Shown here: positions 1-50,533 of the stretch, in pieces
How positions within the stretch are numbered: position 1 is the stretch's first letter
How the letters are laid out: every line of letters starts with the position of its first letter
Source of the DNA: Dirinaria sp. TL-2023a
Lineage: Eukaryota
Length of the DNA stretch: 50,533 nucleotides
Assembly: GCA_051941275.1 (NCBI GenBank)
Contig: JAVEBF010000022.1
Location: 1 to 50,533, forward strand
Direction of reading: 5' to 3'
The notes under the pieces: generated by a model
The model's database searches: none
Told to the model about the DNA's origin: nothing
Seen by the model: only the letters and a program-made list of their open reading frames with translations
Made by a program: the position numbers and the translations under genes

Positions 1-346
1 TTGGCGCTGCCGGGACTTTTACCATTGGGAAACCTATCTAACCAAGATTGGGTCTTTGACAAGAATGAGTTTGAATATCTTTAACGTCTTCTATTTCAAG
101 CTCATTAAGAACGATCGAATATTGAAATATTCTGATTCGCAACTCAGGACGAACATGAAAGGCAAAGTTACCACCAAATTGCAGGACGTTCTAACTACTA
201 GAGGCTTCAAGTTCACTCCATTGGCGAAGATGAAGGAATTTTTACAGATCGTTGACACTAAACAACGCAACCTAGTGTACAACAGAGCGAAAATCGATCG
301 ACGACAATCGTCGCGCACTGTGTCAGGATCGGTGCAGAAGATATGA
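1..346 (+). pseudogene. Fragment of an LTR-retrotransposon gag-like ORF
   Basis: The translation FNVFYFKLIKNDRILKYSDSQLRTNMKGKVTTKLQDVL...MKEFLQIVDTKQR resembles fungal Ty3/gypsy gag-like proteins from memory. It runs directly into decayed repeat sequence and LTRs. Confidence 0.4.
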
Positions 347-1074
347 TCTATGTAGATGCTATCAACTAAATATACAAAGTATGAAGAAGAAAAGAAATCT
401 ATGAACTAGAATCACATTTAATATAAATGTGTAAACGTTAAACTCTGATCGATCGAATCGATTATCACTTCGAATGCGCTAGCTTCGATCAGATCAAAAC
501 TCAACATCACACACAAAAATCTTGTAAAAAATGACTCGAGTAACAACAGTGAGAATCAGACTCGTAACAAGTGAGAAAAAAAAGAAAGAAGTGTGTGAAA
601 AAAAAGAGACGTTCGAGTTTTTGTAATCAAAAGAAAGTATTGTTTTATGATAATGTTGCTTCATTTGTTGTAACACGATTGATTCGAATAACACGACTGC
701 GAAAACTTTAACGATTGTGTCTGAAAATGTCGTTAGAGATCGCGTTGTCTGATGCAAGCATCGACATGTCGTTCGCTGTTTTGATCAAATCGCGAGAGTG
801 TTAAAATCTTTTGAAGCAGACTCATTATTCGTTCATGTACTGAGTATCTCGAATCGCTCTTAAAGCAGACTTATTATGTTCAACTTTTTACGTTTTCGAC
901 GATAAACGAGTGAAATCGTTCTTTCGTTGCACTGTATTCAAAACTGCTTTTAAAACAGACTCACTATTCGTTCGTTTACTTTGTATCTCGAATTTTCTTT
1001 TTCGTGTGATCATCTTTTCGTAGAATTTCTCAAGCTCTTTCGTGTGACGATGTCTGTTCGAAAATAACTTTTTC

Positions 1075-1288
1075 TGTTACAAGCATGCATCTGATATACT
1101 ATCTGAGACAACATCTCTCAGAGTTCTCAGAGGTAATGCGCTAACTCGATCGGGATACGCGACACCCGCACGCGTATATATCTGAGACCCCCATTGTATC
1201 TAGCTTCTCTTCTTCTTCTTTCCTTCCTTAGTGATAATATCCTTAGTTAATCATACCTGCATTGACCTGCTCTGCACCGGTTCTAACA
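1075..1288 (+). mobile_element. LTR-like unit (214 bp)
   Basis: Begins TGTTACAA and ends TTCTAACA (7/8 inverted termini, TG...CA). Contains a TATATA and a pyrimidine tract, and its composition differs from the flanks. No clean TSD. Confidence 0.55.
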
Positions 1289-1664
1289 GAATAATGAAAA
1301 TTTCGTTCTCGTTTCGTCTCTTTTTGTCTCGTAACTCAGATCGTGCATCGTCATAATAAAACGCGTCAAGTCTTCGTGCATCATCACGTTAAAATGCGTT
1401 TAGTTCTCGAAATTCAGTCATGTTATCAGATCGTGCATCATCACGTTAAAATGCGCTCAGTTTTCGAAATCTCAGTCATATCTCGAATTTTGTCTCGATC
1501 TCATCTTTCGTCTAGTCTTCGCCGCGACAGTCTATCATTTGATATGATCGATTGATTCGTTATCTCTGCCTCGCTCAATTCTCGTTCTGCCTCGTTTAGT
1601 CTTCGTCTCGTCTCACCTGATACTATAGCTTCGCAGAAGCTCAGTCTTCAAGAGAAGGAGCTAC

Positions 1665-1893
1665 TGTCATGATGCTAAGTTGCACAGTCCTTTAGTCAAG
1701 CTTGTCAAGCCTTCTACGGGTCGCGTATGCGACTATAGGGGTTGCTAATGTTATATTTCAGGGCAACCTCGTTCCCCTTCTTCTTTCCTTGTCTTTCGTC
1801 TTGTATAGTACTCAGTACATAGATCTAAGTCCACCTAGTAATAAAACCTCGTTAACCTCTATCTATGGATAGATCCCGGCTCAGCCCTTGACA
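1665..1893 (+). mobile_element. 3' LTR of an LTR retrotransposon (229 bp) with upstream polypurine tract
   Basis: TGTCA...TGACA termini, immediately preceded by the purine tract AAGAGAAGGAG (1650-1660) plus CTAC. Contains TTATATT and AATAAAA. Confidence 0.7.
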
Positions 1894-1904
1894 GATTAGC
1901 TCAG

Positions 1905-2100
1905 GGACCTAACCCTGAAAATCGAGTCTTTAACCCTGGAAATCAGGGTCTTAACCCCAGAAAACTGAATAACCCTAGGTTAGTGGGTGCGCATTGACAA
2001 TTTGGTGGGTGCGCAAACCTCTTGCCTATATAAAAGTCAACTCGAAATACGAGTCGAGTCAAGGCTTTCGAATCGAGTATCGACTCGACGGTCAGGCTAA
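1905..2100. repeat. Subterminal repeat arrays, probable DNA-transposon end(s)
   Basis: Four TAACCC-core units at ~20 bp spacing, GTGGGTGCGCA twice, and clustered TCGAGT/ACTCGA motifs ending at ...GTCAGGCTA. Confidence 0.35.
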
Positions 2101-2326
2101 TTAGTCTCACTCTCTATGATCAAGTATCTATGATTAGATCTCTTTGATATCTTATTTAATTCTGCTCGCTTCATTCTTCAAGTGCTCTATTTCAGATCTT
2201 ATCTCACTTCTCTGTTCTCTTTCTTCGACAACTCATTTGCGTCAACGTCGGGTACAACTACGGATCGCAGGTACAAATAAGGGATCCCTATTTTTATTCT
2301 ATTTGCTATCATGAGGATGTTGAATA

Positions 2327-3230
2327 CTATTCTTTTTCGCACCACCCACAACTAATGTTGGTCAGTGACAAACCACTCTGCTGCACAATTATCTCAGCTA
2401 CCCGAGGCACAGCGCGGCAATAGCTAATATGCGCTGGATACGGCGGTTTTGACCCATTGTGCTGACAATAGCCGTCGCCATCAAAGCATATTTCGATCGC
2501 AACTGTGTGGATGCCGCCCAACGACGTGCCCCTATCTGGGTCGCCGAACAGAGCGACTGATTTTACGAATGATGTTAGGTCTTGAGAAACGTAGGTTGGA
2601 TAGGTGGAAATGTTTCTGGCGGCGTTGTGGACGAGCTTTAAGTGTTGTTAGTCAGGGTTTCAATTCCTGATAGAGCATTGCCCCAATCACTGGCGGAGAC
2701 CGAAGCAGATGAACAAGAGATCCTTCGTTCTTCTCTGAATTCGTATCGCCGGGAAATTTCCAAGAACTTACCATAGCGCCCTGACTGTACCCACTCACCA
2801 CCAAATATGTCCCCGGACAGCGCCTTTTCGCCACTGAGATCGCTTCTGCCAACCACCTACTCCCCGACACGCTCCCCACCCCATGTAGCGCTTCATATAG
2901 TATTGCTGGATAATTGTTGACACCCTGGACCGTCACCTGATCGGGGCCCAGCAAGGCTTTCAGAGCCCGTGCCAGGGCGGGTCCGACGCGGGTGCCCATG
3001 TTGCCGATCTCCTGGGAACCCCGTGCGAAGAGGAGGGTTAGGGGTCGGCATTGTTTCTGTACCAGTAAGTCGTTGGAGATAGAGTTGAGGGAGCGGCCGG
3101 AGTGGCACGGTGATTTAAGAGCGAGTGGTTGGGGGTGGGGACTTATGTTGGGGGAAGGAGGTGGCGGCGATGCGGATTGAGAGATGGAAAGGGTGACGAG
3201 GTAGAGGATGGAGGCCAATGAGAGTCGCAT
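2327..3230 (-). CDS. Secreted cutinase (CE5 alpha/beta hydrolase), 2 exons
   Basis: Signal peptide MRLSLASILYLVTLSISQS. Motifs FARGSQE.GNMG, nucleophile GYSQG, VALFGDP, CFDGDGYC (catalytic Asp) and PAHISY (His). Intron 2771-2636 (GTAAGT...ACTAAC...TAAAG) restores the frame. Confidence 0.93.
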
Positions 3231-4146
3231 GCCGCATGGATTACGAATTGTTTAAGTACCAAAGGGGGATTGCAGTGTGAGAATGGAGATAAAGGAACAA
3301 CAGGTAAAACTGATTCTTGACTCGGATGGAATCATGGATGATGTTCGACCACTTTTGGCAACAACCAGGTATCCTCCGAAATGCTTGAGTTGGTAACCTG
3401 TTATGACGCATTCGAGAGGACGCTGAATGACGGATCGAAGAGCTCATTATCGAAGAGCCGCCAGCCCGTTCGCTCGTTTCACTGATGGGTTAGTATGAAG
3501 CATCCTGAGGTATTCGACAGATAACAGTTTCATTTGTTGGTTCATTGACTGGCAGTTCCTAGAAATCCAGGATAGTGGATCACTGATAGTTCAAAAGATG
3601 TCCGCAAAGTCTGTGCATGAAGTTCAGCAGCCACTGGCAAAAATACGTGAAAGACGAGAAAACTTGGAAAGTTCCTCATTTAATTGGATGGCGGCTGTCG
3701 CTTAAAATTATTGCCCCTAGGTTGTTGAAGACCACACAAGCATCAATGCGCGCTGGAAGCGACCGAGGCCTTGCTTCCAATCAAGAACCCCGATGTTAGC
3801 TCAAGTCGGATCGCTAGAAGCAAGCCTGTTGCTGAGAATCAATACGATGCCTGGAAATTGCCTGTACTATCAGATGACGAGATCGAGCAGACACCGAAGC
3901 GCTCGGCCGATGATTTATCTCCACGACTACGAGCTGCAGTCGATGACTACTGGATTGGTGGTTCAGGGAGACTGTGGCCCTTTGGCCGATATCAAGATCT
4001 TTTTCTTCTCTTGACATCCAACCCGAGGGACCCCTGAGTGTTCGGCTAATGTTTCGATGCGAAAACCACTGAGAGAATAATAGACTCGTGCGTGTACGGA
4101 CAGATCCCCAAACATTTTTGGGTGGCGACAAACTCAATCGCAATAC

Positions 4147-6089
4147 TCACATCCTCTTCTCACTTTCAAGCTGCCACTCCCTCCGAACTCCAATTCCGTG
4201 TCCAGGCATATCGCCAGTATTGCCAGCATCATGAACGTCGATCTGCGCACTCGAACCCAGTTGACCTGGCTTTTCCCCATGAAACCGCGGGTCCAGCCCC
4301 ATTGCCGCTGCCCCTTTGTCACCGACCGATTCATGTCGATCCTTGTCAGCACCGCTGATGTCTTTACTAACATGATTGTTGCTTTCAAACGCTGGCACCG
4401 GCGGAGCAAGATCTCTCTTCTCGTACTCGTTGAATGCTTGCGCTTCAGCATCAAAGGGGTCACTCTTTACGGAGCTCGTGGGTTTCTTCACTGAGTCGCC
4501 TTCACTGGCTCGTTGGTAGGGGTGCAATTCGGTGTTAGAGCTCGATATCCCATTAGGGGACACCCCAGTGAATTTGGCAAGTCGGTCCGAGTTACGCGCA
4601 GAAAGCCGTGAGGAGAGGGCACGGTAGCCACGCGAGATGAGAGGATTCAATGTTACAAGGCAAGGACAAAGTAGAGCAAGATAGACTTCCGTGACCGTCC
4701 AGAAAGTTTCGGGCCCCGCTGAGTCTGCAAAGGATTGTGAGCATAAAGGGACAAGGAAAAGAAGGTAGCTTCGGGATGGCGATGAAACGTACAATCTAGG
4801 TCATTATTGTCGTAGACAAATGAATGGTAAAATCGCATACAGCTGGCCACCAGATTCAGGCAACCAAGACCGAATACAAAGGTTAGGCCTATCTTTGGCA
4901 ATTTCGTGGTTTTTAGCATCCAAACAACCGTCAAAGGCAGCACCAACATGATCAGATCCGTTATGACGTTGAAAGCGCAGTTGGCTGTGACGAGCATCCT
5001 CCAGTCGATGATGTGCGTTGGGGTGATGGACTTATCCCATGTCGCTGCTACTGGGGTAGCTGAGAAGGCATCCACGAATACTGTGGAGATGGAGTAGCCA
5101 GCGTAGCAGAAAATGAGGAACCAGCAAGACCAGCGGAACCATTCTTTGATGAAGACACGCTTGTAGAGCAGGACGAGAGAGATGCGACACATAGGAAAGG
5201 CGGTGGTGTAGAAGAGGTTATTAGCATAACCAGTCTATAGGATGAATATCCATTAGTAGATCCCAAGCAAATATTATTTGAGCGTGGAGTGCTTGACCAT
5301 TTCAAAGCAGACCCCGGCTACGATCACCAGTGACAGACAACTTCGCTCAAGTAAAGAGAACCAATCGAAAAGACAATTCTGCACTCACAGAAATTTGTCA
5401 GTTAGGAGATGGGAAGAGTAACAATTCGCCAAAGTCTCAGCGAGCTGTGAGGCTCTCTATAATCTGACGACTCAACTAGACAAACACAAATTACCTGGCC
5501 GACATCGATACTTGTGCAAAGTTTCTTACTGATGAGGAAATGACCGCAAAAGACAATAAAGCTGCCACCATCACGGGTACAGAACGACAATAAGATTTTC
5601 ACATGACTTTTAGAGATGAAAGCACGATTTAATGCAAACAAGAAAGCCTTTGGCTACGTGGAACAGTATTAGAGAAAGGAAGAAGAAAAAAAGGCCGCTC
5701 ACCTTTTGGCGTATCTTAGTGTCATAGGCAGAAATCGCAAGTGTATGGTGTCCAAACCCATGCGCTAGCTCCTGTAGGGTAGTTGTGGTGTAGCCGACGA
5801 CAAGAACCTACAGAAATTGACCATGGCAATCAGCATAATCCAGATTTACGGAGTCTGTGTAGGCGTTGTAGCGCCACTTGCAAATATTCAGACTCACAGC
5901 AGCGGCAAGGAGTGTGTAGTCGTCAGCCTGTAATGGAACTTTCTGCAGTCTCCTCGTCCATATGCGCAATAGTGCTGCAGTCTCACATATGACAAAGCCA
6001 ACTATCAAGAGCTCTGCGAGACCGCCGGTGGAAGTCTCATTTGGGTGAGACTTCTGATAGTCGATCTCATCCTGTGGTATGGTCGACAT
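4147..6089 (-). CDS. PTH11-like integral membrane protein (fungal rhodopsin-domain family, no CFEM)
   Basis: Motifs LRIWTRR...ADDYTLL, GFGHH, CRISLVLLYKRVF, NVITDLIMLVLPL..VW.L, FGLG...ASCMR and WTVTEVYLALLCPCL. GT-AG introns near 5897-5808, 5702-5236 and ~4790-4722. Confidence 0.88.
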
Positions 6090-8277
6090 AGCGAGAAGCT
6101 ATTGAGACAAAAATTACGATAAAGACGTAGACAGCGTAGTCAACGTAATACAGTCGGCTGGGTCTATTCAATTGTGGAAAACCTTGCGTAAAGCCTGGAA
6201 GGAAATGGGATCGATATGCCCTTGACGTGGGAAAAGTCTTCAATTTGAATAACCCCTCATCCGGGTCGCGATGGAACACTACCTACCCTGGCTAATGTAG
6301 ACAGTACCAGAGTGGGTTGGGAACCGTCATGCCCACAATCGCTGGCGATTGCGAATGTTGTCGAGCCGGCCAAAGAGGCTACTTAACGTTTTCGGTGTAC
6401 CTGCATAGTTTTCTTGCTAAACTTCCCTGATCGTCGAAGTCTTTACTGCATACAGACTGGCTGGCCGCTAATGACTGATGTATGGAAGTATGTCTTCCCC
6501 TAAGTCGGGCCCACGACGCGCGATTGCGGAATCGTTTGACATCGGAGAAGCGCAATGACTGTCGATCCGTTTCGAGTCAAAAACCCTACTCTTTTCACAA
6601 AGATATGCTTAGCATGGGCCAGTTTTAGTTTGCGTATTTCTATGATAAGGTAGACAGCGTTCCCCCCTGCGTCCCGCTGGTATATCATAACAGCACTATC
6701 TAAGGTACCCCACCAACTAGGTATTTTAGTTGACCTGCATTACACTCACCCAATCTTTTACCAATACCCATCCTCTGCAATGTCGTCATCGCTATCTTAT
6801 GTAAAAGCATAAGGTAATGAGTTGACTTCAGGCTTCCTCGTCTCACCTTTCTCATCGCGCTCTCAGTAGCGCGAGCATCAGTGCAATCTTCTGTTCGTGG
6901 CTTCTATTTCTGCTTCAATCAACGCCCGATTGACGGTTGAATCAAGCGTGAACATGATGATATAGAGAGGTCAATTATGATCAGATGTCGGACAGAAAAA
7001 ACCAACAAATACAGCAATAATCATTCACCAAAAGAGGGGCCCTCTTTTGGTGCAATGTGCAAGATATTTGCTGTCTTACATCAGACTACACAATTTCTTC
7101 ATCAGACGCTGAGGAGGTGGTTTGGGTGAACAATGACAAGGTCATCTGGTGGAGTGTCATGAAGGGCAGGATATTCTGCGAGGTAACGTGGCGTAGATGG
7201 TACTTGTACGAGTACCACCTGCATACAAGGGGGACGTTCTCCCGGTTTACTATAAGCATAACCCTAGCCCTTACTAAACATTTCATGCTCCTACCTACTC
7301 ACTAGGTAGTCTGGGATTGAAGGCTTGAGCTGGGGATTGTGAATGTGATTCGTGTGATTCACAATAAGTTTTGACCGGCAACGAAGACTAATAGATGAAC
7401 TGTTTTGAAATTCAGTAGGCGCCACCTCAACCGCCAGAAACCCTAGATTTTGCGTAGTCGCTGACAAACCACGACGACGCCGTTCGCGATCAGGCTGCGG
7501 CGCAGCTTTGCCTGGCTTGCTCTTAATCAAGCTGCCCCGTATCCCTTCCCAATCCGCTTATTGATTAGCCTATCGCTACTGTACTTGTATACGGTAGTGT
7601 ATGGCCTTGCAATTCCTGGCGTCTTTCCTTACGGGTTTTTGGGTTGACGCGAGCGACCCGCTTCCTCCCCCATTATTATTATCGCATTCGCTCCCCATGC
7701 GACTACCTAGGGGGTGCGCCGGTTACTAGAATTCAATAAACATCATTATTCGGCATTATTCCCCATCTCCAGACTCCAGCGCCCAATATGACTTCCAACC
7801 CACATGATGTCAAAAGCGTTCGATCCTGGAGGTTCTGACCCTAGGCTAAGCCGTTGCTAATTGCTGCCATTCCGTAGCGCCCACGAGCGGAGATTTACGC
7901 CATCTGGTGGCGCACACCGTAGACAGTGGTTTCGAACACGGACAGAAGTTGACACTAACCGCCGCCGGTAGGTACCTGTAACGCCAGAGCGACCTTTCGC
8001 CCTCGTTGTTTTCGCTCATCAAGCAGATCGGCGCGCCGAATGCGCTCTCCACTTTCTGTATTCGCGGCCAGCATAAGTCAGCAATCAAATCGAGGTGATC
8101 TATGTTTGGTTATGAGCTTCCATTGTGGCTTCATCCGTCCTATTTGATCATATACCTCCGAGGACTTAAAGCCGCCGGAGCAACCCAATAGCTCTCAAGC
8201 CCGCTAGCTCACGTTGACCCGCGAGGATGAGATTCGAGACTTTCGTCCCTGCTTTCCACGTCTGGTGTTCATTGACC

Positions 8278-9127
8278 TTACGAAACTTCCGCCCATTCCT
8301 CCAGGGCATCAAACAGCTTCCCCCATAGTCCCTCATGCCACCCTCTCAGCTCCTCCCACTCCGGCAAACAATTCCGCATCATCTGCAACCACCCGCCAAC
8401 AATTAAGTCCGCATACATTGGCGTGCGCCCCTCCAGGAAAGGACCCTCGTCCCGGCGCACGAACCACGCTGCCAGCCCGCTTCCCAGGGCTGCCTCGAAT
8501 GCGGCAAGCATCTCCTTCCGCTTTTGGCTCCCCTGCGGAATCTCCAGATCTTCCCACCGCGACACACCCATACGGTGCGCCATATCGGCTTGTGAGATCT
8601 CGGCGGTTGCCGGATCGAGAGGCATGTAATACCCCGCGAGCTGTACGCCATTGAGGTAGAAAAGCGTATCGACGTGCGCGTTGAAGGTACGGTGAAGCGC
8701 GAGGCTGTTTGGTGGAAAGAGCAGTGGGCGTCTTCCTTCGGGGGAGGAGTGCCTGTTATGTAAGTGTATGGCAATGTCGAACGAGTCGCCGACGAAGGTA
8801 CCCTCCTGCTGCATCATGGAGGTGGTGGTCGCGTCGTGTAGGATGGGGAGTGTTAGGAAATCAGTGCCATCCGGGTGCTTACGGCTGGCAGGGACGCCGA
8901 GTTTCTTGCGCGTTGCGGCGACGTCCGGCAATGGGACCCAAGTGGTAGAATGGGGGGTATTGGTGAAGTTAAGGGCATAGCTGTGGCTGGCATTAATTGC
9001 AAGACGAGGCAATGAGGAGGGAAGATTTTGTTATGTACCGCGCTTTCCACGGGTTGGGAGCGAAGGGCCGGATGGGGGGCCCTGAGGCGATGTCGTATAG
9101 TGTCATGATTGATTTCTGGGCGTCCAT
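8278..9127 (-). CDS. Glutathione S-transferase-like protein, 2 exons
   Basis: TLYDIASGPPIRPFAPNPWKAR|YALNF...WVPLPDV...TLPIL.D...VGDSFDIA and PFLEGRTPMYADLIVGGWL. Intron 9038-8981. Confidence 0.88.
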
Positions 9128-9760
9128 TCTAGTGGTGAAAGATGGTATTTGCTGAAGGTGTCTGAGTTTGATGCTGCAGCGTCCATGGCCTTAGGAACGT
9201 CTGTTGTCTGGGGACTAAACAATAGATAAGTATAACTACCAACAGGCTGTCCTGCAGCAGGTCAGCATTAAAATGACTCATTTTCGTTCCTGCAGTATGA
9301 CCTCTGACTCGCATAACCCAATCGAGCGTCAATGACACTAATGTTGGCCAAGCATACATGCAATATGGCAGGTTTGCTCATTATCATCAACGTAAATCTG
9401 TGAGCATATGTCTTTGCGATCTTTCTATTGAAGCTAGACAGCATTCTGGAAGCTGCTTTGATTGCGTTAACGCTTTAAGCAACACTGTGTTATTACATTT
9501 AAATATATTCATCTTTTCTCAAGATACTCGACTTAGGTATTCAACAATGCATCTGTCTCGTTCATCTTCACGATTTCCGTGCTACCTCAGAGTTAGTGCC
9601 ACATGATGATGCGTGCGAAGATTTTCTCATAATATGTCTCCATTCTGCGGCTTAAAATAAAGTTGGTTGACTTCTGATGTTTTTTTCTTTTTTTTTTTTT
9701 TTTTGAAGAATACTCGGATTCACCCCCTTTCTTGGTTCACCTACTTCCTTGATAGGGTTA

Positions 9761-9940
9761 CTCGTACTCGCCTACTTTCTTGGGTCACCTACGGTACTTT
9801 CTTGGGAGGGTTAGGGTTATCTCCACCAAAATTCTTCCAACCCTACCTACCTTACTTAGGGTTATGGGGCTCTTGGTGGGATAACCCTAACCCTCCCAAG
9901 AAAGTAAAGTAGGTGACCCAAGAAAGTAGGTGAGTACGAG
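9761..9940. mobile_element. MITE with ~70 bp TIRs and TA target duplication (Tc1/mariner type)
   Basis: TA|CTCGTACTCGCCTACTTTCTTGGGTCACCTAC..TACTTTCTTGGGAGGGTTAGGGTTATC is mirrored nearly perfectly at 9880-9940, which is followed by TA. Confidence 0.85.
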
Positions 9941-10012
9941 TAGGGTCAAAATATTCACTCCATCAAAATGTCTTTCATCATCAAACAATCTGATGCTTAT
10001 GACTGTCTAATG

Positions 10013-10221
10013 TGCATCAATTTAAGAGATGACTGTGAAACATTTTTTTTCCCAAATGCTCGATCGATGTCAAATTAAGCTTGAATTGCATTATACACGT
10101 CAGATGATCATTTCGCATCTCTCGAAAAGACGATGTCTTGTCGCGATCGACAGTTTCGCAACGTAAGTTCGTATCGCAGATTCTTCAGATCGATGACATC
10201 TCTGACTCTTAAATTGATGCA
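10013..10221. mobile_element. Possible older MITE with 16-bp perfect inverted termini
   Basis: TGCATCAATTTAAGAG (10013-10028) and CTCTTAAATTGATGCA (10206-10221). The interior is CC/GG-poor. No clear TSD. Confidence 0.4.
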
Positions 10222-10796
10222 TCTGAGGAAGCAGATTATTTGACGTTGCAAAGCAAGTTCAAGCTCAAGCTCACAACTTGATTCCGCCCGGACAACACAT
10301 CATTTCAATTTTGCTGTCGTGGCCTTCTCCTCCGCTGTACACGAGTATTCTCTAATGTGAAGATGAGAGGGAGCTCCTAAACTAATGCTCCCGTACTCAA
10401 TATTTCCTTTTTGCTCGGGACAACCCTTGCTTGAGGGGGCATCTACCGCGATATGAGGGCTATTCCGTCCGAGGTCTGTATTTATTCTTCAATATCTACT
10501 TTTTTTTTGTAATCACTACATGGCCAGGTATATCACCACTATGCCCCTCCCTCAACCCCACAAAAAAAAGTCGCCGGGTCGAGGGAAGTAATGCTGATCA
10601 AGGGAGGCTTGCCTCCTACCTAGGCGCTGCCCTATAGAACGCAGATTGAAAAATCATGATAGAAATGAAAGAGAATCTATATTCCGCGCATGATACAAGT
10701 ATAGGTACAAGCTTTTATCCAAACTCCTGCACAGTTCCATCAATGCAGTCGCGGCCCGACCTAAAGCGTGCTTCTCCTCTACCTCCTGTCCGTTTG

Positions 10797-12749
10797 CTAC
10801 TCCTCAAGAGCCTCCAAAGCAGCAGCAGGTATCTTTGTCTTGAGAGTATCCTTCGTGGGCAAAGGCGATGAGGGGATTGACTCTGTGTCCGAGGGTATCT
10901 GACTGGTGCAGCGCGATGATAAAGTCGACTCCGTGTCTGATGACGCTTCACTGACTGTGACTGCGACCGGTGTCTTTTCAGTCGCGAGATCAATGCGCAA
11001 AGCGCTCCTGAGAGCTTCGACCTCATCCGTTTCCACTATGTTTGACAGCACCTCCGTCTTTCCCGGTACCGATGCTGGATCAGAAGCTGGGACACGTATT
11101 ATGTTGTCTAGCACAGTGGTCTGAGCGTCGGCCGCATCTTCGGCTCCCTTTGCAGTCTTCTCAACCGGTGTAGCCCCGACTGCTCCAGTGTAGAATTGCT
11201 GTGGACGCCATATGCTCGTCTTAGGTTGAGCTACAGTCGCCGGTGAATGTCAGTAGAGTATCTTGATAAATACTTCCTCACATTGGAGAGATTTACTCAT
11301 AGCTTCTCGCCAGTGTGCCATCATGCCTCCAGATCTCATGAGCGCGATCATCACTGGGACGAATGAAGGATCAAATTCCCTGACCATTCGTATCCGTCAG
11401 CAACAGTCTACAGACCAGGTGTAATGCTTGGGAGATAAAGCGCACTCAAAGAAGATTCAAACTCACAGCGCAGTATATATTATACCAATAAATAGGTCCG
11501 CATTTGCTTGGAGGCTTCGAGAGGTGAAGTATTCATCTTCCCTTGCAATGCGATCAATCTCCATTGCGACTTCCACCAAGGGGTTTTCGAGTCGAGATCG
11601 TTCAGGATTCGCGCACCGAAAATGACCCTGGGATCGACTGTATTGAACATCCGATGACCGTAGCCGTAGAGTTTTGCTTCTTTCCTCTTGACTTTGTTGA
11701 TGACATAGGGTACCATTTTCTTGCTGCCGATTGCTGCTAATGACTTGAAGGAGGCTTCGGCCGCGCCGAAGTGAAGTATACCGTAGCCTGAAGACAAAGC
11801 AGATATGAGGCACGACAAAGGATCAGAGAGTGTGGAAGCTCCAAGAAGAAACGCTGATGTGGAGTTTGTGTGCCCCAGATCCGCACCGAGCGCCCATATA
11901 CGCTGGATTGCGCGGATGGCATTCGGGTCAGGTTTTCCTGTGCCCTTATCTACCTTACCCATCATGATGAGTAGGTTGGAGAGAAAAGAGCCATCAGCTT
12001 CGACGCCAGCAAATGGAGCTCCATTACGATGAGAGGCGGCAAGTCCTGCACAGACTTGGAATGCCGCCAATGTCCGGATGATTGCCTTGTCTACCAAAGA
12101 TAGATTACCCTGATATAAATTTCGACCGGAATATGCTGGAATACTCTTTGGATCTTCACCCAAGTATGCGGCAAGACCGGCAATGATCATTTGCATTGGT
12201 GCAGCCGTTTTACTGCATGGACAAGATCAGTGATTGGTAGGATAACCGAATATAGGATGTGGAAAAGTACATACGGGAATCCGCGAATGACTCTCTTAAC
12301 ACTTTCCGGGACTTCCTGCGCCGCTTTGACAAGTTCGGAGCGTAATGCCTCTTTCTCGACAGCAGAAGGCCATCGATCCCATACTAGAAAGTGGACGAGG
12401 TCCTCGAACCCAGCTGTCTGCCAGAAGTCGGCAATGTTCTGACCTCGATACTGCACAATTCCTTGAGCACCATCACTGTCACCACATATTAGTTCAAAGC
12501 GGAGGAGGTATTGGACCAACACAGTTATGGTACGTACATAAAGGTTATCCTTGACTCCGAGACGGCAGTGTTCTTGAATCCTGGATCAAACAGACGGAGG
12601 CCATTTCCAACTTGGTCAGCCAAGTCCGAATCTGTGACAGGGCCCTTGATGGATTGGAACTCAACGGCGTTGATAGTATTGCGGTGGATGGGTATCTGAT
12701 ATTCGAGGGAAGTCCGCGAATCAGTAACGTATAGTACACCTTCAGACAT
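10797..12749 (-). CDS. Secondary-metabolism-type citrate synthase homologue (alkylcitrate-synthase-like), with an apparent 1-nt frameshift
   Basis: GLRLFDPGFKNTAVSESRITF|IDG, ASTLSDP, GYGILHFGA, YGYGHR...DPR, ANAD, MAHWREAM and IWRPQQFYTG. Four GT-AG introns. The frame switches at an A4 run (11584-11587). No mitochondrial presequence. Confidence 0.88.
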
Positions 12750-14219
12750 GATGATGGCTATCTCAAAAGGCCAGACAGCGTCAAAAGTAGAAAGGGTCGT
12801 CTCAATGCTGCTGTAAAGTATGCTGAAAAGGAAGGAAGAAATCCATCTTATATACCTCGAGGGCATCTCATGAGGAGCACATGTCACAACCAAAGCGACT
12901 GTTTGCTTATTCTCGAATCCCCTAGTTCATCCCCTTCTGGACCAACTAACCCTAAACCCTTCAAGTGTCACGGTTTCACTCCGGTCACCCAAAGTTCATG
13001 TTAAAATCTTCGTGTGAGCTGATCAAAAAATGACATTGAGAAAGTTCCCCGTCTTCCTCCACCAAAGTAGGAGATTTCCAGCAAGATCAGTCATACCTAG
13101 AAATTTTCAGACACAGAAGCGAGCAATTCGTCCACAGCCATAGACTTACTCGTGAAAGGCTGCCCTTCCAATCGAGCTGACGTGGATATAAGGACATTGG
13201 AACATTTTCCGTCCGTCTCGTTCTCAGCTGACTAGTGTAAATGTCCTTTCGGAAAAAGCGGCAAGAAATCTGTGGATGCTTCAACGCACAGCTGCGCCGC
13301 ACTATGTCTAAAGGCGGATGATCATTCAACAGATCTTACTGAGCTTTTTGACGAATGGTCGGTTATTTTCCCTTTTCTTTTCTTCCGTGTTGAGCTGACG
13401 TGAATATTAGAGAACGGCATATTTTGGGGGGAAAAATTGAGGTGTGGATACTCGAAATAGCCTTACAGCAGCATCATCGATGCTCAAGGCAAGTAGGTAG
13501 ATACGAGGTTGATTGGGCAAGACCACCTAAGCCAACCGACTAAGCCCTACCAAGGATCAAAGATGGAAGGTTCGCCATAATGTGTCCGCTAGGATAGGTT
13601 TCCACATGCATGGAAAGCGCTAGACGCTGAGTAGAGTGTAGCCGAGTATGTATCCCGAGACTTGACAGCTCCTATGCCTACTACTTGTGAAGGTGATACT
13701 CGAAGCATCCAGCGCAACAGCAGCGTCCAATCGGAGCAAACGCCTTGAGGGGCAAGAATGCACAATAAGCGGTGTAGGACGAGAATGCCATGGGTGCAAT
13801 GTTGCATATCGGAAAAAGGGGTAGCACTAAGCGATGAGGTGGATACATGACGGACATGACTCTGACTTGTCCTGTAAGATCATGCACATAAGGTACCTTA
13901 CATTAGTGGAAAGGAGAACCGGAGTGGGTAATTGTGACGAGACCGAAAGCCATGCTCGGCGATGCAAGCAGTACGAGGTGGCCTATCAAGGTACCTTGGG
14001 CATTCATGGCCAACTTCAGGAAGCGAGCTAGTGCCAAGTTCGAATTGCCGATTCTGAACAGCGATGATATGACAAACTCTATCTCAGAAAGCTGATGCTA
14101 CTGTATAGACCAGGCAGAAATGAGAAAATAACTACCAAGCTTATATTGTATTGACGCAGAAGCGCCTGCATATAACTCACAGGAGAGAGGGCAGAAAGAA
14201 AAATATCAGACATCTCTGA

Positions 14220-15892
14220 CTAGTCGGTGCCCCCTGCCGCGAATTGACTCTTGGCCCTTAGCCGTGGCCCGTGTTTCCACAGCACAAAAGGTGCGGGGAC
14301 ACCTAGAATTATGGCGAGGAAAGCTATCAGACTACTTCCCCAACCATAATCTAATCGATCATACATGTACGGCGCGAACAGAGGAAAGCTGAAACCGGCT
14401 AGAGATCTTAAGAAAGTGTTAGCAGCGCCTGCCGACGCAGCGTAAAGAGGATATGTGTCAACCGCGTATGTCTGTGTGCACTGAGTGGCAACTTTCATGC
14501 CCACTCCAAAGATTGCTAGTCCAACGTTGGGGATGATCCAATGGAGATGCGCTTGTGCGCTCCAACCGTAGCAGAAAATTCCCAATGGGACAAAGATGGA
14601 CCCTGGTACTAATAGAGGAAGGCGGAATTCGGGCCGTCCAACGCCTTCGCCCCTTCTCTCTTTCAGGAGTTGGTATATCACATCGTTGATACGAGCAGTT
14701 GATTGCGTGCCAATTAGGTAGCCGATACCGAGAGAAATATAGTTGAGCCCTGCGATACCGATCGATTCGTGATAGCGCGTTGTCCACAGAATTGGTAGAG
14801 TCGTGAGAACCAGGTAGACGACACCGTATAAGAAGGCCATGTAAAGTGCAAGGATTTGGATGATGGGCTGCGTCCCTAGCAATATGAATGGTCGCACAAG
14901 CGCAGCCTTGAGGATTTGAGACAAGGTGCGGTTAGGAGTTTCCCACTTTGTGTGCCAGGATTGGTTTCCAGTACTGTTGCGTAATTTCCTAGACTTATTG
15001 CCAAGAATCTTAGGCGGGTAAGTTTCTCGTAGGAAGAAAAGTCCCAGAAGTTGGACGAAGCCATCGGTAATTGAGACCGCCCAGAAAACCCATCGCCAGG
15101 TGGTACGTTCTGTGACAAATCCTCCCACAAGGGGCCCAAGCACTGGACTGAGCAGAGGAGCTAAGGTGTAGATACCAATAGAAACTCCACGCTCTTCAGC
15201 AGTCCAACAATCAGCGAGTATACCGCCTCCGATCGTTAAGGGGGCGCTTGATTGGCATTAGTGTACTTGCACTGCGGATAGCAAAGACGTTGAGGACTGT
15301 TCAGAGACATACCTGCCCCCGAGGCCAGCAAGAAATCGAAATGCAAGGATTTGACCCGTGCTCTGAGCGAACCCACAGGCGGTATTGAAGATTAAATAAA
15401 ACGTATTCGCTAGCTGGAGCACGATCATTCGGCCATAGACCTCAGATAGTGGTCCGATGACGAAAGGGCCAAAGGCGTAGGCCAAAATGAAAATTGATAG
15501 TATGAGGGAGGCCACGAGGGAGCTGTGTACGTGCAGGTTCTGCGTTAATCTAATTAGAGCAGGAGCGACGATGGAGGTTGATATAGTCGAAATGCATGTG
15601 TAGGCAGAGATGACGATAGTGACGGTCCATTTCCTCCGGTAAGTCCAGTTTTTTGGATTCTCAAGATCACCAGGTCCGTCCCAGGTAACCTTTCCAGCTA
15701 AATCAGCAGAATAAATCTAGTGCTGAAGTTGCAGAACCTGGCACTCACAAGGTTGGGATCGCTAAGGGAGGACACAAATAGTGGCTCCTGGGGAAAAGAC
15801 CTTTTTTCCGCATCACCATTAGATTCGACATTCGACGAGCGTCTGCTCTCATTAGAGTTATTTGTCCCTTCAGGAACGGTGACTCCTGTCAT
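14220..15892 (-). CDS. MFS multidrug transporter, DHA1 family
   Basis: VTWDGPGDLENPKNW, GPLSEVYGR, WRWVFW, LRETYPP, RPEFRLP, HWIIP and FPLFAPYMY. Two introns. Confidence 0.95.
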
Positions 15893-17144
15893 GCTGCTAG
15901 GAACAGTGGGCGTTTTCCATTAACCTCACACTTGAAATAAACCAGGAACCGATTTGAGCGGCATCAGCCAAAGATGGGGTCTGGAAGGTGTATCGCATGA
16001 TTACGATGGATATGAAGGGTATGAGGCCATCTTAGTCCACGCTAATTAACACTAAAGACACTCTCAACACCTTCCGATGGCTGGAGAAAAAACCGCCGTC
16101 CAGAGAAGCTTCTCGCACTCGTTCGGAAGGACGCATGTAGTAAGCCTTGAAGAGGAAATGTCAGCTGAGGGCCCATTATTGCTGCGACTCTATAACGTCA
16201 AACTTCGGTGAGTCAGGCACACCCGAAGTTTTGGTGGGTTGCAGGAGGCTGCTGATACTGTAAGCTGGTGAAGTTGAAAATACCTTAGGTTCTCGGTTCG
16301 CTCCTCGGCAGCCGGCAGCTAAAGATACCGCTGAAGTAAGGTAAGGTAGTAGGCATTGTCGGCGTTCTCGCATTAAGTTAGGCCGAGAGGCCTTCGCGAA
16401 CCTTGTCAGGAAGGCCCTGTTCTTGCTCGCTTACGGCGCCCCCAGCCCTTTCGACAGATGGCATCCGGTTCATCTAGTAGGGGACCTGCGGTTAGTGAAA
16501 AGGTAAGGTAAGGTATCCTCGTATCTTACCTTCGTCTCGTATTTTAATCATACAAATAAGCGAATAGGACGCGCCCGGCTCTCCTCGCACCTGCTTGGCA
16601 AAACCTCACTTGTATAACAATTCCAGGCAAGGTGGTGTAGCGTTGATTACACTAGTCACTCAATTACGTTTTAGTAGCTGGGTTAGAGTAGACCCTACCT
16701 CAGATATCGATGACTAGTTTCTTACAGCGATTAATCCACTGTCGGCGTTGGGCCATCATGACATATCACACCGGCCTTCATAAGCTTACGAAGCTCACGA
16801 TATCTGAGGCGGTGCAATATGTACGCTCGGTATGAGCAATAAGGTTCTGAAATTTAGCGTTGGCGGATGCAAATGCTGGCTGACATGCTACTTTTGTGTT
16901 GCATGAGTCTAGATGCAAGTTCAAGAATCCTAAGATGACGGATTTTGCACTGCTCAGTCTATGCAACGTTGCCTTTTTCCTGCAGGGAGCCTCATGTATC
17001 TCTCTCCAACTGCTGAGCTGTTACGACGTCCTGACTATATACACAAATCTCCCTTTATGAGTTTCTTTTGACGCTCCTAGCTTCTCTTGATCCACTCTGA
17101 ACGTTGACCTCGATTTCCTGAAGCTCACGTTTCCCCACACAATC

Positions 17145-19125
17145 ATGCGCACAATAATTGAGTCTTCCGCTGGAGAAAGCCCAGAGGTTGATCAACGTGG
17201 CGGAAGACTCCTCCCCACTTGGATTGACAAAGTCGGACTGGAAACCCCTGACAAAGTTTGGGCTTCCGTGCCTCGATCCACAAAATTGAAATATGGGTTT
17301 CGTGACCTGCGATATCGTCATCTCGTTGCTGCGATTGATGCCGCGGCATGGTGGATTGAGTCGGTTATTGGTAGAAGCACAAACTTCGAGACAGTGGCAT
17401 ACATGGGGTATATAGCTGATATGGCGCACCCTTATCCCGTTTAACTAATTTTGGTCCTCTTCGAGCATTCCAGACTTACGATATAATATTATCCCTGTGG
17501 CTTTGATCAAGACAGGACACAAGGTAGTATTAACTTATGCCATGGATGGTTTCGTCAGGGAAACCGTACACTCAACTGATATTTGCAGACTTTGTTCATG
17601 TCTCATCGAAACACTGTCGCAGGACATAAGGAGCTGATGGAGAAAGTAGGTCTCAATGGCTTGTCTGTCTTTTTTTTTTGAGCTTACCAGACCCACTTGC
17701 AGACTCAATGTAGTACCTTGATCTACTCGGAAGGAGTGAATAGTGATCCTCTGATCGCTACTGGAGGAATGAGTAGCTTCAGAGTGGACAAACTTGACGA
17801 TCTCCTTTTCAAGCAAGGGGTGAGGTCTTATCCATACGACAAATCGTTCGAGCAAGCAGCTAGCGATCCTATAGCTATTGTCCATACGTCAGGGTCGACA
17901 GGGATGCCGAAACCTATCGTTTGGAATCATGGCATGTACGCTGCGATAGATGCCCAAAGCATTCCATCATCGCTAGCCGGCCGCCGGAACGTGTATTGTA
18001 CGATGAAGGAGTGTGAGCGGCAGTATGTTTTTTACCCCAGCTGCAAACAAGATGTATATTCTCTATTGGTCTGACGCTACAAGCAGCTACAGCACGATGC
18101 CGATATCCCACAGTTCAGGTCTCGTCCGTTTTTTGAGAGCGATCTTCTTAGGCGTCGTTCTTGTTGTTGGCCCTCCAAATCGTCTTATTGGTCCGGATCC
18201 TGCCTCACTCGAATGCATCAACCAAGTACTTGAGTATGCGTCTGTTGATGCAGCGAACTTCCTTCCCAGCACCTTGGAGACGTTATGCAAGTCTCCCCAA
18301 TCGTTGAAACGTCTGTCGAAGTTAAGGTTCATTGGGTTCGGTGGAGGTAACCCACCTTTCCTCGGCAAAATAGTGGCAACTGTTAACGTACCATTAGCTC
18401 CATTGGCTAAGGAAGCTGGCGACACCATCTCAGCGGTCTGCAAAAACACTGTTTTGCACAATAGCCTCGGCAGTACTGATGGTGGCGCATTCGTTACCTA
18501 TGAGCCTGATCCAAGAGACTGGCAATACATCTGCTATTGCCCAAATTACAACGGCATCTAGTGGCGGCAAGCTCGTGAAGACCTCTATGAGATGGTCGTA
18601 GTGAAGGATCCTAAGCTCGAAAAGTTTCAATGTGCTTTCAAAAGCCACCCTGAGCTCCAAGAATGGTCAACTCGGGACCTATATTCCAAGCATCCCTCGA
18701 AACCATATCACTGGCGCCATGAAGCACGCATGGACGACCTTATTGTCTCAGCTAACGGCGCAAAATTCAATCCGCTCAATTTGCAAGAGCGCGTTGAGCA
18801 GCATGTAGCCGTCAGATTCGCTCTCGTCGCTGGGAACCATCGTCTACGACCCGCACTGATCGTGCAACTGCGAGATCCGTGTGCTAGCGAAGCGGAACTG
18901 GCAGCGCTTTGCGCGGAGATATGGTCCGTCGTTTCTCAAGTAAATGAGAGTATTCCAAGCCAGGGAAGAGTTATGGAGTCGCTTATTATGTTCACAAAAC
19001 CTGAGAAGCCGTTCCCCTTGGCGGCCAAAGGGAGTGTGCGGAGGAAATTTGCAGAGGCAATGTATCATGAGGAATTGGATGCGTTATACAAGGCTGCGGG
19101 ACCGGAGGCGGGCTATGGGTTCTAG
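17145..19125 (+). pseudogene. Stand-alone NRPS-like adenylation (AMP-binding) enzyme with an in-frame TAG
   Basis: P-loop HTSGSTGMPKPI, LGSTDGG, TRDLYSKHP, RMDDLIVSANGAKFNP and AKGSVRR. Five introns. TAG at 18559-18561 (YNGI*WRQ) with the frame conserved after it. No T or R domain follows. Confidence 0.8.
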
Positions 19126-21807
19126 AATGGAGTTACGGACTCGAAGGACGGCCGGAACACTGAATAAGAAGAAGTCAACAGTTTGGCAAGCTTTGTGAGC
19201 GCTCGCAAGGAAGAAAAGGAAGACTACATTTGAGCAATTAAAGTGAGATTTTAGTAGTTGTGGAAAAACAAAAACAAGACAAAACAGAAGAGGTTCGAGC
19301 ATAAGCTCGGACTTGAATACTAGAGCCTATGGGTAACTGCTTAGGATGCAGCTGGAAGTGGGAAATGATGGCTCGAGAACCCCAGCTTCGAGATAGGCCT
19401 TGTTCTAGCTCTAGAAAGTCTTCCAAATCTAACATCTCGGGCTAGATACTCACCAAATATTAATCAATCTCACTGTGACCACATTTCTGGATCAGCAAGC
19501 CATCTCTTCGCCTTAAAACCAGTACCGAAACTTTTATCCTCCAGGTACCAGTTGCCAATGCACGAAACACGGCTCATCTGAGCACTCAAAGGACGCTGCG
19601 GTACTGTCGAACCAAGCGCGAGAGAGGGGGGGAGGAGAACCAGACAGATATCGGGCTAGGAGCCAACGCTGAATCAGCGTAGGCCTGCAGGACGATAAAG
19701 ATAGACGGAGCGTAGTAGGTAGAATTTGTACAGAAGCGGGAATAGACTTTGACTGATGGCTATGACTTCGTGGTTGATAGTGATGCTTACTAAAGCCAGA
19801 GGCCTCATTCTCTGTGTCCCTTACATCCTCCACCTTGGATGTAATGCATATATTACGCTTCTAGAAGCAGGCCACTGCAATACTCCCTTTTTTTACCCAT
19901 AATGGGTTGCTGAACCCCCGGAAACGCACTTTCTACAAATCCCGGTTTTCTGCAGTGTACTTGAGCAAGGAAATCGATTCAATTAGCATTGAAAGGACTT
20001 GAGAGTATGACATCTTGAGAGGAACGAAGTCCGTACCGAAGGTACATTGACCTTGCTAGCACTGAAGTCAACTTCAGTACTCCTGGAGACAATCGAATTA
20101 AGAAGTGTCAGCACCATGCCCGTTCGTGTATGGGGAAGTCACACGACTGAATTTCTCTTTGAATAATATGTTCGCATGAGCCGGTTCTTGTTGCATCCTT
20201 TGTGCGATTTCCACGTCTGTTGTAATTACCCTCAGAGTTTCGGATTGCTCGTTAATCGGGAGTCCTTTCTTGCCTGTGGGATGTCCCTCACTAAGCGCTC
20301 TACAACATTTTGTGCAGCCCATGGTAGAAAGTTGGGCATTTCCATAGACTTGATGAATGATACCCGCATTGGCAGCGCAAATCGGTGCAATAAGAAAGCA
20401 GAGAGTCCACTTACATTCAGAAGCCTGATCCAGGGCACTCTACCTTCTCCAGAAGAACGACCCCTTGGCGTATCGTCCACGAAATCCTCAAGCAAAAAGC
20501 CTAACACCCAGCAAAGACATCGCTTTGGCCAGCCTACGGCCTCGAATGCGAATGTTTTGATAAAGTCCCCGTTCGGTCACATCACACGAACCTTCTAATA
20601 TATCTTATAGAGGACTATTTTTCCAATATCTGTAATGACTTTTGTTGGAAATCTCAAAATATCATTGACGACAATATACACCGCATAACCTCTACTATAT
20701 TTCTAGCTCATGAGCCGGACGCTATCGCCTCCTTGGGACTGGAGCCTGACTATCGCTGAATAGGAGATATAGGTACTGTACCTTGACTAAAAGGCTTCAG
20801 TGTACGACGTAGTATTAAAATGCGGCCTTCGTTGCGACCGTAGGCCTTGCAATGACTTGATATTGATTAAATGGAAATTGGTTTTGAGTAAACGTGGCTA
20901 TGTTAATATTTTCGGAGTACCTGCGTAGACTTCTCAGTAATCTAAGTACCGATTTTGCACTGAATAGCTGTCTTCTGATCTAAACAATGGAACAACAAAC
21001 GTACTGCTACGCACTCAAAGCCGACTTATGCTCATTGTGGATAAGCTGCTTGTTGCCTTTGTAAGATTACATTTAAGGAGACTGTGGGCTCCTGCACAAT
21101 CAAAGACTTTTGCTGCTTTTTGCACTGTGGCCGGGGAGTTAAAAGTGAAAATCCGACAAATCAAAATTTTAGAGCTTTGCCTACCTAGAGACTCTTCTTT
21201 TTCCATCTCTTCTGCCTCTACTCGCTGTACTATACATCCTATCTTTAATATCATCAGAGAGATGAGAGACTTACTGTCTGACTTCAATATGCATCTCGGT
21301 CAAAATGAGAATTGGTACGGTGATTTTTCACAATCTTAATCAGTGTGGCCACATTTACTGTAAATCGCGTCAGCAATCATGATTGTGCTTTAGTATTTGG
21401 GCTCTGGAGAGCCATCGCGATTGTCAGAGCTATTAGTGCTCGCTCTCCCTCTCTTCCAATCTTCCTAAGTCAAATCTAGTCCACCTCATTAGGATTGAAC
21501 CAGGATGTACGAATTCCGAATGCGAGGAGATATAGGAAGTCATGAAGCTCAGAAATAAGTTTTCATCACATGGTAGCAGGGATCTTAGGCCATGCTTATC
21601 TCATGTCTTCTACTCACTCTCATCATTGCTCCAATAAAGTGGGCAGACCTGTACAGGCGTCCCATATTCAATGGACGTTCTGTTCGCAATTTGCCCTATA
21701 CTAAAGAGGCATCGAATAGATGCCAGTGACTTTTGAAATATGACACAACATTATCAAATTCATTGATTCTGTGCCGGTTGGAAGGAACATGCTTTCTTTC
21801 TTTCTCT

Positions 21808-22335
21808 TTCGCTGTTGTCATCACTGGACTAGAGCTCTGCCATTATCATGGGATCTTCTCTATCCTCAGAAGGGCATCACACTGCCACAAAAGTATCGAT
21901 CAATGGTATAAGATGCTGTTTCGCGTTCCATGAGACCAGTAAGCCACCTACGATCGGAAAATAAATCGAGGCTGTCAAGCAGATGCAGGTTTGGTATATA
22001 AATCAAGCCAACCAAATCAGAATAGCCTACATTCAAGAGATTTTGGGATCTTCAGTCTCCTTTACTGGTTTCGTCATTGGAATAGAGCTCTGTGATATCA
22101 CGTGGGAGCTTCTATGTCCTCAGAAGGGTATAGGTTTTATCTGTAAGCCACTTGCTTTTAATAACGGAAAGATTGTCCATGGCAAGCTTGGCTTACTGGG
22201 TTATTCGATTAGTGGTATCAGATGGCTGGTCTCATATTCCATTATTGACCACTGAGCCACGTACGATTGGTAGATCATTTAAGGCTGCCATGCAGACACA
22301 AGACCGATGAAATAAATCGAGGCTGCCGCATCAGA
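21808..22335. repeat. Diverged local tandem duplication
   Basis: TAGAGCTCTG (21830, 22083), TCCTCAGAAGGG (21863, 22117) and AAATAAATCGAGGCTG (21959, 22310) recur in the same order. Confidence 0.6.
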
Positions 22336-22897
22336 AAGCTCTCATTGGGGAAATTCAGCCTTGTGTTGCAGGCTGAGTATTTTCTGGACGTATCTGTGTC
22401 CGAGGCTTCTTGACTTACTAAAATTTTCAGGCAAGCCCTCTCAGGAATGTGAGGCGTTAGCATGTAATTTGACCTAAGAAAGGGTGGGAGCAGCCAAGCA
22501 CACCGGCTGTGGCCGAATAGATGTTTCATATCATACCTTTTCTGTCCTGCTCAAGGACAGCACTCCCACAATTTGATGGCTAACAAAGGACAGGAGGTTA
22601 CTTTATGTTTATTTGAAATAAGACGCGGAAGACGCGGTTTAAACATACCTAGCCGGGTACGCTAAGATATCTTAGCGAGCTTCGGCTCTGACGTAAGAGG
22701 TAATCCTACCTTACATACCAAAATGTACTGTAGGTACCTCCAGGTACGAGTCCCTCTCTACCTTCAGGTAACCTACCTTTACCGATTTTTTGCTCTATCA
22801 ACACTACAGTACCTAAATAAGGTGAGATTACATGTGACATTTAGTCATCTACTCGAATCACAGCTGCTCTAATCATCACCATTAACTATTCTCCGTG

Positions 22898-24154
22898 ATG
22901 GTTCGACAATGTGCTAAGTCCAGACATAAAGGCTCGGTCCAGACCAAGAGCCCCAATACGAACAGCTCCCAGACAGGCATAGAAGGTAGCAAGGGTGGGC
23001 CTAGAGGTTGCGATGGCTCTCGCCCTTCTGAGGCCCTTCCTTTTGATTTACAGCAACTTCTCTTGAACGTTTTCAAGGACACTTTTGCTTCTAGCTTTAG
23101 TGCTGGATTACCCTCTTTGATTCAAGAAATCAAGCAGCATCTCTACAATCGTGATTTTTTCAATGCGTTTGGCCGACAAGCTCTGCTTGAGGCTTATGCA
23201 ATAAGATGGAGTCCAAGTCGCGCTCTAGCCTACGCAGATATCATTCACAGTAGCTCTGGATTGCTTGCCTTCCTTTCTCATGGTGGGAGGAAAATTGGGA
23301 GACTCGCGTCCCCTGTTTCCGCAACATATCATCCTAATATACCGTTGAAGAATCACAGTGGACGGCAAATGCTTGAGCCTGACAGCGAGCACATCCGAAC
23401 AACGAAGATTGTCTGCTTGGGTGGAGGATCAGGTGCTGAGATACTTGGCTTTGCGGGCCTATTATCCTACCTGAATGGGCTTGCGACTTGCGAAGATGGA
23501 CCATTGGATCCCCCCTCTGAAGTTTCGCCTGTACAAGTCAGCCTTGCAGCCGTTGATATAGCAGACTGGTCTACTGTTGCCCATAAGCTGTATGGTGGTA
23601 TCATTGGGAGTCTCCGTCGCTCTAGTATATCCTCTTCCGAGAGTACGGCGTCCAAAGATCCGCCTCTTGATGCGGGAACGTTCAACGTTGACTTCTACCA
23701 GTATGATATTCTCAATACAGAAGCTTCCCAGCTAGCGAATCTCTTTCACGGCTGCGGCCTTGTGACATTGATGTTCACGCTCAACGAGCTTTACAGTACA
23801 TCTGTGGCCGCTACCACTAATCTTCTACTATCGATGACCTTTTTACTCGAACCTGGTACGTTATTGCTAGTAGTGGATAGCCCAGGAAGCTACTCTACTG
23901 TGAGCGTTGGGAAAACTGCCGAGAGCCAAGAGAAGAAGTCCACGCAGAAAAAGTATCCAATGCAGTGGCTGTTAGATCACACTCTGCTTGAAGCTGCTCA
24001 GACTAGGAGCAGCAAGCAGAGTGACGGAGAAAGGCAGTGGGAAAAACTCGAGGAGTCCATATCAAAATGGTTCAGGTTGCCGCAAAGGTTGATGTATCCC
24101 ATTGACTTGGAAGATATGAGGTACCAGCTTCATCTGTATAGGCGCCTTTTGTGA
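22898..24154 (+). CDS. BMT6: 25S rRNA (uridine-N3)-methyltransferase BMT6-like (DUF3115)
   Basis: YAIRWSPSRALAY, VCLGGGSGAE, VTLMFTLNELY, VVDSPGSYS, KYPMQWLLD and WFRLP..L.YPI.LEDMRYQ. Single exon. Confidence 0.85.
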   Translation: MVRQCAKSRHKGSVQTKSPNTNSSQTGIEGSKGGPRGCDGSRPSEALPFDLQQLLLNVFKDTFASSFSAGLPSLIQEIKQHLYNRDFFNAFGRQALLEAYAIRWSPSRALAYADIIHSSSGLLAFLSHGGRKIGRLASPVSATYHPNIPLKNHSGRQMLEPDSEHIRTTKIVCLGGGSGAEILGFAGLLSYLNGLATCEDGPLDPPSEVSPVQVSLAAVDIADWSTVAHKLYGGIIGSLRRSSISSSESTASKDPPLDAGTFNVDFYQYDILNTEASQLANLFHGCGLVTLMFTLNELYSTSVAATTNLLLSMTFLLEPGTLLLVVDSPGSYSTVSVGKTAESQEKKSTQKKYPMQWLLDHTLLEAAQTRSSKQSDGERQWEKLEESISKWFRLPQRLMYPIDLEDMRYQLHLYRRLL

Positions 24155-24353
24155 ATCGGCAACGAAAAAAGTCTGGAAACCTCCAAAGTCATCACAAGCA
24201 CCTCGTTTGAGAATTGGCGAGCCTTTGGTGGGAAAGCATGCCTTTTTATCTTGGGGTGTCTATCTATCCACGTATTGGTTCGTGCTGAATTGCCTCAACC
24301 GCGTGCTGTCTCAAAGATCATTGGATTACCACAGCTTTTCCTTCGAGGACTGT

Positions 24354-25249
24354 CTACAAATTTTGCTCAGTCTCCAAGACATCATACTGTGAATTGTCGC
24401 TATTTCCTTTCTTCTGCCTTGGTGCTGTGCTACCAGCAGCGGCCTGCGTCGCGCGCTGCATCTCGTTCTCGGCACGCCTACCCGGGTCGTCGTCTGTTCC
24501 GATATCCGAATTAAAGCTAGCGTTTTTGCTTGGATCTTCGTCGAAGCCACCCTCGGTGATATTCTTGCCCTTTGGCTTCCCTTCCTGTCCAGGTTGGGAT
24601 TGAACACTGCCAACATAACTCGGAGCAGTGTTAAAGTTAGATGAGTCTGGGTTTCCACCAGAGCCGCCGACGTTATAATCCTCCCGTGAGTCATCAGCAC
24701 CGGGGCCTCCGCCGCGAAGACCAGAGGCTTGGTAGACACCAGAATTGTCCGCTAGCTCTTGCTTTGCGCTTGTTGACCCACCAGAGTAGCCATCCAGGTT
24801 GTGCTGTCCGTCAAATGTACCCTGGCCACCAAGACCTTCCGGGTATTTCTGCCCACCGGGTCCTTTGGCTTCGTCAGAAGTCTCTTGCCACGCTTGCTTA
24901 GCCTCGCGCTCAGCGGCATCTGGTGCAGGAGCCAGAGTAGTAGCTCCAGAAGTATCGGTATTATTGAAGGTAGAGGAGCTGCCAGATACAGATTGGGGCT
25001 CGGCGTTGCGGTTGTTGCTAAACGCACCACCAGATTTGGTGGACTCAGCGGCCAAAGAATCAGAGGCTATAGCACCTGGACCTTCTTCTTTGGGATTGAG
25101 GTAGCTTTCAGGGTCCGATGTATTCTAAACAGTCAATTTAGCTGGGTTCGGGAAGCACCTTTTGAAGCGTTGAAGTCTAGTATTGGAAACGTGTTACTGA
25201 CCTTCATGCCCTGGTTGGTTGATCCGATGGGAGTCCCTTGTTGATCCAT
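24354..25249 (-). CDS. Conserved Gly/Ser-rich hydrophilic fungal protein (hydrophilin-like)
   Basis: Long hydrophilic ORF with motifs SDSLAAES..GGAF, KPKGKNITEGGF and DIGTDDDPGRRAE. One intron ~25201-25125. Confidence 0.8.
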
Positions 25250-25829
25250 ATTCTTGGTAGTGCAGTCTGCTATTTCGGTGGTATCTCGTTCGATATATTC
25301 TGTTTCCGTTTATTGAGTAAAGTAAGATCAGTGATTTCAGAGGATAAAAGTAAGAGCTGGTGCGTGTTTCCGTTGCAGTACCCACCGGGGCGGTGATGTA
25401 ATGTGCCCCACCTTCCCAACTGCTCAGGTACTACTACCGTCTATCCTACATGTACCTTACCCGACCGCCCCGCTACCTGATACCTTAGGGGCCCTCGGGG
25501 CCTTCAGGGCCTAAATGCCGCATTTTGTGAGCAGGGCAGGCTTTCGTGTCTCAACATGAGTAGGAGGTTCCTTCCAAGTAAGACCATTTGTCCCACCAAC
25601 AGCAATATTGGTCTGATAGGTAGAGTGGTTCTGAGACATCACCGAAGTTGTGTTTACAGGGGCGAAGTTAGCGATCACACATAACATTAGGATATTGGTG
25701 ATTTTTATTGGGCTCTAATTCTAAACGGCTGTGTGCCCTCCCAGACAAGTAGCATGCTGAAATTGTGTGCTGCAAGCCGGATCGCACAACTCAATGGTGC
25801 ACATGGCTCCACGATTGACCATGCTTTGC

Positions 25830-26310
25830 TTATGACCTAGCATCTTTGGGAAGGCCCCCAAGGTTATCGTGGCCTTCTCGACCAACGCCGCTAGGGGCAG
25901 CAGTGTTCGTCTTGAACTCTTCTCCGTCAGTCCTGACGTTGCTACCACTCGCCACGGGCCCTCTCAAAGCATCGTCTCCGTAAGACACGCCTGTTTCGAG
26001 GCGACCGGATCCGACATTGACCTTGCTTTCGTCTGCCGAGTTCCAGTCTGAAGCCACTGGAGGTGCATCTGGGAGCGGCAGGTTCGCTTGCCTCTCGTCG
26101 ATGATTTGTTGCTTGGGCTTGGAATTACTGTCGATGATCGACTAATGTCACGACTTAGTTGCATTACTAGAGCATTGGGGGGCAGCAATTCGGTACCTTC
26201 AACTGGGAGAGTTCTGATTCGGAAGGAACATTGCCATCGTTATTCTGCGAGACCTTAGACTCCGCCTTACGAAGGTCTTCCTGAGTGAGGTGGAACGTCT
26301 CGTCAGACAT
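25830..26310 (-). CDS. Small hydrophilic LEA/SMP-like conserved fungal protein
   Basis: MSDETFHLTQEDLRKAESKVSQ...LK|SII...ANLPLPDAPPVASDWNSAD..VNVGSG. One intron. Confidence 0.8.
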
Positions 26311-27060
26311 GATTGGTTCAGACAATGATTGCAATGATTGTTCTTCGCGAGAGATGTTTTTTCTTGGCTTGTATACTTTTCTTTGGGAGGCTGAGAGGGC
26401 GTTAAACGGACAAGTAAAGCTGCAGCGAATACAAGAGAGCAAACAAAGTGTGAAAAGGTTGAGGGCAATGACGTAAAAAGGCGTTTAGCGAGTGCGCATG
26501 TCTCGAGAAGGATTTTGCGACATCTCAACATCGCAGAGTTTAGCCGAGTCATAATACAAATTCACGTAGAGTTCTATGCCAATCCAATTTTCCTAATACC
26601 ATGGTACTGATCTTGAGTGATTCAGGCCAGGTGAGAGATATCCACACCTTTTGTTGTATGAATTATGACCCACATCCGTTCACTATTCCTTTCATCAGTC
26701 CTGTAACAAGCTCAATTCAACGCCCAAGTCCTCGGATCAAGTCTGTGATGGCATTCGTGCAGACTCTGCAATGAGACGTTGAATGCAAAGGCGACAGTAA
26801 TAGAGCACATTGCATCGGTAACTTCATACATTTGAGTGGAGCAAACAAGCGCGAGCTCCTTCATAGCCATAGTAAACTGTCTCTTCCGAGTGACAACGGG
26901 TATCTCTGTTGGTCATGAAGAGTAGGTCTGGTATACCTGTTGAAATAAATCAGTGGTCGGTCGAACAGCCGAACGATGTTCGCAAATGAAGGCTCACCAC
27001 AAGAATGCCATCTCCTTATTATCGAACTTTCAGGTTGCAGCGTGCGGCTATACATACGCA

Positions 27061-27820
27061 CTATATCTTGACGTTCTTAGACGCCTTCGAAACAAACTTG
27101 ACTAGATCCTTGTAGACTTCCCTCCAATCTTCTTCCCCTTCCTCTTTTTCTACTACTTTCTTCTTCCCCCCCGGTTCCCTTCCCACCATTACAACGCTCG
27201 TAGGTCTCTTCGTACTTCCCGCGGCGCCCAGTTCGGTTCTCGAGGCAATAAAGATGTATGGAATACTGTGATCTTCGCAAAGGACTGGAATGTGGGAAAT
27301 GACATCCATTGGCGAAATATCTGCTGCGATCACCACGACACTATGAGGTGTATCTTCCGATGAAGTGGTGGGAGACTTGCGGACAGCCTTCACGACTTCT
27401 TTGACTCCCCGCTTCAAAGCTTTATGTTTGGCAGCTGCGCGTCCATTGTATCAGTATTCATACACATAGACTCTCAAACATGCTACCTTTTTTGACACTC
27501 TTGAGAACCTTCTTCCCGCCCTTTTCGTCCGCGAGTGGATTGGCAAAAGGCACAAGTGCGCCGAGAATTGGGGCATCCTTGATCTTGAGGTGGATGTCAC
27601 CATCTTCTTTGATAACTACACTCCCAGGCTTCTCGTCTTCGAGTGTATTCAGCAGCTTCGTTGAAATCCCAGCATCCTCCGCGGCAGCAGCTTTCTTCTC
27701 CTTGCCAGCCCTTTTGTCTTTTTTGGTTTTATGGACACCATCCACCTCGGATCGTTTCTCTTTCGATGCTTTCTTCTCTTTCTTTCGTTCCTCTTTATCC
27801 ACGCTTTTCTCCTTAGCCAT
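27061..27820 (-). CDS. NHP2: H/ACA snoRNP subunit NHP2 (L7Ae family)
   Basis: LVPFANPLA...LKRGVKEVVKA...IAADISPMDVISHIPVLCEDH.IPY..SR.ELGAAGSTKRPTSVVM. Lys-rich N-terminus and one intron. Confidence 0.95.
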
Positions 27821-28858
27821 TGCTGACAGTAAAGGTCAGTAGGATGAATGGATAATTTGGAATGAGAGCTTGTCGCGGGCTTCTCTAGGGCGGTTCTAGT
27901 GCTATGAACGCCAAGCCTCTAAACCCTTGAACGTCGCTAGGGTCGTCCAGGTAGCTGATTCATAATTACCTTCTTGTTTGACGATGCAATGTCTTTGAAG
28001 GGCTTTCCTTAATCACAACATTCTGAGTCTGGTCTTTCTTGCTGCTCCTCCAGAGATCACTGGCACGGTGGCAGGGTGGCACGGTGCAGCGTGCACTACC
28101 TCATTCAGGGCTCGAGGGTTTACCTTTTATCGAAACTCCCCAATATACTACCCCCTTCGACTTTTACTACCATTTGAAGCAGAATCTCATATTACTACCT
28201 CAATTAAGTATAATACATACAAAATTAACCGCAACAAAGTATGTGATGACGCGAATCATGTGCAACAGGATTCGTAGTCCACCAAAGCGCCAGAAGTTTA
28301 GTTGGAAAAAAAAGTCTCCTTCGGAGTCTATAAAAGCGCCAAAACTGAGCGTTTAATTGAAAAAAAACAAAAGGTCTGATTGGAAGAGAAATTTTATCAT
28401 CTTGTCAATCCTGCTTCTGCACACACGTATGAAGAAGTTGAGACTTTCGAACTCCTTGAAAACACGCGAGGCATGTCAAGCAGTCAAAAAGGTCAGCACT
28501 TAGTGGTCCAAACGAAAACTGCTTCCAGCATTGCATCCCAACGACTTGCGCGTAAATGAACAAACAAATCGAACTTCGTGTATATGTTCTGAATACGCGG
28601 TTTGCAATATATACTGGTGTGATCATAATGTTGAAAGGAGCATCTGGCAATGTCTTGTTGGGAATACCAAGACGTAATGTGCCCATTCTTGCCAGCGGAT
28701 AGGATAGCAGCAGCTGCACGTCTTTCAGTGTCGATCGAAATGAGTGAGAAGTATAGAGGGTCTTGAAAGAGTCTGATCTATCAGTGTAGTGTTTACAAGT
28801 CTACTTTGCTGTAACATCCACGCTGGTCTTCCATTCGCAGCGAGATAAATTATTATTT

Positions 28859-29429
28859 TCAAGCACGAACAGGTCCGCCTTGGCGAGCCTCCGCAGATTC
28901 TTCAGCATCCTGCATACGGCCCGGCTTTGAGTTTAGGTACTCGTTCCTAGGATCACAGTGAGCCGCCTAACCTTTATGATTCAATGCGTAATTTTAGAAG
29001 CCTGATGGGTTTGTACTTCTTAATAGCCCAGTCCATCGCCATATATGCCAGTGCGAAAGGTGGGAGGACATAGAGTGCTTGCGCTCTAAACCTTCGCCAG
29101 GTGTTGAATATAGCCGCGTTTACCGTGCCAGCTAGAGGTCGTTGTCGGTTCGCTGAGATGGCGTAGGTAACGATGCCTTTTTGCGTCTGAGAGCCTATGG
29201 ATAGTTTAGTCAGGGAATGATACCGTGACATATGAGTTTCATTGTACCTAGATTACCCCAGCCTCCAAGATACCTGCAATGTTATGTCAATGTATACTCG
29301 CGGCACCTTTTGAACGAAATGATAATTGTTCGGGTTCAGGCGCCCATGTTGCAAGTGCAACACAGAGTTCTAAGGGCGATGTACTCACTGTCCATGCTTC
29401 GTATCCAATGGTGCACTGCCCCCTGCCAT
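28859..29429 (-). CDS. QCR8: Cytochrome b-c1 complex subunit 8
   Basis: Spliced product [45 protein letters not shown]...FNTWRRFRAQALYVLPPF...NEYLNSKPGR. Three introns. Confidence 0.93.
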
Positions 29430-29699
29430 ACTTTCGTACTCTCAAATACTGTGATTCTTTGTGCTGATGATGGTGAAAGGCGAATGTAGGAGATTTGGAG
29501 AGCCAAAGTAAACCAATCACTCACGACGCCGAGGACGCTACGTCAGAAAATGCACTAGACCGAATTGGAGCTAGGTTATTTGAGCTGAGGTGCAAAATTA
29601 AGGTACCTCTGAGACCATCCCCAGTCGACCTTCCATATTCACCTTCATCCTGGAATATCAAGAACGAAGCGGTCGGCTCGCTGCTCTCCGACCATAAGA
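29430..29699. promoter_or_regulatory. Bidirectional promoter between QCR8 and PHB1
   Basis: The start codons are head-to-head, 270 bp apart. Both genes encode mitochondrial inner-membrane proteins. Confidence 0.6.
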
Positions 29700-30651
29700 A
29701 TGGCGGCCAACGGGCTACAAGTAGTCTATCGTTACGCAGTGCCGCTCTTTGTTGGTTTCTCCTTTGCTCAAGCTTCTATGTACGATGTCAAAGGCGGCAC
29801 TCGAGCGGTGATCTTCGATCGCCTGTCGGGGGTTAAGGAAAAAGTTGTCAACGAGGGTACCCACTTCCTTATACCTTGGTTGCAGAAATCGATCATATAC
29901 GATGTTCGCACCAAACCTCGCAATATCTCTACAACAACTGGTAGCAAGGATTTGCAAATGGTCAGTCTGACCCTGCGCGTATTGCATAGGCCGGATGTTC
30001 AAAATCTCCCCAAGATCTATCAGGTATGATTGCGTGAATTCCATCTCAGCTGTTAGGGCCGTTCTTGCAGATCCTCGTTTTCAACGCTTCCAGAAATGCT
30101 TGTACTAGACTTATGGATAGCTATAGTCGCTCGGCTTAGATTACGATGAGCGAGTCCTTCCGTCAATCGGCAATGAAGTTCTCAAATCCATAGTCGCCCA
30201 ATTCGATGCGGCTGAGCTGATCACCCAAAGAGAGGCCGTCTCCGCTCGGATCCGCACCGACCTTCTCAGACGTGCTTCAGAATTTAACATCGCGCTAGAA
30301 GATGTATCCATCACACACATGACTTTTGGGAAGGAATTCACTAGGGCTGTCGAACAGAAGCAGATTGCGCAGCAGGACGCTGAGCGATCAAGATTCATCG
30401 TTGAGAAAGCTGAGCAGGAGCGACAAGCGAATGTCATCCGTGCTGAGGGAGAGGCTGAAAGTGCTGACACGATTAGTAAGGCCGTTGCAAAAGCAGGAGA
30501 CGGACTCATTATGATCAGAAGAATTGAAGCAAGCAGAGAGATCGCGCAAACACTGGCAAACAACCCTAATGTTACCTATCTTCCAGGAGGGGCTGAAAAT
30601 GGAAAGGAGGGTGGTAAAGGGACAGGGCTGCTACTGGGACTGCGATCATAG
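29700..30651 (+). CDS. PHB1: Prohibitin 1
   Basis: [18 protein letters not shown]...[30 protein letters not shown] and [14 protein letters not shown]. One intron ~30024-30126. Confidence 0.97.
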
Positions 30652-31066
30652 GCGATGCATGGACTTTTGAGAGCTAATGCAAAGACAGAGGGTATTCAGC
30701 GCCCTTTTAGTGGCATTGTAGGCATCCACTCGATTCAAAAAATGTAGCATAGCATGGCTGGACAGACTTTTCTCCACATCCGTCAAATTTATCATAAATC
30801 TTCTCCAGGCCTTGATCGCTGATGCAAATAGTTGCGTACACCTCTGCTGCTAGAGATTATTGTGCCTTAACGCCTGCTCAATTCGATTTCGAAATTTCCA
30901 GAGCAATCCCTCGATCTAAATCCCATGCCAAGCATTTAATACCCCGAACTGGCTTGCCATTACCAACCCAGGTACAGATTGCTTGTTAAGGTACTGCCTT
31001 GCTTTTTCGCCATCTAATCCAGCACAATGCTACAAGGTCTTGATCATAATCCTGCTCAGCTTCGTT

Positions 31067-33570
31067 ATGAGGTCTCGCACCGGATGGTAGGTTTCTGCTA
31101 TACGCCTGGCCCTACAGATATTAAGATGCTAATCGCCATGCAGCTTGACCTGTCGTCAGAGAAAGCTCAAGTGCGATGAGCAGAGGCCCAGATGCGGTCA
31201 ATGCTGCAAAGCCAATCGTGAGTGTCAGCTCAGCTCGGGCATCGTCTTTCGCCATCATCATAATGCCTCGATGAACGCCTCGAGCGATCCGCAAGCGGGT
31301 GGATCCAGCAGCACCAGTACCCTCAACGGATTCTATGCGTATAGAAATACTTTTGACGAGGACAGTGTCTGGCTGGATATACCGAAACAAAGTACGTCTC
31401 GTTCCATCAATCCAAAAAAAAAATCCTCAGCTAAAGTGCCTAGTCACCTTCGTGAATACTACAAGCCCTTACGCCGACGACTTGCACTACTCAATAACTC
31501 CATCCCAAGTCACCGAGAAAACTCCCAATCAGTCGCAGCAACAGACCGATTGGTCAGAAACCAGTAAATATCAAGGCGGAGGTACTGCCAAAGGACTGGA
31601 GGCTCTATCTGCTGCTGCATTGCATATGCCTAATAGCGCGATCAATGCGTCCAACACCGTCAAATCTGCACACGCAATCCCACATTTGAATACACACGAA
31701 CAAGCTGCGTCCGCAAAAGCTGATTCTGAGTTTTCGTCTATGTCCAGCAATGATATCGGTTCCAATCTTAATTCATGCCCTGAGCAAAGAGCAACTGCGA
31801 TTGATCCGGCCCTCGAAATTCCGTATCCTCCGATGTGTTTTCCTCCAGATGTGTCTGAGAGCTCGCAGAGGAATTCATACAGAGATCCCATCTAGAAAGA
31901 CAGTGAACTCATCACGTTTCTTCGGAAGCAAGTTTCTCAAGCCACTGGGCGATTATGAGGTTGAATTTTTGAATTGAAGGGCTGAACTGAGTGGAACGGA
32001 TTTATCCAACCCTGAAATCTTCCTTTCGGGCACCGCTCCTCAATGCGCTGTCTCTAATTCTCTGCTCAAGTATTCAGGATGTGCTTGTGCTGTAAAGCAA
32101 CTTGGGTCAATTGGAAGAAACTGGTATTAGAAGCCATTGGTGGAGTTGACCCATAAGCAGTGGAAACCTAGAGAATACGGGCACGCAAGTAGAAGATGGC
32201 TATCAATATGCGCAGGATGGATATTGAGAAGTCGATTTTCAGAACATGACCAAAAAGGAACACATTTTGAATGACAGCATGGTTCTCCACAAGCAGTTTT
32301 CTGGATTCAACCACAACTGGCCGTCATCGTATTAACAACATTTTCGGGACCGAGGCTTAGTAATTCAAAGAGCTTATGAGAAAATCAAGAGTTCTCTAGA
32401 GTCTCGGCGACAAGCACAGACAGCGGATCAGAGGCAGAGATTGGGAAAGCACACATGCTGTCTAGGAAGAGTTTCCTGCCAGCGACAAGTGAGCATTCAG
32501 GGACGAGAAGACAACAACGCTTGTCCAGAGTGCTGCGTAACCTACAGCGAAGGGCAGCACACCACTATACCGCCATACCCACCTATTGCCAGCACAACGG
32601 CTTTCAAAGATGGGCAGGAGATCTGCTGTCAGATTGTCAAATCAGGCCGACAACAAGTGCCACTTCCTCAGTTTCATAGCTTGACAGTGCTCCGCCTATT
32701 GAGTGCTGGGTTCTGGTATTCAATCGGCATCGCGTTCATGCCTTGGGGACCACCATTTAGGCCGTGTATAACGCACACTTCTCTCGCTTCTGACCACAGA
32801 TCTCTGCACTTCACTCCACACAACGAAGAGATATCCTCGAGTTGGAATGACTAGCCAACCATTTTCGCGTCTTCACGTTGCGGGATATTAGATAGTGGAG
32901 ACAAGGGTCTGAGCTAATTGAGCCACTCCCACATCTTTGCATGGAAGATTCCTGAGGATTTATATTAATCATTAGGTGTCCAATTCAAGAGATGAGAAAT
33001 TTCTGCAAAAGGAGGTAGTGGAGGCAAGGTCTGAGCTCATTGAGCCACTTACACATTTTCGCATGGAGACTGTCTGACACTAGAGCGGTAACTCTGTGAG
33101 CTAAGTATGCTGTCCTCGGCCCTGTCTCCGTCGGACTATCTGGATTTTGAAAGGGGATTCAGGGTACAGACTACGGTTGCCGGGAAAACTGAAACACAGA
33201 TGCCGAGTACTTGGATATTTGGATCATGATGCGTTCGGACATTTCCCTTTTTAGAGAAAGGCGTGTTGAAAAGGACAATACTCCACAGTAGCTCAGGTAC
33301 TCTAAACACTGCTACAGGATTGGCGTCGATCGAGAAGAAACCGATGCAAAGGCAATACCCGTAGGCATGTATATACGATCATAGTACTGATCGCCTCCAC
33401 TCTTTCTATCATCTTTTTGCGATGTTACTCAAAACAATGTATCAACCAGCATCTGTAGTCAATTTATGCGCCTCAAAACTACCTTAGTGTCACTTTAATA
33501 CAGAATCAATGAAAGCCACAACCTCCTCGGTCGTACAGCAACCAATGTTCAGCTGGGCTTTAATGATCCT
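31067..33570 (+). pseudogene. Zn(II)2Cys6 transcription factor with intact DNA-binding domain and degenerate C-terminal region
   Basis: MRSRTG|CLTCRQRKLKCDEQRPRCGQCCKANREC. Stop at 31893-31895. Downstream remnants (NSLLKYSGCACAVKQLG, LSAGFW) resemble the fungal TF middle domain but are broken by stops and frameshifts. The 3' limit is approximate. Confidence 0.7.
32893..33067. repeat. Two ~53 bp diverged direct repeats
   Basis: TAGTGGAG..AAGG(G)TCTGAGCT.ATTGAGCCACT..CACAT.TT.GCATGGA at 32893 and 33016. Confidence 0.7.
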
Positions 33571-34267
33571 TCCTGTAATAACAGAGTCCGGCTCCGAGCC
33601 TTCCTCCCGAAGATGATCTCCCGGCCATTGCCCTACTTTAGTGACGGCACAGTAAGGTAACGGCCTCCTTCCGAGAAGCCCCCCGGAGGCGGGCAGGAAA
33701 GTTTAAATCTCTACCACCTAAGGTACATAGCTTACGTGTAATTTGGCAGCAAATAATGGAAGAGGAGTAGAGTCAATTTTAGAGCGTTGGGGAAAAAAAA
33801 AGAGAATAAAAAAGAGAAAAAAAAAAAAAAACAAGGGCAGAAAACGTGCGCGCGGCGTAGTTTACGGCATAGTTTAGGTGGAGCATGAACTCAGCTGAGT
33901 GAGAAAAAGGAGGGTCTCCGTAAGTGGCGCTCGTCTTTTCTTCCAACTGAGGTGGCTTGGAGAACAGGTCAGCTTTTTCCTTTAGGCGGGGTTTATAGAG
34001 CCCTCTGGGTCGTCTTTTTCGTCCCAATAATCGTGAGTTTCTATTTTTCCGCGTTTCATGAATTACTGCTCAATTGGATCAAAGCTCTTTTGTTCCTCAT
34101 CTTCTGAATGTGGGCGGAGGAAAGCTGCGCCACTTGGCGTGGAGTAGCTGAAACCGCCTTCAACCTCTAGCCGTTCTTCTCTCTCGCTGCTATGCCGAAT
34201 GAGACTTGTCATGATCATGTGTAGCTGTGGACCTTGAGCTACGTGCGCGGATAATGCCCGGATCAAC

Positions 34268-35680
34268 ATGGAGGGGTCAGCATATCAGGAACCAGCTACG
34301 TTGCAGCGAACTCGAACCCAAAGTCCCGACTCGACCACGTTCCTGTCGGGCAACCACAAGCCCACCAGATCAGCTTCCCGGCTGGTCAAATCTCACACCA
34401 CGACGTACGACAGCTCAAATACTAATCAAAACAATGAAGGTATCGGGGATTCGGGAAAGGTCTCAGTGGTCCACTACGAGGTCGCACCGAAGAAGGAGGC
34501 ATCATCTCGGCCATCCAGGTCTATGGATTCCACGCATGACGATTATAAGACGACACCCTTCGCATACCGGCACGGCCGGCGCTATCTGCGCGATCCATCC
34601 ATTGCCTACCCGTTGCCTGTAGATCTGGTTGAGTTGCATCGGCAGAATCTGCGCACGTTGTTGTTGATCCACGTTTTTGGAACGCCTTTCTGTGCGCCCT
34701 TCTTCCAACATCGAACACCGAGGAAAGTACTAGAGATCGCCTGTGGCTCCGCATTATGGAGCTCGTGTGCGCATGATTTTTTCAAGCGCGAGGGCCACTC
34801 GGAAGTCTCTTTCACCGGGCTTGATATTGCACCGCTTGCACCAGATCTTCGAAAGCAAGGAGTGAATTGGAGATTTGTGCAACATGATTTACGCAAGCCG
34901 CCGTTCCCTTTCGATGATGGCGAGTTTGACTTCATATTCGTCAAAGATACTGTCTTTTGCGCCGGTGCTGCAGGCGTGGGAGTCGAGCTGAATCCATTGA
35001 CGGAGCTGGTGCGCTACTTAGCGCCTGGGGGAGTAATTGAAGTGTGGGAATCCGATCTCCTCTTTCGATGCCTTCTACCTGCTCCGTCAACGGGGCCAGG
35101 CGTTCGTAAAGATGACGTCAAGCAGGCAGAAAGCACCGGGACGTATTTGATATGCGCAGGAACGCCGTTTGCCAAAGCTCAGAACAAGTATCTCCAAGAT
35201 TACAATGTCTGGGCAGAAAAGGCCATAGACAAGATGGATTTCACCGCTGCACCTTGCGCGCTGATGGGTCTCACTTTTTCGAGCGAACCAGAAGTATATA
35301 GCAGCGTCGATAGCCGAAGAATTGCCATCCCGCTCGGAGAGTTGCGCTGGGAGCGGGAAGGCATCGGCGGAGCACCGCCAAGCCTGAAGAAGAAAACCAG
35401 TCGTGGTAAGAGTGACTCGCAAAAGGCGTCTTCTAGTCAAGAGCTGCGCGTCACCTGCGAGCCTTTGACGCCTGATCAGCTCGACTTGAGGCGGACGGCT
35501 TTGTTAACGGTCCTTGGGCTAATTGAGAGTTTGGAGCCGCTGCTAATGAAAGAAAGTGGCAAGAAGCAGGATGAATGGAATAGATGGTGGGCTGCTTTGA
35601 ATACCGATGTACTCGAGCGAAATGGCTTGTCAAATGGTGAATGTCTGGAGGTGGGCGCTTGGTGGGCTCGGAAAGTCTGA
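34268..35680 (+). CDS. SAM-dependent methyltransferase, LaeA-like family
   Basis: HGRRYLRD..YPLPVDL.ELHRQ, motif I VLEIACGSALW, GLDIAP, FPFDDGEFDFIF and LAPGGVIEVWE. Single exon. Confidence 0.88.
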   Translation: MEGSAYQEPATLQRTRTQSPDSTTFLSGNHKPTRSASRLVKSHTTTYDSSNTNQNNEGIGDSGKVSVVHYEVAPKKEASSRPSRSMDSTHDDYKTTPFAYRHGRRYLRDPSIAYPLPVDLVELHRQNLRTLLLIHVFGTPFCAPFFQHRTPRKVLEIACGSALWSSCAHDFFKREGHSEVSFTGLDIAPLAPDLRKQGVNWRFVQHDLRKPPFPFDDGEFDFIFVKDTVFCAGAAGVGVELNPLTELVRYLAPGGVIEVWESDLLFRCLLPAPSTGPGVRKDDVKQAESTGTYLICAGTPFAKAQNKYLQDYNVWAEKAIDKMDFTAAPCALMGLTFSSEPEVYSSVDSRRIAIPLGELRWEREGIGGAPPSLKKKTSRGKSDSQKASSSQELRVTCEPLTPDQLDLRRTALLTVLGLIESLEPLLMKESGKKQDEWNRWWAALNTDVLERNGLSNGECLEVGAWWARKV

Positions 35681-35735
35681 TCTGGCCGCTCAAAACGTTG
35701 ATAAATTCCTGTATGGCGCATCGGATGATGAGATA

Positions 35736-36395
35736 TTAGGTGCTGTATCGCTGGCGGAGTGTTCTGTATCGTTTTAGGTAATACCTTAATACCGCTTTAG
35801 CAAGCTCAGATTCAAGAGAAAGATCAAACACTGGCAGCAAGTCGTCACAGAATTGACTACTCACAGTGCTTCCACCTCTGCACCAGCATGTTGTTAGCCA
35901 CGAGACTTGCAGCGTCGTGCGTCTACTGATGCCCACCTTTCTTAACATACTCTGCCCTCTCAATGCCTTTTTTGATTTCTTCCTCACGCTGCAATCCAGC
36001 CTGACTGGCAAATGCTTTGTGAAGGCGGGCCTGGAAGTATGAATAGCCCAGAGGATATTCGCGACCAAGATTCAGCAAATCTACGAACAATAACGTATTT
36101 CAGTCTCGGCGCTCTACTACAATTGACTCAGGTGAATGAACATTCCAGAATGAACGTTCCAACATGATGTAGACTTGCACACGGGTAGTCCTTTGCAACT
36201 CAACCGCAGACTCGTGCAGTGTTAAATTCCTCAGAACAAAAATGTGTTCATAGCGAATCGGTAGCATGCATTTCAATCTGCCTGCGATATCTCGAATTCT
36301 ATCCTCGATGCCAGGTGCGTGGGAATAGGAAGAGACAGGCTCTGCTTACCTTTGTATACATTTATGACCTGGCGACGCAGTTCCGGGCCGGGCAT
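35736..36395 (-). CDS. LYRM5: LYR-motif protein 5 / ETF regulatory factor 1 homologue
   Basis: Spliced product [39 protein letters not shown]...[27 protein letters not shown]. Three introns. Confidence 0.88.
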
Positions 36396-37115
36396 CTTGC
36401 ACACGTCAGTCCTTGCAAGGTGGGTGAGCACGGTGGCGCTGAGAGTTGCACTGTACCGTACTGTATGTATGTACATATTTGGCGGACGGAGAAGGATCTA
36501 CTTTACCTAAATAAGGCAGGTACGAGTACTAACCTACCCTAAGGTAAGAGGCAACCTGGGCTTACAGAGATCAGCGCCACTAGTGGGACTAGTGTGGAAA
36601 CTTTCCTCAGGCCCCAGTGCATCATCCAAGCTTACCTAAGGTAAGGTACCTTATCACAGGATCCAATTTGATACCTAAATATAAGGTAGCATTTACCTGC
36701 AATTGCTAGGAGCCAACCTGTAGACACTTTGGCGTACTCTCCAAAACACGGCCAAATCAATAGGAACAGACTATCTAATCTACCTGCTGCGCCGTTCTCG
36801 CGGAAGCGCGTTCTTTTGCTGGGGTGAAATAGCCTCTTTCCCAATCTTTTGCTCGCACACCATTCAAGAGAGAGCATCTCAGATTTCACCCGTCTCCAAG
36901 CGGCGCCCAAGTCCGCGAAAAAATTGCAAGTAATCTGTGAGTACCAGACTGCATAAGTCATTGACGGAGCGCCGCCTGTGCCGCTGGGCGGCCGTCTCCA
37001 ACAGAAGAATGGTAAGGTATTTCTTCTGTCGACTTCTTCCAAACGATTTGCCGATTTACTTAGCTTCGCTAAAAGTTATTGCCAAATCAACATACAGGTA
37101 CCAAAAAGGCAGAGG

Positions 37116-39321
37116 CTACCCCATCTTCGCATCCAGACTGTTGCCTTTCCGTACAAATACCTCGCCGACAGGGTCTCCACTTTCCTTAAGGACCTCCCAG
37201 TTTCCTGTGCCCAATTCCTTTGGTGCCTTTTTAACACCCCGGCCTCCGCCACCAATGATCAAGTTCCCGGGACGATAGTTTTCGTCAAACTCCATCCTTC
37301 TGAGGGCCGAATTATGTATCCAAGCGCCCTCCGGTATGTCCCTGACCTCGCCCATTGGCAGAGGCAGAGAGATTGCCTGCCATGAACCATCAGGCCTGAG
37401 ATCCATTCTCCTAAAGGGCAGGTATTCCATCAATTTCCACGACAGCACCGATGCTCGGCTCAGTCCGTTATTAAATTCGAGACAATCGTGCAAGGTACCT
37501 TGTGTGGCTGCTGTATGAAGGTGCTTGTGAAACTTGGACGGCGGCCGAGGTTCAGGCTCCAGACCAGGCGCCCAGCCAGATTGGGCCTGATCGCTATGTG
37601 GACTGCGAAAGAGGTCCGTTGGACGAGTCACTTGCACTTCAGGGATTGGAGGCTTGTTGGCCTTGGATGCTGCATTCACCCAGTCAGACTGATCTTCACA
37701 GCAACGCAGGGCGCGCATCTTCCCCTGATCGAATTCCAGGCCTGCTTTTTGCGCTTCCCTTACCATCCAGACCAAGGGCCCGTGACTGAGGGGGACTTCT
37801 TCACCACTTGCTAATGGCCACCCTCCGCCCAGGTCAGCGTGACAGCCCGGAAACCAGACCTCCTCTATGTTTTGGGCAGCTGCTTCGTCTTCGTCTTCTT
37901 CGTCATCTGGCTGAACCAAAGAAGGTATCATGGAACCCTGAGAAACCACACTATGGATAGAGCAAGCGTCCTGATCCGCTGCAATGGTGTGCGACTCGGA
38001 GCCCACGGACCTATACTGGGGCCTCTCTTGCGATGCCAAGCGAACAGTGGAGCCCAAACTTGGCATAAGATGACCTTGATCGTCTTGAGCACTCAAATGA
38101 GGACTGCGTGCACGTGGGCTTCTTTCTCCCATCGCTCGGACTTGACTCGGACGTCGGAATCGATCAGAGGCTTGTGGTGTAGGCAATCCATCTCTGTTGT
38201 GCTCCGTCGTTGAGCTGCCGTTTGTTTGTGCTTGTTTCCTATGATGATGGTGCCGACGATGCTCATGATCCTTTGACATTCTCGTTTCGGAAATTAAATC
38301 TTGACGGAACTTGGCACGGCGCTCATCGATACTTACGGCATGGCGAATCACCTTTGCGGAGCTCCGGGCTGTGTAGGGAAATTTGCTTCTTTGCATCCAG
38401 GCATTTTCGAACCTTGGTACGCTGTTGACTTTTGAATGTCAGCTTTCCAACCGAGATAGCGATAGCGCTACCACAGACCGGTGTCAAAAAGGCCAAGAAA
38501 GCGGATACGTCGGACTGGACGACTAAAAGTTTCTCGAAATCCACGCAAATATTCAAACATCTGTGCTTTCTTCTGCTTCTCTTCGTCGGTCCCTTCTTGA
38601 CGTTCCTGCCATTGTGAGAAAGCTTTCCACGCAAAGCCTTCCCAGAGTCAGACCCAGTTGTGGTTTAGTAAAGATTCAATGAGACGTACGAGCCAATTCC
38701 TCGTTTCCAGCACTAAGCAACCCTACGTGATCCAACATCTCGGCTAGGAATCGTGCTACATAGGCCCCACGACTGAATCCGAAAAAATAGAGATCGTCCT
38801 CGAAGTTATAGGCTTGCATCAAGAATTTGTAAGCGCCCATGACGTGTTCATCGAAGGAAGTCCCCACAGCGGAATCTTTGGCCTTTTGATACCAGGAAGA
38901 AAATCGCGCGGGTAAGCTGGTGTGAGACAACGACCTTGTGTTGACATAGGTGCCGATGCCAGGCTGGTGGTATCAGCAGGAAGCTAGCGGATGTGCACAG
39001 CGCCGCTGACCTGATAGTAATGACGGTCTCCATTACCCCTGTCTAACATTCGATATATCTTGAGGATGTTGCTGTCGGCATCAGTGCCTGAGCTTGTAAG
39101 TCAACAGTCGCCTGTAGAATCGCAAGAGGCAGCAGGGGATTGAGAATCGGACAAGGCAAAAACGATCGATATTTACCTTGAAACTTATTGCCTGTGCCGT
39201 CAAAACAGAGAATTATCTGTTTCAAAATCAGCACGGGAGCAAAGTTAGGAGGATGATGGGTCTCGCGAACCTTTTTCCTTGACTGTGACGGTAGGTAACC
39301 TTGCCGTCGGCCAGATGCCAT
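37116..39321 (-). CDS. DUF2235 alpha/beta hydrolase (Tle1 phospholipase-like)
   Basis: ILCFDGTGN, YYQPGIGTY, nucleophile FGFSRGAY, FLGLFDTVNSV, RHAVSIDERR and EVWFPGCHADLGGG. About five introns. The start codon is uncertain. Confidence 0.9.
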
Positions 39322-41420
39322 GACCTTGCCGGGTTGAAGCGTTCCAGCGCTCCGCGGATCAAGTTCACCGTTCAAGAATCTCCGGGAGAGAAAGAGCTAC
39401 TACATGGAAATTTGAGGGCACACAAAACGAAACCAGCATTCGGTAATCATCTGCAGTAAAACCCAATTCGGATAAGTCGGCGCACAATCTGCAGCACAAG
39501 CGTGCTTTGTATCTTGCTAACTCGTTATGTGATAGGGGAGAACGCAATAGGGACCTGCAGGGATCGCATCTCTCGAGATACCGTAAGACTACAAGAAGTG
39601 ATAATAAAGCCGGCTGGTGTACAATCACTACTTACCCTTCTACTAAGCAGTAAAGCGGCCGTTCGCTACGTTAGTACATTATTAAATAACCACCCGAGTA
39701 CACGAAAGCGAGGCGTGCCAAGAAGCAGCGGTTTGCATTGGGTTGAGTCAAGCATGGAGAACTTGCGCTTCGTTGCATCTGCTTACAAAATCGTGCAATA
39801 ATAATAATGAACGGGATGTCGTCTCTCGTCACAGTAGCAGCTTTCTCAAAATTCTCTTGGAAGTGTCATGATTGTCGGCGGTTAATACAAGGTGACTATT
39901 TCTAGCTCAATTACAGATACACCCCCGCTCACTCGGTCTGGTGAGGTGAGACCGTGGGGCTTTTTCAAGGTGATCTACGGTTGGGTTGGGAGAGCGACTT
40001 TGGGTTGTGACTGGAATCCAAAGGAATTGAGCTATCGGATTCTGAGCCGAATCGACGCTAGAGGATTGAGAGGCTCAGGAGACGCCGGAAGGATCAGCTA
40101 TTCGGTAGCCTAAGCTGCGCCAAGGCCGCCTGTCAGTTGAGCGGCCCCGCCCCGAGCATCTCCAGCCGCTGGGACTCGCCCACGTTTGCTCTTGGCGGAG
40201 CTAGGGAGTAGGGAATGACACTATGACAGTCGCTTGTACTGTTCTACCTTGGTACAGTACGGAGTACTTCCAGGTAAAGAATGTACTGTACGAGTACCCT
40301 CGCAAGCCTCGGTACCTCGAGGTAGCTAGTACATGAAAATTGGACAACCTCGACTAATGTACGGACTGTAGTTCAAACGTTGGCCGTACAGCACAGAACG
40401 TTCCACAAGCTCTGCTTTTCGTCTAGTACAGAGTACCTAGTCCCTACCGTACACTGTACAGTCCTGTAGGCAGGTGCTGCACGTTAATCACCTGGACCTT
40501 GTTGCGCTACTCGACCGTCAATCGGCCGTCAATAATCAGCCGTCAATCGGCCCTCCTTTCGCTTGCGGTTTGTGCTCGTCTCCATCCATGAACAGCTATC
40601 GCTTCCGACTGGTCTTGCTCAAACTTTAAATTCCTATCCAGCTAGCTGGTGACCCAAATCCTCGAACGATAACAACGGAGAGAAACTCGATCGGTCCACG
40701 AGCGTCTGCAATTCTCAAACTGGAAACGATGGATTTGCAAGCCGCTACCAAGCTCGCCGTCGACGGCATATCTCTTTCGACCCTTTCCGTCATCGATACA
40801 GATACCAGCTAGATCTTGCTAGTGCCTCGGACACACCGACGCACTCCCATGCTGGTCCTATCGTTCCCCGTCAGCGGCATCGTGTCTGCATCGGGCCTGG
40901 GCCGATTCAGGAGCATTTTGTCAATCAGATTTCAACCCGAGTGGAATCCTAGCGTCACTGTATACGTGTAAGGGGTTCGCATATCGCCTGCTCATGATGG
41001 AAATATGCATCTTCCCCACTTCGACTAAATTGCCCAACCCCTCGTAACGCCATTGAATGGACAGCGCCTGTTCCGAACAGTATTAGATCATCGATCGACG
41101 ATCATTGAATAGCTTCCCGCATCGATCTATGCCGGACCCCGCCGACACCCATGCGTTGCGCGCTCTCGCGGTGGATGGTCGGATGGGCAAAGTTCTTGAT
41201 TACGAGTGCCCTGCATCTAGAGGCACTGCTAGCCCAATGAGCCCATCCTGCCCTAATCAAGTACACCCGAGGGTCTCGAAGCTCAAGAGCTTCCATTGGC
41301 GTCTTCTCACATCTTACCTCTTCTCGTCAGCTCTTGGGCATGACCACAACTTCAATCGCCCAAGTAGTCCTACGCTTTACTGCTCAGCTCCTCGTGTTCT
41401 TCCTATGCACACCGGCCGCC

Positions 41421-44400
41421 ATGATCCGCAGACTTACTTCACGTTTGTCGAAAGACAAGAAGCAGGAGATCAATGGCAACGGAGTGGCTGATACCAAGAA
41501 AGCTGTGAACGGTACATCTAGCTCGCACGCAACGAAAAGCAAGAAAGAAGACCCAGTGGATCACTCTGCCAGTCGTCACGAAGTAGAGAGCTCGTTCTCA
41601 AAATTTGGTCAGTTGATCCATGCTTCGCAACGACCACTGCCAACGCAGACGGGTGATGGGGCGTATCTCGACCACACCGAACCGTCCGGTCTTCTGCATG
41701 ACCTCAAGACCATTGGCTTTAAAGACGTGAATACTTTGATGCAGGTTATGAGAAATAAAGCAACCGGAGAGTTGCAAGATGATAAGACCTATATGATGGA
41801 ACACGTCATCCAGGTTAGTCGATTTGGTTACTAGACGCCCAGACTCTTCCCGTTGAACATTGATGGTGGCGTGGTTCGCGTAGTATTTCTGAGGATTTTC
41901 ACGGCTTGACACATTTGACGATTGGCGAGTTCTTATGGCAATGATGGACGCCTGCTTAGCGCCAACAGTTGAGTCAAAGTAGATGCTTGGTTTAGCCGTT
42001 TAGCCACCTTGCCTCTTCAGAAATGCAATATTCCTTAGCATTTTCCAGGCAGCATAACCTTAGGAGTAGCGCTAATATTCTTCATCAGCTCGTCAGTGAT
42101 CTGCCCTCAATGTCAAAGACACGGGTTGATTTGACGAATGCTTTCATTGACGAGCTGTGGAACTCGCTCCAGCATCCTCCAATGACCTATCTCGGCGATA
42201 CTTACACATACAGGTCAGCAGATGGGTCCTACAACGTACGCTTCTCCCAAGTGCTAGATATTCGTTTGCTCATGAATGTTAGAACCCCGTTTTACCCATG
42301 TTGGGAGCAGCAAACACACCTTATGCACGCTCTGTAAATCCAAACTCGCTGCAGCCAGGAGCTCTACCGGAACCCGGGCTTGTCTTCGACAGTGTGATGG
42401 CCCGCGAGAAATTCACGCCGCATCCGAATAAGGTGTCCAGTGTGTTCTTTTACTGGGCATCGCTGATCATCCATGACCTGTTCCAGACAGATCATCGTGA
42501 TTTCAACATGTCTCAGACTTCATCGTATCTAGATCTTTCTACGCTGTATGGTGATACCCAAGAAGATCAAGATCAAATTCGTACATTCAAAGACGGAAAA
42601 TTGAAACCCGACTGCTTTGCAGAACCTAGGCTGCTCGGCTTCCCACCAGGCTGCGGTGTCTTGCTTATAATGCTCAATCGGTAGGCCTGGCGTAGGAGCA
42701 AGCCAATCATCAAAGACTAATGCGTTGATATGGCAGATTCCACAATTACGTAGTCGAACAATTAGCAGTAATCAACGAGAATGGGCGTTTTACAAAGCCC
42801 AGCGAAGGCCTGAGCCATGAATACGCCGAGAAATCTTGGGCAAAGTACGACAACGATCTTTTCCAAACCGGACGGCTGATTGTGTGCGGATTGTATATTG
42901 TACTGAGTGGCTTCTAAACGTAACTGAGCCACGCTGACGTTACCTTCTAGAATATTACACTGTATGACTATTTGAGGACAATTGTCAACCTAAATAGAAG
43001 GTGAGTCCTCCATCAGAGCGATTCCGGAAACTTCTGACTCGAAGTTCCAGTAACACAACGTGGTCTCTGGTAAGCGGAATTGCTTGGATGATCCAAATTA
43101 CTGCTTACAGTTCCAGGATCCGCGAGCAGAGATGGGTAGCATTTTGGGTATGGCTGCCCGCTCAATAAATAAAGACTCCGCTGACCAAAGGTCCAAGGTC
43201 ACGGTGGGACACCCAGTGGCGTGGGTAACCAAGTTTCAGCTGAATTTAACCTGGCGTATCGATGGCATTCGGCTATCAGCGAGAAGGATGAAAAGTGGAC
43301 CGAAGGCCTCTACAGAGAATTGTTTGGGAAGGACGCCGCGGATGTATCGCTTCCTGAGCTTCTTCAAGGACTTGGTAAATGGGAGCAAGGCCTTGACAAG
43401 GATCCCCAGAAAAGGCCGTTCGCCCATCTTCAGAGGGGGCCTGATGGCAAATACCCTGATGATGGACTTGTTGACATTTTAACGAGTTCCGTTGAAGACG
43501 TTGCAGGTAGGTGGCCGGAGAAGGAAGGCCCAAATCTGAGACTGGGTGCTGAAACATTTGTAGGCGCTTTCGGTGCTAACAACATTCCCAAGTGCCTTAA
43601 GGCTGTTACCATCCTCGGAATGCAGCAGGCTAGAAAGTGGAACTTGGCGTCCTTGAACGAGTTTCGGCAATTCTTTCAATTGAAGACGTACGATACTTTC
43701 GAAGAAATCAATTCAGATCCCGTTGTCGCTGATCAGTTGAGGTACGCCACTTTCAATGATTGATGACGGTCTAGATAGCTGACGAAGCTTTGCACAGAAA
43801 TCTTTACGAGCACCCATCTTTTGTGGAGATGTACCCCGGACTAGTTACGGAGTCGGCAAAAGTACCCATGGGTAAGCGGACGTGCCTTGCAAAGAATACC
43901 TACTGAAGTCTGTCTTGTAGTGCCTGGTGTCGGCATAGCTCCGAATTACACAATCTCGAGAGGTATGTATTAACGCTCGCGAACTGGAGTCAAACCATGC
44001 CTGACAAGATGTGATAGCCGTTCTGTCAGACGCTGTAGCACTTGTGCGTGGCGATAGATTTTATACACTCGATTATAATCCGAGGAATTTGACGAATTGG
44101 GGTTACAGCGAGGTTCAGTATGACCTGAGCGTTAATCAGGGATGGTATGATACCGCATTGCTGGCTTGCTCTGGAAGCTCCCCAGTTCACTAACCAGTAC
44201 CAGCGTCATGTACAAATTGATCCTCAGAGCGTTTCCAGATCATTTCAAGCCCAATTCTATCTACGCGCATTATCCGATGACAGTCCCTTCAGGTATGCTT
44301 GTATTATATGAGCCTGCACTGGCCGTTTCGCTAAGTTAGAGTAGAAAATAAGATGATTCTCCGGAATCTCGGAAGAGACGATCAATTTTCCTGGGATCGA

Positions 44401-46311
44401 CCAGCAAAGATTCGCCCACGTGTAGATCTGACCTCTTATGTGGGCGCCAAGTACATTCTTGAGCGACCTCAAGACTTTAAAGTAGTATGGGGCGATGCTA
44501 CTGCCTTCATCTTGGGCAAAGGAGGCTGGGATTCCATGCTCAGTGGAGACGGCCCATTCCATACCAAACAAAAGAAGCTTATGTGAGTGGAAAGTTGCTT
44601 TCTTTAATTTTCCATTCCCAACTGCCAAATGTGCTTTCCTACTTGACCGATGGCAGCGCATTTCGCAGATCACACAGCGGATACAAATCACTTTATTGAT
44701 TCAAAGGATCGACGCCGTTACTGATGGGCAGGGTCCTGGTCAAATAACAAATGCCTGCACAGCGTCAAGCTGAATCTTAGTGATCAGATATGTGGCTAAT
44801 AGGTTTGATGAGTTATGCCAAGAGCGACCTATTGCTGCTTTGGAAAGAACCTGTGCAGCGACAAATTAATTCTGGCTATTCTTGATATGCGAGCAAAGGG
44901 ACTTGAAGCTGTGCGCTTCTATGTGGTGTTCTATGGCAGGCTTGACATTCTATCAAGAGAAGATGCTGACTTTGACTCTCAAGGGGAGCGTCGTTGTACC
45001 GTGAGCAGTGGCACCAACAGATCAAGGAATTCTACGAGTATATTACTTTGAGGCTACTGCACGAGAAATCTTGCAAAATCGCGGGAGTGAACCAAGTCGA
45101 CATTACCCGGGAGTGAGTTTCTCGATAGTCATGAAGCTTGAACTCTACTGACGCATGCCGGGAAGTGTGGGCAACATCGCTCATATTCACTTTGCCGCGA
45201 ACGTGTTCTCTCTACCATTAAAGACGGACGAGCACCCGCACGGAGTGTACACCGAACAGGAGTTGTACATGGTGATGGCCATTATTTTCATCGAAATTTT
45301 CTTAGACCAAGAACCAGCCAAGTCGTTCCCACTACGACTGGCGGCTAAAGCTGTGACGCAACAGCTGGGCAAACTGATCGAGGCCAATGTTAAGACAGTC
45401 AACATGACAGGGTGGATTGCGGGCATCGTCGACGGCATATCCCAGCATCGTACTCCCTTGACGGATTATGGCGTTCATATGGTTCGGCGACTGCTCGAAA
45501 GCGGTTTGGGCTCCTCTGAGGTGACTTGGAGTCAAATTCTTCCCACTGCTGGCGCTATGGTTGCCATCCAGGGACAGGTGGTATGGTGCTGCATTCCTCG
45601 TTTTCTGTGAGAATATAGCACTAAAGCCCCTCAATAGTTCACTCAACTGCTCGACTACTATCTGTCAGACGAAGGCAAACGACATCTGCCGGACATCAAT
45701 CGCCTGGCTAAAGCGGACACGCCCGCAGCTGATGAGAAGATACTCCACTACGCCATGGAGGGTATCCGCCTTAACGGCACAGTTGGATCCTATCGACAAG
45801 CGACCAAGTCGATGAGACTGGATGACGGTGGCAGGCCAGTCTCCATCGAAGCTGGAGATACAGTTTTCTGTAGCTTCGTATGGCTCACTTCTTACAACTT
45901 ATCAGCTTAGAAAGCGAGCTAATTTGGCAAAGGTTAATGCGAACCGCGAAGCGAAATTCTTTCCAAATCCGAATGAAGTCGACATTAACCGGGACCTGGA
46001 GACGTACATTCATTACGGACTCGGCCCGCACGCTTGTTTGGGAAAGGATGCGAGCAGGGTGGCCTTAACGGCAATGCTCAAAGTCGTGGGCCGCCTGGAC
46101 AACCTGCGACGCGCACCCGGACCGCAAGGACAACTTAAGAAAATTCCACGACCTGGAGGCTTCCATGTCTACATGCGATCCGATCACGGAAGCTACTTTC
46201 CATTTCCCACGAGTAAGTCAAGGTGCTACAGTGATATCGGTGCCGAGGCTAACTGAAAGCGAAGCGATGAAAGTCAACTGGGACGGCGAACTACTGCCGC
46301 TGAAGAGGTAA
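41421..46311 (+). CDS. ppoC: Fatty-acid dioxygenase-cytochrome P450 fusion, PpoC/10R-DOX clade
   Basis: GCCGCCATG start. LWNSLQHPP, WASLIIHDLFQT, TSSYLDLS.LYG, YDYLRTIVNL, EFNLAYRWH, SDAVALVRGDRF, E..R (EGIR) and HYGLGPHACLG. About 20 introns, including two 19-nt micro-exons at 43051-43069 and 43117-43135. Confidence 0.93.
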
Positions 46312-47525
46312 TAGCTTTACATGTGGGCTATTCCTCAGTCCTGGGTGTGGAAACTGCTTCCGTACAGTGTCGGTTAAAGTTTATTCGCCCAGCGTTGCAG
46401 CGTTGAATAGTCAACTGACGGTACCTTAAATATTCGGCTCATCATCTGATCGAGTTGATATGTCGTTACGCTCGATACCTTTCGCACACCCTGTTCTCAA
46501 AAATCCATTGAGATCTCAACACCCTGGAAATGGACGCCCCTTGGGCTGCTCGATTCGAAGCGTGGATACGTGACCATATTCTGGAATGCGTCCAACCTCA
46601 GGCGTGAAAAGTTGCCTCCGTGGACATCTCTGTGATCAGCGGAGTGTGGAATTCAGCGCTTTTAAAGATCGGCAAACTTATGGAGGTTGAATATCTCAGG
46701 TGCTCAATGACTACCTACCACTTTGACATGCTCGATCCCTGTACGAGTACCCTGTGCAAGTCACGTGTGTCACGGGTGCATTTAGAATATGTACCTTAAG
46801 TCAAGTGCCTTAGTTCGTTGATCGGAAGGTGATCTTACCTCAGTGTGACATCACGCAAAGTGGAAGTAGGACAATCAGGTGCTCATACCTTACCTTACGT
46901 TAGGAGCTGACAGGTACCCTAAGGTACCTTAGGTAAGTAAAGCGCCTTCCCTGAGGTAAGATCACTCTTTGGGTCTTCTTGGGCCGTGACTATCATTAGT
47001 AATCCCTGCGACAGCGATTGGTTCACCGAGATCCGAATATCAAGGTCCCGAGGGGGCGCATGGTTTGCATGGCTACCTACTACTGTAAGATCTTACCTTA
47101 CTTACCTGACATGAAGTGTGAACCGGCTGTTCACATTAATATTGGACGGGATTCGTCACAAGCCTGATTGAGTAAAGTACGAGTAAGGTACTGATCTTCA
47201 TCCCAAAATAAGGTACGAGTACATGTACATTACCCGACTCCATAAGGTACTACGTGTGCCTTACCTTACTGTTCAATCATCTCTTGGCGATCGTCATTAT
47301 CATTGCCTCTATGCACCTCACATGAGACTTCAAAAGCCGAGCGGACTAAGTATTAAAGTCTACTATGTTAAGCACCTTGCGCACTATTATTCGATACTTT
47401 ACCAAATCACCGATGCTCCATGGCCAACTAAGGTAAAGCCGCCCTACCCGTGCGAGCCGAGCAACGGGTGTTGGTTCGTCAGTAGTTGATCGGCAACGGT
47501 TTTGAAGATAAGTACTTTAATAATA

Positions 47526-48629
47526 ATGCCTTCGTCGTCACCCACACGAGCCACATCACGATCCGTCGAGGAACGTCTCTTCTCCCCTCTGGCAAATTCG
47601 GATTGCCCCACTTCTGCATCAGCGGCCGCTTCGACCTTCGATACTCCGAGAAGATTCTTCTTGCCTGCAAGCCATCCCGTCAGCTCTACGCATGCCGTCT
47701 CTGGAAACGCCGAGTCCCCACATCCACTTGCCTTAGCGCCAGCCGCTGAGAAATCCTCCAACTCGGAAGATTCAAACATACCACCTGTGCGCTTCGATAC
47801 CCCCGCGGCCCCCATCGACATTCCAACTTCCAAAACTGCCTTCGATGCTGCCTCTACTTTCGCGCATGTGGCCCCCTTGACCGCCAGAGAACCACGAGCT
47901 GGCTATTTCCCCGTGCATGATCAGCATACGAAATCAAAGGAGCTTAGTCCGACTTCTGCACTGCACGCACGACGTAGGAGACCTACCAGCTACTTCTCCG
48001 ACGACTCCACCTCGCCTTCATCCTCTGTCGATTCAACTGTCAGTATGCACCGCAAAAGACCATCGTCGCCGCTCTCTCCAACGGCCCCGCCTCCCGTCGC
48101 GACCATCTCTACCTCTGTCCAGCAATCGAATAGTCCAAAAAACCGCCAGTCCACCGCTAGACCCACTCCAAATCTTCGGCTCAACCCGCTCCCGCGTTTC
48201 CACCCTGCAAATTTCGAAACCCCTTCTCCAAGTCCGAATATGACCAGGCAGAACCCGCACTCCAGCCCCGCTAAACCACATCATCGTCATGTCTCGGATG
48301 CTCAGCACAAGCTTCAACAATATCAACGCGACGTTGTTGCCGCGAGCGCTGCACGAGCAGCCTCACTTTCGATGTCACCAAGCGCAACTGCAAAGCCAAA
48401 TGCCCCGCGCCTGGACCCCATGGGTAGCCCTGGTCCCGTGACTCCTCTCATGCTTGAGCCAGCTGACGACTACCTGGGAGCCGGTACCCTGGGCTCGCCG
48501 GGGTCCAGGCCAGATCGTGGGAGGGAACTTGTGCAGCGGTTGGTGTACAAGGAGAACGAGCGGCTGAGATATTCAAGGCGCTCCGAAAGTCTTTCACCTG
48601 CAGTGAGTCCTGCCGGCGGACGGGGGTAG
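47526..48629 (+). CDS. Conserved Ser/Pro-rich hypothetical protein
   Basis: Long ORF with the motif islands LPRFHPANF, KLQQYQRD and PRLDPMGSPGPVTPLMLE..DYL, which are typical of an uncharacterised Pezizomycotina family. Confidence 0.75.
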   Translation: MPSSSPTRATSRSVEERLFSPLANSDCPTSASAAASTFDTPRRFFLPASHPVSSTHAVSGNAESPHPLALAPAAEKSSNSEDSNIPPVRFDTPAAPIDIPTSKTAFDAASTFAHVAPLTAREPRAGYFPVHDQHTKSKELSPTSALHARRRRPTSYFSDDSTSPSSSVDSTVSMHRKRPSSPLSPTAPPPVATISTSVQQSNSPKNRQSTARPTPNLRLNPLPRFHPANFETPSPSPNMTRQNPHSSPAKPHHRHVSDAQHKLQQYQRDVVAASAARAASLSMSPSATAKPNAPRLDPMGSPGPVTPLMLEPADDYLGAGTLGSPGSRPDRGRELVQRLVYKENERLRYSRRSESLSPAVSPAGGRG

Positions 48630-49221
48630 ACAGTCAATCTTCTCACTTGCAGGAAAAGTCTGGATTCGTCCCAGGATGTTCGAGTTCCCCCCCTCTTTCC
48701 CCACAATATTGGACTTGCATAGGGCACATGCTTTCCAAGGGAACGTTTTCTTCGCAATCCAGCATTTTGTTTTTGGCGTTCAGCAGGAATGCGAGAATGA
48801 TACCCAACCGGGTCCGAGAGCGACGGGCGGCACCGGGCACGGCTTACGGGGCACATGGGCGTTGTGCACGACATTCGTTTCATATTTCCTCTTCGGCCCT
48901 CTTTTTTTTTTTTTTTTTTTTTTTCCCCCATCGGATCGGGCATCTGATCTTCCAGCGAAAGCGACCAGTCATTGATTCTCGCCGGGCTTGGCGTTTTTTA
49001 CCGACGTCACATCCGGCTGGTGCCGAGACTGACACTTCCGCTTGACGAGTTGACAGCCATAGAAGTTCGCTTGCTCCCTCTGTTACGCACCTCATGCTGC
49101 CATGCTTCTCATGCATGCACATAACGCCGAGTATGGATAAGCACCCCGACGGGAGGTACGAGTACTCGTACCCTAATGCCGGCATTTGTTCAAATGGGTT
49201 TCACGATGCACGCACTACCAC

Positions 49222-49258
49222 TCCTACCCTTACCCTTACCCTACCCCTCACCCTACCC
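49222..49258. repeat. Degenerate (ACCCTT/ACCCT) microsatellite
   Basis: CTACCCTTACCCTTACCCTACCCCTCACCCTACCC. Confidence 0.6.
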
Positions 49259-50533
49259 AGACTTCAGACTCTTTCTCTTTGCTCTCCTTTCTTGCTTTGA
49301 CTTGCATTCCCGGCGTTCTGGGGTCCTGCACACCAAGAAGATACCATTAGATTCCTGTCGGTTTTTTACGGTTCTCCGCCTTAGGCCCCATGATGGCGTC
49401 AAGACTAAGGCATTGGCGTTGGGTTTTTCGGCGATCAGAGAACATCGGTAGCAGCTATAGCCTGCAACTAAGTAGCCCACTCACAACAGATCACGTACGT
49501 CTGCATACGTGGCATGAAGTTTCAACCACACTATTGTTCGTCAGTGGCATTGGATATCTTGATTATCCTTTGACGTCAATTGACCCTACCTGATTCTCCT
49601 GGCACTTCCTGAGGTAAGGCAATCGCCGATTCGAACCGTCACCACACCCAGTCATACCGATTGGATATTCATCGACTGAATTCGATCAGTGGTTATGCAC
49701 CTTGAAATCCATTGCCACCAGCCAACAGAGCCAGATACCGAAGAAGACGATGGAGGAGGGATTCGCCACACAGCGATGGAGAACATCCTCCCCAAAACCC
49801 AGACACCTTGATGGTGGGCAGTGTTCGATTGAAATCCTGTTAACCTCCATACCAAAGGTGTCTAGGGATGAATGCTAAAAGTTTGTCCCTGGCGGCTAAC
49901 TTCTGGAAAACAATGAAATGAAGAATTATCCCCTAATTTTTTTTCCCGCCTATTTTCCATCGATATCTAGGTGAAAATGTAGTAAAGTACATGTTTGGGG
50001 GTACAATGTACCGATCTATTCCAGCTTTTAAACCCTTGCACCTTTTTGTTCCCATGCTCATGATCCATCTACTTGCATTATTGCAGAAACTATCCTTCAG
50101 AGACCCCGGATTCACCTTTCGCGTTTCCAGCATTGCTAGGCGCTCGCACAAGCTCAAAAACCATGTCGTGGTACTCGTACAAAGCTCCACTAAAGAAAGA
50201 CCAACCCTTGAAGGGCCGCCGACACTTATTCAATCGAACTTTCAGTAGCCCACTAAATAAACGTCAGTCGAGTGACGAGTCCCACGTTGCGGCTCAAAGG
50301 ATCCAGGTACCGATCTTTTCCCAAAACACGAAAAGCCGCAAGTCGCATCCAAGCAGATCACTTCCCACACTTAGCAAAACACGCGACCTTCTCATTTGCT
50401 CGCGCGTTAAAAGAACCCTCTCGATTTGCTGATTCCCAACCTAGACTCACATTCCATATGAAATGCGATTATTCCGCAACAAAAGAGTACATACGCCACC
50501 ATGATGGCGCATCAAAACCCCACCAACCCTCCC

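Follow-up and report, generated by a model that had tools for sequence, protein, structure and literature searches.

The DNA described here is a stretch of 50,533 nt, hereafter the window, corresponding to positions 1-50,533 of contig JAVEBF010000022.1 from Dirinaria sp. TL-2023a, with a GC content of 48%. It is filamentous-ascomycete DNA: its genes, which include those for a cutinase, citrate synthase and an MFS transporter among others, are split by introns, and its rRNA methyltransferase has its closest named relatives among the Lecanoromycetes (Hypocenomyce, Physcia, Mycoblastus, Cladonia and others). A search of the window against Rfam returned no family. At its left end lies a fragment of a retrotransposon gag gene, followed by a cluster of runs in which the dinucleotides CC and GG do not occur at all, and one further run of this kind lies deeper in the window. 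The features are as follows, with the evidence in brackets.

2-331, plus strand: fragment of an LTR-retrotransposon gag gene (protein relatives, tblastn, composition)
332-1132, unstranded: main CC/GG-free run, 801 nt, probably a relic of saturated hypermutation (counts, shuffles, simulation, Pfam)
808-993, plus strand: direct repeat within the main run, 808-854 and 947-993, 47 nt, 85% identical
1133-1279, unstranded: segment that has kept its CC/GG, with 16 occurrences; (CC+GG)/(TC+GA) = 0.76
1280-1522, unstranded: second CC/GG-free run, 243 nt (gap and dinucleotide counts)
1522-1660, unstranded: partly depleted segment, 5 CC/GG remaining; (CC+GG)/(TC+GA) = 0.16
1661-2095, unstranded: segment whose composition is normal; (CC+GG)/(TC+GA) = 0.85 (background of the window 0.82)
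2096-2250, unstranded: third CC/GG-free run of the cluster, 155 nt (gap and dinucleotide counts)
10053-10227, unstranded: isolated CC/GG-free run of 175 nt; the depleted zone around it spans 9945-10287

The second run has an internal repeat of its own at 1341-1470, with a spacing of 33-57 nt. The partly depleted segment carries the purine tract AGAGAAGGAG at its end, and a tandem repeat with a unit of 21-22 nt occupies 1910-1964 inside the segment of normal composition. Gene-bearing DNA begins 3′ of the third run, where the cutinase ORF lies on the minus strand at 2652-3230.

A first-pass annotation of this DNA had placed CC/GG-free sequence at 333-1131, 1281-1521, ~2100-2249 and ~10054-10226, and a listing of all gaps between successive CC or GG dinucleotides bears these coordinates out. 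The four runs are the longest such stretches in the 50,533-nt window, which contains no further CC/GG-free stretch of at least 100 nt; after them come gaps of 96, 91 and 88 nt, compared with an average of 9.1 nt over the whole window. The main block, 333-1131, has a composition of A 265, C 135, G 140 and T 259 (34.4% GC), from which 22.8 CC and 24.5 GG would be expected, and neither dinucleotide is found even once. Shuffling the mononucleotides of the block 20,000 times gave an average of 47.0 CC and GG together (sd 5.9) with a minimum of 24, and under an independence model the chance of a block free of both is ~1e-21. Taken together, the four blocks (1,366 nt) contain no CC or GG against ~91 expected, while the remainder of the window has observed/expected ratios of 0.96 for CC and 0.93 for GG, and the genes are unaffected. 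The absence of CC and GG from these blocks is real and far beyond chance. AT content is ruled out as its cause, since the expectation was built on the block's own composition.

The other dinucleotides of the main block behave as the same annotation had described, with CA/TG and CG plentiful and TC/GA enriched: the observed/expected ratios are 0.98 for CA, 1.23 for TG, 1.73 for CG (41 occurrences against 23.7), 1.60 for TC and 1.44 for GA, with TA at 0.56. Two candidate causes were rejected on these counts. Decay of methylated CpG, which would leave CpG depleted and TpG/CpA in excess, is contradicted by a CG ratio that is 1.73 in 333-1131 and rises to 1.80 over the four blocks. Collapse of homopolymers during assembly would turn CC into C and would not create an excess of TC and GA, and the block has kept 106 AA and 85 TT dinucleotides as well as two intact runs of 8 A. 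Because CC and GG are both missing from one and the same stretch, both strands must have been hit. The block offers 493 distinct single substitutions that would restore a CC or a GG, none of which is found, so that the process is either recent or recurrent; expressed as bounds, the divergence since the last sweep is below ~1.7% for the main block and below ~1% for the four blocks together.

The frame of the gag fragment is open over 2-343, with a stop codon at 344-346, and the product has 10 relatives in a library of 1.84 billion proteins, the best of which (P0121) matches with an E value of 4e-25 and 62% identity; these relatives contain zinc knuckles (zf-CCHC) and Retrotrans_gag. In tblastn, homology spans 62-331 with P0121 and 2-268 with P0130, and none of the ten gag relatives gives anything significant past 331. 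This end of homology abuts the start of the CC/GG-free run at 332, which argues that the run and the gag fragment are distinct pieces of DNA that have been joined. Translation of 333-1132 in six frames, with X at stops, revealed no coding relic, matching no Pfam family at E<0.01. A repeat search together with blastn at word size 7 found no second copy of 1-2400 or 9400-10700 within the window, barring the internal 47-nt repeat, and there is likewise no second copy of 1133-1279 or 1661-2095 within the window. The search for a target-site duplication around 1133-1279 and around 1522/1661-2095 returned low-complexity chance matches only. The segment at 1661-2095 could represent an LTR or have been inserted later. 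The first-pass annotation treats 1133-1279 as a short embedded LTR and AGAGAAGGAG as a PPT, both of them putative designations. The gag fragment (2-331) is itself mildly depleted, with 23 CC/GG observed against ~37 expected, and this, together with the undepleted state of 1133-1279 and 1661-2095, calls for an extra assumption on any account of the runs as mutated DNA, for example that the pieces differ in age or were inserted later.

The direction of change in the window was approached by simulation: candidate mutation rules were applied to the rest of the window, and the outcome was compared with the block by correlation over the 14 dinucleotides other than CC and GG. A rule that turns CC into TC and GG into GA yields a profile that correlates with that of the block at r = 0.83, against r = 0.25 for no change at all, r = -0.06 for the rule CC to CT with GG to AG, and r = -0.07 for CpA to TpA. 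The values predicted by the first rule lie near those observed for GC content (37.4% predicted, 34.4% observed) and for the observed/expected ratios of CG (1.48 and 1.73), TC (1.66 and 1.60), GA (1.68 and 1.44) and TA (0.50 and 0.56). On the strength of this fit, the block resembles DNA of the ordinary host type once each CC, on both strands, has had its first C changed to T. What the window itself directly provides is the lack of CC and GG on either strand, the sharp borders of the runs, and a composition of the kind that the CC-to-TC and GG-to-GA rule predicts.

Copies that can be compared with one another came from a second fungus. When metagenomes were scanned with the window's own gag family, none of the 591 pattern hits proved to be a relative. 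Proline and glycine are nearly absent from several proteins distantly related to the window's gag, and one such Pro/Gly-poor gag family, ~30% identical to the gag of the window, was used for a second scan of metagenome contigs, which gave 316 relatives from which 80 loci were kept. These represent a distantly related Gypsy family, and no blastn hit links any of the 80 loci to any part of the window. They come from another Lecanoromycete, to judge from a UbiA gene in the flanking DNA whose best named match is in Usnea florida at 77%.

The composition of these loci comes near to that of the window blocks. The whole-locus observed/expected ratio of CC+GG is below 0.10 in 49 of the 80, with TC+GA at 1.4-1.8, TA at 0.5-0.7 and a GC fraction of 0.30-0.42, and there are 176 CC/GG-free runs of at least 1 kb, which total 351 kb and of which the longest measures 6,638 nt. 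The 79 full gag copies hold a single TGG codon between them, and each copy has 4-11 in-frame TGA, 0-3 TAA and 0-1 TAG. In L007 the Gypsy pol frame (1,275 codons, with RT, RNase H, integrase and chromodomain) is open once 16 TGA are read through, and the table-4 ORFs of L007 and L025 contain retroelement parts only (Gypsy RT/RNase H/integrase/chromodomain). Gene callers read the TGA-riddled frames of such loci with the Mycoplasma code.

The copies fall into three subfamilies that have diverged by 0.7-1.8% in transversions and by 7-10% in transitions. By subfamily, the fraction of C changed to T is 0.62, 0.75 and 0.55 at CpC, 0.15, 0.27 and 0.27 at CpG, 0.09, 0.19 and 0.11 at CpT, and 0.04, 0.10 and 0.08 at CpA; a strict count, in which the context is taken from the least-mutated copy alone, gives 0.87, 0.67 and 0.81 for CpC. 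The 5′ neighbour has little effect (ACC 0.75, CCC 0.70, GCC 0.76, TCC 0.68). At columns polymorphic for C and T, the outgroup subfamilies have C in 162 of 167, 280 of 323 and 171 of 177 cases, so C is the ancestral state. The first-pass annotation had claimed a C-to-T change that prefers the CpC context, and this is supported by the simulation on the window and by the copy comparison in the other Lecanoromycete, both of which bear on the window's own genome only indirectly.

The loss follows repeats. In these loci, the observed/expected ratio of CC+GG in 250-nt windows is 0.52 outside repeat coverage but falls to 0.09 at a coverage of at least 3, and in L039, L029 and L010 the number of CC/GG, which stands at 40-115 per 500 nt, falls to ~0 at the point where repeat coverage starts. 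Every affected element that could be classified is a retroelement, namely the gag of the window and the Gypsy elements in L007 and L025. The two LTRs of single elements were compared as well, with 24 of 36 upstream/downstream repeat pairs kept (length 240-290 nt, spacing 5.4-5.9 kb) and 12 dropped. The 24 pairs, aligned over 6,332 positions, differ by 444 transitions and 12 transversions, a ratio of 37:1. The first-pass annotation had suggested that short repeats might fall below a length threshold for mutation, yet the 265-bp LTRs found within full elements of this fungus are heavily mutated.

These observations bear on the explanation that comes closest to competing with a repeat-triggered mutator, namely slow decay, in which a DNA methyltransferase of heterochromatin methylates the first C of CpC and the 5mC then deaminates spontaneously, over long times, with neither a repeat-pairing trigger nor a premeiotic burst. 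Such decay would suit the restriction of the signature to transposon-rich and presumably heterochromatic DNA, and the bound of <1.7% on divergence in the window accommodates a continuous process as well as a recurrent one. Set against it is the tempo of loss in the other fungus, where copies at ~1-2% transversion divergence have already lost 50-85% of their CpC sites and copies more diverged in transversions have no larger a share of mutated CpC (r = -0.39); the excess of transitions between paired LTRs is likewise that of hypermutation and is not clock-like. Moreover, CpG, the classical site of 5mC decay, is enriched in the window block. We consider slow decay unlikely, though for the window itself it is the likeliest of the alternatives.

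The strands and the paired LTRs weigh on a second alternative, in which an AID/APOBEC-like deaminase edits single-stranded retroelement cDNA and each new insertion brings the signature in with it. That all classifiable affected elements are retroelements is what such editing would produce, and CC-preferring deaminases do exist: APOBEC3G prefers CC, edits the second C, and acts on one strand before integration. In the other fungus, by contrast, CpC loss is alike on the two strands (0.61 against 0.63 in one subfamily and 0.75 against 0.76 in another), and top-strand and bottom-strand loss rise and fall together across copies in the two larger subfamilies (r = 0.75 and 0.88), the third, with 8 copies and 5 bottom-strand sites, giving r = -0.17. 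Individual copies thus carry the change to an equal extent on either strand, and the window for its part lacks both CC and GG. In addition, the LTRs of an insertion start out identical at integration, and yet within pairs they no longer match at 146 of 201 CpC sites, compared with 8-21% in other contexts (a strict version of the count gives 127 of 225), which places the changes after integration. The composition of the block, finally, fits mutation of the first C and not of the second in the simulation. Editing of cDNA is accordingly given very little credence. Still less can be said for the view that there is no mutation footprint at all and that the block owes its state to an intrinsic or selected composition of non-coding DNA, or to a sequencing or assembly artefact: it draws on the fact that the block has no detectable homolog or coding relic and hence no known ancestral sequence, and it runs up against the ~1e-21 chance, the intact A/T homopolymers, the TC excess that collapse cannot yield, and the same signature in independent assemblies of another fungus, with Pro/Gly codons lost and TGG turned into TGA.

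For the other Lecanoromycete, then, the copies directly establish that C is ancestral, that CpC is preferred, that both strands are affected, that only repeats are hit, and that the change comes after integration; the process in that fungus has the anatomy of RIP with the context order CpC >> CpG > CpT > CpA. For the window, we favour the reading, with a probability of roughly 0.7, that the four blocks are old repeat- or transposon-derived DNA that has been saturated by RIP-like C-to-T mutation at the first C of CpC. The agent is most likely a genome-defence mutator by which CC becomes TC, the reverse of the target preference known from other fungi. That the window blocks were made by the mechanism seen in the other Lecanoromycete is suggested by the likeness of the end state; against it, the dinucleotide profiles of the two fungi correlate at no more than r = 0.51. 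The two differ at CpG, whose observed/expected ratio is 1.8 in the window blocks, where it is spared, against 0.86 in the saturated runs, where it is a secondary target, and the organism of the window may represent the purest form of the CpC process.

The steps of such a mechanism can be outlined provisionally. Repeated duplex DNA would be recognized in place in the chromosome, after integration, and cytosines on both strands would then be deaminated in bursts that halt where single-copy DNA begins. CC would become TC on the top strand, and the same change on the bottom strand would read as GG to GA, with the contexts ranked CpC >> CpG > CpT > CpA, in reverse of Neurospora. The activity may fall in the sexual cycle, before meiosis, and a plausible candidate enzyme would be a deaminase resembling a DNA methyltransferase of the RID/DIM-2 type whose preference for the 3′ neighbour has been altered. 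Either a RID/DIM-2 variant whose 3′-neighbour pocket has changed or a wholly different deaminase would fit. A RIP-like process with CpC preference is, on this evidence, probably the best explanation, its copy-level support coming from the second lichen-type fungus. By extension, we lean towards the broader view that Lecanoromycete (lichen-forming) fungi run a RIP-type defence with a cytosine-modifying enzyme that prefers CpC, whose relics are missed by screens, such that RIP-like activity in these fungi has been under-counted.

RIP is the textbook genome defence of fungi, and its CpA preference is built into RIP indices, into segmentation by GC drop and into screens for AT-rich k-mers. Relics at ~35% GC with low TpA would thus be missed by RIP screens based on GC content or on TpA/ApT. 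If the main reading is true, the hypermutated transposons of lichen fungi have been systematically overlooked or mis-annotated, and context specificity is an evolvable property, which would provide a natural handle on the enzyme residues that read the 3′ neighbour. It would also supply a simple new diagnostic in the form of CC/GG-free runs or a (CpC+GpG)/(TpC+GpA) index.

We found no report of CpC-dominant RIP in the accessible portions of the literature, a search that did not extend to the 2011 survey of ascomycete RIP contexts by Clutterbuck. As given in the available parts of the sources, the context order is CpA>CpT>CpG>CpC in N. crassa, while in Trichoderma reesei CpA~CpG come first, followed by CpT>CpC (PMC5496416), so that the preference proposed here would, if true, fall on the context least affected in the RIP systems examined by experiment. 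RIP in Neurospora comprises a RID pathway and a DIM-2 pathway according to the accessible text of bioRxiv 10.1101/344036. In what is available of a 2025 survey of 1,239 fungal genomes, RIP-like defences share a preference for CpA and repeat-enriched k-mers are AT-rich (PMC12543289). RIP-like variants of basidiomycetes have TpCpG or CpG as targets (PMC4352252, PMC4014442). In lichens, RIP has been recognized by GC drop or by standard indices in Cladonia rangiformis (PMC12542154), where its products are AT-rich at 10-20% GC, in Xanthoria (PMC13486527), in Endocarpon (PMC3897900), and in a paper on the Helitrons of lichenized fungi (PMC13535494); the accessible sections of these Cladonia, Xanthoria, Endocarpon and Helitron papers give no contexts for the mutations.

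The indices themselves illustrate the point. The thresholds quoted in the available text of PMC3897900 are TpA/ApT >0.89 and (CpA+TpG)/(ApC+GpT) <1.03. TpA/ApT in the four blocks is 0.69, 0.48, 0.69 and 0.29, all under the threshold, and (CpA+TpG)/(ApC+GpT) is 1.02, 1.00, 1.45 and 1.60, two of the four falling just under 1.03. RIPCAL, in the part of its description that is accessible, includes CpC>TpC among the four types it considers possible, with an index of its own, and reports the dominance of CpA (PMC2621366). The claim in the first-pass annotation that standard RIP indices would miss the signature therefore holds for TpA/ApT, which fails in all four blocks, and has to be qualified for the second index, which narrowly catches two of them, and for RIPCAL, whose CpC index, going by that description, would detect it. 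The canonical CpA preference of RIP is absent in the other fungus, where CpA is the least-hit context (0.04-0.10).

Among known systems, APOBEC3G editing resembles the present case in that C-to-T change is directed at CC and the frames of retroelements are destroyed through their TGG codons; it differs in that here the first C is the target, as the simulation indicates, and both strands are hit after integration, as seen in the other fungus. The TpCpG hypermutation of Microbotryum and other Pucciniomycotina is, in the available parts of its descriptions, likewise a lineage-specific C-to-T change in transposons outside the CpA context (PMC4352252, PMC2621366), but its target C stands before G and leaves TCG depleted, whereas in the window block CG (1.73) and TC (1.60) are both enriched. 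The closest parallel is RIP as known from Neurospora crassa and other Pezizomycotina. The other Lecanoromycete shares with it C:G to T:A transitions carried to saturation on both strands of chromosomal DNA, the restriction to repeats with sharp borders to single-copy DNA, and the inactivation of transposons. In contrast to RIP, as far as its accessible descriptions go, the order of contexts is reversed to CpC >> CpG > CpT > CpA, and the product in the window has ~35% GC and a TpA/ApT of 0.29-0.69, compared with the 10-20% GC of Cladonia rangiformis (PMC12542154). The nonsense codons of the other fungus, too, are of a different origin, being nearly all TGA derived from TGG and not TAA or TAG derived from CAA or CAG.

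Public gene calls for hypermutated gag copies were evidently made with translation table 4, in which TGA is read as Trp. Database proteins of such copies (P0126 and P0130, relatives of the window's gag fragment, and their own relatives) are abundant in Trp, lack Gly and are nearly devoid of Pro, with 13 Trp residues in P0130. The DNA of 79 related gag copies, from the gag regions of L001-L080 (80 metagenome loci of a distantly related Gypsy family in another Lecanoromycete), holds a single TGG codon in total and 4–11 in-frame TGA codons per copy. Trp-rich proteins alongside DNA of this kind therefore indicate calls in which TGA stood for Trp, and the broader meaning is that protein databases are taking in dead fungal transposons as intact ORFs.

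The following pol gene, with 16 stops that are all TGA, shows very cleanly how GG>GA can be the sole origin of nonsense codons:
L007 6374-10201, plus strand, Gypsy pol (RT, RNase H, integrase, chromodomain), 1,275 codons

Some loci on differently named contigs (L015 with L016, L040 with L045) have identical or nearly identical statistics, for instance in length, CC+GG count and longest run. Evidently one genomic region was assembled in several metagenome records, and L001-L080 are therefore not 80 independent insertions.

The gag fragment of the window (1-332) is only mildly depleted, with 23 CC+GG dinucleotides versus about 37 expected and a (CC+GG)/(TC+GA) ratio of 0.45 versus a background of 0.82, even though it immediately adjoins a saturated block. 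Between 52 and 146 it has neither CC nor GG. Three further features lie in the window:
9759-9821 and 9880-9942, inverted repeat of 63 nt, arms 95% complementary, spacer 58 nt
1910-1964, tandem repeat, unit 21-22 nt, 2.3-2.5 copies
37116-38396, minus strand, ORF of 426 aa, PF09994 match (E 6.5e-21)

The inverted repeat, whose arms carry GGGTTAGGGTTA, a telomere-repeat-like motif, may be a MITE-like element; it adjoins a T-run (9680-9704), and the CC/GG-free run of 10053-10227 follows shortly downstream. The tandem repeat, with units beginning TAACCC, sits within a segment of normal composition (1661-2095). The ORF matches the catalytic domain of Tle1-like T6SS phospholipase effectors, and the surrounding genes are fungal.

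Secondary specificity seems to differ between the two lichen-type fungi. CpG is enriched in the window's CC/GG-free blocks (observed/expected 1.8), whereas in the CC/GG-free runs of L001-L080 the ratio is about 0.86, and in that other fungus CpG is the second-best target, with 15–27% mutated.

Follow-up and report, generated by a model that had tools for sequence, protein, structure and literature searches.

A citrate-synthase-like gene beside exporter and adenylation-enzyme genes in Dirinaria sp.: a candidate module for a citrate-type acid in lichen fungi

Gene models, surroundings and lesions

The window, i.e. the whole stretch of 50,533 nucleotides analysed here, contains a cassette of three adjacent genes encoding a citrate-synthase-like protein (CS), a DHA1-type MFS exporter and a stand-alone adenylation enzyme (A). 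The features are as follows.

9759-9942, no strand: palindromic element of 184 bp; arms of 63 nt, 95% complementary, and a loop of 58 nt.
12749-10797, minus strand: CS gene (Pfam, tblastn, splice model); five exons at 12749-12538, 12475-12275, 12212-11467, 11379-11297 and 11230-10797.
11583-11580, minus strand: frameshift site in the CS gene, a run of four C; one base more would restore the frame.
15892-14220, minus strand: DHA1-type MFS exporter gene (Pfam MFS_1, splice model), uninterrupted, 515 aa; three exons at 15892-15749, 15689-15313 and 15246-14220.
15893-17144, no strand: divergent spacer from the MFS start codon to the A start codon (gene models), 1252 bp.
17145-19125, plus strand: A gene (Pfam PF00501 and PF23562, splice model), 578 codons; five exons at 17145-17407, 17466-17523, 17589-17645, 17703-18022 and 18087-19125.
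18559-18561, plus strand: in-frame TAG in the A gene (codon 391; Glu in relatives, NGIEWR).

The limits of the cassette are set by two stop codons, that of CS at 10797 and that of A at 19125. Pfam matched Citrate_synt (PF00285) on the minus-strand ORFs 11480-12226 and 12187-12585, MFS_1 on the minus-strand ORFs 14220-15257 and 15258-15716, and AMP-binding together with AMP-binding_C_3 on plus-strand ORFs spanning 17682-19125. All introns of the three gene models are of the GT..AG type and 57-87 nt long (CS: 62, 62, 87 and 66 nt; A: 58, 65, 57 and 64 nt). Pfam and gene models thus agree with the arrangement described in the earlier note, in which exporter (minus strand) and A enzyme (plus strand) are divergently transcribed; ORFs within the spacer are devoid of Pfam matches. 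In the window's own annotation, CS and A carry the locus tags _000426 and _000428, respectively.

To characterize the surroundings, 209 ORF translations from the 50.5-kb contig were searched with Pfam, comprising a first set of 40, 83 from the flanks (minimum length 50 aa) and 86 from the remainder of the contig (minimum length 85 aa). Not one of them matched PKS, FAS, PrpD/MmgE or decarboxylase domains, as the earlier note had claimed for PKS, FAS, methylcitrate dehydratase and decarboxylase. Neither a PKS or FAS nor an alkylcitrate dehydratase was thus found to accompany CS on the contig, which ends 10.8 kb past CS, so that a partner may lie farther out on that side. The flanks at 5.2-8.3, 9.0-10.8 and 19.1-22.9 kb yielded no Pfam match save one below threshold, and their description as gene-poor therefore stands as far as Pfam sees. 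The cassette is, however, not flanked by repeats on both sides, as had been stated. The palindromic element, which is adjoined by a T-run (9681-9705), is the sole sizeable repeat nearby and lies on the CS side; nothing comparable exists on the A side, and tandem repeats were not detected near the cassette. According to Pfam, the rest of the contig is of housekeeping type (ribosomal L7Ae family, UcrQ, Band_7, methyltransferases), and a Zn_clus ORF lies at a distance of 12 kb.

Only the MFS gene is intact in this assembly, CS and A being interrupted. As assembled, the CS coding sequence comprises 1676 nt (two more than a multiple of three) with a first stop at codon 382, and the catalytic Asp (residue 377 when read through) falls beyond the frameshift. 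The corresponding NCBI model (P0050, 381 aa) terminates in the shifted frame, whereas the relatives P0051, P0052, P0053, P0056, P0057, P0162 and P0161 have an unbroken frame at this point. The NCBI model for A (P0014) bypasses the TAG by an artificial intron, which deletes conserved core sequence; P0015, P0017, P0018 and Physcia P0166 have Glu at this position. Neither lesion is present in any of the relatives checked. In a relative-rate comparison, the window's lineage showed no excess divergence, so the lesions could be artefacts of the assembly or the population, but we lean slightly towards recent real inactivations.

Family assignments and phylogenetic position

The CS gene was located by tblastn with the Xylographa protein P0001. 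Read through the break, its product comprises 558 aa and is 85% identical over 558 aa to Physcia stellaris P0161. It has no N-terminal extension in comparison with its homologues and ends in a tail of ~128 aa in which Ala, Thr, Ser and Glu abound. The citrate synthase fold and the catalytic residues His, His and Asp are present, the latter in the motifs LHFGA (284), GYGHR (321) and ANADL (374; numbering of the read-through protein), with residue roles as given in excerpts of PMC8697804. The best relatives in the PDB are a peroxisomal citrate synthase (9x0i, E 4.5e-70) and bacterial type-II enzymes including that of A. aceti (2h12, 1.4e-55), which served as template in modelling of BfL2 (PMC8697804, excerpts). 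Mitochondrial citrate synthases in the PDB match weakly (E 1e-4 to 1e-6).

The sequence LHFG following the catalytic His is present in the window's clade and in its sister clade, while the third fungal clade and the bacterial sequences shown have LHGG. BfL2, which accepts hexanoyl-CoA and hex-2-enoyl-CoA in vitro, has GPLHFG in a supplementary alignment, in which the pig, E. coli, Thermus and Pyrococcus enzymes lack it (PMC8697804, excerpts). The auxiliary oxaloacetate-binding position is occupied by Leu in the lichen core clade, as opposed to Asn249 in BfL2 and His in ordinary citrate synthases, and hence the keto-acid partner of the lichen enzymes may differ.

A FastTree phylogeny was built from 99 sequences and 206 columns, with all experimentally characterised alkylcitrate synthases outside the sampling. 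Fungal and bacterial sequences split with a support of 0.92, and the window's CS resides on the fungal side, within a lichen core clade (35 tips, 0.80). The sister group of its lineage (0.90) is a clade of 18 tips (0.98) that includes proteins of T. atroroseus and A. taichungensis; a putative maleidride cluster has been described in the Talaromyces atroroseus genome (PMC8851701, excerpts). The node uniting the lichen core with Lachnellula and Aureobasidium is weak (0.30). By PDB E-values, the synthase stands apart from the housekeeping enzymes of mitochondria; grouping with housekeeping synthases would have spoken against the earlier note. CS is widespread among Lecanoromycetes and the core clade is unusually conserved, Physcia and Cladonia sharing 76% identity over 429 aa.

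The MFS protein has the features of a DHA1 exporter, namely an MFS_1 domain, ~12 hydrophobic segments (a crude hydropathy count, with 14 overlapping peaks) and the sequences GPLSEVYGR and GPLVGG, which are motif-A-like and antiporter motif-C-like, respectively. It matches Xylographa trunciseda P0186 end to end. Talaromyces and Aspergillus have gene models in which CS and MFS are fused, but the MFS portions of these share only 23-28% identity with it and are therefore not its orthologues. The family is very large, with 12,158 matches at E up to 0.001, and its name is uninformative on the substrate.

The A protein consists of an adenylation domain only (PF00501 with the C-terminal subdomain PF23562), and carrier and reductase domains are absent. 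It contains TSGSTGMPK, LGSTD, TRDL, RMDDLI and PFPLAAKGSV, which correspond to motifs resembling A3, A5, A7 and A8 and to the A10 Lys. Its identity to the A-T-R protein P0020 is 39% over residues 12-539 of the latter. PP-binding and NAD_binding_4 do not follow, as the ORF ends at 19125; a tblastn search with P0020 detected nothing past residue 551 near the gene, and no Pfam match is present downstream. Its end point is shared by the Physcia protein and by those of three further relatives. Since it terminates straight after the A domain, the enzyme should be unable to reduce or carry its own substrate. Close relatives turned up in only four other lineages, the next matches (at most 45% identity) being A-T-R proteins of ~1050 aa, and the best PDB match (E 4e-5) is no close relative. 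Judged from these alignments, the protein is an NRPS-like A domain with an A-T-R ancestry and not an enzyme of the fatty-acyl-CoA-ligase type.

Co-location in other genomes and candidate pathways

The earlier note had asked for the same neighbourhood elsewhere, and indeed the trio recurs in Physcia stellaris, where A (KAG6989743.1) and CS (KAG6989745.1) are located on one 222,331-bp contig, and very probably on three further contigs, since CS and A relatives are recorded on contigs of matching length (329,053, 13,351 and 51,899 bp). Matching lengths and successive accessions are indirect indications of co-location. On the 51,899-bp contig, CS is 83% and A 63% identical to the window's proteins. 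Contigs of the lichen-metagenome run X1 tile positions 9000-21000 at ~88-92% identity and break at the palindrome with loose ends. In Xylographa trunciseda, CS (MMC11_001721) and MFS (MMC11_001723) share one 186,415-bp contig; its CS fragment and the exon of the window share 71% identity, the MFS is 54-62% identical and ranks within the six best of the 12,158 MFS relatives. The CS of Xylographa soralifera is 62% identical over 511 aa. A further contig of 561,292 bp combines a CS of 72% with an MFS of 73% identity. Most likely, as far as these sequence comparisons go, the deep conserved unit is CS plus MFS, while synteny among the Caliciales relatives may simply be inherited.

From the gene structures and their lesions, the family assignments, the phylogenetic position and the co-location, we infer substrate, product, a role of the A enzyme and co-regulation. 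Tentatively, we favour a Lecanoromycete pair, a cytosolic CS of the alkylcitrate-synthase type and a DHA1-type MFS, that makes and exports a citrate-type acid, with A as a lineage-specific extra. CS would condense an acyl-CoA with oxaloacetate to a citrate-type tricarboxylic acid. With no PKS or FAS nearby, primary metabolism or an unlinked synthase would provide the acyl-CoA. The product would most likely be an alkylcitrate, to be exported by the MFS. The A enzyme, an accessory of the Physcia/Dirinaria lineage dispensable for the core reaction, would adenylate a carboxylic acid; this would be the acyl substrate, which would then be passed on to CoA, or else one of the product's carboxyl groups. 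Two observations sit uneasily with an alkylcitrate. PKS, FAS, dehydratase and decarboxylase are absent from the contig, yet they attend every characterised alkylcitrate synthase in the excerpts of the literature cited here, and the broad, highly conserved lichen clade resembles a general metabolic role rather than a lineage-specific metabolite.

A bolder version of the favoured reading, which we consider unlikely but worth stating, is a PKS/FAS-free two-gene Lecanoromycete module with an altered keto-acid pocket that forms long-chain alkylcitric acids (caperatic, norcaperatic or agaricic type) from primary fatty acyl-CoA and into which the carrier-less A enzyme was recruited in Physcia/Dirinaria. 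The earlier note had tied a caperatic-type product to a lichen-forming host, which Dirinaria sp. is, P0014 and P0050 being listed in the database as proteins of a Dirinaria sp. MAG; such a product would nevertheless be pure conjecture. In the literature searched, no gene was assigned to aliphatic lichen acids, and thus the CS and exporter module, if the proposal is true, could be the first.

Equally unlikely, in our view, is that the three genes share no pathway and are neighbours by descent amid housekeeping genes, with too little time for rearrangement. The housekeeping character of the rest of the contig fits this explanation, as do the lack of a core synthase, tailoring enzyme or nearby regulator and the closeness of the best-documented trio relatives, run X1 being ~90% identical even in the gene-poor flanks. 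However, the CS-MFS neighbourhood extends to Xylographa trunciseda at the low identities given above, its MFS being among the best relatives of so large a family, and the 51,899-bp contig joins CS with an A that has diverged much further.

Still less probable is a minimal three-enzyme path, in which A, as obligatory feeder, converts free fatty acid to the acyl-CoA that CS uses and a caperatic/norcaperatic-type alkylcitrate is exported. Adjacency, the divergent MFS/A pair and the recurrence of the trio described above speak for it, as do the retained adenylation core motifs including the A10 Lys and a common 12-mer at about -480 (CS) and -487 (A) from the start codons. BfL2 takes only CoA thioesters, and AMP-CoA ligases have been proposed as suppliers in maleidride pathways (PMC8851701, PMC8697804, excerpts). 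However, several annotated genomes with CS (Cladonia borealis, four Xylographa species, Circinaria, Letrouitia) yielded no close A relative among proteins of at least 329 aa. With CS widespread and few close A relatives found, A is probably not an obligatory feeder. Moreover, A is of the NRPS-like PF23562 type akin to A-T-R reductases, while maleidride clusters use the fatty-acyl-CoA-ligase type; it evolves much faster than CS (51,899-bp contig); and primary metabolism would supply fatty acyl-CoA without a dedicated ligase. No literature link was found between Dirinaria or Physcia and caperatic-type acids. Of the minimal three-gene pathway put forward earlier, the non-housekeeping CS with its LHFG sequence and the trio elsewhere hold up; A as feeder is weakened by its rarity, its ancestry and its broken gene, and CS is broken here as well.

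Just as improbable is plain organic-acid secretion, in which CS would be a true citrate synthase of the cytosol that joins acetyl-CoA and oxaloacetate, with the MFS exporting citrate and A unrelated: the closest solved relatives are true citrate synthases, the breadth and conservation of the clade in lichens suit a general physiological role, and itaconate titres in A. niger rose on overexpression of the cluster-borne CitB, an effect ascribed by the authors to cytosolic citrate synthesis (PMC4965889, excerpts), but LHFG is common to BfL2 and the clade with putative maleidride synthases and is lacking in the enzymes compared from bacteria, pig, Thermus and Pyrococcus, the window's lineage is sister to that clade, and Leu at the auxiliary oxaloacetate contact is unexpected in an ordinary citrate synthase.

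Comparison with known systems

The closest parallels to the window's CS are BfL2 of the byssochlamic acid (maleidride) pathway and AkcB/CitB of the A. niger alkylcitric acid cluster, which share the bacterial-type fold and the catalytic His, His and Asp; LHFG after the catalytic His is shared with BfL2. In A. niger, citB/akcB encodes a cytosolic citrate synthase and is clustered with an MFS gene (PMC4965889, PMC7338620, excerpts), as is CS in the window. In contrast to these systems, the 50 kb analysed here lack PKS, FAS, hydrolase, alkylcitrate dehydratase and decarboxylase, and CS belongs to a separate lichen clade without a characterised member, has Leu where BfL2 has Asn and ordinary citrate synthases have His, carries the C-terminal tail and is frameshifted in this assembly.

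In several maleidride clusters, AMP-CoA ligases adjoin alkylcitrate synthases and have been suggested to help make the acyl-CoA substrate (PMC8851701, excerpts). Like the window's A enzyme, they are adenylate-forming and encoded beside a gene of the alkylcitrate-synthase type, but the window's enzyme is NRPS-like (PF00501 and PF23562) and its distant relatives are A-T-R proteins. Fungal A-T-R NRPS-like carboxylate reductases (PMC9605436) possess an A domain and a C-terminal subdomain homologous to it, whereas the window's protein ends right after the A domain. Finally, the MFS resembles fungal DHA1-type organic-acid/drug exporters in its MFS_1 domain, its number of hydrophobic segments and its motif-A-like and motif-C-like sequences.

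Organization of the cassette and its surroundings

The window is an entire contig of 50,533 bp from a lichen-forming fungus; two of its gene products, P0014 and P0050, are listed in the protein database under a metagenome-assembled genome of Dirinaria sp. Exon models guided by homologues resolved three genes, collectively termed the cassette, in which all introns are of the GT..AG type and 57–87 nt long:

12749 (ATG) to 10797 (stop), minus strand: citrate-synthase-like gene (CS); Pfam match PF00285; 5 exons
15892–14220, minus strand: DHA1-type exporter gene (MFS); Pfam match MFS_1; 3 exons, 515 aa, uninterrupted
17145–19125, plus strand: gene for the stand-alone adenylation enzyme (A); Pfam matches AMP-binding and AMP-binding_C_3 (PF23562); 5 exons, 578 codons

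Pfam matches and splice models agree with the earlier note, which had described three adjacent genes with exporter and adenylation enzyme divergently transcribed; the spacer between these two is 1252 bp. An in-frame stop at 15258–15260 within the MFS ORF pair is harmless because it is located in a GTATGT intron, and the MFS protein contains motif-A-like and antiporter motif-C-like sequences. Beyond its Pfam domain, the CS carries a tail of ~128 aa (10797–11180) rich in Ala, Thr, Ser and Glu, which is kept in Physcia stellaris; the tails of the Xylographa proteins differ in sequence.

When 209 ORF translations (40 + 83 + 86) from the whole 50.5-kb contig were scanned with Pfam, no matches to PKS, FAS, PrpD-type dehydratase or decarboxylase domains were obtained, in keeping with the previous statement that the window contains no PKS, FAS, methylcitrate dehydratase or decarboxylase. 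There was no match above threshold in the stretches 5.2–8.3, 9.0–10.8 and 19.1–22.9 kb. Elsewhere on the contig, Pfam detected a cutinase, a fungal rhodopsin-like protein, a GST, two methyltransferases, an L7Ae-family ribosomal protein, UcrQ, Band_7, a Zn_clus protein, a Tle1-like lipase and a haem peroxidase.

In the vicinity of the cassette, a palindromic element of 184 bp (9759–9942) beside a T-run is the only repeat of notable size. This element (9681–9942 including the adjoining run of ~25 T) is MITE-like, with 63-nt arms that are 95% complementary. At this point, contigs of a related lichen-metagenome run stop or diverge, pointing to a repeated or mobile element. Near the contig start (1341–1470), a 40-nt direct repeat occurs three times with spacings of 33 and 57 nt and adjoins the only ATCTGATAA box of the window (1423–1431). 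The iron-repressor box has the motif ATCWGATAA; the idea of a citrate siderophore was dropped, as the single match in the window is at chance level and far from the cassette.

The 12-mer TTACACTAGTCA, which contains the palindrome ACTAGT, is present at 13229–13240 (minus strand) and 16647–16658 (plus strand), at distances of 480 bp from the CS start codon and 487 bp from that of A, upstream in both cases and on the strand of the respective gene. No further copy exists in the window when one mismatch is allowed, and two or more matches were obtained in 1 of 100 shuffles. The flanks of the two copies do not align, and the excess of 10-mers common to the promoters was judged against mononucleotide shuffles only. 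The 12-mer may be a shared cis-element or a chance match and is regarded as a lead only.

Type of the citrate synthase

The PDB was searched with the intact CS of Physcia stellaris, which is 85% identical to the 558-aa read-through of the window, i.e. the CS protein translated across its frameshift as if the frame were kept. The best match was peroxisomal citrate synthase (E 4.5e-70), followed by bacterial type-II enzymes including A. aceti 2h12 (E 1.4e-55), while methylcitrate synthases scored 1e-13 to 1e-17 and mitochondrial citrate synthases 1e-4 to 1e-6. Since the mitochondrial enzymes score far below the peroxisomal and bacterial type-II enzymes, the window CS is, as judged by sequence, not of the housekeeping type. 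Grouping with housekeeping citrate synthases, named in the earlier note as an argument against its proposal, is thus not what this comparison revealed.

A tree was calculated from 99 sequences and 206 columns, comprising the window, 25 named fungal proteins, 59 other hits and 14 of 80 metagenome loci; no sequence was removed for length. Fungal and bacterial sequences are split with a support of 0.92. Together with Physcia, Cladonia borealis and Xylographa, the window belongs to a lichen core clade (35 tips, 0.80), and the sister group (0.90) of this lineage is a clade of 18 tips (0.98) with members from Talaromyces atroroseus, Aspergillus taichungensis (a model fused to PEBP and MFS) and Cadophora as well as one protein of Lecanora helva. 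A third fungal clade (0.96) comprises Xylaria, Diaporthe, Teloschistes and Ramalina; the wider clade that unites the lichen core with Lachnellula, Aureobasidium, Circinaria and Letrouitia is poorly supported (0.30). A putative maleidride cluster has been described in T. atroroseus, and the same source treats the citrate-synthase-like enzymes of secondary metabolism as one monophyletic group of alkylcitrate synthases (PMC8851701). There, this group is placed nearer to bacterial methylcitrate synthases, in contrast to the PDB scores obtained here for the fungal alkylcitrate-synthase-like clade, which are 1e-49 to 1e-70 for bacterial and peroxisomal citrate synthases and 1e-13 to 1e-17 for bacterial methylcitrate synthases.

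In the alignment, the catalytic His is followed by Phe (LHFG) in the window clade and its sister clade, both of which lack the next Asn, whereas LHGG is kept in the third fungal clade and in all bacterial sequences shown. BfL2, the characterised alkylcitrate synthase of the byssochlamic acid (maleidride) pathway, has GPLHFG, and the pig, E. coli, Thermus and Pyrococcus enzymes in the same supplementary alignment do not (PMC8697804). In vitro, BfL2 converts hexanoyl-CoA and hex-2-enoyl-CoA with oxaloacetate, and its Asn249, a His in ordinary citrate synthases, contacts the C-4 carboxylate of oxaloacetate (PMC8697804). In the lichen core clade, Leu occupies the Asn249 position (window residues 'GADLGH', about 11880–11900, with a His two residues further), and this Leu in the keto-acid pocket may reflect a different keto-acid partner. 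By its phylogenetic position and the BfL2-like signature, the CS is probably of the alkylcitrate-synthase type.

Metagenomes were also scanned with the CS alignment, yielding 588 confirmed stretches, of which 80 loci were kept. The best of these loci is 39% identical; almost all are bacterial citrate synthases, and none of the 80 belongs to the window clade. Two loci, L001 (on an 813-kb contig) and L002, group inside other fungal clades; since both fall there and not with bacteria, their contigs are probably fungal.

Lesions in the CS and adenylation enzyme genes

The CS coding sequence has 1676 nt and would need one more to be divisible by three. Its frame is lost at a run of four C (11583–11580), leading to a stop at codon 382 as assembled, ahead of the catalytic Asp; the NCBI model P0050 (381 aa) terminates in the shifted frame. 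There is no frame break at this point in seven relatives (P0051, P0052, P0053, P0056, P0057, P0162 and P0161 of Physcia stellaris). P0162 is encoded on a 1358-bp contig, the same size as record 1 of run X1, a lichen-metagenome sequencing run with a close relative of the region. The A gene is interrupted by a TAG at codon 391 (18559–18561), where P0015, P0017, P0018 and Physcia P0166 have Glu. For the relative in run X1, the state at both lesions was deduced from proteins, using P0162 for the frameshift and P0015/P0016 for the TAG. The NCBI model P0014 of the A gene dodges the TAG via an artificial intron and thereby removes conserved core sequence. The Physcia model P0166, named '3-phytase A', skips two short exons with the conserved PDLRY...GHK and SHRN segments. 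Hence, the public models at the cassette (P0014, P0050, P0166) are unreliable.

For the CS (206 shared columns), the number of positions matching the outgroup P0052 is 187 for the window, 188 for Physcia and 187 for P0051; for the A enzyme (318 columns), the number matching P0017 is 243 for the window and 248 for each of three relatives. This relative-rate comparison detected no acceleration in the window lineage, and long-standing decay of either gene is not claimed. Lesions aside, both genes are, at the sequence level, as conserved as their intact relatives, and therefore the lesions would be recent or artefacts; for the TAG, a G-to-T substitution, an artefact is less likely. As assembled, the cassette is interrupted at two of its three genes in Dirinaria. 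The more modest, practical message of this genome is therefore to turn to intact orthologues, e.g. from Physcia stellaris, for further study.

Conservation of the neighbourhood and a putative pathway

In Physcia stellaris, A (KAG6989743.1) and CS (KAG6989745.1) reside on one contig of 222,331 bp with one accession between them, a spacing that parallels the window tags _000426 and _000428. Further relatives of CS and A could be paired by equal contig size (329,053, 13,351 and 51,899 bp); in the 51,899-bp pair, the CS is 83% and the A enzyme only 63% identical. These cases are indirect evidence that the trio is co-located elsewhere. Contigs of one lichen-metagenome run tile 9000–21000 at about 88–92% identity, a relative too close to be informative. 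An exhaustive search with MFS yielded 12,158 relatives; the six top-ranking ones include Xylographa trunciseda MMC11_001723 (186,415-bp contig), which aligns end to end with the window MFS, and the CS fragment MMC11_001721 of this species lies on a contig of equal size. On one 561,292-bp contig, CS and MFS are 72% and 73% identical to those of the window. A second cluster look-up with MFS representatives gave no additional contig matches, and the protein atlas returned only generic MFS names. The fused CS-MFS models of Talaromyces and Aspergillus were not counted as a conserved pairing because their MFS halves (23–28% identical) are not orthologues of the window MFS.

The close relatives of the A enzyme (P0015, 85%; P0016, 84%; P0017, 68%; P0018, 63%) have a common C-terminus directly after the A domain. 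All remaining matches (31 of 36) are at most 45% identical and mostly represent adenylation-carrier-reductase (A-T-R) proteins of about 1050 aa. Homology and Pfam searches detected no carrier or reductase remnant downstream of the A gene, its product has kept the adenylation motifs (A10 Lys included), and no close solved structure was found (best PDB E 4e-5). From these features, the A enzyme is classified by sequence as a branch of the NRPS-like enzymes that activate carboxylates, but without a carrier domain. Among proteins of at least 329 aa, no close A relative was found in Cladonia, Xylographa, Circinaria or Letrouitia. This weakens the role given to the A enzyme in the three-gene pathway proposed previously, of which the observation largely stands and the interpretation in part. 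Most likely, CS and exporter represent the conserved unit, to which the A enzyme was added in the Physcia/Dirinaria lineage.

In the simplest mechanism, the CS would condense an acyl-CoA, provided by primary metabolism or an unlinked synthase, with oxaloacetate, and the MFS would then export the product. It is also possible that a plain cytosolic citrate synthase is paired with a citrate exporter: upon overexpression, the cluster-borne CitB of A. niger, an enzyme with no targeting signal, reportedly acts as a plain cytosolic citrate synthase (PMC4965889). Possibly, the three genes are just unrelated neighbours. No citrate-synthase-like gene tied to lichen chemistry or lichen acids was found in full-text literature searches, which covered main texts and one supplement of PMC8697804. 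Should alkylcitrates or secreted citrate be the product of the conserved CS and exporter, the pair would provide a short, testable route to a class of lichen acids without assigned genes. In that case, it would also exemplify an alkylcitrate synthase fed by primary acyl-CoA. Cluster finders depending on a core synthase would skip the locus. Several maleidride clusters carry an enzyme of the fatty-acyl-CoA-ligase type beside the synthase (PMC8851701); the A enzyme of the window is not of that type. Every gene that usually accompanies an alkylcitrate synthase is missing beside the window CS.
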